Shown here piece by piece: positions 1-64,000 of a stretch of 64,000 nucleotides of DNA (positions are counted from its first letter, which is position 1; each line of letters starts with the position of its first letter). The stretch covers positions 47 through 64,046 of the forward strand of contig DAOWEO010000008.1 of assembly GCA_030638415.1 (NCBI GenBank), given 5' to 3'. The notes below the pieces were generated by a model. That model was not told the DNA's origin. It saw only the letters and a list, made by a program, of their open reading frames with translations, and searched no databases. Source of the stretch: Bdellovibrionales bacterium (GTDB lineage Bacteria > Bdellovibrionota > Bacteriovoracia > Bacteriovoracales > Bacteriovoracaceae). The translations under genes were made by a program, and so were the position numbers.

Positions 1-105
1 GTTAAGTTGATTACAACTATTGCAATGGAAAAAGGTCTCCGTTTTGCAATCCGCGAGGGTGGTAGAACAATTGGAGCTGGTACAGTTTCTGAGATACTTG
101 ATTAA
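1..105 (+). CDS. tuf: Elongation factor Tu, 3' end only (gene begins upstream of window)
   Basis: Frame 1 reads [34 protein letters not shown], the conserved EF-Tu C-terminus. It lies directly upstream of rpsJ. Confidence 0.9.
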
Positions 106-162
106 TTTGAAAAAAAAGCTAAAATAATGAAAAAAATGTAAAAAAAACGAATAAAAAGAGGG

Positions 163-183
163 AAGGCCCTTGACAAGGGCCTT
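163..183 (+). terminator. Hairpin between tuf and rpsJ (possible tuf terminator/attenuator)
   Basis: Perfect 9-bp stem AAGGCCCTT / AAGGGCCTT with loop GAC. The downstream tract CTTGGACTTCTTT is only weakly T-rich. TTGACA is embedded at 170-175. Confidence 0.4.
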
Positions 184-243
184 GGACTTCTTTAAATAGA
201 GTGATCATTATATTTTATAAAAAAAGAAAGTGAAGAAGGGAAT

Positions 244-555
244 TTGATGAAATCGACAAAGTTAAGAATAAAGTTGAGAGCATATGATTATAAGTTATTA
301 GATAATTCAGTTAATGAAATTATTCAAACAGCTAAAGATACAGGTGCTCGTATTGCTGGTCCAATCCCTTTACCAACAGAAATTAATAAGTTTACTGTAC
401 TTCGTGGACCACATAAAGATAAGAAATCAAGAGAACAATTTGAAATGCGAACTCACAAGAGGCTCGTAGATATAATAGACCCTACTCAGCAAACCATTGA
501 TAGCCTAATGAAATTAGACCTATCTTCAGGTGTTGATGTAGAAATTAAGTATTAA
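244..555 (+). CDS. rpsJ: 30S ribosomal protein S10 (TTG at 244 or ATG at 247)
   Basis: [10 protein letters not shown]...GPIPLPT...[14 protein letters not shown] is typical uS10. It is the first gene of the S10 operon order. Confidence 0.97.
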
Positions 556-634
556 TTAAAGGTTATTTGCTAATATAAATGTCAATAACCATGTACGCAT
601 CCCTGAAAGAACAGGGTGATGCTGTGGAGGATGA

Positions 635-1288
635 ATGTCAGAAGAAACTAATTCAGTTGATCTTGAAACAATCTACGCCATAAAAGCAGGAATGACTCGC
701 ATTTTCGATGAAAATGGGAAGCATGTTCCAGTTACTGTGGTAAAACTCGTATCTAATGTTATTTCTCAGGTAAAGACTCAGGAAAAAGATGGGTATTCAG
801 CTTATCAAGTTGCCTATTATGAAAAGAGAGAAAAACTAGTTCCAAACCCAATCAAAGGGCATCTAAAAAAAGCTGGAGTTGATAAAACTTTCGCACGCTT
901 TGCAGAAATTAAGACTGACGCAAGTGTAGAACTTTTAGGTAAGGAAGTAACTTATGGTGCTTTCGCTAACAAATCTTTTGTTGATGTATCTGGAGTATCT
1001 AAGGGTAAAGGTTTCCAAGGAGTTATGAAACGATTTAACTTCTCAGGTGGACCTGCAGCTCACGGATCTAAATTTCACCGTACAACAGGTTCTATTGGTC
1101 AACATACTGATCCAGCTCGTGTTGTTAAAGGTAAGAAGATGCCAGGACATATGGGTGCAAAGAAGAAAACAATTCAAAACTTAGAAGTTGTAGATGTTAA
1201 TTTAGAGAAAAACTTTATGCTTATCAAGGGATCAGTACCTGGGGCAAAAAATGGTTTTATTAAAATTAGTAAAGCAATTAAGAAATAA
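635..1288 (+). CDS. rplC: 50S ribosomal protein L3
   Basis: GKGFQGVMKRFNFSGGPAAHGS motif; conserved operon position. Confidence 0.97.
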   Translation: MSEETNSVDLETIYAIKAGMTRIFDENGKHVPVTVVKLVSNVISQVKTQEKDGYSAYQVAYYEKREKLVPNPIKGHLKKAGVDKTFARFAEIKTDASVELLGKEVTYGAFANKSFVDVSGVSKGKGFQGVMKRFNFSGGPAAHGSKFHRTTGSIGQHTDPARVVKGKKMPGHMGAKKKTIQNLEVVDVNLEKNFMLIKGSVPGAKNGFIKISKAIKK

Positions 1289-1301
1289 GTGAGAGGATAA
1301 A

Positions 1302-1919
1302 ATGGCAGATATAACAGTATTAAATAGTAAGTTTGAAAATGCAGGGTCACTATCTGTGAACGTTGCATTAGAATCAGACAATATTAATGTACCGGTTGTT
1401 CACTCCGTTGTTAAAGCAACTTTGGCTGGAAGACGTCAAGGTAATGCTTGTACAAAAACAAGAGGACTTGTTTCAGGTGGAGGTAGAAAACCTTTTAAGC
1501 AAAAGGGAACAGGCCGTGCAAGACAAGGTTCAACTCGTGCTCCAATTCAGGTTGGTGGTGGAACAGCATTTGGCCCACGTACACGTAGCTATGACCAAAA
1601 GATGAATAAGAAAGTTGTCCTCAAGGCAATTCAGTCAGTTTTGGCTGATAAGTTTCAAGCAGGAAAATTAACTGTTGTTGAAACAATTGAGTCAACTGGT
1701 AAAACAAAAGATATGCATACACTTTTAAATGGAAAAGGCTTATTACCTGCACTGATTGTTACTGCAGATAAAAATAGCCCAGCATTAAGAGCGGTTAAGA
1801 ATCTTCAATATGGTAAAGGTTTAGCAGTTGAAGGGTTTAGCGTTTATGAAGCTGTAAAGTTTGAAAATTTAGTTATCGAAAAAGCTGCTTTAGAGAAGTT
1901 GCTTGAGAGATTGGGGTAA
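1302..1919 (+). CDS. rplD: 50S ribosomal protein L4
   Basis: GGGRKPFKQKGTGRARQGS motif; operon order. Confidence 0.97.
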   Translation: MADITVLNSKFENAGSLSVNVALESDNINVPVVHSVVKATLAGRRQGNACTKTRGLVSGGGRKPFKQKGTGRARQGSTRAPIQVGGGTAFGPRTRSYDQKMNKKVVLKAIQSVLADKFQAGKLTVVETIESTGKTKDMHTLLNGKGLLPALIVTADKNSPALRAVKNLQYGKGLAVEGFSVYEAVKFENLVIEKAALEKLLERLG

Positions 1920-1925
1920 ATCGTT

Positions 1926-2216
1926 ATGGCACAATTAGAGAATATTCTAAAGAAACCGCTTATCACTGAAAAAGTTAGCAAAGGGACTGAAAAATTCAAT
2001 CGCTATGCTTTTGTTGTTGAGCTAAAAGCTAACAAGTACCAAATTAAGCAAGCTGTTGAAACTCTTTACAACGTTAAAGTTCTTGCAGTTAGAACTAATA
2101 TTACTCCAGGTAAAACAGTTCGAGCTGGTAAGTCAGTAAAGAAGACTTCAAAGTTTAAGAAAGCTTTTATTGAATTGGCTGAAGGTCAAACAATTGAGTT
2201 TTTTAAAGGTATTTAA
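1926..2216 (+). CDS. rplW: 50S ribosomal protein L23
   Basis: 96-aa ORF with LITEK...YAFVV pattern, between rplD and rplB. Confidence 0.95.
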   Translation: MAQLENILKKPLITEKVSKGTEKFNRYAFVVELKANKYQIKQAVETLYNVKVLAVRTNITPGKTVRAGKSVKKTSKFKKAFIELAEGQTIEFFKGI

Positions 2217-2242
2217 TTAATTAGATATAATTAGAGGTAGAT

Positions 2243-3064
2243 ATGGCAATACAAAAATTTAATCCAACAACTCCTTCATTAAGACAGATGGTAGTTGTAA
2301 CAAGTGAAGGTTTAGACAAGATTAAACCTCTTAAGTCTTTGACTGCTCCAATGAAGAGAAGTTCAGGACGAAATAATGCGGGACGAATTACTGTTCGTCG
2401 TCGTGGTGGTGGAGCAAAAAGAAGATATAGAGTTATCGATTTTAAAAGAAATAAATTTGATATCCCAGCAAATGTTCAAGCGATTGTTTATGATCCAAAT
2501 AGGACATGTCACATTGCACTTTTAGCTTACCTTGATGGAGAGAAGAGATATATTCTTGCTCCAGCAACTTTAAAAGTTGGTGATCAGGTTATTTCATCTG
2601 AAACAGCAGATATTAAAAATGGTAACTCAAAGTTACTTAAAAATATTCCGGTTGGTACTTTAGTTCACAATGTTGAGTTAAACCCAGGTGCCGGCGGACA
2701 ATTTGCAAGATCTGCAGGTTCTTCTGTTCAGGTTATGGCTAAAGAAGGAAAAACTATTCTTCTTAGAATGCCATCTGGTGAAGTTCGTAAAGTACGCGAA
2801 ACTTGTCGTGCAACAGTTGGTTCTGTTGGAAATGCTGAGCATGAGCAAAGAGTGCTTGGAAAAGCTGGAAAAGCAAGACATTTAGGTAGAAGACCTAAAG
2901 TTCGTGGTGTTGTTATGAATCCAGTTGATCACCCACACGGTGGTGGTGAAGGAAGAACTTCTGGTGGACGTCACCCTGTAAGTCCATGGGGAATGCCAAC
3001 AAAAGGTTACAAGACAAGAAAGAACAAACGAACAGATAAAAATATTGTTAAAAGACGCAAATAA
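2243..3064 (+). CDS. rplB: 50S ribosomal protein L2
   Basis: [26 protein letters not shown] motif. Confidence 0.98.
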
Positions 3065-3086
3065 TAGCGGTTAGTGGGAGAAGAGC

Positions 3087-3362
3087 ATGACTCGATCATT
3101 AAAAAAAGGTCCATTTGTTGATGACCATTTATTAAAAAAAGTACTTAAGGCGAAAGAAGAGTCTAAGGGGAACAAAGTTATTAAAACTTGGTCTCGTAGA
3201 TCAACTATCGTTCCTGAGTTTATTGGATTAACTTTTGCTGTTCATAACGGAAGAAAGTTTGTTCCTGTATACGTATCTGACAACATGGTTGGGCATAAGC
3301 TAGGCGAGTTTTCAATTACTCGTACATTTTATGGGCATGGCGCAGATAAGAAGAGAAAGTAA
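3087..3362 (+). CDS. rpsS: 30S ribosomal protein S19
   Basis: SLKKGPFVD...[11 protein letters not shown]...GHKLGEF. Confidence 0.98.
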
Positions 3363-3395
3363 ATTGTTGTTAATTTAAACGAGTGAGAGGGCAGT

Positions 3396-3731
3396 ATGGC
3401 CATAATGGTAAAAAACCGAAAAGTTGGGATCGCACCTAGAAAAGTTAGACAGGTATGTGACCAAATTAGACGAAAGAAAGTTTCTGATGCGATGAAGATC
3501 TTGAGATTCAGTGGAAAAAAAGAGATCTCTGTTGTTTTAGGAAAATTAATAAATAGTGGTTTAGCAATCGCTTCAGATTCAGGTAAGTATGACCTAGACA
3601 ATCTAGTTGTACATACGATCAAAGTTGATGAGGGTCAAACTCAAAAAAGAATTAGACCTAGAGCTCAAGGTCGTGCGTTTAGAATTAGAAAAAGATCTAG
3701 TCATATTACAGTTGAACTAAAAGAAGCATAG
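3396..3731 (+). CDS. rplV: 50S ribosomal protein L22
   Basis: IAPRKVRQV...[19 protein letters not shown]; operon order. Confidence 0.96.
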
Positions 3732-3741
3732 GGAAGGATAT

Positions 3742-4368
3742 ATGGGACAGAAAGTACATCCATACGGATTTAGACTTGGTTATATTAAAACTTGGCAGTC
3801 AAATTGGTACGCAAAAGAAAATTATGCAACCGCTCTTCATGAAGATATTCGCATTAGAGCTTATATTGAAAAAGCAATGAAGAATGCATCAGTTTCACGT
3901 ACAGAGATTTCAAGAACTTCTGATCAGGTAAAGGTTACTGTATATACAGCTAAGCCAGGTATCGCGATTGGAAAGAAAGGTGCTGGAATTGATAAGATTC
4001 GTAAGGATCTGAAAAAATTAATTGCTGGAACAATTATTTTTAATATTGCAGAAGTTAAGAAACCTGATGCTGATGCAAAGTTAATTGCTGAAAACATTGC
4101 TCATCAACTTGAAAAGCGAGTTGCTTTCAGACGTGCAATGAAAAAAGTGATGCAGTCTGCTTTTAGAAGTGGAGTTAAAGGTATTCGAATTCGTTGTGCT
4201 GGTCGACTTGGTGGAGCTGAGATGGCAAGAGCAGAAGGTTATACAGAGAGAAAAGTACCACTTCATACACTTCGCGCAGATATTGATTACAATACTGCTG
4301 AAGCTCACACTACATATGGACTTATTGGTGTGAAAGTATGGGTTTACAAGGGCGAAATATATAAATAA
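3742..4368 (+). CDS. rpsC: 30S ribosomal protein S3
   Basis: [14 protein letters not shown]-terminus and KH-domain pattern. Confidence 0.98.
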
Positions 4369-4380
4369 TAGGGGTTTACG

Positions 4381-4797
4381 ATGCTATCACCGAAAAAAGT
4401 AAAATGGCGTAAGCCACAGACGGGAAGAATGAAAGGTCAGGCTTACCGTGGAAATACTATAACATATGGAGAAATTGCTTTGCAAGCGACAGAATGTGGG
4501 TATATTACCAACAGACAAATTGAAGCTGCTCGTATTGCAATGACTCGTAAGATTAAACGTGGCGGTCAGGTTTGGATTAAAATTTTTCCAGACAAGCCTC
4601 TTACGAAGAAGCCTGCTGAAGTAAGACAAGGAAAAGGAAAGGGACCTGTTGATAAATGGGTTGCTGTTGTAAAGCCTGGAAGAGTTTTATTTGAGATTGC
4701 TGGAGTAGAAGTTGATTTAATGAAAGAGGCTCTTATGCTTGCAAAATATAAGCTTCCGATTAAAACAAAGATTATTTTAAAAGAAACAGCTGAATAA
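4381..4797 (+). CDS. rplP: 50S ribosomal protein L16
   Basis: [11 protein letters not shown]...EAARIAMTR pattern. Confidence 0.98.
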
Positions 4798-4808
4798 GCG
4801 AGGATATT

Positions 4809-5000
4809 ATGTTGAAGATAGAAGATATCAAAAAGCTTGATAGCAAAATGATTGACTCAAAGATTACTGAGTTAAGAAAAGAGTTATTTGAGATGAGAAT
4901 GCAAAAAGTTTCTGGTGGAATTGAAAAGCCTCATAGAAAAAAAGATCTTAAAAAAGATATTGCAAGGTTACTAACAGTTAGAAATGTTGAGGGTGCATAA
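4809..5000 (+). CDS. rpmC: 50S ribosomal protein L29
   Basis: 63 aa with ELRKELFEMRMQ; operon order. Its stop overlaps the rpsQ start. Confidence 0.95.
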   Translation: MLKIEDIKKLDSKMIDSKITELRKELFEMRMQKVSGGIEKPHRKKDLKKDIARLLTVRNVEGA

Positions 5001-5254
5001 TGAGTACACAAGAATCGAAGAGTTTTAAAAGAAAACTAGTTGGAACTGTCGTAAGTGATAAAGCGACACAGACAATTGTCGTAAGCGTTACAAGACGTTA
5101 TAAGCACGCTCTTTATAGTAAATTTGTTCATGATTCAAAAAAATATCATGCGCACGATATTAAAGAAGTGGCAAAGATTGGAGATAAAGTTCAAATTATC
5201 GAGTCAAAGCCATATTCTAAGTTAAAGAGATGGGAATTAGTTAAAGTATTATAA
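5000..5254 (+). CDS. rpsQ: 30S ribosomal protein S17
   Basis: 84-aa ORF with GTVVSDKATQTIVVSV...YKHALYSKF pattern. Confidence 0.96.
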   Translation: MSTQESKSFKRKLVGTVVSDKATQTIVVSVTRRYKHALYSKFVHDSKKYHAHDIKEVAKIGDKVQIIESKPYSKLKRWELVKVL

Positions 5255-5277
5255 GAAGAAAGGGTTAGGAGTTAGCC

Positions 5278-5646
5278 ATGATACAAATGCAATCAAAGCT
5301 TGAAGTAGCAGATAATTCAGGCGCAAAAATAGTTAAGTGTATAAAAGTTCTCGGTGGATCAAAGAGAATGAGTGCTGGTGTTGGTGACACAATTGTTGTT
5401 GCTGTTCAACAAGCACTTCCAAATGGAAAGATCAAAAAAGGTGATGTTAAGAGAGCGGTAATCGTTAGAACAACATACCCAATTTGTCGTGACGATGGAT
5501 CTTATATCCAGTTTGACAAAAACAGTGTAGTTCTTTTAAACGCAAATGAAGAGCCTGTTGGAACCCGTATTTTTGGGCCAGTGGCACGTGAGTTAAGAGG
5601 GAGAAATTTTACAAAGATTTGTTCACTCGCTCCTGAAGTATTATAA
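5278..5646 (+). CDS. rplN: 50S ribosomal protein L14
   Basis: [18 protein letters not shown]-terminus. Confidence 0.98.
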
Positions 5647-5659
5647 GGTTGGTATTGAG

Positions 5660-5971
5660 ATGCAAAAATTAAAAGTAGATGATGAAGTTATAGTTGTTGC
5701 TGGTCGTGATAAAGGTAAGAAGGGAAAAGTTAAATCTTTAAACTTTAAAACCAAGACTGCAATTGTTGAAGGCGTTAATATGGTTAAGAAAACAGTTAAG
5801 CCAACTCAGGAAGCACCAGATGGTGGGATAACTGATAAGGAAGCTGTGATCAGTATTAGTAATATTGCAGTTGTTAGTCCAAAAACGAGTGGTGCTACAC
5901 GAGTACGAATTGAAGAGAAAGATGGGAAAAAGGTAAGAGTCGCTGTTAAATGTGGAAGCGTTCTTAATTAA
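5660..5971 (+). CDS. rplX: 50S ribosomal protein L24
   Basis: [23 protein letters not shown] motif. Confidence 0.96.
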
Positions 5972-5985
5972 CCGAGGTTGAAGTA

Positions 5986-6525
5986 ATGTCCAGATTAAAA
6001 GAAAAGTACAACAAAGAAATTAAAAAGAATTTAATGGAGAAGTTTGGTTATAAAAATATTCACCAAGTTCCTGCATTAGAAAAAATCGTTGTTAACTGTG
6101 TAACCAAAGATTGTGTTACTAACGGTAAGATGGTTGATAGTATTGTAGCTGACCTTGCTGCGATTACAGGTCAAAAACCTGTTGTTGCAAGAGCAAGAAA
6201 GTCTATTGCGACATTTAAGTTAAGAGAAGGTATGCCGATTGGTGCTTCTGTTACTCTTCGTGATAGTACAATGTATGAATTTCTTGATCGTTTAGTAAAT
6301 ATTTCATTGCCACGTGTTCGTGACTTTAGAGGCGTCTCTTCTAAGGCATTTGATGGTCGTGGTAATTATGTTCTTGGGATGAAAGAGCAGATTATCTTTC
6401 CTGAAATTAACTATGACAAGATTGATAAAATTAGAGGTTTGGGAATTTCAATTGTAACGACCGCAAAAAATAACGAAGAGGGGAAAGAGCTTCTTTCTCA
6501 ATTCGGAATGCCTTTTAAAAAATAA
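5986..6525 (+). CDS. rplE: 50S ribosomal protein L5
   Basis: [11 protein letters not shown]...[16 protein letters not shown] pattern. Confidence 0.98.
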
Positions 6526-6540
6526 ACGAGGAATATTAAG

Positions 6541-6726
6541 ATGGCAAGATTAGCAAAGATTGTAGCAGCAAAAAGAACACCAAAGTTTAAAGTTAGACAA
6601 CGTAATCGTTGTGAGGTCTGTGGAAGACCACGTGGCTTTTTACGAAATTTTAAATTATGTAGAATATGTTTTAGACAGTTATCTCTTCAGGGTATGATTC
6701 CTGGAATAACTAAGTCTAGTTGGTAA
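6541..6726 (+). CDS. rpsN: 30S ribosomal protein S14, short zinc-binding (type Z) form
   Basis: 61 aa with [22 protein letters not shown] (CxxC...CxxC). Confidence 0.97.
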
Positions 6727-6742
6727 TAGAGGAGACTTCGCC

Positions 6743-7126
6743 ATGATGACAGACCCAATAGCAGACATGCTAACACGAGTGAGAAATGCGATTAGAGCGG
6801 GACATGATAGAGTTGAGTTTCCAGCAAGTAAGAGCAAGGCAGCGATTTGTAAAGTTTTAAAAGAAGAGGGATATATCCGTTCTTTCAAAATTATAGCAAA
6901 AAGTGCCAGTGATATTAAAGTAAGAGTTCTTTTTAAAGAGAATGCAATAGTTGGAATTCAGAGAGTTTCAAAGCCTGGTCTTAGACAGTACAGAGGATTC
7001 GGCGACATGCCACGAGTTCTTAGTGGACTTGGTATTTCAGTTGTATCAACATCAAAAGGTGTAATCTCTTCAAGAGCAGCAAAAAAATTAAAAGTTGGCG
7101 GAGAAGTTCTCTGCAATGTTTGGTAG
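6743..7126 (+). CDS. rpsH: 30S ribosomal protein S8
   Basis: MTDPIADMLTRVRNA N-terminus. Confidence 0.98.
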   Translation: MMTDPIADMLTRVRNAIRAGHDRVEFPASKSKAAICKVLKEEGYIRSFKIIAKSASDIKVRVLFKENAIVGIQRVSKPGLRQYRGFGDMPRVLSGLGISVVSTSKGVISSRAAKKLKVGGEVLCNVW

Positions 7127-7135
7127 GAGTTTATT

Positions 7136-7675
7136 ATGTCACGAGTTGGAAAACAACCAGTAGTAATTGTTGATAAAGTTGACGTAACTGTTAATGGCGC
7201 AACCGTTATCGTAAAGGGGCCAAAAGGGCAACTTGATTATACGTTTACTGATAAAGTAAAGATTGAGAAGAAGGATAAAGAAGTTATCATTACTCCTGTT
7301 GATCAGAGTAAAGAGAGTCGGTCTTTATGGGGAACAACTAGAACTGTTATTAATAATATGGTTGTAGGAGTTTCAACAGGATTTGTAAAAGGATTAGAGT
7401 TTAATGGAGTTGGTTATAAAGCAGTTGTTAAAGGTGATACAATTGTTTTAAATCTTGGTTACTCACATCCAATTAACTACAAGCTTCCAGAGGGAGTTGG
7501 TGCAAAAGTTAATAAGAATACAATTGAAATAAGTGGTGCTAATAAAGAACTTGTTGGTTTTGCAGCAGCTAAAATTAGATCATTCAGACCACCAGAGCCA
7601 TATAAAGGTAAAGGTGTTAAATATACTGATGAGCATATTATTAGAAAAGCTGGTAAATCAGGTGGAAAAAAATAG
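7136..7675 (+). CDS. rplF: 50S ribosomal protein L6
   Basis: MSRVGKQPV N-terminus, PEPYKGKGVKY near the C-terminus. Confidence 0.98.
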   Translation: MSRVGKQPVVIVDKVDVTVNGATVIVKGPKGQLDYTFTDKVKIEKKDKEVIITPVDQSKESRSLWGTTRTVINNMVVGVSTGFVKGLEFNGVGYKAVVKGDTIVLNLGYSHPINYKLPEGVGAKVNKNTIEISGANKELVGFAAAKIRSFRPPEPYKGKGVKYTDEHIIRKAGKSGGKK

Positions 7676-7687
7676 TAGGATAAAGAT

Positions 7688-8065
7688 ATGAGAAAACCAA
7701 TTAGAAAAGTAAAAAATGCAAAAATGGCCCGTAAGCTTAGAAGAAAGCTTAATATTAGAAAAAGGGTTATGGGAACTGCTGACAGACCAAGAGTTTGTGT
7801 AACAAAGTCAAATAAGAATATTAGAGTTCAGGTTGTAAATGACCTTGAAGATCATGTTCTTTTCTCTGTTCAAACTTTTGGAAAAGGTGCTGTTGCCGCT
7901 GCTAAGGCAAATAAAGAAGGTGCAAAACTTATAGGAGCGGAAGTTGCTAGTAAGTTAAAAGAAAAAAATATTGATGTGGTTGTTTTTGACAGAAATGGAA
8001 ATACTTATGCATCACTTATTGGAAGCTTAGCAGATAGTATTAGAGAAAACGGTATTAAACTTTAG
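7688..8065 (+). CDS. rplR: 50S ribosomal protein L18
   Basis: RPRVCVTKSNKNIRVQV...VFDRNGNTY pattern; operon order. Confidence 0.96.
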   Translation: MRKPIRKVKNAKMARKLRRKLNIRKRVMGTADRPRVCVTKSNKNIRVQVVNDLEDHVLFSVQTFGKGAVAAAKANKEGAKLIGAEVASKLKEKNIDVVVFDRNGNTYASLIGSLADSIRENGIKL

Positions 8066-8077
8066 TAGAGGGTTAGC

Positions 8078-8677
8078 ATGAGCGAAGAAAATAAAGAAGT
8101 TAAAGAAAACATCGAAGCAGCTGCAGAAGTTGTAGGGAAGAAAAAACCAGCTCCTAGAAAAAGAGCTCCTAGAAAGCCTCAGCAACAAACAGGTGATCCT
8201 GATATGGAAGAGCGTGTTGTTAATGTTGCCCGTGTTGCCAAAGTTGTTAAAGGTGGACGTCGTTTTTCTTTCTCTGCACTAATGGTAGTTGGAGACAAGA
8301 AGGGTAATGTTGGATACGGACTAGGAAAAGCAAAAGAAGTTCCTGAAGCTATTAGAAAAGCAACACAGGACGCTAAGCGAAAAATGATCCATGTTCCAAT
8401 TGAAAAAGGGACTATTCCTCACGTAATTCTGGGTGAGTATGATGCCGGTAAAATTTTATTTAAGCCAGCAGCAGAAGGTACAGGAGTTAAAGCAGCAGGT
8501 GCTTGTCGTTCAATTTTAGAACTTGCAGGTGTTAAAGATGTGTTAACTAAATCATTAAGAGGTAATAATCCTCACAATATTGTAAAGGCTACTTTTCACG
8601 CTCTAAAATCTCTTCGTTCAGGAGAAGAAATTGCTAAGCTTCGTGGAATTGATGCAAAAACAGTTAGACTTAAGTAG
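8078..8677 (+). CDS. rpsE: 30S ribosomal protein S5 with a basic/Pro-rich N-terminal extension
   Basis: The [18 protein letters not shown] core starts only around residue 55. The preceding segment is [17 protein letters not shown]. Confidence 0.96.
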
Positions 8678-8688
8678 TTGAGGTAGAT

Positions 8689-8868
8689 ATGTCAGATAAA
8701 ATTACAGTGAAATTGAAAAAAAGTACAATTACTTGTACTGAGAAACAAAAAGCTTGTGTTAGAGGTCTTGGATTAAGAAAACTTAATACTCAGAAAACTC
8801 TTGAAAATACACCAGCAGTTCGTGGCATGATTAAGAAAGTTATTCATTTGCTAGAAATCAAAGAGTAG
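8689..8868 (+). CDS. rpmD: 50S ribosomal protein L30 (59 aa, not in ORF track)
   Basis: Hand translation: MSDKITVKLKKSTITCTEKQKACVRGLGLRKLNTQKTLENTPAVRGMIKKVIHLLEIKE*. GAGG lies upstream. It sits between rpsE and rplO. Confidence 0.92.
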   Translation: MSDKITVKLKKSTITCTEKQKACVRGLGLRKLNTQKTLENTPAVRGMIKKVIHLLEIKE

Positions 8869-8876
8869 GGTGAGAA

Positions 8877-9335
8877 ATGTTAAAGTTAAATAATTTACAA
8901 AGTCCGAAAGGATCTCATACAAATATTAAGAGAATTGGTCGTGGACAAGGTTCGGGACAAGGAACGCAAGCCGGTAAAGGTCACAAAGGGCAAAATGCTC
9001 GTAGTGGTGGTGGTGTTCGTCCAGGTTTCGAAGGTGGAGCATTACCTCTATACATGAAACTTCCAAAACGTGGATTTAAGAATGCACCTTTTAAGAAAGA
9101 GTATGCTGTTGTTAACCTTGAGCTACTAGAGTCAAAACTAGATGCAGGTAAAGTAACAAGAGAACTTTTAATTGAAAAAAGGTTGCTCAACGGGCATGAT
9201 AAGAGACGTTTAATTAAAATCCTCGGCGTTGGTGAAGTTTCAAAAGCTTTTGAATTTATTGGAATTGATAAATTTTCCAAAAAAGCAAAAGAAGCGATTG
9301 AAAAAGCTGGCGGCGTAATTACAAAAAAGGACTAA
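8877..9335 (+). CDS. rplO: 50S ribosomal protein L15
   Basis: GRGQGSGQGTQAGKGHKGQ motif. Confidence 0.97.
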   Translation: MLKLNNLQSPKGSHTNIKRIGRGQGSGQGTQAGKGHKGQNARSGGGVRPGFEGGALPLYMKLPKRGFKNAPFKKEYAVVNLELLESKLDAGKVTRELLIEKRLLNGHDKRRLIKILGVGEVSKAFEFIGIDKFSKKAKEAIEKAGGVITKKD

Positions 9336-9338
9336 TAG

Positions 9339-10649
9339 ATGTCATCTGCTCAAGGAAAACTTGACGACCTCAAGAAGAGAATAATTTTTACATTTTTGTT
9401 GCTAGTAGTTTTTAGGTTTGCAGCTCAAGTTCCTGTTCCGGGTGTGGACGGTTCAGCATTGCAGGCTTATTTCTCAGAGTCGGGTGGAGGTCTTTTTGAC
9501 CTTATTAACACTTTCAGTGGAGGAGCTTTTAAGCGTTTCTCTATTATTGCTCTTGGAATCATGCCTTATATTACAACTTCTATTATCTTTAGTTTACTTG
9601 GAGAAGTAATTCCTCAAGTGAAAGAGTTACAAGAAGATGCTGAGGGGCAAAAGACTATCCAAAAATGGACCAGATATGCAACAGTTATTCTTTGTTGCGT
9701 TCAGGGCTATGGTATGGCCGCAGTTTTTGAAAGTTTTAAAAGTCCAGGTCAAATACCTGTTATTCCAAACCCAGGAATGTTGTTTAAAATGACAACAATG
9801 ATTACTCTAGCCGGTGGGACGATGTTTCTTCTATGGTTAGGGGAGAGAATTACTGAGTATGGTCTGGAAAATGGTGTATCATTGATTATCTTTGCTGGTA
9901 TTGCGGTTGCGTTACCGTCTGAAATTTTACAAAAAATTACACTTTACCAAAACGGTGAGATGAAGGGATTTACTCTTTTACTGTTCTTTTTGGTTATTTT
10001 GTCTGCTTTTTATGTGGTGACTTTCATAGAAAAGTCAGTCAGGAGTATACCCGTTCAGTATGCAAAGAAAGTAGTCCATAATCGTGTATATGGTGGAGCT
10101 CAAACACTACCGATGAGAGTTGATACTGGTGGAGTTATGCCTCCTATTTTGGCATCGTCACTACTTGCGGCACCAGCTACTTTTGCTAGTTTTGTTGCTG
10201 CTGATAGTATTTTTAAACCTTATATGGACGTAATTCAACAGTCATTATATCCAGGGCAGATTTTATTTAATATTCTTTATGGCCTGCTAATTGTATATAT
10301 GACTTATTTTTATGCACCAATTCAGTTTAAGACAAAAAATATTGCAGAGATGTTACAGAAAAATAATGCATTTATCCCAGGTATTAGACCGGGTGTTAAG
10401 ACTAAAGAATTTTTAAATTATATTTTAGATAGACTTTCGTTTTTTGGATCTCTGTATCTAATCTTTGTATGTATCGTTCCAACTCTTATTACAGGTAATC
10501 AAACTCGCTTTGGTGGTACCGCAATGCTGATTTTAGTAAGTGTTGCCGTCAGAGTACTTATGAACGTTCAAACCTTTCTCTATGCTGATAAGTACCAAAA
10601 TGCTTATAAAGCTAAAGGGAAGTACAATGGGGCAAGCAGAAGGTTCTAA
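9339..10649 (+). CDS. secY: Preprotein translocase subunit SecY
   Basis: 436-aa polytopic membrane protein with IIALGIMPYITTSII and GGTAMLILVSV motifs; conserved position after rplO. Confidence 0.97.
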   Translation: MSSAQGKLDDLKKRIIFTFLLLVVFRFAAQVPVPGVDGSALQAYFSESGGGLFDLINTFSGGAFKRFSIIALGIMPYITTSIIFSLLGEVIPQVKELQEDAEGQKTIQKWTRYATVILCCVQGYGMAAVFESFKSPGQIPVIPNPGMLFKMTTMITLAGGTMFLLWLGERITEYGLENGVSLIIFAGIAVALPSEILQKITLYQNGEMKGFTLLLFFLVILSAFYVVTFIEKSVRSIPVQYAKKVVHNRVYGGAQTLPMRVDTGGVMPPILASSLLAAPATFASFVAADSIFKPYMDVIQQSLYPGQILFNILYGLLIVYMTYFYAPIQFKTKNIAEMLQKNNAFIPGIRPGVKTKEFLNYILDRLSFFGSLYLIFVCIVPTLITGNQTRFGGTAMLILVSVAVRVLMNVQTFLYADKYQNAYKAKGKYNGASRRF

Positions 10650-11290
10650 TGAAAAAGCAAGTTATCCTATTTGGTGCTCCTGGTTCAGGAAAAGGTTCTC
10701 AAGCTAAGTATTTAGTTAAAGAGTATGGCTTTAAGCACCTTTCAACAGGTGATATCTTACGAGCTGAAGTAAAAAAGGGAACTGACCTTGGTGTTAGAAT
10801 TGCGGGAAGAATTGAGAAGGGCGAGCTAGTTAGTGACGAGATTATTTTAGAGCTTTTGCAAGCGAATTTAGATCTTGATAATAATAGCTATATTTTTGAT
10901 GGTTATCCTCGAAATCTTTCTCAAGCTCAAATATTATGTGAGAAGTTATTAGCAAATTATAATGTGATAGCAATATATTTTGATATAGATGTAAGTGTGT
11001 TGACTAAGCGAATTGTAAATCGTTTAGTATGTCCTGATTGTCAGGCTATATATAATAGGATTTCACACCCTCCTAAGCTAGGAGCTGTGTGCGATTATTG
11101 TCACGGACAGATTTATCAAAGAGCTGATGATAATGAAGAAACAGTAGTTAGTAGAATGAAGATATTTCAGGAGGTTACGAGTCCTGTACTAGATTTCTTT
11201 AAAGAAAAGGGTACGTTGCATACCATGAATGCTGCTGATGATTTTGACAATATTAGAGAAAGAATAAAAAAAGTATTAGATAACGTGTAA
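10649..11290 (+). CDS. adk: Adenylate kinase (zinc-lid type)
   Basis: P-loop GAPGSGKGSQA; lid CPDCQ...CDYCHG. Confidence 0.96.
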   Translation: MKKQVILFGAPGSGKGSQAKYLVKEYGFKHLSTGDILRAEVKKGTDLGVRIAGRIEKGELVSDEIILELLQANLDLDNNSYIFDGYPRNLSQAQILCEKLLANYNVIAIYFDIDVSVLTKRIVNRLVCPDCQAIYNRISHPPKLGAVCDYCHGQIYQRADDNEETVVSRMKIFQEVTSPVLDFFKEKGTLHTMNAADDFDNIRERIKKVLDNV

Positions 11291-11313
11291 ACAGAGTTTT
11301 TTTTATATATATC

Positions 11314-11342
11314 TTGCAAAGATGGCTAGATTCATATATATA
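11314..11342 (+). promoter_or_regulatory. Candidate sigma-70 promoter upstream of infA
   Basis: TTGCAA (11314-11319), 17-nt spacer, TATATA (11337-11342), in the adk-infA gap. Confidence 0.3.
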
Positions 11343-11373
11343 AGCAAAACTCACTATTGGAAAAAAAAACGAT

Positions 11374-11595
11374 ATGGCAGATAGCGACAGTATAGAAGTT
11401 GAAGGTGAGGTTACGGAATTACTACCAAACACGAAGTTTCGGGTTAAGTTGTCAAATGGGCATTTCGTAACTGGCTATATTAGTGGAAAAATGAGGATGC
11501 ATTATATAAAAATTCTTCCAGGTGACAAGGTTTTAGTGGAGGTTAGCCGCTATGATCTGACAAAGGGAAGAATTATATATCGCACGAAAGGTTAA
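11374..11595 (+). CDS. infA: Translation initiation factor IF-1
   Basis: 73 aa, S1-like; [25 protein letters not shown]. Confidence 0.96.
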
Positions 11596-11609
11596 AAGAG
11601 GAAGTAAAT

Positions 11610-11726
11610 ATGAAGGTTAGAGCATCTGTTAAGAAAATGTGTAAAGACTGTAAAGTTATTAAACGTAAAGGGGTTTTACGTGTTGTGTGTAAAGCGAACC
11701 CAAAACATAAACAAAGACAAGGTTAG
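11610..11726 (+). CDS. rpmJ: 50S ribosomal protein L36 (38 aa, not in ORF track)
   Basis: Hand translation: [45 protein letters not shown] lies upstream. Confidence 0.93.
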
Positions 11727-11738
11727 TAGGAGTTAGTT

Positions 11739-12125
11739 ATGGCGCGAATTATTGGTGTTGATATTCCACGAAATAAAATAATGAGAATTGCAATTAGAGC
11801 GATCTATGGTATCGGTGCACATGTTTCAGAACAAGTTCTAGAGAAGGCAGGGGTTAGTCCTCTTAAGAATTCTAATGAGCTAACTGAAGAGGAAGCACAG
11901 AAGATTAGAGCCGTTTTAGAATCGGATGACTATAATGTTGAAGGTGATCTTCGTAGAGAAGTTGGCTTAAATATTAAACGTCTTCGTGATTTAGGATGTT
12001 ATAGAGGCATTCGTCACAGAAAAGGGCTTCCTGTACGAGGACAAAGGACTCATACAAATGCAAGAACTCGTAAGGGTAAATCTGTTGCGATCGCAGGAAA
12101 GAAATCTGTTAAACAAATGAAATAA
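11739..12125 (+). CDS. rpsM: 30S ribosomal protein S13
   Basis: [11 protein letters not shown]-terminus; [19 protein letters not shown]. Confidence 0.98.
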
Positions 12126-12143
12126 TAGGTAGAGGCTAGGGTT

Positions 12144-12527
12144 ATGGTTAAGAAAGTTGTAAAGAAAAAAGTTAAAAAGAATATTGCTCAAGGTATTTGT
12201 CATATCCAAGCATCTTTTAATAATACAATTGTTACATTTACTGATACGCAAGGAAATGCAATTAGCTGGGCAAGTGCTGGCCAATTGGGATTTCGTGGGT
12301 CTAAAAAGTCGACTCCATTTGCCGCTCAGTCAGCATCTTTAGAGGCTGCAAAGGCTGCTCAGGAGCATGGACTAACAACTTGTGAAGTTAGAGTTAAAGG
12401 GCCTGGAGCTGGACGTGAGAACGCTATTCGCGCCTTGGTTCAAGCTGGATTAAGAATTACTGCAGTTTCTGATAGAAGTCCAATGCCACACAACGGCTGT
12501 AGACCTCCTAAGAAGAGAAGAGTTTAA
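12144..12527 (+). CDS. rpsK: 30S ribosomal protein S11
   Basis: [18 protein letters not shown]...[14 protein letters not shown]. Confidence 0.98.
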
Positions 12528-12559
12528 TTAATATATTATAGGTAAGAAAGGATATTATT

Positions 12560-13186
12560 ATGGCACGTTATATTGGGTCAGTGTGTAAATTGTGTAGAAG
12601 AGAGGGCGAGAAGCTTTTTCTAAAAGGTAGTCGTTGTTATACTGATAAGTGTGCAATTGAGAGAAGACCTTATCCACCAGGACAGCACGGACAGAGAAGA
12701 ACAAAAATTTCAGATTATGGAATTCAGTTAAGAGAAAAGCAAAAACTAAAAAGATTATATGGAATTCAAGAAAAGCAGATGCGTGGAATTTTTAGCCATG
12801 CTGCTCGTATGACTGGAGTAACAGGTGAAAACCTTCTTACCCTTCTTGAGCGTCGCTTTGATAATGTTATTTATAGAGTTGGTTTTGCAGCTTCAAGAAA
12901 AGAAGCAAGACAGATGGTAAAGCATTACCACTTTATGATCAATGGCAAGAAGGCTAATGTTCCTTCAATGTTATTATCTTCTGGAGATGTTGTTGAAATC
13001 GCTCCAAAATCAAAAGATGTTTCAAAAATTACAGGTGGACTAGAGGCTAATGCAATTAGAGAAGTTCCCGCTTGGATTGAAGTTGATAAAAATAGCTTAA
13101 AAGCTGTTGTTAGAGACTTACCGAAACGTGATGATGTTACTTCAATGATCGAAGAACGTCTTGTTGTTGAACTTTATAGTAAATAA
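12560..13186 (+). CDS. rpsD: 30S ribosomal protein S4
   Basis: [17 protein letters not shown]-terminus; S4 domain. Confidence 0.98.
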
Positions 13187-13209
13187 TTAAGCTTAAGGGG
13201 AATTACCTA

Positions 13210-14244
13210 ATGGATATGTTTACAAAGAAAAATTGGACCAGTTTAATCAGACCTATTGCTCTTGATGCTGACGGCGGAAGAGATGAAGGTGGTTATGGAA
13301 AGTTTATTGCAAAGCCTCTTGAGAGAGGATACGGACAAACTCTTGGAAACTCTTTACGTAGAGTACTTTTATCATCACTTCAGGGTGCCGGTATTGTTGC
13401 TATAAAAATTGATGGTGTTGACCATGAATTTGGAACAATTAATAACGTAAAAGAAGAAGTATCAGAAATTATTTTAAACTTAAAAGAAGTTAAATTTACA
13501 ATTTCTAATAAAGAAGACGTTGTTCTTGTTTTAGAAAAGACAGGAGAGGGTCCTGTTATTGCTAAAGATATTGAAGAAAGCTCTTCTATTAAGGTTTTAA
13601 ATCCTGAGCATACTATTTGTAACATCTCATCTGGTGGAACTATTCGCATGGAGCTAATGGTTGCACGTGGTAAGGGATATGTTACAGCGTTAGATAATAA
13701 AGAGAATTTTGATCTACCAGTTGGTTGGATCTACCTTGATACTCTTTTTTCACCTGTTCAGCGTGTAAACTACAGTGTTACAAACTCTCGTGTTGGAAAG
13801 AGAACTGACTTTGATAAGTTAACTCTTGAAGTTTGGACGAATGCTGGGGTAACTCCTGAAGATGCAGTTGCTTACTCAGCTAAAATTTTACGTGATCAAC
13901 TTGTTGTTTTCTTGAATTTTCAAGATAGTGATGAGGTTGTTGCTGTAGAGGCTAACAAGCCTGCTAAGTCAGCAACACAAACAAACTCTGCTTTTTTAAA
14001 GCCTGTTTCAGAATTAGAGCTTTCAGTTCGTTCTGCAAATTGTCTACAAAATGCAAATATTAAGTATATTTACGAGCTTGTTTCTAAGACCGAAGGTGAA
14101 ATGTTAAGAACAAAGAACTTTGGGCGTAAGTCATTAAATGAAATTAAAGAGCTTTTAACTCAGATGGGTCTTGGTCTTGGAATGAAGATTGACAGTGTCA
14201 TGAAAGAGATTGAAGAAATGAAAGAGGCTGAAGCCAAAAATTAG
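13210..14244 (+). CDS. rpoA: DNA-directed RNA polymerase subunit alpha
   Basis: GYGQTLGNSLRRVLLSS N-terminal domain; C-terminal domain LELSVRSANCL...FGRKSLNEIKE. Confidence 0.98.
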   Translation: MDMFTKKNWTSLIRPIALDADGGRDEGGYGKFIAKPLERGYGQTLGNSLRRVLLSSLQGAGIVAIKIDGVDHEFGTINNVKEEVSEIILNLKEVKFTISNKEDVVLVLEKTGEGPVIAKDIEESSSIKVLNPEHTICNISSGGTIRMELMVARGKGYVTALDNKENFDLPVGWIYLDTLFSPVQRVNYSVTNSRVGKRTDFDKLTLEVWTNAGVTPEDAVAYSAKILRDQLVVFLNFQDSDEVVAVEANKPAKSATQTNSAFLKPVSELELSVRSANCLQNANIKYIYELVSKTEGEMLRTKNFGRKSLNEIKELLTQMGLGLGMKIDSVMKEIEEMKEAEAKN

Positions 14245-14271
14245 TAGAATCGGAAGTGGGGAGTTGCTGTT

Positions 14272-14628
14272 ATGAGACATAATAAACATAAGTATAAGTT
14301 GGGAGTAGATCCTGCACATAGAAAATCAATGATGAAAAACTTAGCGTCATCGCTAATTGAGCATAAAAGAATTAAAACGACTAAAACTCGTTGTAAAGCT
14401 TTAAAGATTTTTGTAGAGAAATTAGTTACTATTGCTAAGGTTGATACTGTTGCAAACAGAAGACAAGCTTACAGAAAACTAAATAATAAAGATGCTGTTA
14501 AGTCTCTTTTTACAGAAGTAGGGCCAATGTTTAAGGAACGTAACGGTGGTTACACCCGTATCCTTAAACTTTCTGATGGTCGTGTTGGTGACAATGCGCA
14601 GATGGCTTATATCTCATTTGTTGATTAG
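14272..14628 (+). CDS. rplQ: 50S ribosomal protein L17
   Basis: MRHNKHKYKLG N-terminus; last gene of the alpha operon. Confidence 0.97.
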   Translation: MRHNKHKYKLGVDPAHRKSMMKNLASSLIEHKRIKTTKTRCKALKIFVEKLVTIAKVDTVANRRQAYRKLNNKDAVKSLFTEVGPMFKERNGGYTRILKLSDGRVGDNAQMAYISFVD

Positions 14629-14657
14629 AAAATAACTATTAAACACTTAAAATGGAG

Positions 14658-14691
14658 AGACCTTTTTGTGAGAGCAGAAAGGTCTTTTTTT
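14658..14691 (+). terminator. Rho-independent terminator after rplQ
   Basis: Stem AGACCTTT (14658-14665) / AAAGGTCT (14678-14685) followed by a T7 run. Confidence 0.75.
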
Positions 14692-14693
14692 GT

Positions 14694-15212
14694 ATGAAGA
14701 AACATTTTATTATTGCGATCTCTTTTATTGTTCTGACGAGTGTTGTTTGGCTAACAGCCTCTTTTCAAAAAGCTAATATTTCAGTTAATTTATTAGATTT
14801 AGCTAGTTCTGGTCATTTTCCGACAGTAGTTGTGAAAAATCTTGCGGGAGAAAGTATTACACTTACTACTGGTACAAAAGGAACACTTATTCACTTTTGG
14901 GCAACGTGGTGTTCACCATGTTTGGCAGAGATGCCTGAGCTGTTAGAGTATTCTCACAAGCTACCAGTTGGTTATAAAGTATATATAATAGCTGGTAGTG
15001 ATAAGCTGAAAGATGTTAAAAAATTTTTAAGTAAATTTAAGAAGCGTTCAGCAAATATTTCATTTCTATTTGATGAAAGTGGAGAGCAGATGAAAGCGAT
15101 GGGAACTTTTAAACTACCTGAGACTTATATCTACAATTCTGCTGGCAAATTTATTTCAAAAATTCCAGGAGCCAACAACTGGAAAGTTTTTGCTCCTGAT
15201 TTAGGCTTATAA
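14694..15212 (+). CDS. TlpA/ResA-like thiol:disulfide oxidoreductase, membrane-anchored (thioredoxin fold)
   Basis: The WATWCSPC (CxxC) motif follows an N-terminal hydrophobic anchor. I prefer ATG 14694 because the track start at 14652 runs through the rplQ terminator. Confidence 0.8.
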   Translation: MKKHFIIAISFIVLTSVVWLTASFQKANISVNLLDLASSGHFPTVVVKNLAGESITLTTGTKGTLIHFWATWCSPCLAEMPELLEYSHKLPVGYKVYIIAGSDKLKDVKKFLSKFKKRSANISFLFDESGEQMKAMGTFKLPETYIYNSAGKFISKIPGANNWKVFAPDLGL

Positions 15213-16061
15213 AGGTTTGAACCAGCATAGCGGACGTACGCCATCAGTATCTCCATTTTGACGATTGCAGGTTCCAATATTAGGGTCAGTGTCACTTACT
15301 TCTACCTTGTGATTAACTTGGCATATTGCAGCTTGAGCATATGTATCTAGTCGGCATTGAGGTGTAGGATGCCACGGGTCTGTTTTTTCTACCTCCGACA
15401 TATCAGGAGTATCCAGTAGTGGAAAATCTACATGACGGTATTCTGCAATTAAATTAGCCATGGTTTTGCCAGCCATGATTGAACGAATACAGAGTGCTGA
15501 TTGCTTTTTGTCTGGATAAGCATCCATGCAATTTAATGATGCCCATACGGGAATGTCTTGCTCATTATCAGTCAAAAATTGAATATTGTCTTCTTGTTCA
15601 AAGAGTGTCCGAAAGCACTTTAGAGTTGCCCAGTAATCGGCTTGTCCCTCAAATGATACCCAGCGCTTGAAATATGTTGCTGATTTTGGAGCACCACCCA
15701 GATGGTGTCCCATCTCATGGCAAAGAACAAGGGCAAAGCCATCATAGTTAATCATAGGGTGTCTGGCTAAGCCTCCGAGTGCAGTTAGCTTCCAAATAGG
15801 TCCAATTCTTGAGGCATATGCATTGACTCTATTACTTTTCCATTTTGCTTTGATTTTAAATAGACCGCCTCGCTTATGGATTGTTTTTCTGTATGTCTTT
15901 TTTATTTTTTTTAAAAGTCCCTTAAACTGTTTTTTAGTGATATTTCCCTCTGCCATTGTAGACATTGGACTTGGCTCTTGTAAGAAATACGAGTGCTGCC
16001 AGTTAGTGGCATTAAGCGTAAAAGAGCAGACGTATAATGTAAGTGCTAAAAAAAATCTCAT
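15207..16061 (-). CDS. Secreted zinc metalloprotease (HExxH)
   Basis: Signal-like N-terminus MRFFLALTLYVCSFTLNA; LCHEMGHHLGG zincin motif. The family was not recognised. Confidence 0.65.
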   Translation of the reverse strand: MRFFLALTLYVCSFTLNATNWQHSYFLQEPSPMSTMAEGNITKKQFKGLLKKIKKTYRKTIHKRGGLFKIKAKWKSNRVNAYASRIGPIWKLTALGGLARHPMINYDGFALVLCHEMGHHLGGAPKSATYFKRWVSFEGQADYWATLKCFRTLFEQEDNIQFLTDNEQDIPVWASLNCMDAYPDKKQSALCIRSIMAGKTMANLIAEYRHVDFPLLDTPDMSEVEKTDPWHPTPQCRLDTYAQAAICQVNHKVEVSDTDPNIGTCNRQNGDTDGVRPLCWFKPL

Positions 16062-16304
16062 AAATACTCCCCAGATAATGACTTATTTTTACTTAGTGTA
16101 TAGTAAAAGTAAATACACCAACCACCTGTTTTTACGTTCAAAAACTTGTAGGTTTAATTTTTATACAGTTGATGGTCACCGTTTTTAGACAATTTTTTCC
16201 GTTTAGTTATTTAAATGCATTTTTTTTATACATTTTATTAAAGAATTTAAAAATGTTGTCGAAAAGTTATACAGAAACATTAGCAGACTAAATGAGGAGC
16301 CTGT

Positions 16305-17876
16305 ATGATTAACTGGGATGATATTGAACAATTACACGTGATAAATAAGCTGGAAGAGGTCCTACAGCAGTGGTTTGGAGTGGAGCTTTTTTATACAGAT
16401 GGATTTGGTAAAATAAAAAGTAAACATAATCATAAAGATTTTGAATTTGAAAATCAGTTTTTTAAAGTACAGATGCAGCTTCCAGCTGGGCCAGCTATTT
16501 TAGACCAAACGATTGAAAATGTGATTGATACCTTTCATAAAGAGAAAAGAACATCTGGCTATTTTGATTCCGTATTTCCTCATGTGCGTGGAGTGGCGTC
16601 AATGATAGACATTGATGGTGAGACTGAGGGAGTGGTTTTTGCTTATCCATATATGCCCGATACGGCGACTAAGATAGAGATAGAAGATATTCGTTCTAAG
16701 CTGATAGAAAATGGAGCATCAAAAGAGGATGCACAGTTGGTTGTTGATAAGCTAAAAAGAACGAGTAATGTAGACAAGGGCTACTTACAGGAGCTTGTAG
16801 ACATTGTCGCAGGAGAAGTGGCTACTTTTCATACAGAAATTAGTAAACGTGAAGATAGAATCCAAGAGTTAAACTCAGAGCTTGGAGATAAATATCGCTA
16901 TCATATGATGGTAGGGAAATCCAAAAAGATGCAGCAGATTTACCGTCTTTTGGAGAGAGTATCTGCTTCAGATGCAAGTATTATGGTTCAAGGTGCAAAT
17001 GGTACAGGTAAAGAACTTGTTGCCAAGGCCATTCATTACTTTTCTCACCGTAAGGATCGTGTGTTTTTAGCAGTTAACTGCTCTGCCTTTAATGAAAACT
17101 TACTTGATTCAGAACTATTTGGGCACGTAAAAGGTGCATTTACAGGGGCGATAAAGGATAAAAAAGGACTATTCGAGCAAGCAGATGGTGGAACTCTTTT
17201 TCTAGATGAGATTGGAGATACTAGTTTAGCCATGCAGGTAAAGTTATTACGGGTGTTACAAGAAGGAACTTTTCTACCAGTTGGAGCGACGGTACCACGT
17301 AAGGCAAATGTACGTATTATTGCTGCGACAAATAGAAATTTGAAGAAAATGATGGCTGAGGGTGACTTTAGAGAGGATCTGTTTTTTCGAATAAACGTTA
17401 TAAATGTTGATATACCATCATTGAGAGATAGGGCAGATGATATTCCTCTTTTGATGGAACATTTTATGAAAAAGCGTTGTGATGAATCTGGGCAGCCAGT
17501 TAAGATAATTGCTAAAAGATGTATGGAAAAGATGTTAAATTACGCATGGCCTGGAAATGTACGAGAGCTTGAAAATGAAATTGAGCGGCTCGTAGTATTG
17601 GCGGGACCAGATAAGACAATTCATCATGATTTATTAAGTCCACGGATTTTAGAATATGGGGCTCAGTCTCCAGTTGTGGGAAGTGGAATTAACACTGGTG
17701 GAACGCTAAAAGCAGCTCTTGAAGAGCTTGAATCAATAATGATTCGTGAAGGGCTTAAAAGATGTAATTTTAATAAATCACGCTTGGCTAAAGAGCTTGG
17801 AGTGAGTCGTGCTAGTCTGATTATGAAAGTTGATAAGTATGGACTTGATAAGCGAAAACAAGCAGTTGGCGAGTAG
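16305..17876 (+). CDS. Sigma-54-dependent transcriptional activator (bacterial enhancer-binding protein)
   Basis: AAA+ Walker A GANGTGKE, GAFTGA loop (HVKGAFTGA) and a C-terminal Fis-type HTH (LAKELGVSRASL). The ~200-aa N-terminal sensor domain is unassigned. Confidence 0.9.
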   Translation: MINWDDIEQLHVINKLEEVLQQWFGVELFYTDGFGKIKSKHNHKDFEFENQFFKVQMQLPAGPAILDQTIENVIDTFHKEKRTSGYFDSVFPHVRGVASMIDIDGETEGVVFAYPYMPDTATKIEIEDIRSKLIENGASKEDAQLVVDKLKRTSNVDKGYLQELVDIVAGEVATFHTEISKREDRIQELNSELGDKYRYHMMVGKSKKMQQIYRLLERVSASDASIMVQGANGTGKELVAKAIHYFSHRKDRVFLAVNCSAFNENLLDSELFGHVKGAFTGAIKDKKGLFEQADGGTLFLDEIGDTSLAMQVKLLRVLQEGTFLPVGATVPRKANVRIIAATNRNLKKMMAEGDFREDLFFRINVINVDIPSLRDRADDIPLLMEHFMKKRCDESGQPVKIIAKRCMEKMLNYAWPGNVRELENEIERLVVLAGPDKTIHHDLLSPRILEYGAQSPVVGSGINTGGTLKAALEELESIMIREGLKRCNFNKSRLAKELGVSRASLIMKVDKYGLDKRKQAVGE

Positions 17877-17910
17877 CAATAAATAATGACATGAAAATTT
17901 ATTAGTGCTA

Positions 17911-17940
17911 AATTCCTCCGTATATCGGAGGAATTTTTTT
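17911..17940 (+). terminator. Rho-independent terminator after the sigma-54 activator
   Basis: AATTCCTCCG-TATAT-CGGAGGAATT followed by a T run. Confidence 0.75.
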
Positions 17941-18942
17941 ATGGCACCTAATCAATTTAATAAAGAATACAATTATGAATTTGAAAAATTAAAGAGTGAT
18001 TTCAAAAAAAACTTGAAACCATTTTTAACTTTTTTTGTAGTTTTACTACTTATCTTTGGAGCAATGTCTACATTTTATACAGTGCAACCTGACGAAGAGG
18101 CAGTCTCAATTCGTTTAGGTAAATACACTATTACAAATGGGCCAGGACTTCATTTTAAACTCCCATTTGGCATTGACCGTGTAATCAAGTTGCAGACTAA
18201 AAGAGTTCACCAACTGGAGTTCGGTTTTCGTACTCGTGATACATCTGCCGGAAGAATGCGTTTTTCTAAAAATGTATATGAGAATGAGTCACTTATGTTA
18301 ACAGGTGATTTAAATGTTGCAGAGGTTGAGTGGGTTGTACAGTATCAAATCTCTGATCCATTTAAGTACCTTTTTAAGACCAATGATCCTATTGGAAATA
18401 TTAGAGACGTATCAGAGTCCATTATGCGACGAGTTGTTGGAGATCGTTTAGTTACTGAGGTTTTAACTACTGGACGAATGGATATTGCTGTTGAGGCTAA
18501 GATTTTAATGCAGACCGTGCTTGATAAATATAGCTTAGGTGTGAGAGTGGTAACAGTGAAGCTGCAGGATGTGAATCCTCCTGAACGAGTTAAGCCATCT
18601 TTTAATGAGGTGAACGAAGCAAAGCAAGAGCAGGAAAAAGTAATTAACTTTGCAGAGAGAAATTACAACAATATAATTCCAGAGGCGAGAGGAAAGGCAC
18701 AAAAGCTAGTATCAGAAGCCATGGGTTATGCTACTGCTGTTGTGAATAGAGCTGAAGGTGATGCCGATAAGTTTCTCTCCATTTTAAAAGAGTACAAAAA
18801 AGCACCAAAGATTACTCAAAAAAGAATGTATCTAGAGACAATGGAAGAAATTTTCACTCAGGTGAAATCATTCACCGTTGTTGATGCAAAAATAAAAGGC
18901 TTACTGCCAATTTATCAAAACTTAAGCCAGAAAGAGCAATAG
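17941..18942 (+). CDS. hflK: FtsH protease modulator HflK (SPFH domain)
   Basis: N-terminal TM segment plus SPFH/band-7 pattern (VQPDEEAV..RLGKY, LTGDLNV), followed by hflC. ATG 17941 is preferred over the track start at 17905, which crosses the terminator. Confidence 0.88.
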   Translation: MAPNQFNKEYNYEFEKLKSDFKKNLKPFLTFFVVLLLIFGAMSTFYTVQPDEEAVSIRLGKYTITNGPGLHFKLPFGIDRVIKLQTKRVHQLEFGFRTRDTSAGRMRFSKNVYENESLMLTGDLNVAEVEWVVQYQISDPFKYLFKTNDPIGNIRDVSESIMRRVVGDRLVTEVLTTGRMDIAVEAKILMQTVLDKYSLGVRVVTVKLQDVNPPERVKPSFNEVNEAKQEQEKVINFAERNYNNIIPEARGKAQKLVSEAMGYATAVVNRAEGDADKFLSILKEYKKAPKITQKRMYLETMEEIFTQVKSFTVVDAKIKGLLPIYQNLSQKEQ

Positions 18943-18950
18943 GATAGAAT

Positions 18951-19922
18951 ATGAAAAAATTATTATTACCTTTATTACCTGTTATTTTTGTTGCTGCTAT
19001 CATCACTTTAAAGGGAACTTTTTTTATTGTGAGCGAAGGTGAACAAGCAATTATAACTCAGTTTGGAAAACCAGTTGGTTTTCCAATAACTTCAGCAGGA
19101 TTGCATTTGAAGACACCGTTTGTGCAAGAAATTCGCTATATGGATAAGCGTATTTTAACATGGGATGGGCATCCAAATCAGATTCCAACAAAAGATAAAA
19201 AATATATTAAAGTGGATACAACAGCACGTTGGATGATTGTAGATGCTTTGAAATTTATTCAGACTGTTGAAAATGAGCGTGGAGCACAGGCGAGACTGGA
19301 TGCTATTTTAGATGCTGCAACTCGAGATGTTATCTCTAATCATCACTTGGTAGAAGTGGTGAGAAATTCAGATTCAATTTTAGATAAGATTAAAGCTAAA
19401 AAGGATCACGCTATTAGTAATGCTGCTAAAGGGTTACCTGTCATTGAAGAAGAAGTGACAGGCGAGATTGAGAGTATTCAAGTTGGCCGTGAAAAATTAA
19501 GTGAGATTATTGTTAAAAATGCATCCAGTGAATTGGGGCAGTTTGGTATTAAGCTAATTGATCTACAGTTACGACGTATCTCTTATGAGCAGACAGTTGA
19601 AGCTAAGGTGTATGAGAGAATGATTTCTGAGCGTCAGCGGATTGCACAAAAGATTAGATCTATTGGTCAAGGTGAAAAAGCTAAGATTGAGGGACGTTTG
19701 AAGCTTGATCTGCAAAAAATTACTTCTGAGGCTTATAAGAAAGCAGAGATTATTAAGGGACGTGCTGATGCAAAAAGTATTGCAATTTTTGCTAAGGCAT
19801 TCAACCAAGGTGCTGGGTTTTATGAGTTTCAAAGAACTTTAGAAGCTTATAAAAAATCACTAAGAGGAAAAACTCAATTTATTCTTTCTTCTGATTCTAA
19901 GTTTTTAAAGCTTTTAAAGTGA
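18951..19922 (+). CDS. hflC: FtsH protease modulator HflC (SPFH domain)
   Basis: TM segment plus SPFH pattern (VSEGEQAIITQFGKP); paired with hflK. Confidence 0.88.
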   Translation: MKKLLLPLLPVIFVAAIITLKGTFFIVSEGEQAIITQFGKPVGFPITSAGLHLKTPFVQEIRYMDKRILTWDGHPNQIPTKDKKYIKVDTTARWMIVDALKFIQTVENERGAQARLDAILDAATRDVISNHHLVEVVRNSDSILDKIKAKKDHAISNAAKGLPVIEEEVTGEIESIQVGREKLSEIIVKNASSELGQFGIKLIDLQLRRISYEQTVEAKVYERMISERQRIAQKIRSIGQGEKAKIEGRLKLDLQKITSEAYKKAEIIKGRADAKSIAIFAKAFNQGAGFYEFQRTLEAYKKSLRGKTQFILSSDSKFLKLLK

Positions 19923-21031
19923 TTTTTTTTACGACAGTAAATTTTAAATTTTGAATTATAAAGGGTATGGAAACATACCCTTTTTTTATGCCATGTTTTA
20001 TATCCTTTTTTTGTTCTTTCTATCTTTTTAAAATTAGTTAGCTGTTTTGTTCTACGTACTTCTTGTAAATGTTTTATCCCTGGTGCATTTATTAGTTGTG
20101 GAGAGCTTAGTACTAGAGCTAAAGATAGTAGCAGTGAAGATATTTTCAGGCGGTTCGAAAGTATAGATCCTAGTAATAAGGATATTACAATTGGTACAGT
20201 AAATGGAATATCAAAGCTAGGAAGAGTGGAAAATGTTGTCTCTAGTAAGCTGAAAACTTGCTGTATTAGTGGGCTTAAAAGAGAAGATGGGTAGATGTAA
20301 AAAATAAATAGAAGTGGAAATACTAGTGAAAAAATTGAGGTATAGATAAACCCAATTACAAAATGAATAGGATAGAATGGCACCTGTAAGTACCCAGCTA
20401 AAAATAGCTGTGAAATTGCTATAGCAATGAAAATTGATTTTATATTGATCTCATTGAAACTTAAGATACTACCAAAAAATATAAAGCTATAGAGAAAGCT
20501 TTGAGGGGAGAGTTGAAATGTTCCCCAGAAAAAATCGATCCCAAAACTTATTAGAAATATTAAATATGGATGACTCTTTGTTGGTTGTATCAGCTGAATA
20601 GCTTTGTAGAGAGAGACTCTATGGATAGAGTAGAGCGAAGGAAGAGTAAAGAATACGAGAGAATAAAGAACAAATTGCAAAGAGGAGATATAACGTTGTT
20701 TTGAGGTAACTACTTTAAAAAGAGGAATGATTAGTAGCAGTAGTGCTCCAAAGTGGATTGCAGATGGGGTAAATAGGTGGGCGATATAAAATTGTGAGTG
20801 GATTTTTTTAAACTTATGAGGGAGATTCCTTCTTTCACCTGTTACATATGCAATTAGTAAAAGAGAGTACTGCCAGTTTTTAGTTAGGGTAATTATTTTA
20901 TGTTCTCTGCTTACAGAGTATAGTGGCGAACTATCAGCATAGTTTTTTATTCCTTTTTTTTCGGCATAAAAAGAGAATAGTAAAAAAGCTAGGAGTAAGT
21001 GAATAAAAAGGTAGTTTTCAGGTAATTTCAT
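19874..21031 (-). CDS. ComEC/Rec2-like polytopic membrane protein (core competence domain only)
   Basis: Many TM segments. GERRNLPHKFKKIHSQFYIAHLFTPSAIHFGALLLL resembles the ComEC motif (GdR...HLlAiSGlH). The basic C-terminal tail overlaps hflC and its terminator, so the 3' end is uncertain. Confidence 0.5.
   Translation of the reverse strand: MKLPENYLFIHLLLAFLLFSFYAEKKGIKNYADSSPLYSVSREHKIITLTKNWQYSLLLIAYVTGERRNLPHKFKKIHSQFYIAHLFTPSAIHFGALLLLIIPLFKVVTSKQRYISSLQFVLYSLVFFTLPSLYSIHRVSLYKAIQLIQPTKSHPYLIFLISFGIDFFWGTFQLSPQSFLYSFIFFGSILSFNEINIKSIFIAIAISQLFLAGYLQVPFYPIHFVIGFIYTSIFSLVFPLLFIFYIYPSSLLSPLIQQVFSLLETTFSTLPSFDIPFTVPIVISLLLGSILSNRLKISSLLLSLALVLSSPQLINAPGIKHLQEVRRTKQLTNFKKIERTKKGYKTWHKKRVCFHTLYNSKFKIYCRKKNHFKSFKNLESEERIN
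19961..19987 (+). terminator. Rho-independent terminator after hflC
   Basis: AAGGGTATG-GAAA-CATACCCTT followed by T7. It lies inside the 3' end of the convergent minus-strand ORF. Confidence 0.7.
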
Positions 21032-21215
21032 TTTACTTTAAATACAAGCTGTTGGTATTTCGGAATTCGCTAAGCGTTTGTAATTACAGATCTGTTTGTC
21101 TGGTTCTGTCAAAAAATGATATTTCTCTTATTTAGAAATGTTGAAACTTTAAAGTTGATAACGTATTGTTCTGTCGAAGATTTGATAGAATTTAATATGT
21201 TTCGTAGGATCTAAT

Positions 21216-22070
21216 ATGATTAACAGCTTGATGAGTTCAAAGGTTTTAGAAAAAGATATTGCACATTTTTTACAAGAAGATGACATTTCTAGAAATAGTT
21301 ATTACTCGTTACAACTACCTGAAGGACGTGTGAATTGCTCATTAAAACTAAAAGACAACTTGGTCTTAGCGGGGCTGCCTTATTTCTTTGAAGTATTTAG
21401 ACAACTTGGTGCTGAGATTAATACTGATGGTTTTGACAAGTGGGAAGGTCAGCGTGTTAAAAAAGAAGACAATGTTATTTTAGAGTTTGACCTACCATTT
21501 TCTGTTGCTCTGACTGGTGAGCGCATTGCCCTTAATCTTTTACAACGCTCTAGTGCTATTGCAACTTATACAAATCAATATGTCGAAAAAGCTAAAAAAT
21601 ATAATATTGCAATTTTAGATACCAGAAAAACAACACCAGGACTGCGCTCTTTTGAAAAGTATTCAGTACGTATTGGTGGTGGCTTTAACCACCGTTTAGG
21701 ACAGACTGATTTATGGATGGTTAAAGATAATCATAAAGATTATTTTGGAGGAGTTAGGGGTGCGGTTGAATATTTTAGATCGATGCAGACTCTTTATAAT
21801 CCTATCTTAGTTGAAATTCATGACCTAGCAGAGTTGCAAGAAGCAGTTGAACTGAAAGTTCGTCACGTAATGTTAGATAACTTTTCTCCTGCAGATATAA
21901 AAAAAGCAGTTGAGCAAAAAGTTGAATTTATGACTTATGAAGTGTCTGGAGGAATTCGCCTAGAGACAATTGAAGACTATTTGATTCCTGGAATTGATGC
22001 AATAAGTGTTGGAGCGGTAACTTATGATGCCCCACATGTGGATATTTCATTAAAATACAAGAAGGCTTAA
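21216..22070 (+). CDS. nadC: Nicotinate-nucleotide pyrophosphorylase (quinolinate phosphoribosyltransferase)
   Basis: TGERIALNLLQRSSAIAT...LDTRKTTPGLR...MLDNF motifs. Confidence 0.93.
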   Translation: MINSLMSSKVLEKDIAHFLQEDDISRNSYYSLQLPEGRVNCSLKLKDNLVLAGLPYFFEVFRQLGAEINTDGFDKWEGQRVKKEDNVILEFDLPFSVALTGERIALNLLQRSSAIATYTNQYVEKAKKYNIAILDTRKTTPGLRSFEKYSVRIGGGFNHRLGQTDLWMVKDNHKDYFGGVRGAVEYFRSMQTLYNPILVEIHDLAELQEAVELKVRHVMLDNFSPADIKKAVEQKVEFMTYEVSGGIRLETIEDYLIPGIDAISVGAVTYDAPHVDISLKYKKA

Positions 22071-23636
22071 ATGACTACCTATCAATACGATGTTGCAGTA
22101 ATTGGTTCTGGGATTGCAGGACTTAGCAGTGCCAAAGAATTAGCCGAACAGGGTTTTAAGGTTGTTATCTTAACGCGTGAAGAGCGCCCTGAAGAGTCTA
22201 ATACCTTTTATGCACAAGGTGGAATAATCTATCCACAAAAACATGATAATAAGCTAGTTGATGATATTAATACTGCTACAAGCTTTAGCTGTCATATGGC
22301 CGCAGCAAAACAGTTAGTTGATCAGGGAGAGGAGTTAGTAAGAAAGATCTTATTAGAAGATGCTCAAACTGATTTTAGTAGAGATGATGCGGGAGAGTTA
22401 CATTTTACAAAAGAGGCAGCTCACTCTATTGCGAGGATTATTCATAAAGAGGATAAGACAGGACAGAGTATTGAACTATCTATGCTAAAGCTGCTATCTA
22501 ATGAAAAGCTATATCCAAATATAGATTTTTTAACTTCTCATGTTGCCATTGATTTGATTACACCAGCACACCATGGAGTGCGTATTCAGCAGAGATATGA
22601 GAAAGATCAGGTGGTCGGAGTCTATGCACTAAATATTAAAGGTGCTGAAGTTGTAAAAATTATGGCCAAGTCGGTGGTATTAGCTACTGGTGGTGTTGGT
22701 GCACTTTACTTGCACCATACAAATTGCAATGGAGCACGTGGTGATGGCCATGCAATGGCACTACGGGCTGGAGCTTTTGTTTCTGATATGGAATTTATTC
22801 AATTTCATCCAACAACATTTTTTGATAGCTCCGGACATCGTCGTTTTTTAATTAGTGAAGCAGTTAGAGGTGAAGGAGGAATCCTGATAAATTCTCGTGG
22901 ACGTGCTTTCATGGCAGATTATCATGATGATAAAGAACTTGCCCCACGTGATATTGTCGCACGTGCCATTGTTGATGAGATGATTAAGACAAATCACGAT
23001 TGTGTTTATCTTGATATGACTCATAAAGATAGTGACTGGGTTAAAAAAAGATTTCCAACTATTTATAAAAATTGCTTAGAGAAAAAAATAGATATGTCTA
23101 AAGATCCTATTCCCGTTGTACCAGCTGCGCACTATTCATGTGGTGGGATTAAGACCAATTTGAATGGGCATAGTACACTAGAGAACTTATATGCAGTGGG
23201 AGAGGTTGCCTGTACTGGTCTGCATGGAGCTAATCGTTTGGCTTCTACTTCACTACTAGAGGGATTGGTTCTAGGAAATGTGGCAGCAAAGCACATTGCG
23301 CAGAGTATAGAAGAGCGGGAGCTTTACCGCATGGATGAGATTAAAGATTGGGTAAAAGCAACGGGAGAGTGTGATATAACACTTTTGCAGCAAGACTGGA
23401 TGGCGCTAAAACAAACCATGTGGAACTATGTTGGGATTACCAGATCCAGAAGAAAGTTGCGTCGTGCTGGATTTATGCTTGATGAACTGAAAAATGAAAT
23501 TGACGGGTTTTACAGAAATGCTCAACTACAAGATGAGCTAATTGGGCTGCGCAATGCAGTTACAGTTGCATTGCGCGTACAAAATTCAAGCTACCGAAAT
23601 AAACAATCAGTAGGTTGCTTTTATAGAGAAGACTAA
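22071..23636 (+). CDS. nadB: L-aspartate oxidase
   Basis: FAD-binding site VIGSGIAGLS; HPT...ISEAVRGEGG; GLHGANRLASTSLLEG. Confidence 0.94.
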   Translation: MTTYQYDVAVIGSGIAGLSSAKELAEQGFKVVILTREERPEESNTFYAQGGIIYPQKHDNKLVDDINTATSFSCHMAAAKQLVDQGEELVRKILLEDAQTDFSRDDAGELHFTKEAAHSIARIIHKEDKTGQSIELSMLKLLSNEKLYPNIDFLTSHVAIDLITPAHHGVRIQQRYEKDQVVGVYALNIKGAEVVKIMAKSVVLATGGVGALYLHHTNCNGARGDGHAMALRAGAFVSDMEFIQFHPTTFFDSSGHRRFLISEAVRGEGGILINSRGRAFMADYHDDKELAPRDIVARAIVDEMIKTNHDCVYLDMTHKDSDWVKKRFPTIYKNCLEKKIDMSKDPIPVVPAAHYSCGGIKTNLNGHSTLENLYAVGEVACTGLHGANRLASTSLLEGLVLGNVAAKHIAQSIEERELYRMDEIKDWVKATGECDITLLQQDWMALKQTMWNYVGITRSRRKLRRAGFMLDELKNEIDGFYRNAQLQDELIGLRNAVTVALRVQNSSYRNKQSVGCFYRED

Positions 23637-23637
23637 T

Positions 23638-23904
23638 TTAAAACATTGGTGGAATACTTCTACAAGATACTGGAAATTCTCTTGTTTCATTTTTAATGAA
23701 ATGACATGTTGCTGTTTCACTGTCCCAAGCCAAAACCTTACAAGACATAATGTCATGACATATAGAAATATGGCTATACCGTTGATAGCTGTGGCTAACA
23801 GATGTACAAGTCGTTTTACACTCATCGATAGAAAGCTCAGGTAGTATTTCTGCTGCAAATGAGTTTAGTGTGAATAGTAGTGCTAAAAGAGTTAGTGACT
23901 TCAT
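23638..23904 (-). CDS. Small secreted Cys-rich protein, unknown function
   Basis: Signal peptide MKSLTLLALLFTLNSFA; 7 Cys in 88 aa. Confidence 0.5.
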   Translation of the reverse strand: MKSLTLLALLFTLNSFAAEILPELSIDECKTTCTSVSHSYQRYSHISICHDIMSCKVLAWDSETATCHFIKNETREFPVSCRSIPPMF

Positions 23905-24064
23905 TGATTTATCTCCTAAATTAAATTATTTTGAATATGCTAGAAGCTTTATCACACGAAGGATGAAGTGGGATTAGAAGTGTGTAAAATTTACTTAATT
24001 GGTGAGACTTGTCATTTAGAATATCTATTGCAATGATTAGTGAAATTCAAATCAGGAGTGATCT

Positions 24065-24409
24065 ATGCGAATACTAATATTATTATCCCTAATTTTATCT
24101 TCAACAATATCTTTGCAGGCACGTGAGTTAACTATATCAGAAAAACTGGCGGTAATTACAGTGGAGAGTGCTAGCTCGATTGTAGATTTTATGGGTGATA
24201 CCATTGATACTGAAGAGCTAACTAAAAAAGACCTTATTCTCTTATATGTATTAAAGAAATCTTGTTACCCAGTTGAAAAAGAGTTATCAAATATTGCAGA
24301 AGCTGGTGAAGATGAAATGCAGGGACGCCTAACTTATATTACTACTTATGCAAAAGCTTGCAAGGAAGGGGCGCTTTCTATAACAAATTTATTTATTAAG
24401 TATCAGTAG
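24065..24409 (+). CDS. Small secreted protein, unknown function
   Basis: Signal peptide MRILILLSLILSSTISLQA; GGAG lies upstream. Confidence 0.5.
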   Translation: MRILILLSLILSSTISLQARELTISEKLAVITVESASSIVDFMGDTIDTEELTKKDLILLYVLKKSCYPVEKELSNIAEAGEDEMQGRLTYITTYAKACKEGALSITNLFIKYQ

Positions 24410-24538
24410 AAATATTACTATTTTATAAAGAGTTGAACCTCTGTTACGCCAGTAGAGCGCAGAGGACCAGGAATGATTCTTTGAAAATGTTGATTACTAT
24501 AACTAAATACTTCTCAAATAACTTGAAAGATTTTAGAC

Positions 24539-24573
24539 AAAAAAAAGCCTCTAGTGGGTTAAACAAGAGGCTT
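24539..24573 (-). terminator. Rho-independent terminator downstream of tRNA-His (minus strand)
   Basis: Arms AAGCCTCT (24545-24552) / AGAGGCTT (24566-24573). An A8 run on the plus strand gives a U8 run on the minus transcript. Confidence 0.65.
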
Positions 24574-24609
24574 TAATATCTCAAACTGCCGAAGCAGGTT
24601 AAAATCGAA

Positions 24610-24686
24610 TGGGGTGGATGAAGGGGCTCGAACCCTCGACAAATAGAATCACAATCTACTGCTCTACCAACTGAACTACACCCACC
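24610..24686 (-). tRNA. tRNA-His (anticodon GTG), CCA encoded
   Basis: The reverse complement GGTGGGTGTAGTTCAGTTGGTAGAGCAGTAGATTGTGATTCTATTTGTCGAGGGTTCGAGCCCCTTCATCCACCCCA folds as a cloverleaf. It has a G-1 extra base, anticodon loop TTGTGAT and T-loop GGTTCGAGCC. Confidence 0.93.
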
Positions 24687-24704
24687 ATAATTCATATATT
24701 TAAG

Positions 24705-24734
24705 TTTATAATGGATAGACTGCTATCTCGTCAA
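24705..24734 (-). promoter_or_regulatory. Candidate promoter for tRNA-His
   Basis: Minus strand: TTGACG (24734-24729), 18-nt spacer, TATAAA (24710-24705), about 12 nt before the tRNA 5' end. Confidence 0.35.
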
Positions 24735-24824
24735 TAGAAATATAAAAAAGATAGGGGAAAAGTTTTGACGGGTCGTGCCAAAGTTCCTACACTTAAGGTT
24801 AATTAAGACTTTTCGGGGGTTTAT

Positions 24825-25436
24825 ATGAAACGGATTTTATTTATAACACTATTTTTAGTTAGTTTTACCACTCAAGCAGGGGTTATAGGCTACTCAACAT
24901 TTCCACTTGTATCTAAGAAAAACCTCTTAAGTGCCAGTTTTGACTCAGTTATTTCTGGTGGTGGTGGAATTGGTGTAGAAGCACGCTATACACAAAAACT
25001 TAATTCAAGACTTATTTTGGATGGAGGTCTTGGAATTTCAGGTTCTGATCAGTCTACATCGAAACTCTTTATGGGAGCAGACTACGAAATTATGCCTGAC
25101 TATCTAGATCAGCCACGTGTTTCAGTTAAGCTGAACTGGATTAATGAAGAGCAATTTTTGTATAGGATTAATAGAATTAGTTTTGCACCTACAGTAACTA
25201 AAGGTTTTAATTTTTGGGGTAAAGAGGCGTATCCATTTGTTGCAATTCCTTTTGGAGTAGATTTTAACGGTGAGCTAAAGCAGTATGAGACAGTTATGAA
25301 TTTAACTGCAGGAATAAACGGGCAGCTTCCATTTCGTGGTTATGAGAAACTAACTGCAAATGTAGAGATGAGCTTGAATCTAAAAGATAGCTACAGCACA
25401 ATCTCAATGGGTGTTTCGATGCCAATTTCTTTTTAG
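24825..25436 (+). CDS. Small outer-membrane beta-barrel-like protein
   Basis: Signal peptide MKRILFITLFLVSFTTQA, alternating amphipathic pattern and a C-terminal ...MPISF (terminal Phe). Confidence 0.55.
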   Translation: MKRILFITLFLVSFTTQAGVIGYSTFPLVSKKNLLSASFDSVISGGGGIGVEARYTQKLNSRLILDGGLGISGSDQSTSKLFMGADYEIMPDYLDQPRVSVKLNWINEEQFLYRINRISFAPTVTKGFNFWGKEAYPFVAIPFGVDFNGELKQYETVMNLTAGINGQLPFRGYEKLTANVEMSLNLKDSYSTISMGVSMPISF

Positions 25437-25441
25437 TATTA

Positions 25442-26257
25442 ATGATAAAAAAATTACCAGAATTATTAGAGAAAGCTCCCACATCGGAGCTTTCTTCCAT
25501 TAAGGGTATCTGTTTTGATATTGATGATACCTTTTCTAGTGAAGGTAAGATTTTAGCTTCAACATTTAACTCATTGTGGAGATTGAAAGAAGCGGGTTTT
25601 TTATTGATTCCTGTGACTGGAAGACCGGCAGGATGGTGTGATCATATCGTACGCTTTTGGCCTGTTGATGCCGTTGTCGGTGAGAATGGGGCATTTGTAT
25701 TTTATATGGATGGTGGAAAACGTGAGCGTTTTGATATTTTATCGGCAGAAGAGTTAAGCAGTGCACAGAAATCCTTAAAGCAGTTAGCAAAAAAAATAAA
25801 ATCTAAATTTTCAGATGTAATGTGGGCCAGTGATCAAGCATATCGAGAGTTTGATTTGGCTATTGATTTTTGTGAAGACGTTAAGCCTTGGCCAGTAGCA
25901 AAAATTGAGCAGTTAGTTGAACTATGTAGATCAGAACAGGCGATTGCCAAGGTATCTAGTATTCATGTTAATACTTGGTATGGAATTTATGATAAGCAGA
26001 CTACTTTTGATAAGTGGATTAATGATATTGGAGAGAGCTACTTAGGCCATGCATTTGATAAAAATGAGTGGATTTATATTGGTGATTCTCCTAATGATGA
26101 ACCTGCTTTTGAGTACTTTCCAAAAAGTGTCGGTGTTGAGAATTTAAAAGATTTTTATAATCAGTTAGAAACTTTTCCTACTTGGATTTGTAATTACCCT
26201 AGTGGAAAAGGATTTGAGCAACTAGTAGATTTACTAATTAAGGCTAGATCTGCTTGA
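25442..26257 (+). CDS. HAD-superfamily (IIB-like) phosphatase
   Basis: Motif I FDIDDTF, motif II VTGRP, motif IV GDSPNDEPAF. Confidence 0.8.
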   Translation: MIKKLPELLEKAPTSELSSIKGICFDIDDTFSSEGKILASTFNSLWRLKEAGFLLIPVTGRPAGWCDHIVRFWPVDAVVGENGAFVFYMDGGKRERFDILSAEELSSAQKSLKQLAKKIKSKFSDVMWASDQAYREFDLAIDFCEDVKPWPVAKIEQLVELCRSEQAIAKVSSIHVNTWYGIYDKQTTFDKWINDIGESYLGHAFDKNEWIYIGDSPNDEPAFEYFPKSVGVENLKDFYNQLETFPTWICNYPSGKGFEQLVDLLIKARSA

Positions 26258-27311
26258 AGTAATGTTGAATCTCAGTCTTAATTTGCTCTTCTAGTTTACT
26301 AACTTCAATAGAAATATTACTTAAAATCCACTCTTTTAAATCTTTAGGTATTGTAGAAATTATTTCAGGCTTATTTTTATAAGGTGTATGAATACCAATA
26401 GCGTGTAGAGCATGTCTAGGTATTTGCATTTTATCAAACTCTTCTTTTACTGCGACACCATCTTTAAAATGCTGAAACATTTCATATCCACCATGATAAA
26501 GCTTATCACCTAGCAGAGGGTAACCAGATTCCTGTGCGTGAACTCTAATTTGGTGTTGTCTACCAGTTTGGGGGAAGGCAAGTCCAATTACGTATTTTGA
26601 ATTTGTATGTAGAATCTTAAAATTGGTATAGGCCCTTTTTCCTAGATCACTATTTTCTGGAAAAGCTTGGGTACATACCCGTGCTTTTAGGTTATCTCCA
26701 ATTGAGCCTAATCTAAGTGAAGAGCTAAAGATTTGTTTTTTATCTGGATCATTATTGTGAGCAATAAAAAAATAACATTTTTTTACTTGGGTATGCTCAA
26801 AGGCATAGGTTAGCTCTTGTGCTGTTTTGGGATTTTTTGCCAGAAGTAATAGACCTGACGTTTCACGATCTAGTCGGTGGACTGAGTGCATTGTTTTTTG
26901 ATCTCTACTCTCAAAGTAAACTGTGGCACAGTAAAAAAGATGCTTACCTGTAGGGTGAGTGGCCATGAATGCTGGTTTGGAAATTGCAATTAAATTGTCA
27001 TCTTCATATATTATTTCAGGGTGCTCTTGTAATACTATCTTTTCACCATGCCAGTACTCATCTTCATGAACTGTTTTTGTAATTGTAATTTGAATTGTAT
27101 CGCCTTCTTGTAGTTTGCTACTAGGTTTATTTGAAGTGGAGCGATTAGTAATTAACAGCTCCTTAGCCTTAATCTTTTTTTTAATCTTCTCGCGAGATAG
27201 TTGAGGATAGAATTTTACGGCAAAGCTATCTAAGCGCATGCCGTCATGCATCTCATCGGCGATATAAGATGCAATGTAGTAGTTAGAGTTAAAAACTTTT
27301 TTAATTTGCAT
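26244..27311 (-). CDS. RluA-family pseudouridine synthase with N-terminal S4 domain
   Basis: HRLDRETSGLLLLAK catalytic motif; GRQHQIRVH. Confidence 0.88.
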   Translation of the reverse strand: MQIKKVFNSNYYIASYIADEMHDGMRLDSFAVKFYPQLSREKIKKKIKAKELLITNRSTSNKPSSKLQEGDTIQITITKTVHEDEYWHGEKIVLQEHPEIIYEDDNLIAISKPAFMATHPTGKHLFYCATVYFESRDQKTMHSVHRLDRETSGLLLLAKNPKTAQELTYAFEHTQVKKCYFFIAHNNDPDKKQIFSSSLRLGSIGDNLKARVCTQAFPENSDLGKRAYTNFKILHTNSKYVIGLAFPQTGRQHQIRVHAQESGYPLLGDKLYHGGYEMFQHFKDGVAVKEEFDKMQIPRHALHAIGIHTPYKNKPEIISTIPKDLKEWILSNISIEVSKLEEQIKTEIQHYFKQI

Positions 27312-27323
27312 TATAGTATCTTA

Positions 27324-29513
27324 TTAATACTTTTCATCTATAAGGTATTTTACCAATCTAATCGCTCCATGTTTAGAGTAGCCGAATTTATTGTGAAGCT
27401 GCTCAATGACGTTAGTTAACAGCTTACGGTGTTTATCACTCAACTGTACCTCTTTATCCTTGGTGGTGATCTCAGCTTGAAAAAAGACAAGGTTTTTTGA
27501 AATATTTGCAATTGTCTTTTTCTGTTCTTCGCGAAATGTCTCTTGTAGCTTTTTAGTGATATCAGAAAAAATATTCGTATAGATAATCTCTTTTTTAGGG
27601 TTATCTAAAAAGTATGCACCAAGCCTTGAAATTAGATGGCTACGGAACTTTTCGGCACTCTCGTTTAGCTTGAGACCTCGTTCAAATTCTTCAACAAAAA
27701 ACATATCGACTTCTTCAAATTTACCCGTGATTACATTTTTTACTTTTTCACCTTTTATTAGAGATTTAATTTGTTCCATGTATTTCTTAAGATATTCCTC
27801 ATATGATCTATTATCAACAAGGCCAAGGGAGTCACGTAGTTCATCATCAAAAATAGTTAAAAAGTGTTCTTTTAAAGATTCTAGAAATTTTGAGTTATTA
27901 TGAAAATCTCTTTCTGGTTGAATTGCCAAAAAGTCATATTCGTTAACTTTTTTAATCATTTTTTCTAGGTACTCTAAAATTTCAATAAAAGTGATTTGAG
28001 AATACTTATTACTTAGTTTATATATTATTTTTTTAATATCTCGTGGTGAGATTCCAAACTTTCCTTCATAGGCCATATCAATTTCAAACTCATTACAAAT
28101 TTTCTTATGACACTGTTTAAATATCTGTCTGATTTCTAAATTAAATGATTCAGGTAGCTTGTTCGGGTTAGTAATAAAGAATGCTTTTTCCAGAGGGTTT
28201 AGTTTTATAACATTATCGGCGAGTTTTTTGTCTAAATAGTTTTCTAGCTTAGGAGCTCTCAATCTGGTTAATACAGAGTATAGCGATAGAGCCTCTAAGG
28301 CATGAGGTTCAAACTTAATACGTTCAGAAAGGGTGTCAACTTGTTGCTGATAAATCTGAACTTCTTCAACGTAGTTCGTTAGATAGGGAACTTTAATAAA
28401 ATTGAAGCGTCCTTTAAATGAGTTGAAATCTGGATGTTGCTTAAAGGCCTGCATGTGAATTTCGTTTGATGTTCCAATAAAAAATATATCTAGCAGAGTA
28501 AGAACTCCTTGTAAGTTAAGGCTATTGGTTTCCATCGTAGTGAGAAGATATTTGAAGGCATCAATAGGTCTTTTAAGTAGATCTGAAAATTCCAAGATAC
28601 CGCGATTAGCCATTATCGCTTCACCTTGAATTGTATATAAATTAAGTGACTGCAGACTTGGTGGAAGGTTTTGTAATCTCTTGTCCATAGTGATTTGTTG
28701 AATACGGGCATCAACGTGTAATTGTGGCTCAATTGTCACTGCTGCTGATGAGTATCTTCTACTCACATGAAAACGTTCAATTTTAATATGTTTTAGGACT
28801 TGAGTGTGATCACCTTTATAGCTTTTTAATAAGGCGTCGTAGATCATCTTATTGCGCTTTGATAGATCACCATCGTACAAAGATGATTTCTTAATTGTTT
28901 GTAACAGTTCAGGATGATCTTTTAGCTGGGCGTCTATATATTCTTGGCGGTACTTAGTTGGAATAAGTAAAATCGGATGATCTTTTAGTTCTGAGGGTAA
29001 AATTGCGCTAATCTCTTTGTCTGCTAAGTATGCATAGGTCGGAAGGTCATGTGGTTTACTATCATTAGTAAGACCTAGTGTACCTTTGACATAATTTTGG
29101 ATTGGAAAAACCCAGCTAAAGGTATATTGCTTTCCTTCATCTTTTTGGGAGTAGCGTTCTGCTCCTTCCATTATTTTTTTTACTATACTTGATTTAGCTG
29201 ATCCGTTGGGTCCAACGAGAAGTAAAAAGCGATTTATTTTTCCTTCATCCTGAAAGTTGATCAGATTTTGGAATATCGTTTCTTGACATTTTTGTTGTCC
29301 ACGAACGGCTGGAGAGTCATTCTCCTCTGACTTAAAGATGCTAAAACTCCCGTCTGTCCCTTTGCCAAAAAAATTAAACATATCAATAAGGTATGAGTAT
29401 GTTGGCCTAATTGCTTGATGGGGAGCTGTTTCTAGATATGAAATATAATCAGCAAATGAGAGAATCTCGGTATTAAAAATACTCTCTTTTGATGCTGTTT
29501 TTAACCACTGCAT
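27324..29513 (-). CDS. prkA: PrkA-family AAA+ serine protein kinase
   Basis: 729 aa. The N-terminal SFADYISYLE...TYSYLIDMF pattern and P-loop GPNGSAKSS are typical of PrkA/YeaG. Confidence 0.85.
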   Translation of the reverse strand: MQWLKTASKESIFNTEILSFADYISYLETAPHQAIRPTYSYLIDMFNFFGKGTDGSFSIFKSEENDSPAVRGQQKCQETIFQNLINFQDEGKINRFLLLVGPNGSAKSSIVKKIMEGAERYSQKDEGKQYTFSWVFPIQNYVKGTLGLTNDSKPHDLPTYAYLADKEISAILPSELKDHPILLIPTKYRQEYIDAQLKDHPELLQTIKKSSLYDGDLSKRNKMIYDALLKSYKGDHTQVLKHIKIERFHVSRRYSSAAVTIEPQLHVDARIQQITMDKRLQNLPPSLQSLNLYTIQGEAIMANRGILEFSDLLKRPIDAFKYLLTTMETNSLNLQGVLTLLDIFFIGTSNEIHMQAFKQHPDFNSFKGRFNFIKVPYLTNYVEEVQIYQQQVDTLSERIKFEPHALEALSLYSVLTRLRAPKLENYLDKKLADNVIKLNPLEKAFFITNPNKLPESFNLEIRQIFKQCHKKICNEFEIDMAYEGKFGISPRDIKKIIYKLSNKYSQITFIEILEYLEKMIKKVNEYDFLAIQPERDFHNNSKFLESLKEHFLTIFDDELRDSLGLVDNRSYEEYLKKYMEQIKSLIKGEKVKNVITGKFEEVDMFFVEEFERGLKLNESAEKFRSHLISRLGAYFLDNPKKEIIYTNIFSDITKKLQETFREEQKKTIANISKNLVFFQAEITTKDKEVQLSDKHRKLLTNVIEQLHNKFGYSKHGAIRLVKYLIDEKY

Positions 29514-29601
29514 AAAATATCCTTAGTCAAAATTTAGTTTTTAGTTAATACTACAATACTATGATTTTATTACTATTTACCAAATTAGTCATGGGGGCGA
29601 T

Positions 29602-30822
29602 ATGTTCTCTATAAGCTCATTTTACCTCTCTAAAATGGTCAAACTTACTGTTTTTTTACTATTAATTGTTCTGCTAGGGGCTATTTTCTGGTGGCTGCAG
29701 CAAGTAGGTGAGGAAAAAGAGCTTAAAGGTCTAGAACTAGTGCTAAAAAGACCGGCCATCGAAAAGAGAATTGGTCATGTGTGGCGCTGGGGTGATTCTG
29801 ATAATCTTTGGAAAAAAGGTGCGTTACAGTGCGCTAGTCTTCCACTTTCTAGTGATACCATTAACTCTCAATTTTTACGATGTAATCCTCTTTTTTTTCA
29901 ATGTCTGCTTTCTGCTAAGACGTCTTATTTAGAAATTGAGGAGCATGAATTTTTACTTGCAACATACGAAAATGGTAACGTTTTTCGCCTAGATGCACAG
30001 AAAAATGGATATTGGATCAGATACTTCTTGGGTAAGCACTCTTCGATGGCATATGAAGTATTTGTTGAAAATAGCTGTTTTGAAAAAAGACTACCACCTG
30101 GTATCTATGGATATGGAGTGTTGAATAAAAAGAGTGATTGGGTATGGGATAATCTTGATTATAATATTCTATTTGATTCAGAATTTGTAACAAATTTTGC
30201 AGTTGCACAGTGGAAAAAGTCTTCACATAAGGTCTTAGCTAAAGAGTGGTTTCGCCCCGCAGTTAACTTAGGCTTTAAGGAAATGGAGCAATTTTGTTTT
30301 GATCATGGCAAGGAGCTATTAAATGCTAGAGTACTAGATGCAGCATCAGCTTATGTGCTAACTACTCCAAAAAGAGGTGATAAGTACATTTCTCGCTCAG
30401 CATATCCATGGCGTGGGCGTGAAAAGAATAATTTTCTTTATATTGCAGGACATGACGAGAGTTTTGAGTTTAACAAAGAGTATTGTAAAAAGATTTATAC
30501 CAAAGAGTGTTTGGAATATGGAGGATTAGATATTTTTTTTAGGCGTGCTACGAGCTTGAGTGGTATGAACAACACGCTGGGAGGATATCCCGAAGCAGTA
30601 AAAAATAAGCGTTTTCCAAAATCAAATTTACGTGCCAGTAGTTTTCTTTTTTCTATTAAATCATCTTGGCATCAGATAGGAAAAAGAGTTCAGTGGAATG
30701 GAATGATTGGGGATAAAAGTAATATTACTTGGATGGATGAAAAATCAATATATGGTGATTTGCCATCAGAACAAAATGTACCGATTGCTTTTCGCTGTAT
30801 GCGAATTGGAAAGAGGAAGTAA
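29602..30822 (+). CDS. Membrane-anchored protein with possible FGE/SUMF1-like (formylglycine-generating-enzyme fold) domain
   Basis: It has an N-terminal TM segment. PAVNLGFKEMEQFCFDHGKELLNARVLDAAS resembles the P-V-x-V-S-W-x-A-x-x-FC-x-W-x-G-x-RLP-x-E-W-E-x-AA pattern only loosely. Confidence 0.35.
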   Translation: MFSISSFYLSKMVKLTVFLLLIVLLGAIFWWLQQVGEEKELKGLELVLKRPAIEKRIGHVWRWGDSDNLWKKGALQCASLPLSSDTINSQFLRCNPLFFQCLLSAKTSYLEIEEHEFLLATYENGNVFRLDAQKNGYWIRYFLGKHSSMAYEVFVENSCFEKRLPPGIYGYGVLNKKSDWVWDNLDYNILFDSEFVTNFAVAQWKKSSHKVLAKEWFRPAVNLGFKEMEQFCFDHGKELLNARVLDAASAYVLTTPKRGDKYISRSAYPWRGREKNNFLYIAGHDESFEFNKEYCKKIYTKECLEYGGLDIFFRRATSLSGMNNTLGGYPEAVKNKRFPKSNLRASSFLFSIKSSWHQIGKRVQWNGMIGDKSNITWMDEKSIYGDLPSEQNVPIAFRCMRIGKRK

Positions 30823-30823
30823 T

Positions 30824-31405
30824 TTGAGAAATGTTATATTATGCTCTCTATTCTTTTTGACTGGTTGCTACAGCAAAAACTATTCTCCTGAATATTTGTC
30901 ATTTGTACGGCTAGGTACGTTGATTCAATCTTCTAGTAAAAGCGAATTCCATTCTAAAATTGCACCTAAAGCGTGGTCGAATATCTTTTCTTTCACAAAC
31001 AAAATTTCATACTGCCTAATATCTAAAAATACGCTCGGTGGTTTAGTGAGTATCCGTTTAGTAAAAAAAATAGATAAGGAGTGTAGCTTTTTACCTGAGC
31101 ACCTATTTCTAGAGTGGCGAGGTTTAAATCAATTTAAGTTTGAACTCCAGGAAGGTGGCGTTGCTCTTGAATATGATAACGGTTATGAGCAATCGGAGTT
31201 TCAGTGGGTCTTTTTACGTACGAGTAGTTCCAAGTACAGTATTAGTCATAGCTTAAAATGTGGACAAGTTAGGCAAAGAGCTTGTTACCGAGGTAGTCAG
31301 TATAAAAAAAATATTATTACAACCTGCAATCAATATAATGAACAATACTTCTGTGGTAATAATTTAAAACTGTATTGCCGTGATGGAGAGTATGAATGTT
31401 TGTAG
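30824..31405 (+). CDS. Lipoprotein, Cys-rich C-terminus, unknown function
   Basis: TTG 30824 gives LRNVILCSLFFLTGC, with lipobox LTG|C. The track start at 30707 overlaps the upstream gene. Confidence 0.5.
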   Translation: MRNVILCSLFFLTGCYSKNYSPEYLSFVRLGTLIQSSSKSEFHSKIAPKAWSNIFSFTNKISYCLISKNTLGGLVSIRLVKKIDKECSFLPEHLFLEWRGLNQFKFELQEGGVALEYDNGYEQSEFQWVFLRTSSSKYSISHSLKCGQVRQRACYRGSQYKKNIITTCNQYNEQYFCGNNLKLYCRDGEYECL

Positions 31406-31406
31406 G

Positions 31407-32558
31407 TTATCTACTTTTTAAGCGTTGAAGTCTATTAACTGCGTACTCTAGCTTTTCTACAATATAATCAAAGTCTTGTTGTGACGTATTCGGTCCAAAT
31501 GATAGTCTAATTGCCCCCCGCCCAATTTGATCATCTAATCCCATCGCACTGACTGAAATAGACGTATGAGGTTCATTGTCAGCACATGCTGATGAAGTTG
31601 TTACAAAAATATTTTCACTTTCTAACTCTATTTGTAGTGCTTGTGAGTGGATTTGAGGAAAGGATATATATGATGTATTTGGTAGTCTTGTAGCCTGCTC
31701 TCCAAGAATTATCAAGTTGGAAAAAATACTTTGAAGTTGTTGTTCAAAAATATTTTTTAATTTTTGTACGTCCTTGTAGAGATTAATATGTGTCGGTATT
31801 TCATTTAGAGCGATACTTAAGCTCTCGATTCCCAGGTAGTTTTCAGTTCCTGCTCGTACTCCTTGTTCTTGCTCACCACCAACAATTAGCGGGGAGAGCA
31901 ATTTTGGATTTTTGACAAGTAGAATACCACATCCCGGTAGTGCACCAAGCTTATGCCCTGAGACCACCGCCATACTTAACTTGGAGCTTTTAAATGAAAA
32001 TGGTACTTTACCTATGAGCTGAGTAGAGTCAGATAGGATGGGAATATCTTTGGTATTGCAGAGGTCGATTATTTTATCTAAAGAGTGGATAACACCTGTT
32101 TCATTACTCGCCATTAGGCAGGTTACAAAAGCAATCTTATTACCCAAGTTATTAATGAGATCTAGAGTCTGTATACTATCTATTTCTCCACTTGGAAGAG
32201 TTGGAATAAGGTGCAGATCAATATCTCCAGTAAGATATAGGATATTTAAAAGCTTACTTACTGCGGGGTGCTCCTGGTTAGAACTGATAACAATTTTATT
32301 TTTACTTGCACTTAAAAGTGAGTGAATGGCCCAATTTAGAGACTCTGTTGCTCCTGATGTATAAAAGATTTGATAGGAATCAGCATCTAAAAATTTTGCA
32401 CAATAACGTCTTGAGTTTTCTAAAATCTCTTTAACTTGACGACCTCTGGTATGTAGAGAATTTGGGTTTGCAAAAAATGGAGTGTCTAATCTTGTTTTAA
32501 GATACTCTTTTACGCTGGGAAGTAGTGGTGCAGTACTGTTATAATCTGCATATATCAT
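31407..32558 (-). CDS. Cysteine desulfurase (NifS/IscS-like, class V aminotransferase)
   Basis: PLP-Lys motif SGHKLGALPG and active-site region SSACADN. It starts 9 nt downstream of nadA. Confidence 0.88.
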   Translation of the reverse strand: MIYADYNSTAPLLPSVKEYLKTRLDTPFFANPNSLHTRGRQVKEILENSRRYCAKFLDADSYQIFYTSGATESLNWAIHSLLSASKNKIVISSNQEHPAVSKLLNILYLTGDIDLHLIPTLPSGEIDSIQTLDLINNLGNKIAFVTCLMASNETGVIHSLDKIIDLCNTKDIPILSDSTQLIGKVPFSFKSSKLSMAVVSGHKLGALPGCGILLVKNPKLLSPLIVGGEQEQGVRAGTENYLGIESLSIALNEIPTHINLYKDVQKLKNIFEQQLQSIFSNLIILGEQATRLPNTSYISFPQIHSQALQIELESENIFVTTSSACADNEPHTSISVSAMGLDDQIGRGAIRLSFGPNTSQQDFDYIVEKLEYAVNRLQRLKSR

Positions 32559-32567
32559 AAGAAATCC

Positions 32568-33662
32568 TTAAATTGTGAGCATCCGTTCAAGAGCAATCGC
32601 AGCAAACTTAGCTATCTGTGGATCAACACTAATAATATTTATTGGTTTGTCTTCTTTAATTGATAGTAACGAAGCGTAGAGCCATTTTGGGCGTACACGG
32701 TACATTGTTGTACAGAGACACTGATAGGGGGACAGTGAAATAATTTCTTTGTCTGGCATCTCTTGCTTTAAGCGGTTGACGAGATTGATCTCTGTTCCAA
32801 TGGCAAATGAGCTGCCAATTGGAGCTTTTCTGACTTGATCTATAATATAGGCAGTAGAACCATTATCATCTGATGCTTGGACAACATCAAAGCTGCACTC
32901 TGGATGGACTATTACCTGTGTTTCTGGTTTTGATTTGCGTATTTGATGAATGTGTTCGAGATGAAATCCTTTATGCACTGAGCAGTATCCATACCACAAT
33001 ATGACTTTTGCTTTTTGTATTTCTTCTGTGGTCAATCCACCATTTTGTAAGTTTGGATTGTAGGTAACCATCTCGTCTAATTTTACTCCAAGCTCGTAGC
33101 AAGTGTTACGACCGAGGTGTTGGTCTGGGAAAAATAGTAGTTTGTCACCTTTGTTCAATGCCCATGAGATTACTTTTTTTGCATTCGACGATGTACAAAT
33201 TGTTCCACCATTTTTCCCAACAAATGCTTTTAGGCTTGCTGTACAATTCACATAAGTCACAGGTACGACTGTATCATTTGTGACAGCAGCAATGTTATAC
33301 CAAGCATTTTCAACTTCATTTATACTTGCCATATCTGCCATGGAGCATCCTGCATCGAGATCAGGAAGAATAACCTGTTGCTCGTTGCTCGTAAGAATAT
33401 CAGCTGTTTCTGCCATAAAGTGAACACCACAAAAAATAATATATGGGTTACTTAGCTTTGCTGCATCTTTAGCAAGCTGAAGAGAGTCGCCTTTGAAATC
33501 AGCAAATTGGATAATATCGTCTTGTTGATAGTGGTGGCCAAGTAGGACAACTTTATCTTGTAACTCTTGTTTTAATTTATGAATTTCTATTACTGCTTGT
33601 GCATCTGTAAGATGAGCTAAACTAGCAGTAGGATTGGTCCTGGTATTTAATATATCTAGCAT
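32568..33662 (-). CDS. nadA: Quinolinate synthase
   Basis: 364 aa; HYYQ..DIIQFADFKGDSL, GVHFMAETA and HPEC motifs. Confidence 0.93.
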   Translation of the reverse strand: MLDILNTRTNPTASLAHLTDAQAVIEIHKLKQELQDKVVLLGHHYQQDDIIQFADFKGDSLQLAKDAAKLSNPYIIFCGVHFMAETADILTSNEQQVILPDLDAGCSMADMASINEVENAWYNIAAVTNDTVVPVTYVNCTASLKAFVGKNGGTICTSSNAKKVISWALNKGDKLLFFPDQHLGRNTCYELGVKLDEMVTYNPNLQNGGLTTEEIQKAKVILWYGYCSVHKGFHLEHIHQIRKSKPETQVIVHPECSFDVVQASDDNGSTAYIIDQVRKAPIGSSFAIGTEINLVNRLKQEMPDKEIISLSPYQCLCTTMYRVRPKWLYASLLSIKEDKPINIISVDPQIAKFAAIALERMLTI

Positions 33663-33716
33663 TTGCGTCCCTTGTTTTTGTACACTTTATAGCCGAAAAA
33701 ACTTTAAAAATCTATT

Positions 33717-33746
33717 TTGACTTACTGTATCGTTTACGACTACAAT
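33717..33746 (+). promoter_or_regulatory. Candidate sigma-70 promoter of parAB
   Basis: TTGACT (33717-33722), 18-nt spacer, TACAAT (33741-33746). It is followed by the inverted repeat AGTTATT...AATAACT around AAACACACACT. Confidence 0.45.
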
Positions 33747-33793
33747 TTTAGTAAGTTATTAAAACACACACTAAATAACTGAGGGGCATTACC

Positions 33794-34567
33794 ATGGAAG
33801 TAATTACTGTTGCTAATAACAAGGGCGGTGTTGGTAAGACGATGCAGTGTTATCAGCTTATCTGTCATTTGGCGAATAAAGGTTATAAAGTTTTAGTTCT
33901 TGATCTTGATTCCCAAGCAAACTTGAGTTCTACTCTAGGCATTCAAATTCAACGAACTTTAATTCCTGAATGGTTAATTGGAGATGTTGAACTTGCAGAT
34001 GTACTGGTTCCAGCAGAAGGAAAGGGTAAGTATTTAAAAAATATTACAGTTATTCCTTCAAGTCGCCATTTAGCGAATCTTTCAAAACTATTGATTATGT
34101 CAGAAGCTGAAGTTCGTAAAGAAGCTGGCCGTAAAGAGCGTCTTCTACGTTTACGAATAGAAGCAGCTCGTGAGCATTTTGACTACGTTGTTATTGATAC
34201 ACCTCCAATGCTTGGAGATGAGCTCATAATGTCTTTAGTGGCATCGACACGTATTTTGATTCCAACTCAGGCTCAAGATTATTCGATTGATGGACTTGAA
34301 GAGCTGATGGATACTTTTGAGATTATTAAAGAGACCGAAAACCCAGGACTTGAGTTTTCAATTATTCCTTCAATGGTTAATGCTAGAAGAAAAATTGAGA
34401 AACAGCGAATGGAAGAGTTAGCCCAGATGTTTGATATTACTCCTGCGGTACGTAATCTAGTTCAAATGCAAGAGTCAATTTCTGGTCAGCGGCCAGTTTG
34501 TGTTATGGGGAAAAAATCAAAAGGCAGACAGGACTACGAAGCACTATGGTCTTCTCTAAATTTATAA
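33794..34567 (+). CDS. parA: ParA/Soj-type partition ATPase
   Basis: Deviant Walker A NNKGGVGKT; LDLDSQANLS; IDTPP. Confidence 0.88.
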   Translation: MEVITVANNKGGVGKTMQCYQLICHLANKGYKVLVLDLDSQANLSSTLGIQIQRTLIPEWLIGDVELADVLVPAEGKGKYLKNITVIPSSRHLANLSKLLIMSEAEVRKEAGRKERLLRLRIEAAREHFDYVVIDTPPMLGDELIMSLVASTRILIPTQAQDYSIDGLEELMDTFEIIKETENPGLEFSIIPSMVNARRKIEKQRMEELAQMFDITPAVRNLVQMQESISGQRPVCVMGKKSKGRQDYEALWSSLNL

Positions 34568-34596
34568 TTCTTTAATCCAAGGATATGGAGTAAAAG

Positions 34597-35484
34597 ATGG
34601 CAAAAACATTTGCACCTCGCGTGTCTAAGACGATGCGAAAGAAAGTTAGTTTAAGTAGTGATATATCTCAAGATATTTTCAGGCGTTCTGATCAGAAGTT
34701 ACTGCAGGGAGCACGCCTAGACGAGATAAAGCTAAAACAGGTCAAGGTTAAAGATCAGGTACGTACAAAGTTTAATGACGACTCACTAAAGGAGTTGGCA
34801 GATAATATTCGTGAGAATGGTCTGATTCAGCCAATTGTTTTACATTTGGATGAAGATAAGAATTATCGTCTTATTTGTGGTGAACGACGTTTTAGAGCAA
34901 TGAAGCTGATTGAATTAGAATCAGCACCTTGTTTTGTTTTAGAGAAAAAAACTGAAGAAGAGCTTATGGCAATTCAGTTTTCAGAGAACTCTTCTAGAGA
35001 AGAGCTTCATTATGTTGATAAAGCAGATGGAATATATAATTACCACAAAGCAACTAAAGCAAGTGAAAGAAAGGTTGTAGCTTCATTAGGGATATCAAAA
35101 ACAGAAGTTCATCGTAGTCTGATAATTGGACGATTGTCAGCTAAGGTTAAAAATGCAGCTAAAGATTTTGATGTTGAGAAATATGTTTTAATTGAGTTTT
35201 CTGCAATTGAAGATAAGAAATTAAAGCAAAAAGTACAAAAATTAATTTTATCTGGTGAGTTAACAAAGCGCTCTCAGCTAAAAAGAATGATTAAAGACGG
35301 AATAATAAAACTGGCGAGAAAAAAACGCTCTTCAGTAAAAAAGGCATCTTTGCCTCGTGGACTAACTGCAAGCGCTTTTATTCAGGCGATGAACGAGCAG
35401 TCAAAGAGTCTGGATTTAGATAAGGATACAAAAAAATTAATTAAAAAGATCATGGAAGATGCTAAAGAAATAGTTGATATTTAG
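34597..35484 (+). CDS. parB: ParB-like partition protein (ParB/Srx N-terminal domain)
   Basis: GLIQPIVL and the arginine patch GERRFRA; basic C-terminal half. Confidence 0.8.
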   Translation: MAKTFAPRVSKTMRKKVSLSSDISQDIFRRSDQKLLQGARLDEIKLKQVKVKDQVRTKFNDDSLKELADNIRENGLIQPIVLHLDEDKNYRLICGERRFRAMKLIELESAPCFVLEKKTEEELMAIQFSENSSREELHYVDKADGIYNYHKATKASERKVVASLGISKTEVHRSLIIGRLSAKVKNAAKDFDVEKYVLIEFSAIEDKKLKQKVQKLILSGELTKRSQLKRMIKDGIIKLARKKRSSVKKASLPRGLTASAFIQAMNEQSKSLDLDKDTKKLIKKIMEDAKEIVDI

Positions 35485-35524
35485 GTATTAACTACTCTTC
35501 TCAGTGTGTGTTTGTTGTGTTTAA

Positions 35525-35568
35525 GGCCCTTTTTACGAAGAATTCGTATAGAGGGTCTTTTCTTTTTT
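35525..35568 (+). terminator. Candidate terminator after parB
   Basis: Nested hairpin: outer stem GGCCCT..AGGGTC, inner stem TACGAA-GAA-TTCGTA, followed by TTTTCTTTTTT. Confidence 0.5.
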
Positions 35569-35660
35569 AAGCTACTACTCTCAGTTGGCCTACGCATTGC
35601 ATTAATATTTATATAAGAGATTGGAGAATCTAAATATTAACGCAATTATAGGGTGTTACC

Positions 35661-36482
35661 ATGAGAAACAGAGCAGAACTATTTAACAAGTGTTTAAAGT
35701 TTAGCCAGATTCTACTGCTTGGAGTTCTGACAATAACTTCTATTGGTAGCTGGTCGAATGAAGTAAATACTGATCAATTAAATCCATACTTTGTAGGTAA
35801 ATCGAGGGCACCATCTAGCTATGTTGCCAATGAAGAACTGGAGGATTTTCCTGTTGAAAATATTATCTGGTTAGATAGAACCTTTGTAGAAGACGATGCA
35901 GGAGTACTTGTAGGAATGAAAAATAAACTAGCCACGTGGGAACATATTGATGAATATGCCAGAGTATGGAATATGAAATCATCTGGTCTTTATAATACTC
36001 CAGAAGCTGATTCTAGAAAAAACTACATTAATAAAATGCTTTTAAAATATATAGATAAAAGAATTTCAGGAGAGATTCGTCACGCCAAAAAAGGTTCATC
36101 ATGGGCCAGAGTTGGTAATGTTCAGCAAGCACTGAAGCCAAATACAACAGTGAAAATGAATAAATATTTTAAGTTGAAAATCAAAGGAAAGGTGCTAGAA
36201 GGAAAGGTTACTTTTACTTTGAAAAATCCATTCTTTAACTGTGAAACATATGTTTGGATCAATGGTAGAAGTACTATTCATATGGGTAAAGATTTTAAAA
36301 CTGTTGGGGTAAAGACAAATCTTGATTATAAAGTTAATGAAGGACGATGGATTGCATCAATTGATAAAAAAATCACCAAACAGGTTGGAGCAATATTATC
36401 AGCAGAAAGAACAGGATTTATCTCTTTGTATGATCAAAAAGCGACACAAGTATTAAAAGTTTATTTTAACCATCCTTTCTAG
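35661..36482 (+). CDS. Secreted protein, unknown function
   Basis: 273-aa ORF with a hydrophobic N-terminal segment (ILLLGVLTITSIGSW). Confidence 0.5.
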   Translation: MRNRAELFNKCLKFSQILLLGVLTITSIGSWSNEVNTDQLNPYFVGKSRAPSSYVANEELEDFPVENIIWLDRTFVEDDAGVLVGMKNKLATWEHIDEYARVWNMKSSGLYNTPEADSRKNYINKMLLKYIDKRISGEIRHAKKGSSWARVGNVQQALKPNTTVKMNKYFKLKIKGKVLEGKVTFTLKNPFFNCETYVWINGRSTIHMGKDFKTVGVKTNLDYKVNEGRWIASIDKKITKQVGAILSAERTGFISLYDQKATQVLKVYFNHPF

Positions 36483-36514
36483 TAAGACCAGATAGATGGT
36501 GATACCATTTTTAT

Positions 36515-37057
36515 ATGAATAAATTATGGATTCTTTTACTTACACTGCTTAACTCACCACTCCTTTATGGAAAAATCTTAAATTATAAAATATCTCCCGG
36601 CCATATTGTACAAGTACCACTTGCCAAGGCTTGTCAGCTAATGGGAGTCAGAGAGAAGTTACTATTAGTTGAAGTTGTTAAGCAAAAGTTGGATTGTATG
36701 GGAAAGAAATTTCCTCTTACTGCTGTTTGTAAAAACCGGCGTCCTGAGACATTTCCCATTGATCTTATTCGTGCCAAGTATAATCCTACTAGTGAAATGG
36801 TTATTTGTAATTTTTCAGACCAGGTACTTTTTTCACTAGAATGTAATAGTAAGGATAGTTGGCAGTGTGAAGATCCTAAGGTGCAGTGTTTACGTATCAG
36901 GCCCAAAGTTGCTTATGAATTGTCTTTAATACGTTCCCACGCTATTAAAAATGATAATGAAACCACTGTATTGAGCTGCCTGTTTCAATCAGAGATAGAT
37001 ATGTCATTAAAAGAAGAAAGTGATAAAAATTTTGAAATCTTCTTAAAATCACTATAA
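36515..37057 (+). CDS. Secreted Cys-rich protein, unknown function
   Basis: Signal peptide MNKLWILLLTLLNSPLLYG; multiple Cys. Confidence 0.5.
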   Translation: MNKLWILLLTLLNSPLLYGKILNYKISPGHIVQVPLAKACQLMGVREKLLLVEVVKQKLDCMGKKFPLTAVCKNRRPETFPIDLIRAKYNPTSEMVICNFSDQVLFSLECNSKDSWQCEDPKVQCLRIRPKVAYELSLIRSHAIKNDNETTVLSCLFQSEIDMSLKEESDKNFEIFLKSL

Positions 37058-37121
37058 AAAACAGTTACTTATATTCTACTAAAACAGAGGCTTCTTGTAG
37101 TAATGCTACGAGGAGAGTTTT

Positions 37122-37634
37122 ATGGAGACATTTTTACGTGCTTATTACCCTACTGGACACGGAAGTTTAAAGCAGGTGCAAATTTTTGGATATACTACAA
37201 ATGGTATTCCAGGGGTGGAAATTGTTGGTTTGGGTAGGCAGGGACGGACACTTAAAGAAAAAATTATTTTTTTTTCAAAGCGTCTTGGTTTGAAACTTCC
37301 AATAAAGAGGTTTGTTCTATGTATAGAAGAAGAACAAATTCATTTAGGAGATTTCTCATATTTAGAATTTCCATTTTTTTTTCTATTTTTAAATTTAGCC
37401 GGTATTTTAGAGATAAAAAGTTTAGAAAACTGCCTATGCTCTGGTCGGTTACTGCTTAATGGTAACTTATTGCTACCGAGTGATAATAGTATTGCTAAGC
37501 TTTCACAAGAGGGATGGACTTTGTTAATAAGTAACAATAGCTTAACCCCACAAACAAGGGGGCAGAGGTTTTTAATTATTGAAGATATATTTCTTCAACA
37601 AGGTATAAAGATAGGAATTTTTTTACTTAAATAG
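37122..37634 (+). CDS. Standalone ComM/YifB N-terminal (Lon-like) domain protein; AAA+ Mg-chelatase module absent
   Basis: GIPGVEIVGLGRQGRTLKEKIIF...KRFVLCIEEE...FPFFFLFLNLAGIL...CSGRLLLNGNL parallels the ComM N-terminus (GLPxFxIVGLxxxxVxESReRV...ItvNLaP...dLpiAl.ila...GELsLdG). The ORF ends after 170 aa, overlapping the pfkA 3' end. Confidence 0.45.
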   Translation: METFLRAYYPTGHGSLKQVQIFGYTTNGIPGVEIVGLGRQGRTLKEKIIFFSKRLGLKLPIKRFVLCIEEEQIHLGDFSYLEFPFFFLFLNLAGILEIKSLENCLCSGRLLLNGNLLLPSDNSIAKLSQEGWTLLISNNSLTPQTRGQRFLIIEDIFLQQGIKIGIFLLK

Positions 37635-38619
37635 CGAGTGCCCGGATTAGATCAGTGAATGGTTTAGCGTATCCATCACGACGACCTAAACACTCGCTAA
37701 GTGGAACTGTCGTTACAGATCCTTGTACGAACGAAGTGGCTACTGGAAAGTTTCCAGAGGTTAGAGCATTTACAGCATGAAATCCCATTTGAGAGGCGAT
37801 GAAACGGTCTCTTGCTGAGGGACTACCACCTCTTTGGGTATGGCCCAATGTACATAGGTGACAAGGAATATTGTGTTCAACTTCTAATACCCGCCTTGTC
37901 TCTTGGGCATTTCCAGCTTTTTCTCCCTCTGCAACAATGATCAGTGATGAGGTTTTTCCTCTCGCCTGACCTGCTTTAATAATACTAATCATCTCTTCAT
38001 ATTTTCCATCATGCTCTGGAAATACAATATATTCAGCACCGGTGGCAATGCCAACTTGTAAGGCGATGGCGGGAGAGTGACGGCCCATTACTTCAATAAT
38101 AAATGTTCGTTGGTGTGATGCTGCAGTATCACGAATTTTATCAATAGCCTCAGTAGCTGTTTGGATCGCTGTATCAAATCCTATAGTATAATCTGTTCCA
38201 GAAATATCATTATCAATTGTTCCTGGAACTCCAATAACGGGAAGTCCATGTTCCTGGCTTAATGCCATCGCACCTTGAAAGCTACCATTTCCTCCGATAA
38301 TAATTAATCCATCAATATTATTTCTTTTAAGAATGTTGTAGGCTTCCCTACGAACGTCTGCATTGTGGAACTCTTTGCAGCGTGAAGTTTTTAAAATAGT
38401 TCCTCCACGTTGTATAATGTTGCTGACTGAGGTTATATCCATTGGGGCTAGTTTACCCTCAAGTAGTCCTTGAAATCCCTTTTCAATACCTACAACCTTA
38501 AGATCTGATCCAATTGCAGTTCTTACTACAGCGCGAATCGCTGTATTCATGCCTGGACTATCTCCACCGCTAGTCAAAACACCAATAGTATTAATTTTTT
38601 TAGTTTCAGTAACTGCCAT
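37627..38619 (-). CDS. pfkA: ATP-dependent 6-phosphofructokinase
   Basis: GVLTSGGDSPGMN, IIIGGNGSF, GVPGTIDNDI and LGHTQRGG motifs. Confidence 0.94.
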   Translation of the reverse strand: MAVTETKKINTIGVLTSGGDSPGMNTAIRAVVRTAIGSDLKVVGIEKGFQGLLEGKLAPMDITSVSNIIQRGGTILKTSRCKEFHNADVRREAYNILKRNNIDGLIIIGGNGSFQGAMALSQEHGLPVIGVPGTIDNDISGTDYTIGFDTAIQTATEAIDKIRDTAASHQRTFIIEVMGRHSPAIALQVGIATGAEYIVFPEHDGKYEEMISIIKAGQARGKTSSLIIVAEGEKAGNAQETRRVLEVEHNIPCHLCTLGHTQRGGSPSARDRFIASQMGFHAVNALTSGNFPVATSFVQGSVTTVPLSECLGRRDGYAKPFTDLIRALAI

Positions 38620-38718
38620 GACTGGTCCTTGTGGAAAATTATCTGTCTAGATTTTAGACAGTGTACAAAGTATAGACAGATAAGGCTAGCTAACACCCTA
38701 ATTAATTGTAGTACTGGT

Positions 38719-38734
38719 TGGCATATATTGTGCT
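38719..38734 (+). promoter_or_regulatory. Candidate sigma-54 (-24/-12) promoter upstream of lipoprotein gene
   Basis: TGGCATATATTGTGCT has GG-N10-GC spacing like TGGCAC-N5-TTGCW and lies ~45 nt before ATG 38778. Confidence 0.25.
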
Positions 38735-38777
38735 TATAAAGCAGTGTATATGTTTATTACACTGCAAGGAGCATGGT

Positions 38778-39353
38778 ATGAAGAAGTTAAACTTTATTTT
38801 AATTTTTGTTTTATTGTCTTTTATGAGTTGTGGAAACAATGAGCTTGTAAATAGTGATATTGTGGAAAGTATGGCAGCAGTAAATCCTGTTAATACTCAG
38901 ATGGCAGAGGCTTTAAGCGATTATCGTGACTTTATTACAAGAGATGGTTTTGTAAAAGTTAGTATTAGCTATGATTTTGAGATATTTCGTATGACTAGTG
39001 AAGTAAAAGTTGAAGAGTGTTTTTTTGATCTTTTTGATTGTACTGAAACAGTTACAGATAAAGAAGTGTTGGGTAGTGAGACACGTAGTGAAACATATAA
39101 CTCAGAAGTAATGGTTCACCGCTTAGGAACAACTAGAATTACAGTTCTAAATGGACTTAACAGTATTTTAGATAGAGCAGTGAGTGGATATAATTATGGA
39201 TACGGAAAATTTGTTGTGGCACTGGAGAATGGAGAGACACACTATTTTGATCTGAATTTACCACTAAGTGCTAATCCAATTTCAGCATATAATTATGTTA
39301 CGAATGAGGGTGTTGCTCTACAAAATGGTGGCGGATGGTATACCGTTCAGTAA
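38778..39353 (+). CDS. Lipoprotein, unknown function
   Basis: MKKLNFILIFVLLSFMSCGNN has lipobox FMS|C. The track start at 38718 is less likely. Confidence 0.6.
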   Translation: MKKLNFILIFVLLSFMSCGNNELVNSDIVESMAAVNPVNTQMAEALSDYRDFITRDGFVKVSISYDFEIFRMTSEVKVEECFFDLFDCTETVTDKEVLGSETRSETYNSEVMVHRLGTTRITVLNGLNSILDRAVSGYNYGYGKFVVALENGETHYFDLNLPLSANPISAYNYVTNEGVALQNGGGWYTVQ

Positions 39354-39382
39354 AAAGATAATTAACTAAGTTAACTTTATAG

Positions 39383-39407
39383 AGGGGCTATTCAGCCCCT
39401 TTTTTTA
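39383..39407 (+). terminator. Rho-independent terminator
   Basis: AGGGGCT-ATTC-AGCCCCT followed by T7. Confidence 0.75.
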
Positions 39408-39435
39408 TTTCTACTCTTTTTATAATTTCATATTA

Positions 39436-39444
39436 TGCTATAAT
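39436..39444 (+). promoter_or_regulatory. Candidate extended -10 promoter element (TGCTATAAT)
   Basis: TGnTATAAT match ~64 nt upstream of the acyl-CoA dehydrogenase ATG. Confidence 0.35.
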
Positions 39445-39507
39445 TTTAGAGATTTAATTTTATGCTCTTGAAAGCTTTGTGCTTTCTCTACACAAGGAAG
39501 GTGTTTA

Positions 39508-41238
39508 ATGGCCGTTTACCAATCTGATCTACAAGATATTTTTTTTAACCTATTTGATCTACATAAAGTTCACGATATGACAGAGATGTTTGAAGAAAAT
39601 GATCTTAAAGATATTATGCGTGAGTTTGATAAGTTTATTGGAAATGAGTTTTTTCCAGTGAGAGAGACAGGTGATCAAGAAGGTGTGCATTTGGAAGAGG
39701 ATGGAGTAAAAGTTCCACCATCTTTTCATGCTCCACATCACGCTTTTTATGAAAATGGTTGGTATGGACTAGGTTATAGTGAGGAAATTGAAGGGATACC
39801 CGTTCCTGAGCCAGTCTCTATTGCAGCGGTTTCTATTGCAACAGGATCAAATGTATCGCTAAGTATGTATTATGGGCTCACCAAGGGCGCCATGAACGTT
39901 ATTTTAAAAGTTGGTAGTAAAGAACAAAATGATTTTTATATTCCTAAAATTATGTCTGGTAGCTGGGGTGGTACAATGTGCCTGACAGAGTCAGGTGCTG
40001 GCAGTGATGTTGGTAATATTAAAACTGTTGCAACTCAAGTTGAGGGAGATAAGTATAAAATTAAAGGGGTAAAGATTTTTATCTCTTCCGGTGATAATGA
40101 TCTTTATGAAAATATAATTCACCTTGTATTGGCCAAGACGCCAGGTGCGCCTGCAGGTACAAAAGGTCTTTCATTGTTTATTGTTCCAAAGATTCGCACA
40201 AATGATGATGGAACCTTAGCTGGAGCTAATGATGTAATATGCACAAAGGTAGAAGAGAAGATGGGAATCCATGGTCAATCTACATGTGAATTAACTTTTG
40301 GCCAAGAAGATGGTTGCGAGGGATTTATAATTGGTAAAGAGGGCGAAGGGATGCAAAATATGTTCATTATGATGAATGAGGCACGCCTACTTTGTGGAAT
40401 TCAAGGAGAGTCACAGGCAAATCTTTGTTACGCTTTAACTAAAAAATATAGTGATGAGCGAGTGCAATTTGGAACAGAAATTAAAAATATGCCTGATGTT
40501 AAAAGACAATTACTTCGTATGCGGTCTATGTCTAGAGGCTTGAGAGCATTAAACATTTATGCTGGTTGTTTGATTGAAAAAGAGAACCAAGGTGATAATT
40601 CTATTGCTGCTGAGCTGGCACTGCTTACTCCGATTTGTAAGGCGTATGCGTCAGAAGAGGGATTTCAGGTTGCTGTTGAAGGTGTACAAGTCCATGGTGG
40701 ATATGGATTTTGTCAGGAATATGGAATTGAACAATTTGTACGAGATATTAAAATTGCGACTATCTATGAGGGGACAAATGGAATCCAGGCGATGGATTTT
40801 GTTATGCGAAAAATATTGAAAGACCAGGGTAAAACTTTTATGACCATTGGGCAGAAGGTGCAAAAAACTATGCAGCAAGAGGTTGCGCAAGAGTGGGCAC
40901 ATGAGCTCAGCATGATGGGTAAAAGTATGGAGCAATCTGAAAATATCTTAAAGAAATATGGAATGATGATGGCATCTAAGAATATTAATGGTGTGCTGTC
41001 TTCAGCGTATGATTTTTTAATGTATTGTGGAAATATTGTACTTGCATGGCAGTTATTAGAGCATGCTTGCTTGGCAAAAGAGATGCTGGCCAGTGCTGAG
41101 GGAGATGATGACAAGAAGTACTATGAGTCAAAAATAGTTGATTTCAAAGTGTTTTGTCAGCAGTACTTAGTAAGAAACTTGGCAATTGCTCAGAGTATTT
41201 TAAACTTTGATGAAGATTTATCCCAGTTGGAGGTTTAA
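39508..41238 (+). CDS. Long-form acyl-CoA dehydrogenase
   Basis: 576 aa with ACAD patterns (CLTESGAGSDVG, IFISSGD, QVHGGYGF..EYGIEQFVRDIKIATIYEGTNGIQ) plus a C-terminal extension. Confidence 0.9.
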   Translation: MAVYQSDLQDIFFNLFDLHKVHDMTEMFEENDLKDIMREFDKFIGNEFFPVRETGDQEGVHLEEDGVKVPPSFHAPHHAFYENGWYGLGYSEEIEGIPVPEPVSIAAVSIATGSNVSLSMYYGLTKGAMNVILKVGSKEQNDFYIPKIMSGSWGGTMCLTESGAGSDVGNIKTVATQVEGDKYKIKGVKIFISSGDNDLYENIIHLVLAKTPGAPAGTKGLSLFIVPKIRTNDDGTLAGANDVICTKVEEKMGIHGQSTCELTFGQEDGCEGFIIGKEGEGMQNMFIMMNEARLLCGIQGESQANLCYALTKKYSDERVQFGTEIKNMPDVKRQLLRMRSMSRGLRALNIYAGCLIEKENQGDNSIAAELALLTPICKAYASEEGFQVAVEGVQVHGGYGFCQEYGIEQFVRDIKIATIYEGTNGIQAMDFVMRKILKDQGKTFMTIGQKVQKTMQQEVAQEWAHELSMMGKSMEQSENILKKYGMMMASKNINGVLSSAYDFLMYCGNIVLAWQLLEHACLAKEMLASAEGDDDKKYYESKIVDFKVFCQQYLVRNLAIAQSILNFDEDLSQLEV

Positions 41239-41246
41239 CCTTTTCC

Positions 41247-41255
41247 TGCTATAAT
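41247..41255 (+). promoter_or_regulatory. Candidate extended -10 promoter element (TGCTATAAT)
   Basis: Same 9-mer as at 39436, 38 nt upstream of GTG 41293. Confidence 0.35.
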
Positions 41256-41292
41256 GAGTAGGTATTAACTTTAAACTTAAATTGGATATATT

Positions 41293-42114
41293 GTGGCTGA
41301 AACTAACCTAAACAAGTTAGTGGAGGAGTTTTCTCAAGGAGCACACGGAAATACTGACTATTACAAAGATACTGTTTTTATTCTAGGTGCTACTAATGAA
41401 TGCTTTGCTCCACTAGGTTTTATTTTAAAATCTTCTGACGAATTAACGCTAACCTCTTTGCAAAAAGAGGGGTATGTTTTGGAATCTCTCGAACTGATTG
41501 ATGTTACTGAGTTTAAACCATGGTTTGAAGGACAGTTTTCTCGCAAGCTGACAAGAAAAGCACAGCGGGAAATATCAATCTTACATCATCCCGATAATAA
41601 AATGATCTTCGATACAATCGAAACTATTAATAGGTGCTATGAGACACTTCGTTCGACTCGCATAATGCTTAATAGTGAAAAATTACCAACTCAGGTTGGT
41701 GAATGGTATTGTAAGTGTATTTTTGGTCTCAAACAAAAAAAATCATCTTCTCAAAGAGGCTTTGATTTTTATTTTGGAGACAAACGAGTTGAGGTAAAGG
41801 TTCACTGGGGCGATGTTTCATCACCAAAAGGGGTGAAGTTAAGAAAGTCGTTAGTTGAACTTAGTGATTACACTGTTGTTATATATGTTGGTATGAATCT
41901 GATGATTAGGGAGATCTGTTTTTTAGACTCTGACTATGTTATTAGAAAATTCTCTGGCAAGGGGCATACACTTTTTTTGAAAGACTCAGAAATGGCATCA
42001 TACTTTTTTAATCGATCTGATAAGCATTATAACAAGGTAATCAATAAGAGTGCCTTGTTGCGCTTTTGCAATCCAACTTTTGCTATGAAAATTGCAGATA
42101 AGCTTAACGCTTAA
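41293..42114 (+). CDS. Hypothetical protein with PD-(D/E)xK nuclease-like C-terminal half
   Basis: GTG start. GEWYCKCIFGL....RGFDFYFGDKRVEVKV fits a D...(D/E)xK core preceded by a GE..helix. Confidence 0.4.
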   Translation: MAETNLNKLVEEFSQGAHGNTDYYKDTVFILGATNECFAPLGFILKSSDELTLTSLQKEGYVLESLELIDVTEFKPWFEGQFSRKLTRKAQREISILHHPDNKMIFDTIETINRCYETLRSTRIMLNSEKLPTQVGEWYCKCIFGLKQKKSSSQRGFDFYFGDKRVEVKVHWGDVSSPKGVKLRKSLVELSDYTVVIYVGMNLMIREICFLDSDYVIRKFSGKGHTLFLKDSEMASYFFNRSDKHYNKVINKSALLRFCNPTFAMKIADKLNA

Positions 42115-43358
42115 AATAGCTCATAGCGAAGTAAGCGACACTCAATCGGCCCATTGAAAAATTCAATTCGTCTGGATGTTTGTAGAGATATTGATTTTCT
42201 TAGCTCTGGTGTACCTGTAAAAATATAAACTCTTGTTTGTTTAAAGTTCTTTTTAAGGTGTTCGCCAAATTGAAAATAGAGGTCTTTGAGTTCTTCTAGG
42301 TCTCCCATTCTCTCTCCGTATGGAGGGTTTGTTAAGATTACACCTGGTATATTGTGCTCGTGAGATAATTGCAGTGCGTTCATCTGCTTAATTTCAACAC
42401 ATTTGAATACAGCCGCTTTACGTAAATTCATATTACAAAGCTTTATATTTTCTTGGGCCAAATCACTACCATAAATATTAAGTTGCTCAGCAGACTCAAG
42501 AGCAGCTTCGTTAGAGTTGTAAATTTTTTCACTTTCACGCTTAAACCACGCTTTAAGGGTAGAGTCTTTTTTAAACCATTTTTGCTGTAAAAAGCACCAA
42601 GCCTCTTCTTTACTCTTAATAAGTCCTCTTAGTTTTAGATAGCTTGGTGAAACGCCCAATTTAAAAAGGGCGGCTTCAATAATAATAGTTCCGGATCCAC
42701 ACATTGGGTCAATAAAGCGTTCACCACTTTGAGGATCCCAGTCTGTTGATAAAATTAGGGCAGCAGCAAGGTTTTCACGTAGTGGAGCAGTATTGGAATC
42801 TTTACGATATCCTCTTTGGCTTAGAGGAATACCAGATAGGTCTAAGGATATGGTAGCAAAAAACTCACCACGTCTCGGTGTTTTTTCCACGTGGAGCCTA
42901 AGTGGACAATCGGGATCATCAGTGTGGACATCTGGACGCTTCTTATGTTTTTTCATAAAATGGTCAGCAATGGCATCTTTTAGCTTATAAGAGAGAAACA
43001 TACTATTGTTGAAGGTTTTACTTGCTTCTCGGTCTAATAAAGTGGAAATCTTAAATGTATCACTTAGTTCCATGACCTCTTCCCATGGTAGAAGAAGGGA
43101 TTTTTTATATAGATCATCCTCATTTTTAATTTTAAATTTGAACAGTACTTTATAGATTCTATCTGCAATTCGTGATTGTAGTAGAGCAGTTAGTGCATTT
43201 TCTGAAGTTGTTTGAAAGCTGACACCACCGCTGTATGTGCGAGGTTTTGTAATTCCCATTCCTTCCAGCTCAGCGGCTAGTGGAAACTCAGCTCTACGTG
43301 GACAGCTCATGGTATATTGATTTGTAATTTTCATCTGACTTGTTAATGGTTGGGACAC
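42111..43358 (-). CDS. THUMP-domain class I SAM-dependent RNA methyltransferase (RlmL/YpsC-like)
   Basis: DPMCGSGTIIIEAA (SAM motif I) and TNPPYGERMG (motif IV), with a THUMP-like N-terminal half. Confidence 0.85.
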   Translation of the reverse strand: MSQPLTSQMKITNQYTMSCPRRAEFPLAAELEGMGITKPRTYSGGVSFQTTSENALTALLQSRIADRIYKVLFKFKIKNEDDLYKKSLLLPWEEVMELSDTFKISTLLDREASKTFNNSMFLSYKLKDAIADHFMKKHKKRPDVHTDDPDCPLRLHVEKTPRRGEFFATISLDLSGIPLSQRGYRKDSNTAPLRENLAAALILSTDWDPQSGERFIDPMCGSGTIIIEAALFKLGVSPSYLKLRGLIKSKEEAWCFLQQKWFKKDSTLKAWFKRESEKIYNSNEAALESAEQLNIYGSDLAQENIKLCNMNLRKAAVFKCVEIKQMNALQLSHEHNIPGVILTNPPYGERMGDLEELKDLYFQFGEHLKKNFKQTRVYIFTGTPELRKSISLQTSRRIEFFNGPIECRLLRYELF

Positions 43359-43463
43359 ATTGATTCCTTTATAAAGCTAAATATTATTATATCCTGCCTT
43401 ATGTTGATTGTCAGGTCTATTGATGTTAGGCTGATGCGGTTATTATTAGATAAGGAGAATTAA

Positions 43464-44768
43464 ATGAGTGAATTTACAGATTATAAAGTAGCAGATATGT
43501 CTCTTGCCGATTGGGGCAGAAAAGAGATCGAAATAGCAGAAGCTGAAATGCCAGGACTTATGAGTCTACGTAAGGAGTTCGGAGCTTCAAAGCCATTAAA
43601 AGGTGCAAGAATTGCAGGATGTCTTCACATGACAATTCAGACCGCTGTTCTTATTGAGACACTTGTTGAACTAGGAGCTGAGGTTCGTTGGTCATCATGT
43701 AATATTTTTTCAACTCAAGATCAGGCAGCAGCAGCAATTGCAGCTGCTGGAGTTCCTGTATTTGCATGGAAAGGCATGAATGAGGAAGAATTTGATTGGT
43801 GTATAGAAAAAACACTTCATTGGGCTGATGGTTCAGGACTTAATTTGATTCTTGATGACGGTGGAGATCTAACTGTTATGGTTCATGATAAATTTCCACA
43901 GCTTCTTGAGGAGATTAAAGGTCTTTCTGAAGAGACAACTACTGGTGTTCACCGCCTTTACGATATGATGGCAAAGGGAACTCTGAAAGTTCCAGCTATC
44001 AACGTTAATGACTCTGTAACAAAGTCTAAGTTTGATAATCTTTACGGATGTCGTGAGTCACTTGTGGATAGTATTAAGCGTGCAACAGATGTAATGATTG
44101 CTGGTAAGATCTGTGTTGTAGCTGGTTATGGAGATGTGGGTAAGGGTTCTGCTCAATCTTTTAGAGGCCTTGGTGGGCGTGTTGTTATTACTGAAATCGA
44201 TCCTATCTGTGCTCTTCAAGCAGCAATGGAAGGTTTTGAAGTAATGAAAATGGAAGATGCTGCCAAGATTGGTGATATCTTCTGTACAGCAACTGGTTGT
44301 TGTGACGTTATTAACGGAACGCATATGGACGTTATGAAGTCTGGAGCTATTGTTTGTAATATTGGTCACTTTGATTCAGAAATTGAGGTTGCTTATTTAA
44401 ACAACCATAGTGATATTAAAAAATCTGAAGTTAAACCACAGGTTGATGAGTATACATATTCAGATGGTAAGAAACTTATCGTTCTTGCTGAAGGACGTCT
44501 TGTAAATCTTGGTTGTGCTACAGGTCACCCATCATTTGTAATGAGTAACTCTTTTACAAATCAGGTTATGGCACAAATTGAGCTGTGGGAAAACTATAAA
44601 AACTATGAGAAAAAAGTTTATGTTCTTCCTAAGCATCTTGATGAGAAGGTTGCAAGACTTCACCTATCAAAAGTTGGTGTCAAGCTTGATACTCTTAGCA
44701 ACAAGCAAGCAGAGTATCTAGGTATTCCTGTTGCTGGACCTTTTAAGCCAGAAATTTACCGTTACTAA
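43464..44768 (+). CDS. ahcY: Adenosylhomocysteinase
   Basis: [34 protein letters not shown] and GHFDSEI motifs. Confidence 0.96.
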
Positions 44769-44790
44769 TATTTAACTAGATTTAAGTTTA

Positions 44791-44821
44791 AAAAGGAGAT
44801 CATAACTGATCTCCTTTTTTT
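44791..44821. terminator. Bidirectional rho-independent terminator between ahcY and the NhaC-like gene
   Basis: AAAA-GGAGATCA-TAAC-TGATCTCC-TTTTTTT. Confidence 0.75.
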
Positions 44822-44822
44822 A

Positions 44823-46265
44823 TTAACTATCTATTGCGGCCTTCCTCAGTTTAATAATTGTCCAGCCTGTATAAGCAAGAAAAAGAGAGACAAGAGGACT
44901 AAGTAGATTAAAAAATGCATATGGGGCATAGCTTAGTGTTGCGACTCCTAGTACCGTTGCATTATAGGCTCCACCTGTATTCCACGGTATTAAAACTGAT
45001 ACGACGGTTCCTGAGTCTTCTAAGGCCCTTGATAAGTTTTCAGGAGCTAAGTCAAAATCATCATAGCTTTTTTTGAACATTCTTCCCGGAATGACAATTG
45101 ATAGGTACTGATCTGAAGCCGTTGTATTTATAAAAATACAACTAGCAAGTGTTGCTGCAATTAGTGAAAATGCAGAGTGTACCTTTTTTAGAACAGCATT
45201 AGTGATGACAGATAGCATCTTGGTTGACTCCATCGCACCACCAAAAACCATTGCACAAAATATTAGCCAGATGGTATTAAGCATTCCGGCCATTCCACCA
45301 CGAGAGAGTAGTTTATCAATAGCAGCGTTACCAGACTCAATTGAAAATCCACCAAAGCTTACTGTCATAATCTGTTTATAAATATCTTGAGCGCTTTGAA
45401 AATTATAGTGATCATACTGTAAGAATACTATGCATAGAACCCCTAGTGCTATACCTACAATTATTGATGGTATGGCAGGAGCTTTTTTAAATACTAATGT
45501 AAAAATAGCTAGAGGTGGAATAAAAAGTAATAATGATATGTTAAAGTTTTTACTAATTACATCGGTGACAATTGCCAGCTGATCAGTGGATACAGGTTGT
45601 TGATAAAAGAGACCAATTATTGTGTAGATAATTACAGAGATGATTATTGCTGGGCCTGAAGTATAAACCATATGGCGGATATGGCTTGATAATGTACTTC
45701 CGGCAACAGCTGGTGCAAGGTTTGTCGTGTCAGATAGTGGAGACATTTTATCACCAAAATAAGCTCCAGAGATAATAGCTCCTGCAGTCATACCCTCTGG
45801 AATTCCAAGAGCTGTACCTATTGCCATTAATGCAATACCAACAGTACCGGTAGTCGACCAACTACTTCCTGTTGATAGGGAGATAACGCAACATGAGACA
45901 CAGGATATAGGTAAAAATAGTGATGGGGTAATTAATTTTAGTCCATAAAAAATCATAGTGGGAACGACTCCACCCATAATCCATATACCTATGAGGCTAC
46001 CAACTAAAAATAGGATAATACATGCCTGCAGAGCAATGAGAATCGAGCCGACTATTTTTTTTTCAAGATGATGATAGTCTTGCTTATAAAGAAAAGTACC
46101 AAATAGAGCTGCTATTATACTTGAAATGAGTAGGGCAATTTGATTAGGCCCTGAAGAGGCATCATCTTTAAATATAATAATATTAAAAACAAGTAGCGTA
46201 AGGAGTAGTATTACAGGTATTAGGGAAATTCCTAACGATGGATATTTAGAGTTTTCTTCAGACAC
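44823..46265 (-). CDS. nhaC: NhaC-family Na+/H+ antiporter
   Basis: 480-aa polytopic protein; ISGAYFGDKMSPLSDTTNLAPA and GSSWSTTGTVG motifs. Confidence 0.7.
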   Translation of the reverse strand: MSEENSKYPSLGISLIPVILLLTLLVFNIIIFKDDASSGPNQIALLISSIIAALFGTFLYKQDYHHLEKKIVGSILIALQACIILFLVGSLIGIWIMGGVVPTMIFYGLKLITPSLFLPISCVSCCVISLSTGSSWSTTGTVGIALMAIGTALGIPEGMTAGAIISGAYFGDKMSPLSDTTNLAPAVAGSTLSSHIRHMVYTSGPAIIISVIIYTIIGLFYQQPVSTDQLAIVTDVISKNFNISLLLFIPPLAIFTLVFKKAPAIPSIIVGIALGVLCIVFLQYDHYNFQSAQDIYKQIMTVSFGGFSIESGNAAIDKLLSRGGMAGMLNTIWLIFCAMVFGGAMESTKMLSVITNAVLKKVHSAFSLIAATLASCIFINTTASDQYLSIVIPGRMFKKSYDDFDLAPENLSRALEDSGTVVSVLIPWNTGGAYNATVLGVATLSYAPYAFFNLLSPLVSLFLAYTGWTIIKLRKAAIDS

Positions 46266-46293
46266 AATAGTTCCTTTAGTTTAAATATATAGA

Positions 46294-47055
46294 TTATTTA
46301 GATTGTAGTTTTAAATTTTCTTTTGCCATGGATAAGATAATAGAGTGAAACCAGTTTGGTTGATCTTTTAATATTTTTTTGATTCTAGAAACAGGTACAA
46401 TTGAAAGGACAGAGGGTTCAAGTGCAACGGCATAAACAGGAGATGGTAGTGAGGTGATTGCAGCAGCAGTACCTATTATTTCTCCAGGATTAAAAGATTC
46501 AATATCCTTATCATTTTTGTCACGTAGAACAATATGGCCCTCTTTTAGCAGATACATATTATCTAATATCGCTTCAACTTCAAACATTCGTTGATCTTTT
46601 TTTAAGATTATAGAAGTCGTTGTAGCATCTTTTTTAATATTTTTTACTACTTTTTTTTCACTAGCGACTTGTGATTTCTCTAATGTTATTTTGACTTGCT
46701 CAATTAGAGCCTCAGAGCTAAATGGTTTTTCTAATACAGGTATTTTTCCCTTGGTACATATTTCCTTCGCTAGTGGAGTAACCTCACCTGTAATAATAAT
46801 TATTGGTGGAAGCTTTTTTCCAAACATAATCCGATCTTTAGAAATATTATTTAGAAATGTTATCCCATTTTGTTTGGGCATATTTAGATCAGATATAATC
46901 AAATCAAATTCTTGGTTTTTAACCTTTAGAGTTCCCATTAAACCATCTGCTGCAAGAACTGTTTTATAACCTTCACATTCAAGAATATCTTTCATTAATT
47001 CCAAGATATCGGGATCATCATCAACCAGTAAAATACTTTGTGCACTATTGTTCAT
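46294..47055 (-). CDS. Response regulator: REC domain fused to a cyclic-nucleotide-binding-like domain
   Basis: LLVDDDPDIL...DLIISDLNMPKQNG...K (REC). The C-terminal LLKEGHIVL...FNPGEIIGTAA pattern resembles a cNMP-binding beta-roll. Confidence 0.7.
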   Translation of the reverse strand: MNNSAQSILLVDDDPDILELMKDILECEGYKTVLAADGLMGTLKVKNQEFDLIISDLNMPKQNGITFLNNISKDRIMFGKKLPPIIIITGEVTPLAKEICTKGKIPVLEKPFSSEALIEQVKITLEKSQVASEKKVVKNIKKDATTTSIILKKDQRMFEVEAILDNMYLLKEGHIVLRDKNDKDIESFNPGEIIGTAAAITSLPSPVYAVALEPSVLSIVPVSRIKKILKDQPNWFHSIILSMAKENLKLQSK

Positions 47056-47135
47056 CTATTTTTATCTCGGTTTTATGTTAATAGACTATAAGTTTATCTT
47101 TTAATTATACTAAATAGAAGTGACAAAATTTTGCC

Positions 47136-47945
47136 TCAGTAAGTAATTAAAAAATTAAACCCTGAATGACGCATCTTGTTTAGCAATACTTTGTGGCCGG
47201 CAGCTGTGACAAGAGTTGTACCGATGCTCCAAAGTATTATTGTTGTAAAAAAGATAGAAAATGATCCAGAATAAGTCCCAGTTAGGAGTATATGGCGCAC
47301 TTGTTCTAATTCAAATGTTAGTGGAGAGATGCTATTAGAAAGATTTTGTAGAATAGGGGGTAGAACTGCTATTGGAAAAAATGAACCAGCAAGAAAGGAT
47401 CCTAATGTATTTAGATACCCTAAAAAAGACTCCCCTCGTCCAATATATAAAATTATCAGTGAAAAAAGGATACCAAGGTTAACAAAAGGTATAATAAAAA
47501 TAATCTCAAATAGTATGGCCTTAAGTATATTTAAGGGGCTGCTGGGGAAATCAAATAGTATCATAGCTATAGAAAGTGTAATGATCGTTCTAATGATGTC
47601 TCTAATTAGGCCTCCGGTTCCCAGTACAAATAAAATTTTTAATATAGATACTGGTAGAGAAAGCATTAATTGAAAGCTTCCATCATGAACACTGAGTTTT
47701 ATCTTTCTAACAAAAGTACTAACGAAGTATAAAGGTAGTGATAGAAAGAGATCACCAACTAGAATATAACTAAAGTAACTCTGATTAAGGTGAGCATCTA
47801 CAGAGGCTGAAAAAGCTTTAGAGGTAAACCAATATATAAGTAGTGTTCCTAGAATTGCTATAATTTCACTTACAATTGTAAATAAGTGGTAATAACTGTT
47901 TTTATAATCAAGTTTGATCATTGATAATATGAGTCTAGCTAACAA
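47136..47945 (-). CDS. ABC-2-type transporter permease
   Basis: 269 aa with ~6 TM segments. It overlaps the upstream ATPase gene by 11 nt. Confidence 0.7.
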   Translation of the reverse strand: MLARLILSMIKLDYKNSYYHLFTIVSEIIAILGTLLIYWFTSKAFSASVDAHLNQSYFSYILVGDLFLSLPLYFVSTFVRKIKLSVHDGSFQLMLSLPVSILKILFVLGTGGLIRDIIRTIITLSIAMILFDFPSSPLNILKAILFEIIFIIPFVNLGILFSLIILYIGRGESFLGYLNTLGSFLAGSFFPIAVLPPILQNLSNSISPLTFELEQVRHILLTGTYSGSFSIFFTTIILWSIGTTLVTAAGHKVLLNKMRHSGFNFLITY

Positions 47946-48570
47946 GATTTCCTCCTGATAGATTCCATGTGGAAAATGTACTTAGGGAGTTAGTCATGTT
48001 TCGATGAGAGCTGAGTATAATCGTAGAATTTAAAAAAATTGTATTTAATAGCAGTGCTAACTCTACTTCTGTTTGTTGGTCAATATTTTCGAAGAGTTCA
48101 TCAATTAATAAAATATCTGGAGAATGGAGTGTTAGAATAAAAAATATTGCTAGTTTTTTCATACCTGTTGAGCACTTGTAAAATGGTTTCTCTAGTGACA
48201 GTTGAAAGGGGGCAATATCTGACCATTGTAGGTATTTAGTTTGAACTGCTGGACTTGCGAGTGACATCGTATTTGCAAAAAAAGAAATATTTTCTCTAAC
48301 TGTAAGCCTAGGAAATAGTCCATTACTTTGAGATGGAATGTAGGATAACTTTTTTTTGACCTGCTTATAATAAGGAGGTTGCCCTGTGATAAGAACTTGC
48401 CCTTTTTGTGGCACTAGTAATCCAGCTATTATCTTAAGTAAAGTTGTCTTGCCCACTCCATTATTACCATATAATAAATAATGCTGCCCCTGACGTATAT
48501 TTATGTTTATCTCATTGAAAAGAGGTTCATTATCAGTGAAAGAATGAGATATCTTTTTTAGTTCGATCAT
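47935..48570 (-). CDS. ABC transporter ATP-binding protein
   Basis: Walker A GNNGVGKTT, degenerate signature CSTGMKK, Walker B ILLIDELFENID. Confidence 0.85.
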   Translation of the reverse strand: MIELKKISHSFTDNEPLFNEININIRQGQHYLLYGNNGVGKTTLLKIIAGLLVPQKGQVLITGQPPYYKQVKKKLSYIPSQSNGLFPRLTVRENISFFANTMSLASPAVQTKYLQWSDIAPFQLSLEKPFYKCSTGMKKLAIFFILTLHSPDILLIDELFENIDQQTEVELALLLNTIFLNSTIILSSHRNMTNSLSTFSTWNLSGGNLVS

Positions 48571-48578
48571 TCCTTCTA

Positions 48579-48587
48579 TGGTATAAT
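48579..48587 (+). promoter_or_regulatory. Candidate extended -10 promoter (TGGTATAAT) for the peptide/kinase operon
   Basis: TGnTATAAT match in the 46-bp divergent gap, 29 nt before ATG 48617. GAGGAAG lies at 48608-48614. Confidence 0.4.
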
Positions 48588-48616
48588 AGGTAATGATAAA
48601 TTAACAGTGAGGAAGA

Positions 48617-48791
48617 GATGTCTGATACAGAAATTGATAAAAAAGAAAATATAGATCAAAAAAAAGAGTATATTAAGCCTGAGATAAAATCTGAAGATCT
48701 TGTCTCTTTTGGTGCTCTTTGTAATGGCACTGAAATTGGAGGCCGAAAGGCGGCTGTTCCAGTTTGTAACACAAGAAAAATTAATTCATAA
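48617..48791 (+). CDS. Candidate RiPP precursor peptide, interrupted by an A9 tract (57 aa if read as A8)
   Basis: ATG 48617 with a good SD opens MSDTEIDKKENIDQKKRVY*, with its stop at 48674. The +1 frame is open over 48654-48788 and encodes ..EYIKPEIKSEDLVSFGALCNGTEIGGRKAAVPVCNTRKINS*. That frame has no ATG/GTG/TTG and ends 2 nt before the kinase GTG. The frames switch at A9 (48657-48665). Confidence 0.4.
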
Positions 48792-56442: not shown

Positions 56443-59126
56443 TGATGGTTCTCTTGAATCTCTAAAAAGATCTCTTCAACAGGGTGGTCTACTTTTAAAA
56501 TCCAGCTGCGATGGTGTTTTATTTCAAAGGGAGAGGCAAGCTCTTTTTCATTAAAAATATTTTTTATTTTTAAGTTTTTAGTTTTTTTTGATTCAATCTT
56601 TATTGTACGGGTCTCAGAGCTAAGGTTGTGGATAATAATGATAGGTTCTGTATTATGAGATAGGGTATATGCCAAAAGGGATGGCTCTTGTACGAATTCT
56701 AGAATAGAGTGGTAGTCTTCCACTGCTAGGTTTATTGTTACTTCATAGTTTTCATCTAAAGTGTATAAGGAAATCAGATTGAATCCTAATGGTGAGTAAG
56801 CACTGTGCAGATAGTTCCATTCTCCCGCTGTTTTAACTAATTTAATTTGCAGGTCATTGTCAAAACCCCACATGGTAGTGTTGAATTGCTCAATTTGCTT
56901 TTTACTGAATTCAATTGTGCTATTACCTTGAGCATCAAACTCGATAAGGTGGGGGTTATTCTCAGGGTTTCCATTTTGAGTAGAAAAGATTTCTCCAATT
57001 AGATAGAGCTTTTTTAGAGCGGGGCCACCGGTAAAGTTTATTATTAACTTTGGAAGTTGAGAAAAAGAGGTGGCAGCATTCCTGGCAATAGGAGGGGTCT
57101 TTTCAATAAATTTAATATTATCTTTGATCTCCTGTGCATTGTTAAATCTTGTTACATTGAGTTTTCGACGTAACTTAATGAGTGACTTTAATCGTGAAAA
57201 AAGTTTGGGGAACTGATTTTTATTTTCCCAACGGATCATATTAGTCCAATCTCCAGAGCAATATGAGTTTTCGTGAAAAAATTGATCTTGGTTTTCACTT
57301 AATAGTAGCTGAGAGGAATGTGCTCGGTAAGGGGTGGGGTCGTTAGCAGACATGGGCTTGCTTCTTCCAAACTCCACTCCTCCGTGCAGAACAATTCTCC
57401 CTTGAGAGCTAAATAATAGTGAAAGAGCTCGTCGGACACTTCTCTCTTTTTGCTTGCTATCTCCAGCAACGGTAAGATTTATTTTATCCCAAAGGGTGAA
57501 ACCATCATGAACATCTAAAAAATTAATTGTATTGACCGGATCATCGGCAAAATAATTGTACGAGTCGTTTCCTAAAATGACATCTATACGTCCATCTCCA
57601 TTATAGTCATGGGGATAGTTCTTTATTCCACCTAAAATGGCTGATTTTGCTTTCAGATTTTCATTTAAATTTCCTTGAACAATTCCATGGTGATCTAAGT
57701 GTCCAATAAAAGCATCTCGGCATGAATCATTAAAAATTCCTAATCCAATATCTTTGGGGTAGTTATTTTTTGTTATTGCCTGTGCCAAAGGAATATCGGT
57801 GAAATTCCATCCTTCTCCATACAAAATTACATCACTACCTAACTCTTTTCTAATTTCTATCATGGTGTCATGGTCCATGAAGCTCATGAGATCAAAGCGA
57901 AATCCATTAATATTAAACATGCGAGTAAAATATTTTAGAGAGTCGATAACTAGTTTTCGAACCATGAAAATTCGTGATTCTACTGAAGCGCCTGCACCGG
58001 TACCATAAGAAATATCTCCCCAGCTATTTCGACGTAGATAGCATCCTGGAGCGACACATTCTAGAGTTTTTTCATCATAGATATGGTTATAGACAACATC
58101 CATAATTACACCAACATTGTGAAGGTGTAGGTTTTTAACCATGGAGTGAAATTCAATTATTCTATTCGTGGGATCTTCTGGTGTAGTTGAATACCATCCC
58201 TCTAGAGTGAAGTAGTGAAGTGGGTCATATCCCCAATTATAGTTTAGGTCTTCTTTTAGACAATTTTGATCTTGATACTCTTGTCTGGTTTCATCAACGG
58301 AGTGAAACTTTTGGACAGGCATGAGCTGAACATGTGTGATACCAAGATCTTGTAGATAAGGAGCTAGCTTGGAAAAGCCAGCATAAGTTCCCTTAAGCTC
58401 CTGTGCAATGGGTGCATCTGGTGAGATGGTAAAGTCTCTAATGTGAGCTTCATAACCAATAAATTCTAAGGGAGAACTTAGAAGATCACTATTTTTTTTA
58501 GCTTCTGTAGCTGTTTTAATAAATTTTTCAAAATCAATAACAACACTTTTTGGATGAGGGGATTTTTTTGTCACTGGGGTAAGAGATTTTGCATATGGAT
58601 CAATTACTGTATTAGTAACTTCCATACTGGTGATTTCATAGTGATAAAGTAATTTATGAAAAGTACTGAGTGGAAAATCTTTTAGTTGAATGTTGGTTTC
58701 CCAGATCCCTTGTTGACTCTTAGTCAGACTGTACTGATAAATATATTGTTGGGTTACTGGATGAAATAGAGTCACCTTAACCATACTGGCAGTTGGACTC
58801 CATAGACCGAAACTCAATTTATCTGGAGTAACTATTGCGCCTAAAGGCTGCTGAACGAAGTAGTGTTTATTTAGTAACTCTTTTGTAGGATATAGGTAGA
58901 AGCGTTTTTGTCGGTGCAGAAAATATATATTTTCAGATAGATTAATAGAATATGGTGTTGATATTGATAGGTGAAAAAAGTCATCATTATATTCATGCTT
59001 AATGGTAAATGGAATTGTATTACCTTTTAAGTCTAATAGTAGCAGATCAATTGGCCTAGAGTTCCCATTAATAACTAAATCAATGGTGTTAATATCTGTG
59101 AGCCAAGCAAATTGAATAGTACTCAT
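56439..59126 (-). CDS. GH13 pullulanase-type alpha-1,6-glucosidase
   Basis: GH13 regions GVIMDVVYNH, NGFRFDLMSF, YGEGWNF and FLDVHDG; YNWGYDP motif typical of type I pullulanases. Confidence 0.88.
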   Translation of the reverse strand: MSTIQFAWLTDINTIDLVINGNSRPIDLLLLDLKGNTIPFTIKHEYNDDFFHLSISTPYSINLSENIYFLHRQKRFYLYPTKELLNKHYFVQQPLGAIVTPDKLSFGLWSPTASMVKVTLFHPVTQQYIYQYSLTKSQQGIWETNIQLKDFPLSTFHKLLYHYEITSMEVTNTVIDPYAKSLTPVTKKSPHPKSVVIDFEKFIKTATEAKKNSDLLSSPLEFIGYEAHIRDFTISPDAPIAQELKGTYAGFSKLAPYLQDLGITHVQLMPVQKFHSVDETRQEYQDQNCLKEDLNYNWGYDPLHYFTLEGWYSTTPEDPTNRIIEFHSMVKNLHLHNVGVIMDVVYNHIYDEKTLECVAPGCYLRRNSWGDISYGTGAGASVESRIFMVRKLVIDSLKYFTRMFNINGFRFDLMSFMDHDTMIEIRKELGSDVILYGEGWNFTDIPLAQAITKNNYPKDIGLGIFNDSCRDAFIGHLDHHGIVQGNLNENLKAKSAILGGIKNYPHDYNGDGRIDVILGNDSYNYFADDPVNTINFLDVHDGFTLWDKINLTVAGDSKQKERSVRRALSLLFSSQGRIVLHGGVEFGRSKPMSANDPTPYRAHSSQLLLSENQDQFFHENSYCSGDWTNMIRWENKNQFPKLFSRLKSLIKLRRKLNVTRFNNAQEIKDNIKFIEKTPPIARNAATSFSQLPKLIINFTGGPALKKLYLIGEIFSTQNGNPENNPHLIEFDAQGNSTIEFSKKQIEQFNTTMWGFDNDLQIKLVKTAGEWNYLHSAYSPLGFNLISLYTLDENYEVTINLAVEDYHSILEFVQEPSLLAYTLSHNTEPIIIIHNLSSETRTIKIESKKTKNLKIKNIFNEKELASPFEIKHHRSWILKVDHPVEEIFLEIQENHQ

Positions 59127-59214
59127 ATAATCCCTGTTTTAAAGCTTATTCTATCTTAAACGGGAGAGCGTTTTGGAGCAATGTTTTTAAGATGACGCAC
59201 TGCTCACGCGAGAT

Positions 59215-59244
59215 TTGACTAAATAGCTTTATTTTTTCTATTAT
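59215..59244 (+). promoter_or_regulatory. Candidate sigma-70 promoter giving a leaderless transcript
   Basis: TTGACT, 18-nt spacer, TATTAT. The -10 element ends 6 nt before ATG 59251, and there is no SD. Confidence 0.4.
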
Positions 59245-59250
59245 ATCCAA

Positions 59251-59640
59251 ATGATAAAAAAGATTATTTGCTTACTAACGCTAATTACCATTTCCTACTC
59301 ATGCTCACATCCAAAGCAGAAGTTGGATCAGAGCAGAGTTCACTACCTGCAACACTTAAGATCATCTCAAGTAACGATGTCTAAAAGACAGTTTACAGTT
59401 TTTTTGGAAAGTGAACTGCGCAAAAAACAAGGTGAGCTTAACGCTCTTGAGGGAATGAGACAAAATGAAGAGACCATGTTGTCTACCGATGAGCAGAGGG
59501 CCAGGGAGCTTGGCTCAGAACAAAGTGTTTTCTTTTTAGGTAAAAAGAGTAGGAAAATGTCTTTAAGAGATATTCATATGCGTTCAGATAGCGTGCAGCG
59601 CTCTATTTTTGATATTAGGGCCTTACTTTCGGAGCAATAA
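59251..59640 (+). CDS. Lipoprotein, unknown function
   Basis: MIKKIICLLTLITISYSCSH has lipobox SYS|C. Confidence 0.6.
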   Translation: MIKKIICLLTLITISYSCSHPKQKLDQSRVHYLQHLRSSQVTMSKRQFTVFLESELRKKQGELNALEGMRQNEETMLSTDEQRARELGSEQSVFFLGKKSRKMSLRDIHMRSDSVQRSIFDIRALLSEQ

Positions 59641-60939
59641 ATGAAGATTTTTAGTTTTTTATTTATGTTTTTAGCAACATCTCTATTTGCATCAGACAAT
59701 TTTGTGTTTTTGGGACTGGATGATTTTTCTATGAGCAGAGAGAGCATCAAATTTCCCCTTATTGGTACCGTTGCAGCTAATAAAGTTGTTTTTTTATACG
59801 ATGATCAAAATATTGAAATTAATGGTAGTGACCATCAGTTGTATATTGCAGATGTTTTTTTAACTGATAGTCGCTTGGTTTTTAACAATGATTTTTTGAA
59901 ATTCTCTACGCCCCTAGATAGTACAAACCCATTGTATATGCTTGATTCAATTAAAGCTAAAGATTGTGATATTGAGATCAACACCAAAGGTGCGCTGATT
60001 GATTCTGTATATCTTGATTTTAGTTTGAAAGATGTATTAATTAAAATAAAAAATGCACAGCTTGATTGCAAATCAGATATTGGTTTCACCATGGATGTAG
60101 ATGAGATATGTCTAAAAGATTCGACAATTAAAAAATTAGGAGAGGATAAAGCAGTAGTTGAGATCAGCAGTCTTAACCAAGAGAAACCAGCTTCCGTAAA
60201 AATTGATTTAAATAAGATAACTGTTGAGCCTCACTCTATTTCAGCAATTGCGACACAGATTATAGGGAAGTTTAATGGAGCGACTTTTACGTTAAATGAA
60301 GGATTTTTAACTTGTTCAAAAATCCATGAGAGATCCCTTGATCTGGAATCATTTTTTAAAGGTTGCCTGGTTAGTGCAAAAAGTAAGGCACGAGTGTTGC
60401 ATTTTAAGAGTAAGTATTATGATGTTGAAGTTGAAGAGGCACAGTTAGAAATTGGTGAAGATTTTTATCATCTAGATGCTGCATACTCAAACTTTGAAAC
60501 AGGATCTCAGCGGACACGTGCTTCAAAATTTAGATTAGATTGCTTGAAATTACCAATGCCTAATGATGCAGTAGATAGCAATACTTTGTTAAAAGGATGT
60601 TTTGACAGAGGTTCACTATTTATTGGCCACCTTGACCCTGATAATACTAAGAACAAAAGTAAAGACATTATCGATACGGATAATTTAAAAGATATAAATC
60701 TTAATTTTGAAGATAATACATTTTCTCTGAGTGCAAAATCAAAAATTATTTTTCGCTTCTCTTTCAAGGCACATGGAACAACAGAGTGGAATGAGACGCG
60801 AGACGTTATTAAGTTTCACATTCAGAAGGCCAGCATGGCCAGCTTTCCTGCCACCAAGATGATGATGAGAATCTTAGCTAAATTTATTGGTTCAGAGCGT
60901 ATGTCTATTGAAGAGAATACTATAACAATTAAATTCTAG
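59641..60939 (+). CDS. Secreted protein, unknown function
   Basis: Signal peptide MKIFSFLFMFLATSLFA. Its ATG directly abuts the upstream stop. Confidence 0.55.
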   Translation: MKIFSFLFMFLATSLFASDNFVFLGLDDFSMSRESIKFPLIGTVAANKVVFLYDDQNIEINGSDHQLYIADVFLTDSRLVFNNDFLKFSTPLDSTNPLYMLDSIKAKDCDIEINTKGALIDSVYLDFSLKDVLIKIKNAQLDCKSDIGFTMDVDEICLKDSTIKKLGEDKAVVEISSLNQEKPASVKIDLNKITVEPHSISAIATQIIGKFNGATFTLNEGFLTCSKIHERSLDLESFFKGCLVSAKSKARVLHFKSKYYDVEVEEAQLEIGEDFYHLDAAYSNFETGSQRTRASKFRLDCLKLPMPNDAVDSNTLLKGCFDRGSLFIGHLDPDNTKNKSKDIIDTDNLKDINLNFEDNTFSLSAKSKIIFRFSFKAHGTTEWNETRDVIKFHIQKASMASFPATKMMMRILAKFIGSERMSIEENTITIKF

Positions 60940-61031
60940 GCTAAATACCTAATTTCAATAAGAATATAACAAATTTTGCCGTCTAAGTTGCTTGGCTCGC
61001 TTTCTATCTCATTCATACCGATATAGTAAGT

Positions 61032-61724
61032 ATGAAAGAGGTACTAACTCAGCTTACATTTTTTCCAACTCGCTACCTAGAAGGATTTTTTAGGCGCTTT
61101 GAAACACCTATAATATTAATACTATTTACTTTTTTACGTTTAAAGCGACCCCTGCGATGGGGTAAAGAGATCTATCCGTTAGATTTCAGTACTATTCGAG
61201 AATTGGTTCGTAACTCGCTATATAAAAAAGACCTTACACGTAAGGCAGAGGGCCCGGCTTTTTTCTTTGAGCAGTGGCAGTTGATAACTCCGGCTAATTG
61301 TAGAGAAGAAAAATTATTGTCACAATCTTTGAAGTTTTTTGTACCTCATGAGGTTTGTCAGATTGTGGTGAAAACGAAGTCAGGTGATATGTTTGAATCA
61401 TCAGTCTGTCATGGCCTATTTTTCTCATTTGGAGATAGCTCTAGAATAAATCGTATGATCATTAAAACATTGAGAACTAACGATATTGAGAAATCAGCGA
61501 TTAGTAAAATTGATATTATTCATACCCACCCCAGTATCGACTTTATTTTAGAGACAAATAAACAAGAGAGTTTTTTATATCTAAATGCACTAAGCAAAAG
61601 TGACCTAAATATGGCAGGGCATGTCTCAAAGCAGTGGAATAATCTAATTACAATAAAGGCAGTTACTCATTCTCAATTAAGTTTTGCAGCGACCTATTTT
61701 CAAGGTAAGATTCTAGACTATTAA
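61032..61724 (+). CDS. Hypothetical protein with weak JAMM/MPN-like HTHP...SxxD motif
   Basis: IDIIHTHPS...(20 aa)...LSKSD. The spacing is much longer than the canonical HxHx7Sx2D, so the assignment is tentative. Confidence 0.3.
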   Translation: MKEVLTQLTFFPTRYLEGFFRRFETPIILILFTFLRLKRPLRWGKEIYPLDFSTIRELVRNSLYKKDLTRKAEGPAFFFEQWQLITPANCREEKLLSQSLKFFVPHEVCQIVVKTKSGDMFESSVCHGLFFSFGDSSRINRMIIKTLRTNDIEKSAISKIDIIHTHPSIDFILETNKQESFLYLNALSKSDLNMAGHVSKQWNNLITIKAVTHSQLSFAATYFQGKILDY

Positions 61725-61743
61725 AAATTTTATGTGAGGAATA

Positions 61744-62403
61744 ATGAACCACAAAATAGAACTGATTAGTTTTAAGTTATGCCCTTTTGTTCACCGATCT
61801 CTTATTTTATTAAATGAAAAAGGTGCTGATTATAAAATTACCTATATTGATCTGGCTAATAAGCCAGAGTGGTTTTTGAAAATATCTCCACTTGGTAAGG
61901 TTCCCTTACTTAAAGTTAATGGAGAAGTGTTATTTGAGTCATCTGTTATAAATGAATTTTTGGATGAACTTATTTCACCATCACTTCATCCCACTGATAT
62001 TTTGATAAAGGCAAAGCAGCGAGCATGGGTTGAGTTTAGCTCTACACTGGTCTTTGATATGATTAACTGGGTAAAAACTAGTAATGCTGATGACTTTAAC
62101 AAGGCTAAACAGGTCTTTGAAAGTAAGTTACACATGATTGAACAAGAGCTGCAAGGAGCTTTTTTTGGCGAATGTTTTCAACTTGTAGACATTGCCTTTG
62201 CTCCTATTTTGGTTCGTTTATCTTTTATTGAAAACAATACTCCTGCAGTACTAGATGGATTTCCAAAAATTAAACAGTGGATGGAATCTGTAACGGTAAG
62301 ACAATCAGTGGATAAAAGTTTTGATCAAGAGCTAGAAAATCTTTTTATTAATCGCTTCAAGCAACAAGGTTCACTTCTTCTGGGTAGTGATAAAAAAGAT
62401 TAG
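61744..62403 (+). CDS. Glutathione S-transferase family protein
   Basis: Thioredoxin-like N-terminus (SFKLCPFVHRS, KVPLL...ESSVINEFLDE) and a helical C-terminal domain. Confidence 0.8.
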   Translation: MNHKIELISFKLCPFVHRSLILLNEKGADYKITYIDLANKPEWFLKISPLGKVPLLKVNGEVLFESSVINEFLDELISPSLHPTDILIKAKQRAWVEFSSTLVFDMINWVKTSNADDFNKAKQVFESKLHMIEQELQGAFFGECFQLVDIAFAPILVRLSFIENNTPAVLDGFPKIKQWMESVTVRQSVDKSFDQELENLFINRFKQQGSLLLGSDKKD

Positions 62404-62424
62404 ATCTCTTTTAGCTCAAATTTT

Positions 62425-62602
62425 GGTTCCGTTGCATTAACTTGATTCTTTTCTAAAATGAGCCAGGATAGCGTATCAATTTCAAATTCGAGGAGGGAAT
62501 TATGGATTTTAAACGCTAGCGGTTTCAGTCGGGTATTATATTAACCATTCAACTATCTATCGCTGGGTTTTAAAATTCAATCCTATAATTGAGAAAAAGT
62601 AA
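62425..62602 (+). mobile_element. IS6-family insertion sequence relic: terminal repeat-like end plus frameshifted 5' fragment of the transposase gene
   Basis: GGTTCCGTTGCATTAAC at 62425 resembles IS6-family ends (GGTTCTGTTGCAAAGT type, quoted from memory). ATG 62458 gives MSQDSVSISNSRRELWILNASGFSRVLY*. The next frame gives ..AVSVGYYINHSTIYRWVLKFNPIIEKK*, which matches the IS26/IS257 Tnp HTH region (..HSTIYRWVQ.YAP..). The remaining ~180 codons are missing. Confidence 0.5.
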
Positions 62603-62743
62603 AGGCCCTAGATCTGCACTTTTATGATAGAGACCCCCAGATGATTGTAAAAATTACATACATGATGTTTATTTGATGCTAAGCGTCAATGCGGGTGTTA
62701 TGATCTCAATGTTGAAAGAAATTAGTGTATCCATAAGGGGGAA

Positions 62744-63244
62744 ATGATGAAATTACCAAAGCTAACACAGGGACTGTTATTATCAGCAGCAATACTTGCT
62801 TCTATGTCAGTATCAGCAGGAATTTTCAGTACAAGAAGTTCATGGGAGCGACTAAAGGTCAGTGCTGTTTCTAAGTGTGAAGGCGTTGTTCTTGAAAGAC
62901 TTTTTTCCAACCCAGATAGAATAATTAGTCCAGATGAATTATCCCCAGAAGAGAGAAGGGACCCTGAAATTATAAATTTCTTAAAAAATGCTAAAACAGA
63001 CCCCATCACTGGAGGTCTTTATACTCTTTCAGCAGAGAATGGAGGTAGATCCGAAAGAAACAGGTTTGCGTGGACACACTTACGTGTTCATTTTATGGCA
63101 TATGGTCCACCTAAAGGAAACCAAATAAACTATCCTGTCGAATCAGTTTTCTACCGTTCAAATGGGTCTCTTGGTGTAATACAGTCTGTTACTTCTTTTG
63201 CGCGTAGAAATATATTCGGTGGAATAGAATGTATACCACTCTAA
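62744..63244 (+). CDS. Secreted protein, unknown function
   Basis: Signal peptide MMKLPKLTQGLLLSAAILASMSVSA; GGGGGAA lies upstream. Confidence 0.5.
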   Translation: MMKLPKLTQGLLLSAAILASMSVSAGIFSTRSSWERLKVSAVSKCEGVVLERLFSNPDRIISPDELSPEERRDPEIINFLKNAKTDPITGGLYTLSAENGGRSERNRFAWTHLRVHFMAYGPPKGNQINYPVESVFYRSNGSLGVIQSVTSFARRNIFGGIECIPL

Positions 63245-63274
63245 AGATCCGTACAGCAGAGTCTGCTACTGCAT

Positions 63275-63300
63275 AAGGTGTCATTTGCAAATGACGCCTT
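63275..63300. repeat. 12-bp-arm inverted repeat (core palindrome GTCATTTGCAAATGAC)
   Basis: AAGGTGTCATTT-GC-AAATGACGCCTT, 31 nt after the stop at 63244. No T-run follows, so it may be a terminator or a protein-binding site. Confidence 0.5.
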
Positions 63301-63619
63301 ACCTATGCCAGGGTGAATGCATGAAATTTGTTTTTCCCCACTCCTTTCTTATGCATCTCCACATATAGGAATGCTGTTCTTAATAATTACCTGCGCAACA
63401 AGTGATTCTAACTCATGTGGTTTCATATATAATGTCACCAAACCCAGATTCTTTTACATGGATATTTACAACAGCACTAAATTGGGAAGAGTCAGAAAAT
63501 ATGCAAAGGTATAAGTTTTCCTTAAAGCATTAAGGAGTTATAAGTTAATGCAATGGAAGCCAAATTTTGCCAAAATTTGGCAATTATTGTAGTGTACGCC
63601 TCTATCAAAGAGGAATGTA

Positions 63620-64000
63620 TGGATAAAATAGATAATGCTAAAGACAGTGAAAAGAGTACCCTTCCCCAAGAGGGGGCAGCAATTGAGATGCCTGATAACT
63701 TTACGATTCCAGATCCACAAAAACTCCAAGCTGAGCTAGAAGAGCTAGTTAAGAATAAATATGGTGATAAGGTAAAGATTGTCTCTCAGGAGCTTGGACC
63801 GATGCCAGGAGCTGGAGCTGAATCAAACCTTGAAGACGAGCAAAAGCAAAACGAGCGTTACCAGCAGGAGCTGGAGCAGAGTTTAGATTTCAACTTCTTA
63901 CCTAAAGAGATTGTGGAAGACCTTGATAAATATGTAATAAAACAAGAGCTGGCTAAAAAATCCTTATCGATTGCAATTTGTGATCATTACAACCATGTGA
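63620..64000 (+). CDS. ClpX/HslU-like AAA+ ATPase, 5' part only (runs off window), no N-terminal zinc-binding domain
   Basis: ATG 63620 with AGAGGA upstream. After an acidic Cys-free 95-aa N-terminus comes LPKEIVEDLDKYVIKQELAKKSLSIAICDHYNHV, which parallels ClpX (PKEI..LD.YVIGQ..AKK.LSVAVYNHY). Confidence 0.5.

What the first reader, a model, noticed from the sequence alone, without database searches (positions are those of the whole stretch)
48617..48791. Candidate precursor peptide ending in Ser, with two Cys and a Gly-Gly, in the first operon position
Seen in sequence: this is the only small coding frame between the promoter gap and the kinase. Read through the A-tract as A8, it gives MSDTEIDKKENIDQKKEYIKPEIKSEDLVSFGALCNGTEIGGRKAAVPVCNTRKINS (57 aa). 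It has a charged, Lys/Glu-rich N-terminal half, which is leader-like. It has a Gly-Gly at residues 41-42 followed by the basic 15-mer RKAAVPVCNTRKINS, Cys at 35 and 50, and a C-terminal Ser. Its stop (48789-48791) is 2 nt before the kinase GTG, which has no SD of its own. That implies termination-reinitiation coupling, and hence that this frame is translated. Established knowledge: lasso-associated HprK-like kinases phosphorylate the C-terminal Ser of their precursor, and rSAM/SPASM enzymes commonly act on Cys. Inference: this peptide is the substrate, with Ser57 as the tailoring site and Cys35/Cys50 as crosslink donors.
Basis: partly seen in the sequence, partly recalled or inferred. Interest (0 to 1): 0.8.

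Follow-up and report, generated by a model that had tools for sequence, protein, structure and literature searches.

The report
Conserved precursor peptide of uncharacterised RiPP
The 57-codon frame is a real, translated precursor peptide of an undescribed family of ribosomal natural products from predatory bacteria, which pairs a radical-SAM enzyme with the kinase and sugar-adding enzyme otherwise known from phosphorylated lasso peptides.

Summary
It has its own SD and an extended -10, and it stops 2 nt before the kinase GTG.

The same small gene sits directly upstream of the orthologous kinase in seven further loci whose kinases are only 25-53% identical. dN/dS is 0.06-0.22 with synonymous sites saturated.

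A profile search found about 250 relatives at 90% identity clustering (67 clusters at 50%). All are unannotated, and every named source is Bdellovibrionota. Among 184 peptides:
- 181 end in Ser or Thr;
- 181 of 183 have exactly two Cys;
- a lasso-like Y-x-K-P-x-I leader motif and a CNG...GGRK block are nearly invariant.

The cluster encodes an HprK/ScmC-like kinase whose catalytic core matches the lasso kinase BsfK, an NTP_transf_5 enzyme, two PqqD proteins, a SipW-like Ser/His peptidase, one rSAM/SPASM enzyme and an ABC-2 exporter. There is no lasso cyclase.

Best reading: this is a RiPP precursor. Ser57 phosphorylation, with possible glycosylation, and Cys-based rSAM crosslinks are well-motivated inferences but remain untested. 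The Gly-Gly is part of the conserved core, not a classical double-glycine cleavage site.

Verdict: a new variant of a known kind.

The parts
48579..48587 (+). Extended -10 promoter element TGGTATAAT for the peptide-kinase transcript
   Evidence: Read directly from the sequence. Similar GGTATAAT / GGTACAAT elements lie about 20 nt upstream of the peptide ORF in L012 and L013/L014. The tool's two-hexamer scan did not list it because there is no good -35. Promoter function is inferred.
48609..48615 (+). Shine-Dalgarno-like GAGGAAG of the peptide ORF
   Evidence: Sequence. L001/L011 have GAGAGGAA in the same place.
48618..48791 (+). Precursor peptide gene (57 aa plus stop)
   Evidence: ORF listing. 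Homologues lie at syntenic loci. The profile search found 248 hits. dN/dS is 0.06-0.22.
48618..48659 (+). Variable Lys/Glu-rich N-terminal part of the leader (residues 1-14)
   Evidence: The length before the Tyr varies from 7 to 56 residues, with 30% Lys, across the family.
48660..48701 (+). Conserved leader motif KK-x-Y-x-K-P-x-I-x-S-E-x-L (residues 15-28), a candidate PqqD/RRE-binding site
   Evidence: Y18 and P21 are invariant; K15, K20, E26 and L28 are at least 90% conserved. The motif resembles the lasso leader YxxPxL at -17..-12 and the BsfA leader ...KLIYKKPQL.... Binding itself is inferred.
48711..48788 (+). Conserved core region G32-S57: GA-x-CNG-x3-GGRK-...-C-N-x-x-[RK]-[LI]-N-S
   Evidence: Column statistics over 181-184 family members.
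48720..48722 (+). Cys35 codon (first invariant Cys, in the CNG motif)
   Evidence: Invariant in A3. It lies 17 residues after the Tyr in 152 of 183 peptides.
48738..48749 (+). Gly41-Gly42-Arg43-Lys44 (GGRK block)
   Evidence: GGRK occurs in 134 of 181; variants are GNRK, AGRK and GQRK. It is embedded in the conserved core and is not a leader boundary.
48765..48767 (+). Cys50 codon (second invariant Cys, fixed 7 residues before the C-terminus)
   Evidence: Cys at C-terminus minus 7 in 163 of 181 peptides.
48786..48788 (+). Ser57 codon, the C-terminal residue and candidate phosphorylation site
   Evidence: The C-terminal residue is S in 161, T in 20 and other in 3 of 184. Analogous peptides in Deltaproteobacteria and Acidobacteria loci also end in Ser.
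48794..49696 (+). HprK/ScmC-like P-loop kinase (300 aa, GTG start, translationally coupled to the peptide)
   Evidence: Weak TIGR04249 ScmC and PEPCK_ATP hits; precomputed PF27840 ScmC. Invariant H150, G166-x-S-G-A-G-K172-T and D187-D188. hhalign to BsfK gives 97.6%. The AF2 model has pLDDT 91 and a PEPCK/HprK fold.
49693..49953 (+). PqqD-family protein 1, kinase-adjacent RRE candidate (the longest ORF starts at TTG 49669)
   Evidence: PF05402, E 7.7e-11. It is orthologous to L001 1291-1551. A kinase+PqqD fusion, P0012, exists.
49950..50396 (+). S24/S26-like (SipW/Sec11-type, Ser/His) peptidase, the candidate leader peptidase
   Evidence: TIGR02228 sigpep_I_arch, E 1e-5, below its cut-off. Invariant GxSM, HR and GD motifs across 7 homologues. 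Peptidase_S24 marks in related loci. An S24+kinase fusion, P0030, exists.
50335..51261 (-). NTP_transf_5 'uncharacterised nucleotidyltransferase' (308 aa), opposite strand
   Evidence: PF14907, E 1e-27. It is present in all 9 distinct related loci examined. A GS...DxD motif is read directly from the sequence.
51279..51554 (+). PqqD-family protein 2, rSAM-adjacent RRE candidate
   Evidence: PF05402, E 9e-14. This is the PqqD copy kept in all related loci.
51544..52581 (+). Radical SAM / SPASM peptide maturase (345 aa)
   Evidence: PF04055 plus PF13186. No NCBIfam model reaches its cut-off. The nearest solved relatives are PqqE, MoaA, SkfB and SuiB. CxxxCxxC and 7 C-terminal Cys are read from the sequence.
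47935..48570 (-). ABC transporter ATPase (divergent), candidate exporter subunit; no peptidase domain
   Evidence: PF00005 only. It is conserved next to the cluster in L002, L011-L017.
47136..47945 (-). ABC-2 type permease
   Evidence: PF01061 at E 2.4e-5, just below the gathering score. ABC2_membrane is marked in related loci.

Best explanation
The frame encodes the precursor peptide of an uncharacterised RiPP pathway found mainly in Bdellovibrionota.

**Shown**
- It is a protein-coding gene under strong purifying selection.
- It sits immediately upstream of, and is tightly coupled to, an HprK/ScmC-like kinase gene.
- It lies within a conserved cassette: kinase, PqqD, SipW-like peptidase, NTP_transf_5, PqqD, rSAM/SPASM and an ABC-2 exporter.
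- Its conserved features are a K-rich N-terminus, a Y-x-K-P-x-I-x-S-E-x-L motif, two invariant Cys, a CNG...GGRK block, and a C-N-x-x-[RK]-L-x-[S/T] tail ending the protein.

**Inferred mechanism**
1. The PqqD proteins bind the lasso-like YxKPxI leader motif and present the peptide to the enzymes.
2. The kinase phosphorylates the hydroxyl of the C-terminal Ser57 on the full-length precursor.
3. The NTP_transf_5 enzyme may add a sugar or a nucleotide-derived group to that phosphate, as PsmN does.
4. The rSAM/SPASM enzyme makes one or two crosslinks involving Cys35 and Cys50, most probably thioethers.
5. The Ser/His signal-peptidase-like enzyme removes the leader. The best fit to a -3/-1 small-residue rule is S30-F-G32|A33, which would give a 25-residue core, ALCNGTEIGGRKAAVPVCNTRKINS.
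6. The ABC-2 transporter exports the product.
For: **Coding and translated.** The small ORF is conserved upstream of the kinase in L001/L002/L011, L012, L013/L014, L015 and L017, although the kinases are only 25-53% identical. dN/dS is 0.06-0.22 with pS of 0.62-1.0. The gap between peptide stop and kinase start is 1-15 nt.

**Family size and features.** There are 248 hits at 90% clustering and 67 clusters at 50%. Conserved features are:
- C-terminal residue S 161, T 20, other 3;
- two Cys in 181 of 183;
- Tyr to Cys1 distance of 17 in 152;
- Cys2 at C-terminus minus 7 in 163 of 181.

**Kinase.** The motif H...GxSGAGKT...DD is invariant. It corresponds to the experimentally essential H148/G163/K169/S170/D186/D187 of BsfK. 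hhalign gives 97.6% probability, E 2.7e-12. The structure shows a PEPCK/HprK fold.

**Precedent.** PadeK and PsmK phosphorylate the C-terminal Ser, and the 'uncharacterised nucleotidyltransferase' PsmN is required for hexose addition to the phosphate. The RRE BsfB1 strongly stimulates BsfK.

**Functional linkage.** Kinase+PqqD and S24+kinase fusion proteins exist. NTP_transf_5 is present in all 9 distinct loci examined.

**Independent lineages.** Deltaproteobacteria L009 and Acidobacteria L010 have different Cys-rich peptides with a K-x-Y-x-x-P leader. Both end in Ser and lie between an rSAM/SPASM gene and an HprK-like kinase gene.

**Peptidase.** The GxSM, HR and GD catalytic motifs are invariant. 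Residues at Cys1-5 (S/T/A/G in 158 of 183) and Cys1-3 (G/A in 176 of 183) are small.
Against: No biochemical or expression data exist for any member.

- The kinase falls below the cut-offs of all named kinase families (ScmC 23 bits against 125; no Hpr_kinase_C hit). Its best structural matches are PEPCK, with HprK/P only at rank 50.
- The closest characterised homologue compared here, BsfK, phosphorylates Ser3 rather than a C-terminal Ser. The site is therefore not fixed by homology.
- Other fairly conserved hydroxyl residues exist: S25, T38 and the Ser after GGRKA.
- The rSAM matches no characterised maturase above its cut-off, so thioether chemistry is a guess. Its second-best hit is MftC, which acts on a C-terminal residue, so the C-terminal Ser could be an rSAM requirement instead.
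- The core is unusually conserved for an antimicrobial RiPP.
- The proposed cleavage site is inferred only from residue sizes.
Confidence: 0.7

Rival explanations
1. The peptide is a real RiPP precursor, but the invariant C-terminal Ser/Thr is required by the rSAM/SPASM enzyme (MftC-like chemistry on the C-terminal residue) or by the NTP_transf_5 enzyme (direct O-nucleotidylylation). The kinase then phosphorylates another residue, such as T38 or S25, or a non-peptide substrate.
For: MftC is the second-best NCBIfam hit of the rSAM (112 bits). BsfK shows that HprK-like RiPP kinases can target internal Ser. T/S at Cys1+3 is 82% conserved, and S/T after GGRKA is 78% conserved.
Against: The MftC score is far below its cut-off of 265, and the tail is not the mycofactocin-precursor C-terminus as I recall it (GVY). 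Internal hydroxyl positions tolerate Met and Ala, whereas the C-terminus is S/T in 98%. The kinase plus NTP_transf_5 pair is exactly the pair that acts on a C-terminal Ser in pseudomycoidin.
Confidence: 0.2
2. It is a double-glycine-leader bacteriocin. The leader is cut after Gly41-Gly42 and the mature product is the basic 15-mer RKAAVPVCNTRKINS.
For: GG is present and at least 90% conserved. The peptide downstream of it is basic. An ABC transporter is adjacent.
Against: - The transporter ATPase is 211 aa with only an ABC_tran domain and a separate ABC-2 permease; it has no C39 peptidase.
- Conservation is continuous from Y18 through GG, and includes the invariant Cys35-Asn-Gly upstream of GG.
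- GG is replaced by GN, GQ, AG or GS in about 10% of members while RK is kept.
- The dedicated protease in the cluster is signal-peptidase-like.
Confidence: 0.05
3. The frame is a regulatory upstream ORF or leader peptide. Its translation, rather than its product, controls expression of the kinase operon.
For: It is the first and shortest ORF, is tightly coupled to the next gene, and contains an A8 tract.
Against: The amino-acid sequence is conserved across lineages whose synonymous sites are saturated. Specific residues (2 Cys, terminal Ser) are invariant in more than 180 sequences. The A-tract is not conserved. In L016 the peptide gene is separated from the kinase by a giant gene yet is retained.
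Confidence: 0.03
4. It is a small unmodified Cys-containing protein, for example a metal- or redox-binding peptide or a partner or inhibitor of the neighbouring giant C25 proteases. In this reading it merely shares an operon with the enzymes.
For: The core is unusually conserved for a RiPP. Giant Peptidase_C25 genes adjoin the peptide in 5 related loci.
Against: Two PqqD RRE proteins, an rSAM/SPASM enzyme, a peptidase and an exporter have no evident role without a peptide substrate. A lasso-like RRE motif is present in the leader. There is no C25 gene in this window.
Confidence: 0.05

Closest known systems
Phosphorylated lasso peptides (paeninodin PadeA/PadeK; pseudomycoidin PsmA/PsmK/PsmN; Bradymonas BsfA/BsfK/BsfB1)
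   Same: - A precursor with a K-rich leader carrying Y-x-x-P-x-[L/I].
- Discrete PqqD RRE proteins.
- An HprK-like kinase with the same H...GxxGxGK[ST]...DD catalytic motif.
- An 'uncharacterised nucleotidyltransferase' partner.
- A precursor ending in Ser, as in PadeA and PsmA.
- An ABC exporter.
   Different: - There is no lasso cyclase (Asn-synthetase-like C protein) and no transglutaminase-like B2 protease.
- Instead the cluster has an rSAM/SPASM enzyme and a signal-peptidase-like Ser/His protease.
- The core has two invariant Cys.
- The kinase belongs to the ScmC-like branch, not to the Hpr_kinase_C Pfam family.
SynChlorMet cassette (NCBIfam ScmC / ScmD / ScmE / ScmF), a system defined only by comparative genomics
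   Same: The architecture: an ScmC-like P-loop protein, a PqqD relative and rSAM/SPASM. Weak hits to TIGR04249, TIGR04248, TIGR04250 and TIGR04251, and precomputed PF27840 ScmC.
   Different: All scores are far below the equivalog cut-offs: 23 against 125, 29 against 100, and 92 against 400. There is one rSAM rather than two. The cluster additionally has NTP_transf_5, an S24-like peptidase and a clearly identified precursor. No paper in the library mentions the cassette.
Sactipeptides / ranthipeptides (rSAM-SPASM thioether RiPPs; SkfB, AlbA, PapB, CteB)
   Same: An rSAM with a full SPASM domain, RRE-dependent recognition, and Cys residues in the core. SkfB is among the nearest solved relatives.
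   Different: There are only two Cys. No characterised maturase model reaches its cut-off. Kinase and nucleotidyltransferase tailoring and an invariant C-terminal Ser are not features of those classes. The crosslink chemistry here is unknown.
Mycofactocin / PQQ (PqqD plus rSAM-SPASM acting on a short conserved peptide)
   Same: A discrete PqqD plus rSAM/SPASM, a strongly conserved short precursor with a conserved C-terminal residue, and MftC and PqqE among the best hits.
   Different: Scores are below the cut-offs. The C-terminus is [RK]-L-N-S, not the mycofactocin-precursor C-terminus as I recall it (GVY). No mycofactocin or PQQ model reached its cut-off for any cluster protein. An exporter and a kinase are present.

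Membership tests
Lasso peptide BGC | Lasso cyclase (Asn-synthetase-like C protein) | tested here: not met
   No cluster protein, and none of the 10 other neighbouring or large window ORFs scanned (253-729 aa), has an Asn_synthase domain. None is called in the 8 related loci.
Lasso peptide BGC | Transglutaminase-like B2 leader peptidase | tested here: not met
   The only protease in the cluster is S24/S26-like.
Lasso peptide BGC | PqqD-type RRE (B1) and a leader YxxPxL motif | tested here: met
   There are two PF05402 proteins. hhalign of BsfB1 against the PqqD alignment gives 98%. The leader motif Y18-I-K-P-E-I23 matches, with Y and P invariant.
HprK-like RiPP precursor kinases (PadeK/PsmK/BsfK) | Catalytic motif His ... 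GxxGxGK[S/T] ... DD | tested here: met
   H150, G166-Y-S-G-A-G-K172-T173 and D187-D188 are invariant in 29 homologues. They align to the BsfK core at 97.6% probability. The motif's importance is shown.
HprK-like RiPP precursor kinases (PadeK/PsmK/BsfK) | Match to the Pfam/NCBIfam HPr kinase models | tested here: not met
   No Hpr_kinase_C or TIGR00679 hit at E<=0.01; only PEPCK_ATP and ScmC hits, both weak. HprK/P 1knx is only rank 50 in the fold search.
HprK-like RiPP precursor kinases (PadeK/PsmK/BsfK) | Phosphorylates a Ser of the cognate precursor (the C-terminal Ser for PadeK and PsmK) | not testable with these tools
   There is indirect support only: a C-terminal S/T in 181 of 184 family members.
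SynChlorMet cassette | ScmC, ScmD, ScmE and ScmF equivalog scores above the curated cut-offs; two rSAM/SPASM proteins | tested here: not met
   ScmC 23.4 against 125, ScmD 29.2 against 100, ScmF 91.9 against 400, ScmE 71.8 against 400. There is a single rSAM.
Double-glycine-leader (class II) bacteriocin | C39 peptidase-domain ABC transporter, and GG at the leader/core junction | tested here: not met
   The ATPase is 211 aa with ABC_tran only. Conservation, including an invariant Cys, extends across the GG.
Sactipeptide / ranthipeptide | rSAM with a SPASM domain, plus Cys-containing core | tested here: met
   PF04055 plus PF13186. There are two invariant Cys.
Sactipeptide / ranthipeptide | Cys-S to C-alpha/beta/gamma thioether crosslinks in the product | not testable with these tools
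   This requires MS/NMR of the modified peptide. No characterised maturase model reaches its cut-off.
Mycofactocin | MftC equivalog score, and the mycofactocin-precursor C-terminus as I recall it (GVY) | tested here: not met
   MftC scores 111.9 against 265. The tail is RKINS.

The most novel reading that the evidence does not exclude
The family defines a new RiPP class characteristic of predatory Bdellovibrionota. In it, a short and highly conserved core is crosslinked by a dedicated rSAM/SPASM enzyme through its two invariant Cys, and carries a phospho- or glycophospho-ester on its C-terminal Ser/Thr. This would be the first use of the lasso-type kinase/nucleotidyltransferase tailoring pair outside lasso peptides. 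The unusually conserved core, and the frequent neighbouring giant C25 proteases, would point to a conserved physiological role such as a signal, a cofactor or a predation factor, rather than a variable bacteriocin.
Probability: 0.35. Interest if true: 0.75.

Novelty: new variant of a known kind. Interest (0 to 1): 0.6.

Why it matters
- **A missing substrate.** It supplies the substrate for a widespread but unstudied cassette of an ScmC/HprK-like kinase, PqqD and rSAM-SPASM. No paper in the searched library names one.
- **Reach of the tailoring pair.** It suggests that C-terminal Ser phosphorylation, with or without glycosylation, is a portable RiPP tailoring module that is not restricted to lasso peptides.
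- **A tractable target.** It points to a natural-product family of about 250 sequence clusters confined largely to predatory bacteria. The targets are short, easy to synthesise and directly testable by heterologous co-expression.
- **Possible function.** The strong conservation of the core hints at a function other than a variable antimicrobial.

Tried and rejected
1. **Genome-contig scan with the kinase alignment.** Only one close locus came back (L005, truncated at the kinase start). Of the five distant loci, three (L007, L009, L010) were later useful.
2. **Pfam and NCBIfam on the peptide.** No family was found.
3. **Literature searches.** The terms tried were 'SynChlorMet', 'HPr kinase + radical SAM + PqqD + nucleotidyltransferase', 'HprK + SPASM + RiPP', 'PF14907' and 'Bdellovibrio + RiPP + radical SAM'. 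None found a description of this cassette.
4. **Cluster look-up for organism names.** It returned no names, so the source organism of the window remains unidentified. It is inferred to be Bdellovibrionota from homologues only.
5. **Rfam on the whole window.** The only hit was a tRNA at 24613-24685, with nothing in the region of interest.
6. **Double-glycine leader reading.** Rejected for the reasons given under the rival explanations.
7. **Lasso peptide reading.** Rejected because there is no cyclase and no B2 protease.
8. **PDB sequence search with the NTP_transf_5 protein.** No hit.
9. **Fold assignment of the kinase.** PEPCK ranks above HprK/P, so 'HprK-like' is justified by the catalytic motif and the BsfK profile match, not by the top structural hit.
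Full report
**1. Observation**

The window has an ATG-initiated ORF at 48618-48791 on the + strand. It is 57 codons long and ends in TAA at 48789-48791. Everything else in the description is exact:
- the translation;
- the A8 tract (GAT CAA AAA AAA GAG);
- Cys35 and Cys50;
- Gly41-Gly42;
- the C-terminal Ser57;
- a 2-nt gap to the GTG of the next gene at 48794, which has no properly spaced Shine-Dalgarno sequence.

The peptide ORF has its own GAGGAAG 4 nt upstream of the ATG. It also has TGGTATAAT, an extended -10, at 48579-48587. Both lie in a 47-nt gap that separates it from a divergently transcribed ABC ATPase gene. Rfam finds no RNA family here.

**2. Surroundings**

The genes downstream, in order, are as follows.

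| Coordinates | Strand | Product |
|---|---|---|
| 48794-49696 | + | P-loop kinase-like protein |
| 49693-49953 | + | PqqD protein |
| 49950-50396 | + | S24/S26-like peptidase |
| 50335-51261 | - | PF14907 NTP_transf_5 'uncharacterised nucleotidyltransferase' |
| 51279-51554 | + | second PqqD protein |
| 51544-52581 | + | radical SAM/SPASM enzyme |

- Upstream and divergent are an ABC ATPase (47935-48570) and an ABC-2 permease (47136-47945).
- The 'operon' is therefore interrupted. The peptide heads the first + strand unit, made up of peptide, kinase, PqqD and peptidase.
- No lasso cyclase or transglutaminase-like protease was found among the cluster proteins or the ten other neighbouring or large window ORFs scanned (253-729 aa).

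**3. Is the frame a gene?**

- **First search.** A search with the peptide alone found one 59-aa relative. It lies at fully syntenic metagenomic loci.
- **Wider synteny.** Kinase homologues (117 hits, all 'hypothetical') were traced to their contigs. A small called gene lies 1-15 nt upstream of the kinase in L001/L002/L011, L012, L013/L014, L015 and L017. These kinases are only 25-53% identical to the window's.
- **The exception.** In L016 no small gene lies next to the kinase. The family member P0154 carries locus tag GY909_03235 against the kinase's GY909_03245, so it appears to lie beyond the giant protease gene. Its position was not seen directly.
- **Shared pattern.** All the peptides share KK-x-Y-x-K-P-x-I-x-S-E-x-L-x-x-[FY]-G-A-x-C-N-G-x3-G-G-R-K-...-C-...-[RK]-[LI]-x-S.
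- **Selection.** Over the gap-free conserved codons, synonymous differences are saturated (pS 0.62-1.0) while pN is 0.11-0.35. That gives dN/dS of 0.06-0.22 wherever it could be computed.

Together with the tight coupling to the kinase start, this is strong comparative evidence for translation.

**4. Family**

A profile of six peptides retrieved 248 clusters at 90% identity. The top 120 are all 50-99 aa with E<=1e-19. An exhaustive HMMER scan of 1.84 billion representatives found 67 clusters at 50% identity.

None of the 120 listed hits has a Pfam domain on record, the window peptide matches no Pfam or NCBIfam model, and every source name is 'hypothetical protein'. Every named source is Bdellovibrionota: Bacteriovorax, Halobacteriovorax, Bdellovibrio, Pseudobdellovibrionaceae, Bacteriovoracaceae or Oligoflexia.

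Statistics over 184 members:

| Feature | Count |
|---|---|
| C-terminal residue | Ser 161, Thr 20, other 3 |
| Exactly two Cys after the Tyr | 181 of 183 |
| Tyr to Cys1 distance of 17 | 152 of 183 |
| Cys2 exactly 7 residues from the end | 163 of 181 |
| GGRK block | 134 of 181 (variants GNRK, AGRK, GQRK) |
| Tail consensus | C-N-[AS]-x-[RK]-L-[NLK]-[ST] |
| Segment before the Tyr | 7-56 residues, 30% Lys |

The window peptide and L001 belong to a minority subtype with a Cys1-Cys2 spacing of 15 instead of 18.

**5. The enzymes**

*Kinase*
- H150, G166-x-S-G-A-G-K172-T and D187-D188 are invariant in 29 homologues.
- The characterised lasso-precursor kinase BsfK has the essential motif H148-G163-G166-G168-K169-S170-D186-D187 (PMC10368454).
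- BsfK's sequence, taken from that paper, aligns to the kinase-family profile across exactly this core. hhalign gives 97.6% probability and E 2.7e-12.
- An AF2 model (pLDDT 91) matches ATP-dependent PEPCKs best (E about 1e-8). HprK/P 1knx is at rank 50 (E 7e-5). This places the protein in the PEPCK/HprK P-loop superfamily.
- NCBIfam gives only a weak ScmC hit, 23 bits against a cut-off of 125. The precomputed Pfam label is PF27840 ScmC.

*PqqD proteins and fusions*
- The PqqD proteins align to the lasso RRE BsfB1 at 98% probability.
- Fusion proteins exist: kinase+PqqD (P0012) and S24-peptidase+kinase (P0030). They tie these activities together functionally.

*Peptidase*
- Its GxSM, HR and GD motifs are invariant across 7 homologues.
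- Its best model hit is archaeal/SipW-type signal peptidase I, below that model's cut-off.
- It is therefore probably a Ser/His endopeptidase.

*Radical SAM enzyme*
- It has CxxxCxxC and a seven-Cys SPASM region.
- It reaches no characterised maturase's cut-off. The best hits are AhbD, MftC, NirJ2, ScmF and PqqE.
- The nearest solved relatives are PqqE, MoaA, SkfB and SuiB.

*NTP_transf_5*
- It is present in all nine distinct loci examined.

**6. Literature precedent**

- In pseudomycoidin, the HprK-family kinase PsmK adds one to three phosphates to the C-terminal Ser. PsmN, 'a family of uncharacterized nucleotidyltransferases', is required for adding hexose(s) to that phosphate. PadeK does the same kinase step in paeninodin (PMC6993621).
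- Lasso kinases act on the full precursor before leader removal. The PqqD RRE BsfB1 strongly stimulates BsfK. Lasso leaders carry YxxPxL at positions -17 to -12 (PMC10368454).
- The BsfA leader is ...KKAKNKISRKLIYKKPQL.... The leader here...KKEYIKPEI..., resembles it.
- That PsmN is a PF14907 member is my inference from the matching family description. It was not tested.

**7. Mechanism proposed**

Shown:
- The frame is a translated, conserved small gene embedded in this cassette.
- It has a conserved leader motif, two Cys and a terminal Ser/Thr.

Inferred:
1. PqqD binds the Y-x-K-P-x-I segment.
2. The kinase phosphorylates Ser57. The Ser/Thr interchange at the extreme C-terminus argues that the hydroxyl is what matters, and a conserved [RK]-L-x-S tail is a plausible recognition element.
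3. NTP_transf_5 further decorates the phosphate.
4. The rSAM/SPASM enzyme crosslinks through Cys35 and Cys50.
5. The signal-peptidase-like enzyme removes the leader. Residues at Cys1-5 (S/T/A/G in 158 of 183) and Cys1-3 (G/A in 176 of 183) fit a small -3/-1 rule for cleavage at S30-F-G32|A33.
6. The ABC-2 system exports the product.

Support from independent lineages: a Deltaproteobacteria locus (L009) encodes MSDRKKTGEAKRKYVKPCLSKIQVKLDESILVACKGVGHSGSRSPCESCGTPGS. An Acidobacteria locus (L010) encodes ...ERKPYEAPQIVRVSLRPDEAVLGHCKIPGASGPTTGSCSSLFCRTLGS. Both are K-x-Y-x-x-P-leader, Cys-rich peptides that end in Ser. Both lie between an rSAM/SPASM gene and an HprK-like kinase gene.

**8. What is not supported**

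- The Gly-Gly is not a classical double-glycine processing site. The transporter has no C39 peptidase domain. Conservation runs continuously across the GG and includes the invariant Cys35 upstream. The GG is substitutable while RK is retained.
- The cluster is not a lasso BGC, because it has no cyclase and no B2 protease.
- It is not a SynChlorMet cassette in the NCBIfam sense, because all scores are far below the cut-offs and there is only one rSAM.
- It is not a mycofactocin system.
- The phosphorylation site is not fixed by homology, since BsfK targets Ser3. The rSAM chemistry is unknown.

**9. Novelty and score**

I found no protein-family model and no paper describing this precursor family or this enzyme combination. 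Each component type is known, and the overall logic is standard: a leader peptide, RRE proteins, an rSAM, tailoring enzymes, a protease and an exporter.

I therefore rate it a new variant of a known kind. It is an rSAM/SPASM RiPP that has adopted the lasso-type C-terminal kinase/nucleotidyltransferase tailoring pair, and it is largely restricted to predatory bacteria.

Interest is 0.6. It is a concrete, easily testable lead for RiPP enzymology and for Bdellovibrionota biology, but it is not a conceptual surprise.

Noticed in passing
L012:1-5154, L013:1-6838, L014:1-5097, L016:1-6967, L017:1-4371: Giant Peptidase_C25 (gingipain-like) proteins of about 1,700-3,300 aa lie immediately next to the peptide or cluster in 5 related loci. 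In L016 the giant gene appears, from locus-tag order, to lie between the peptide gene (P0154, GY909_03235) and the kinase (GY909_03245). No such gene is in this window. A possible functional link (substrate, regulator or inhibitor?) is unexplained.
   Followed up: partly
L009:9444-9608 and L010:9397-9591: Deltaproteobacteria and Acidobacteria MAG loci carry unrelated-looking Cys-rich peptides with a K-x-Y-x-x-P leader and a C-terminal Gly-Ser. They lie between an rSAM/SPASM gene (preceded by a PqqD gene) and an HprK-like kinase gene. This suggests a much wider superfamily of 'terminal-Ser' rSAM RiPPs.
   Followed up: partly
L007:9845-11267: A Clostridia MAG has a trio of kinase-like protein, PqqD and S24-like peptidase, with no rSAM in the ORFs listed within 6 kb either side. 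The kinase/PqqD/peptidase module may therefore be portable between RiPP types. No precursor was identified there.
   Followed up: no
window 48765-48779 (Cys50-Asn-Thr-Arg-Lys); family consensus C-N-[AS]-x-[RK]: The context of the second Cys resembles the C-x-[PA]-x-R motif that, from memory, anaerobic sulfatase-maturing rSAM/SPASM enzymes recognise. It may be coincidence. It would predict formylglycine formation rather than a thioether.
   Followed up: no
window 48669-48722: The distance from the leader Tyr to the first Cys is 17 residues in 152 of 183 family members. This is the same as the Tyr(-17)-to-core(+1) distance in lasso leaders, which hints that the RRE positions Cys35 or its neighbourhood at an active site.
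   Followed up: partly
window 50335-50396: The NTP_transf_5 gene is on the opposite strand and its 3' end overlaps the 3' end of the peptidase gene by 62 nt. This convergent overlap is conserved in L001 and L011-L015. In L017 the gene lies upstream on the same strand as the kinase; in L016 it is on the opposite strand but downstream of the rSAM and peptidase genes.
   Followed up: partly
window 53504-55480 and 52589-53230: Two proteins with N-terminal hydrophobic, signal-peptide-like starts (658 aa on the + strand, 213 aa on the - strand) lie just downstream of the rSAM gene and have no Pfam or NCBIfam hit. L011 has an unannotated 697-aa gene in the same position, and flanking synteny continues there (Cons_hypoth698, alpha-amylase). 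They are therefore probably neighbours rather than cluster members.
   Followed up: partly
window 46294-47055 (-): A response regulator with a cNMP-binding domain lies next to the ABC-2 permease. It is conserved in that position in L002 and L011, and could be a regulator of the cluster.
   Followed up: no
window 24613-24685 (-): A single tRNA gene is the only Rfam match in the 64-kb window.
   Followed up: no
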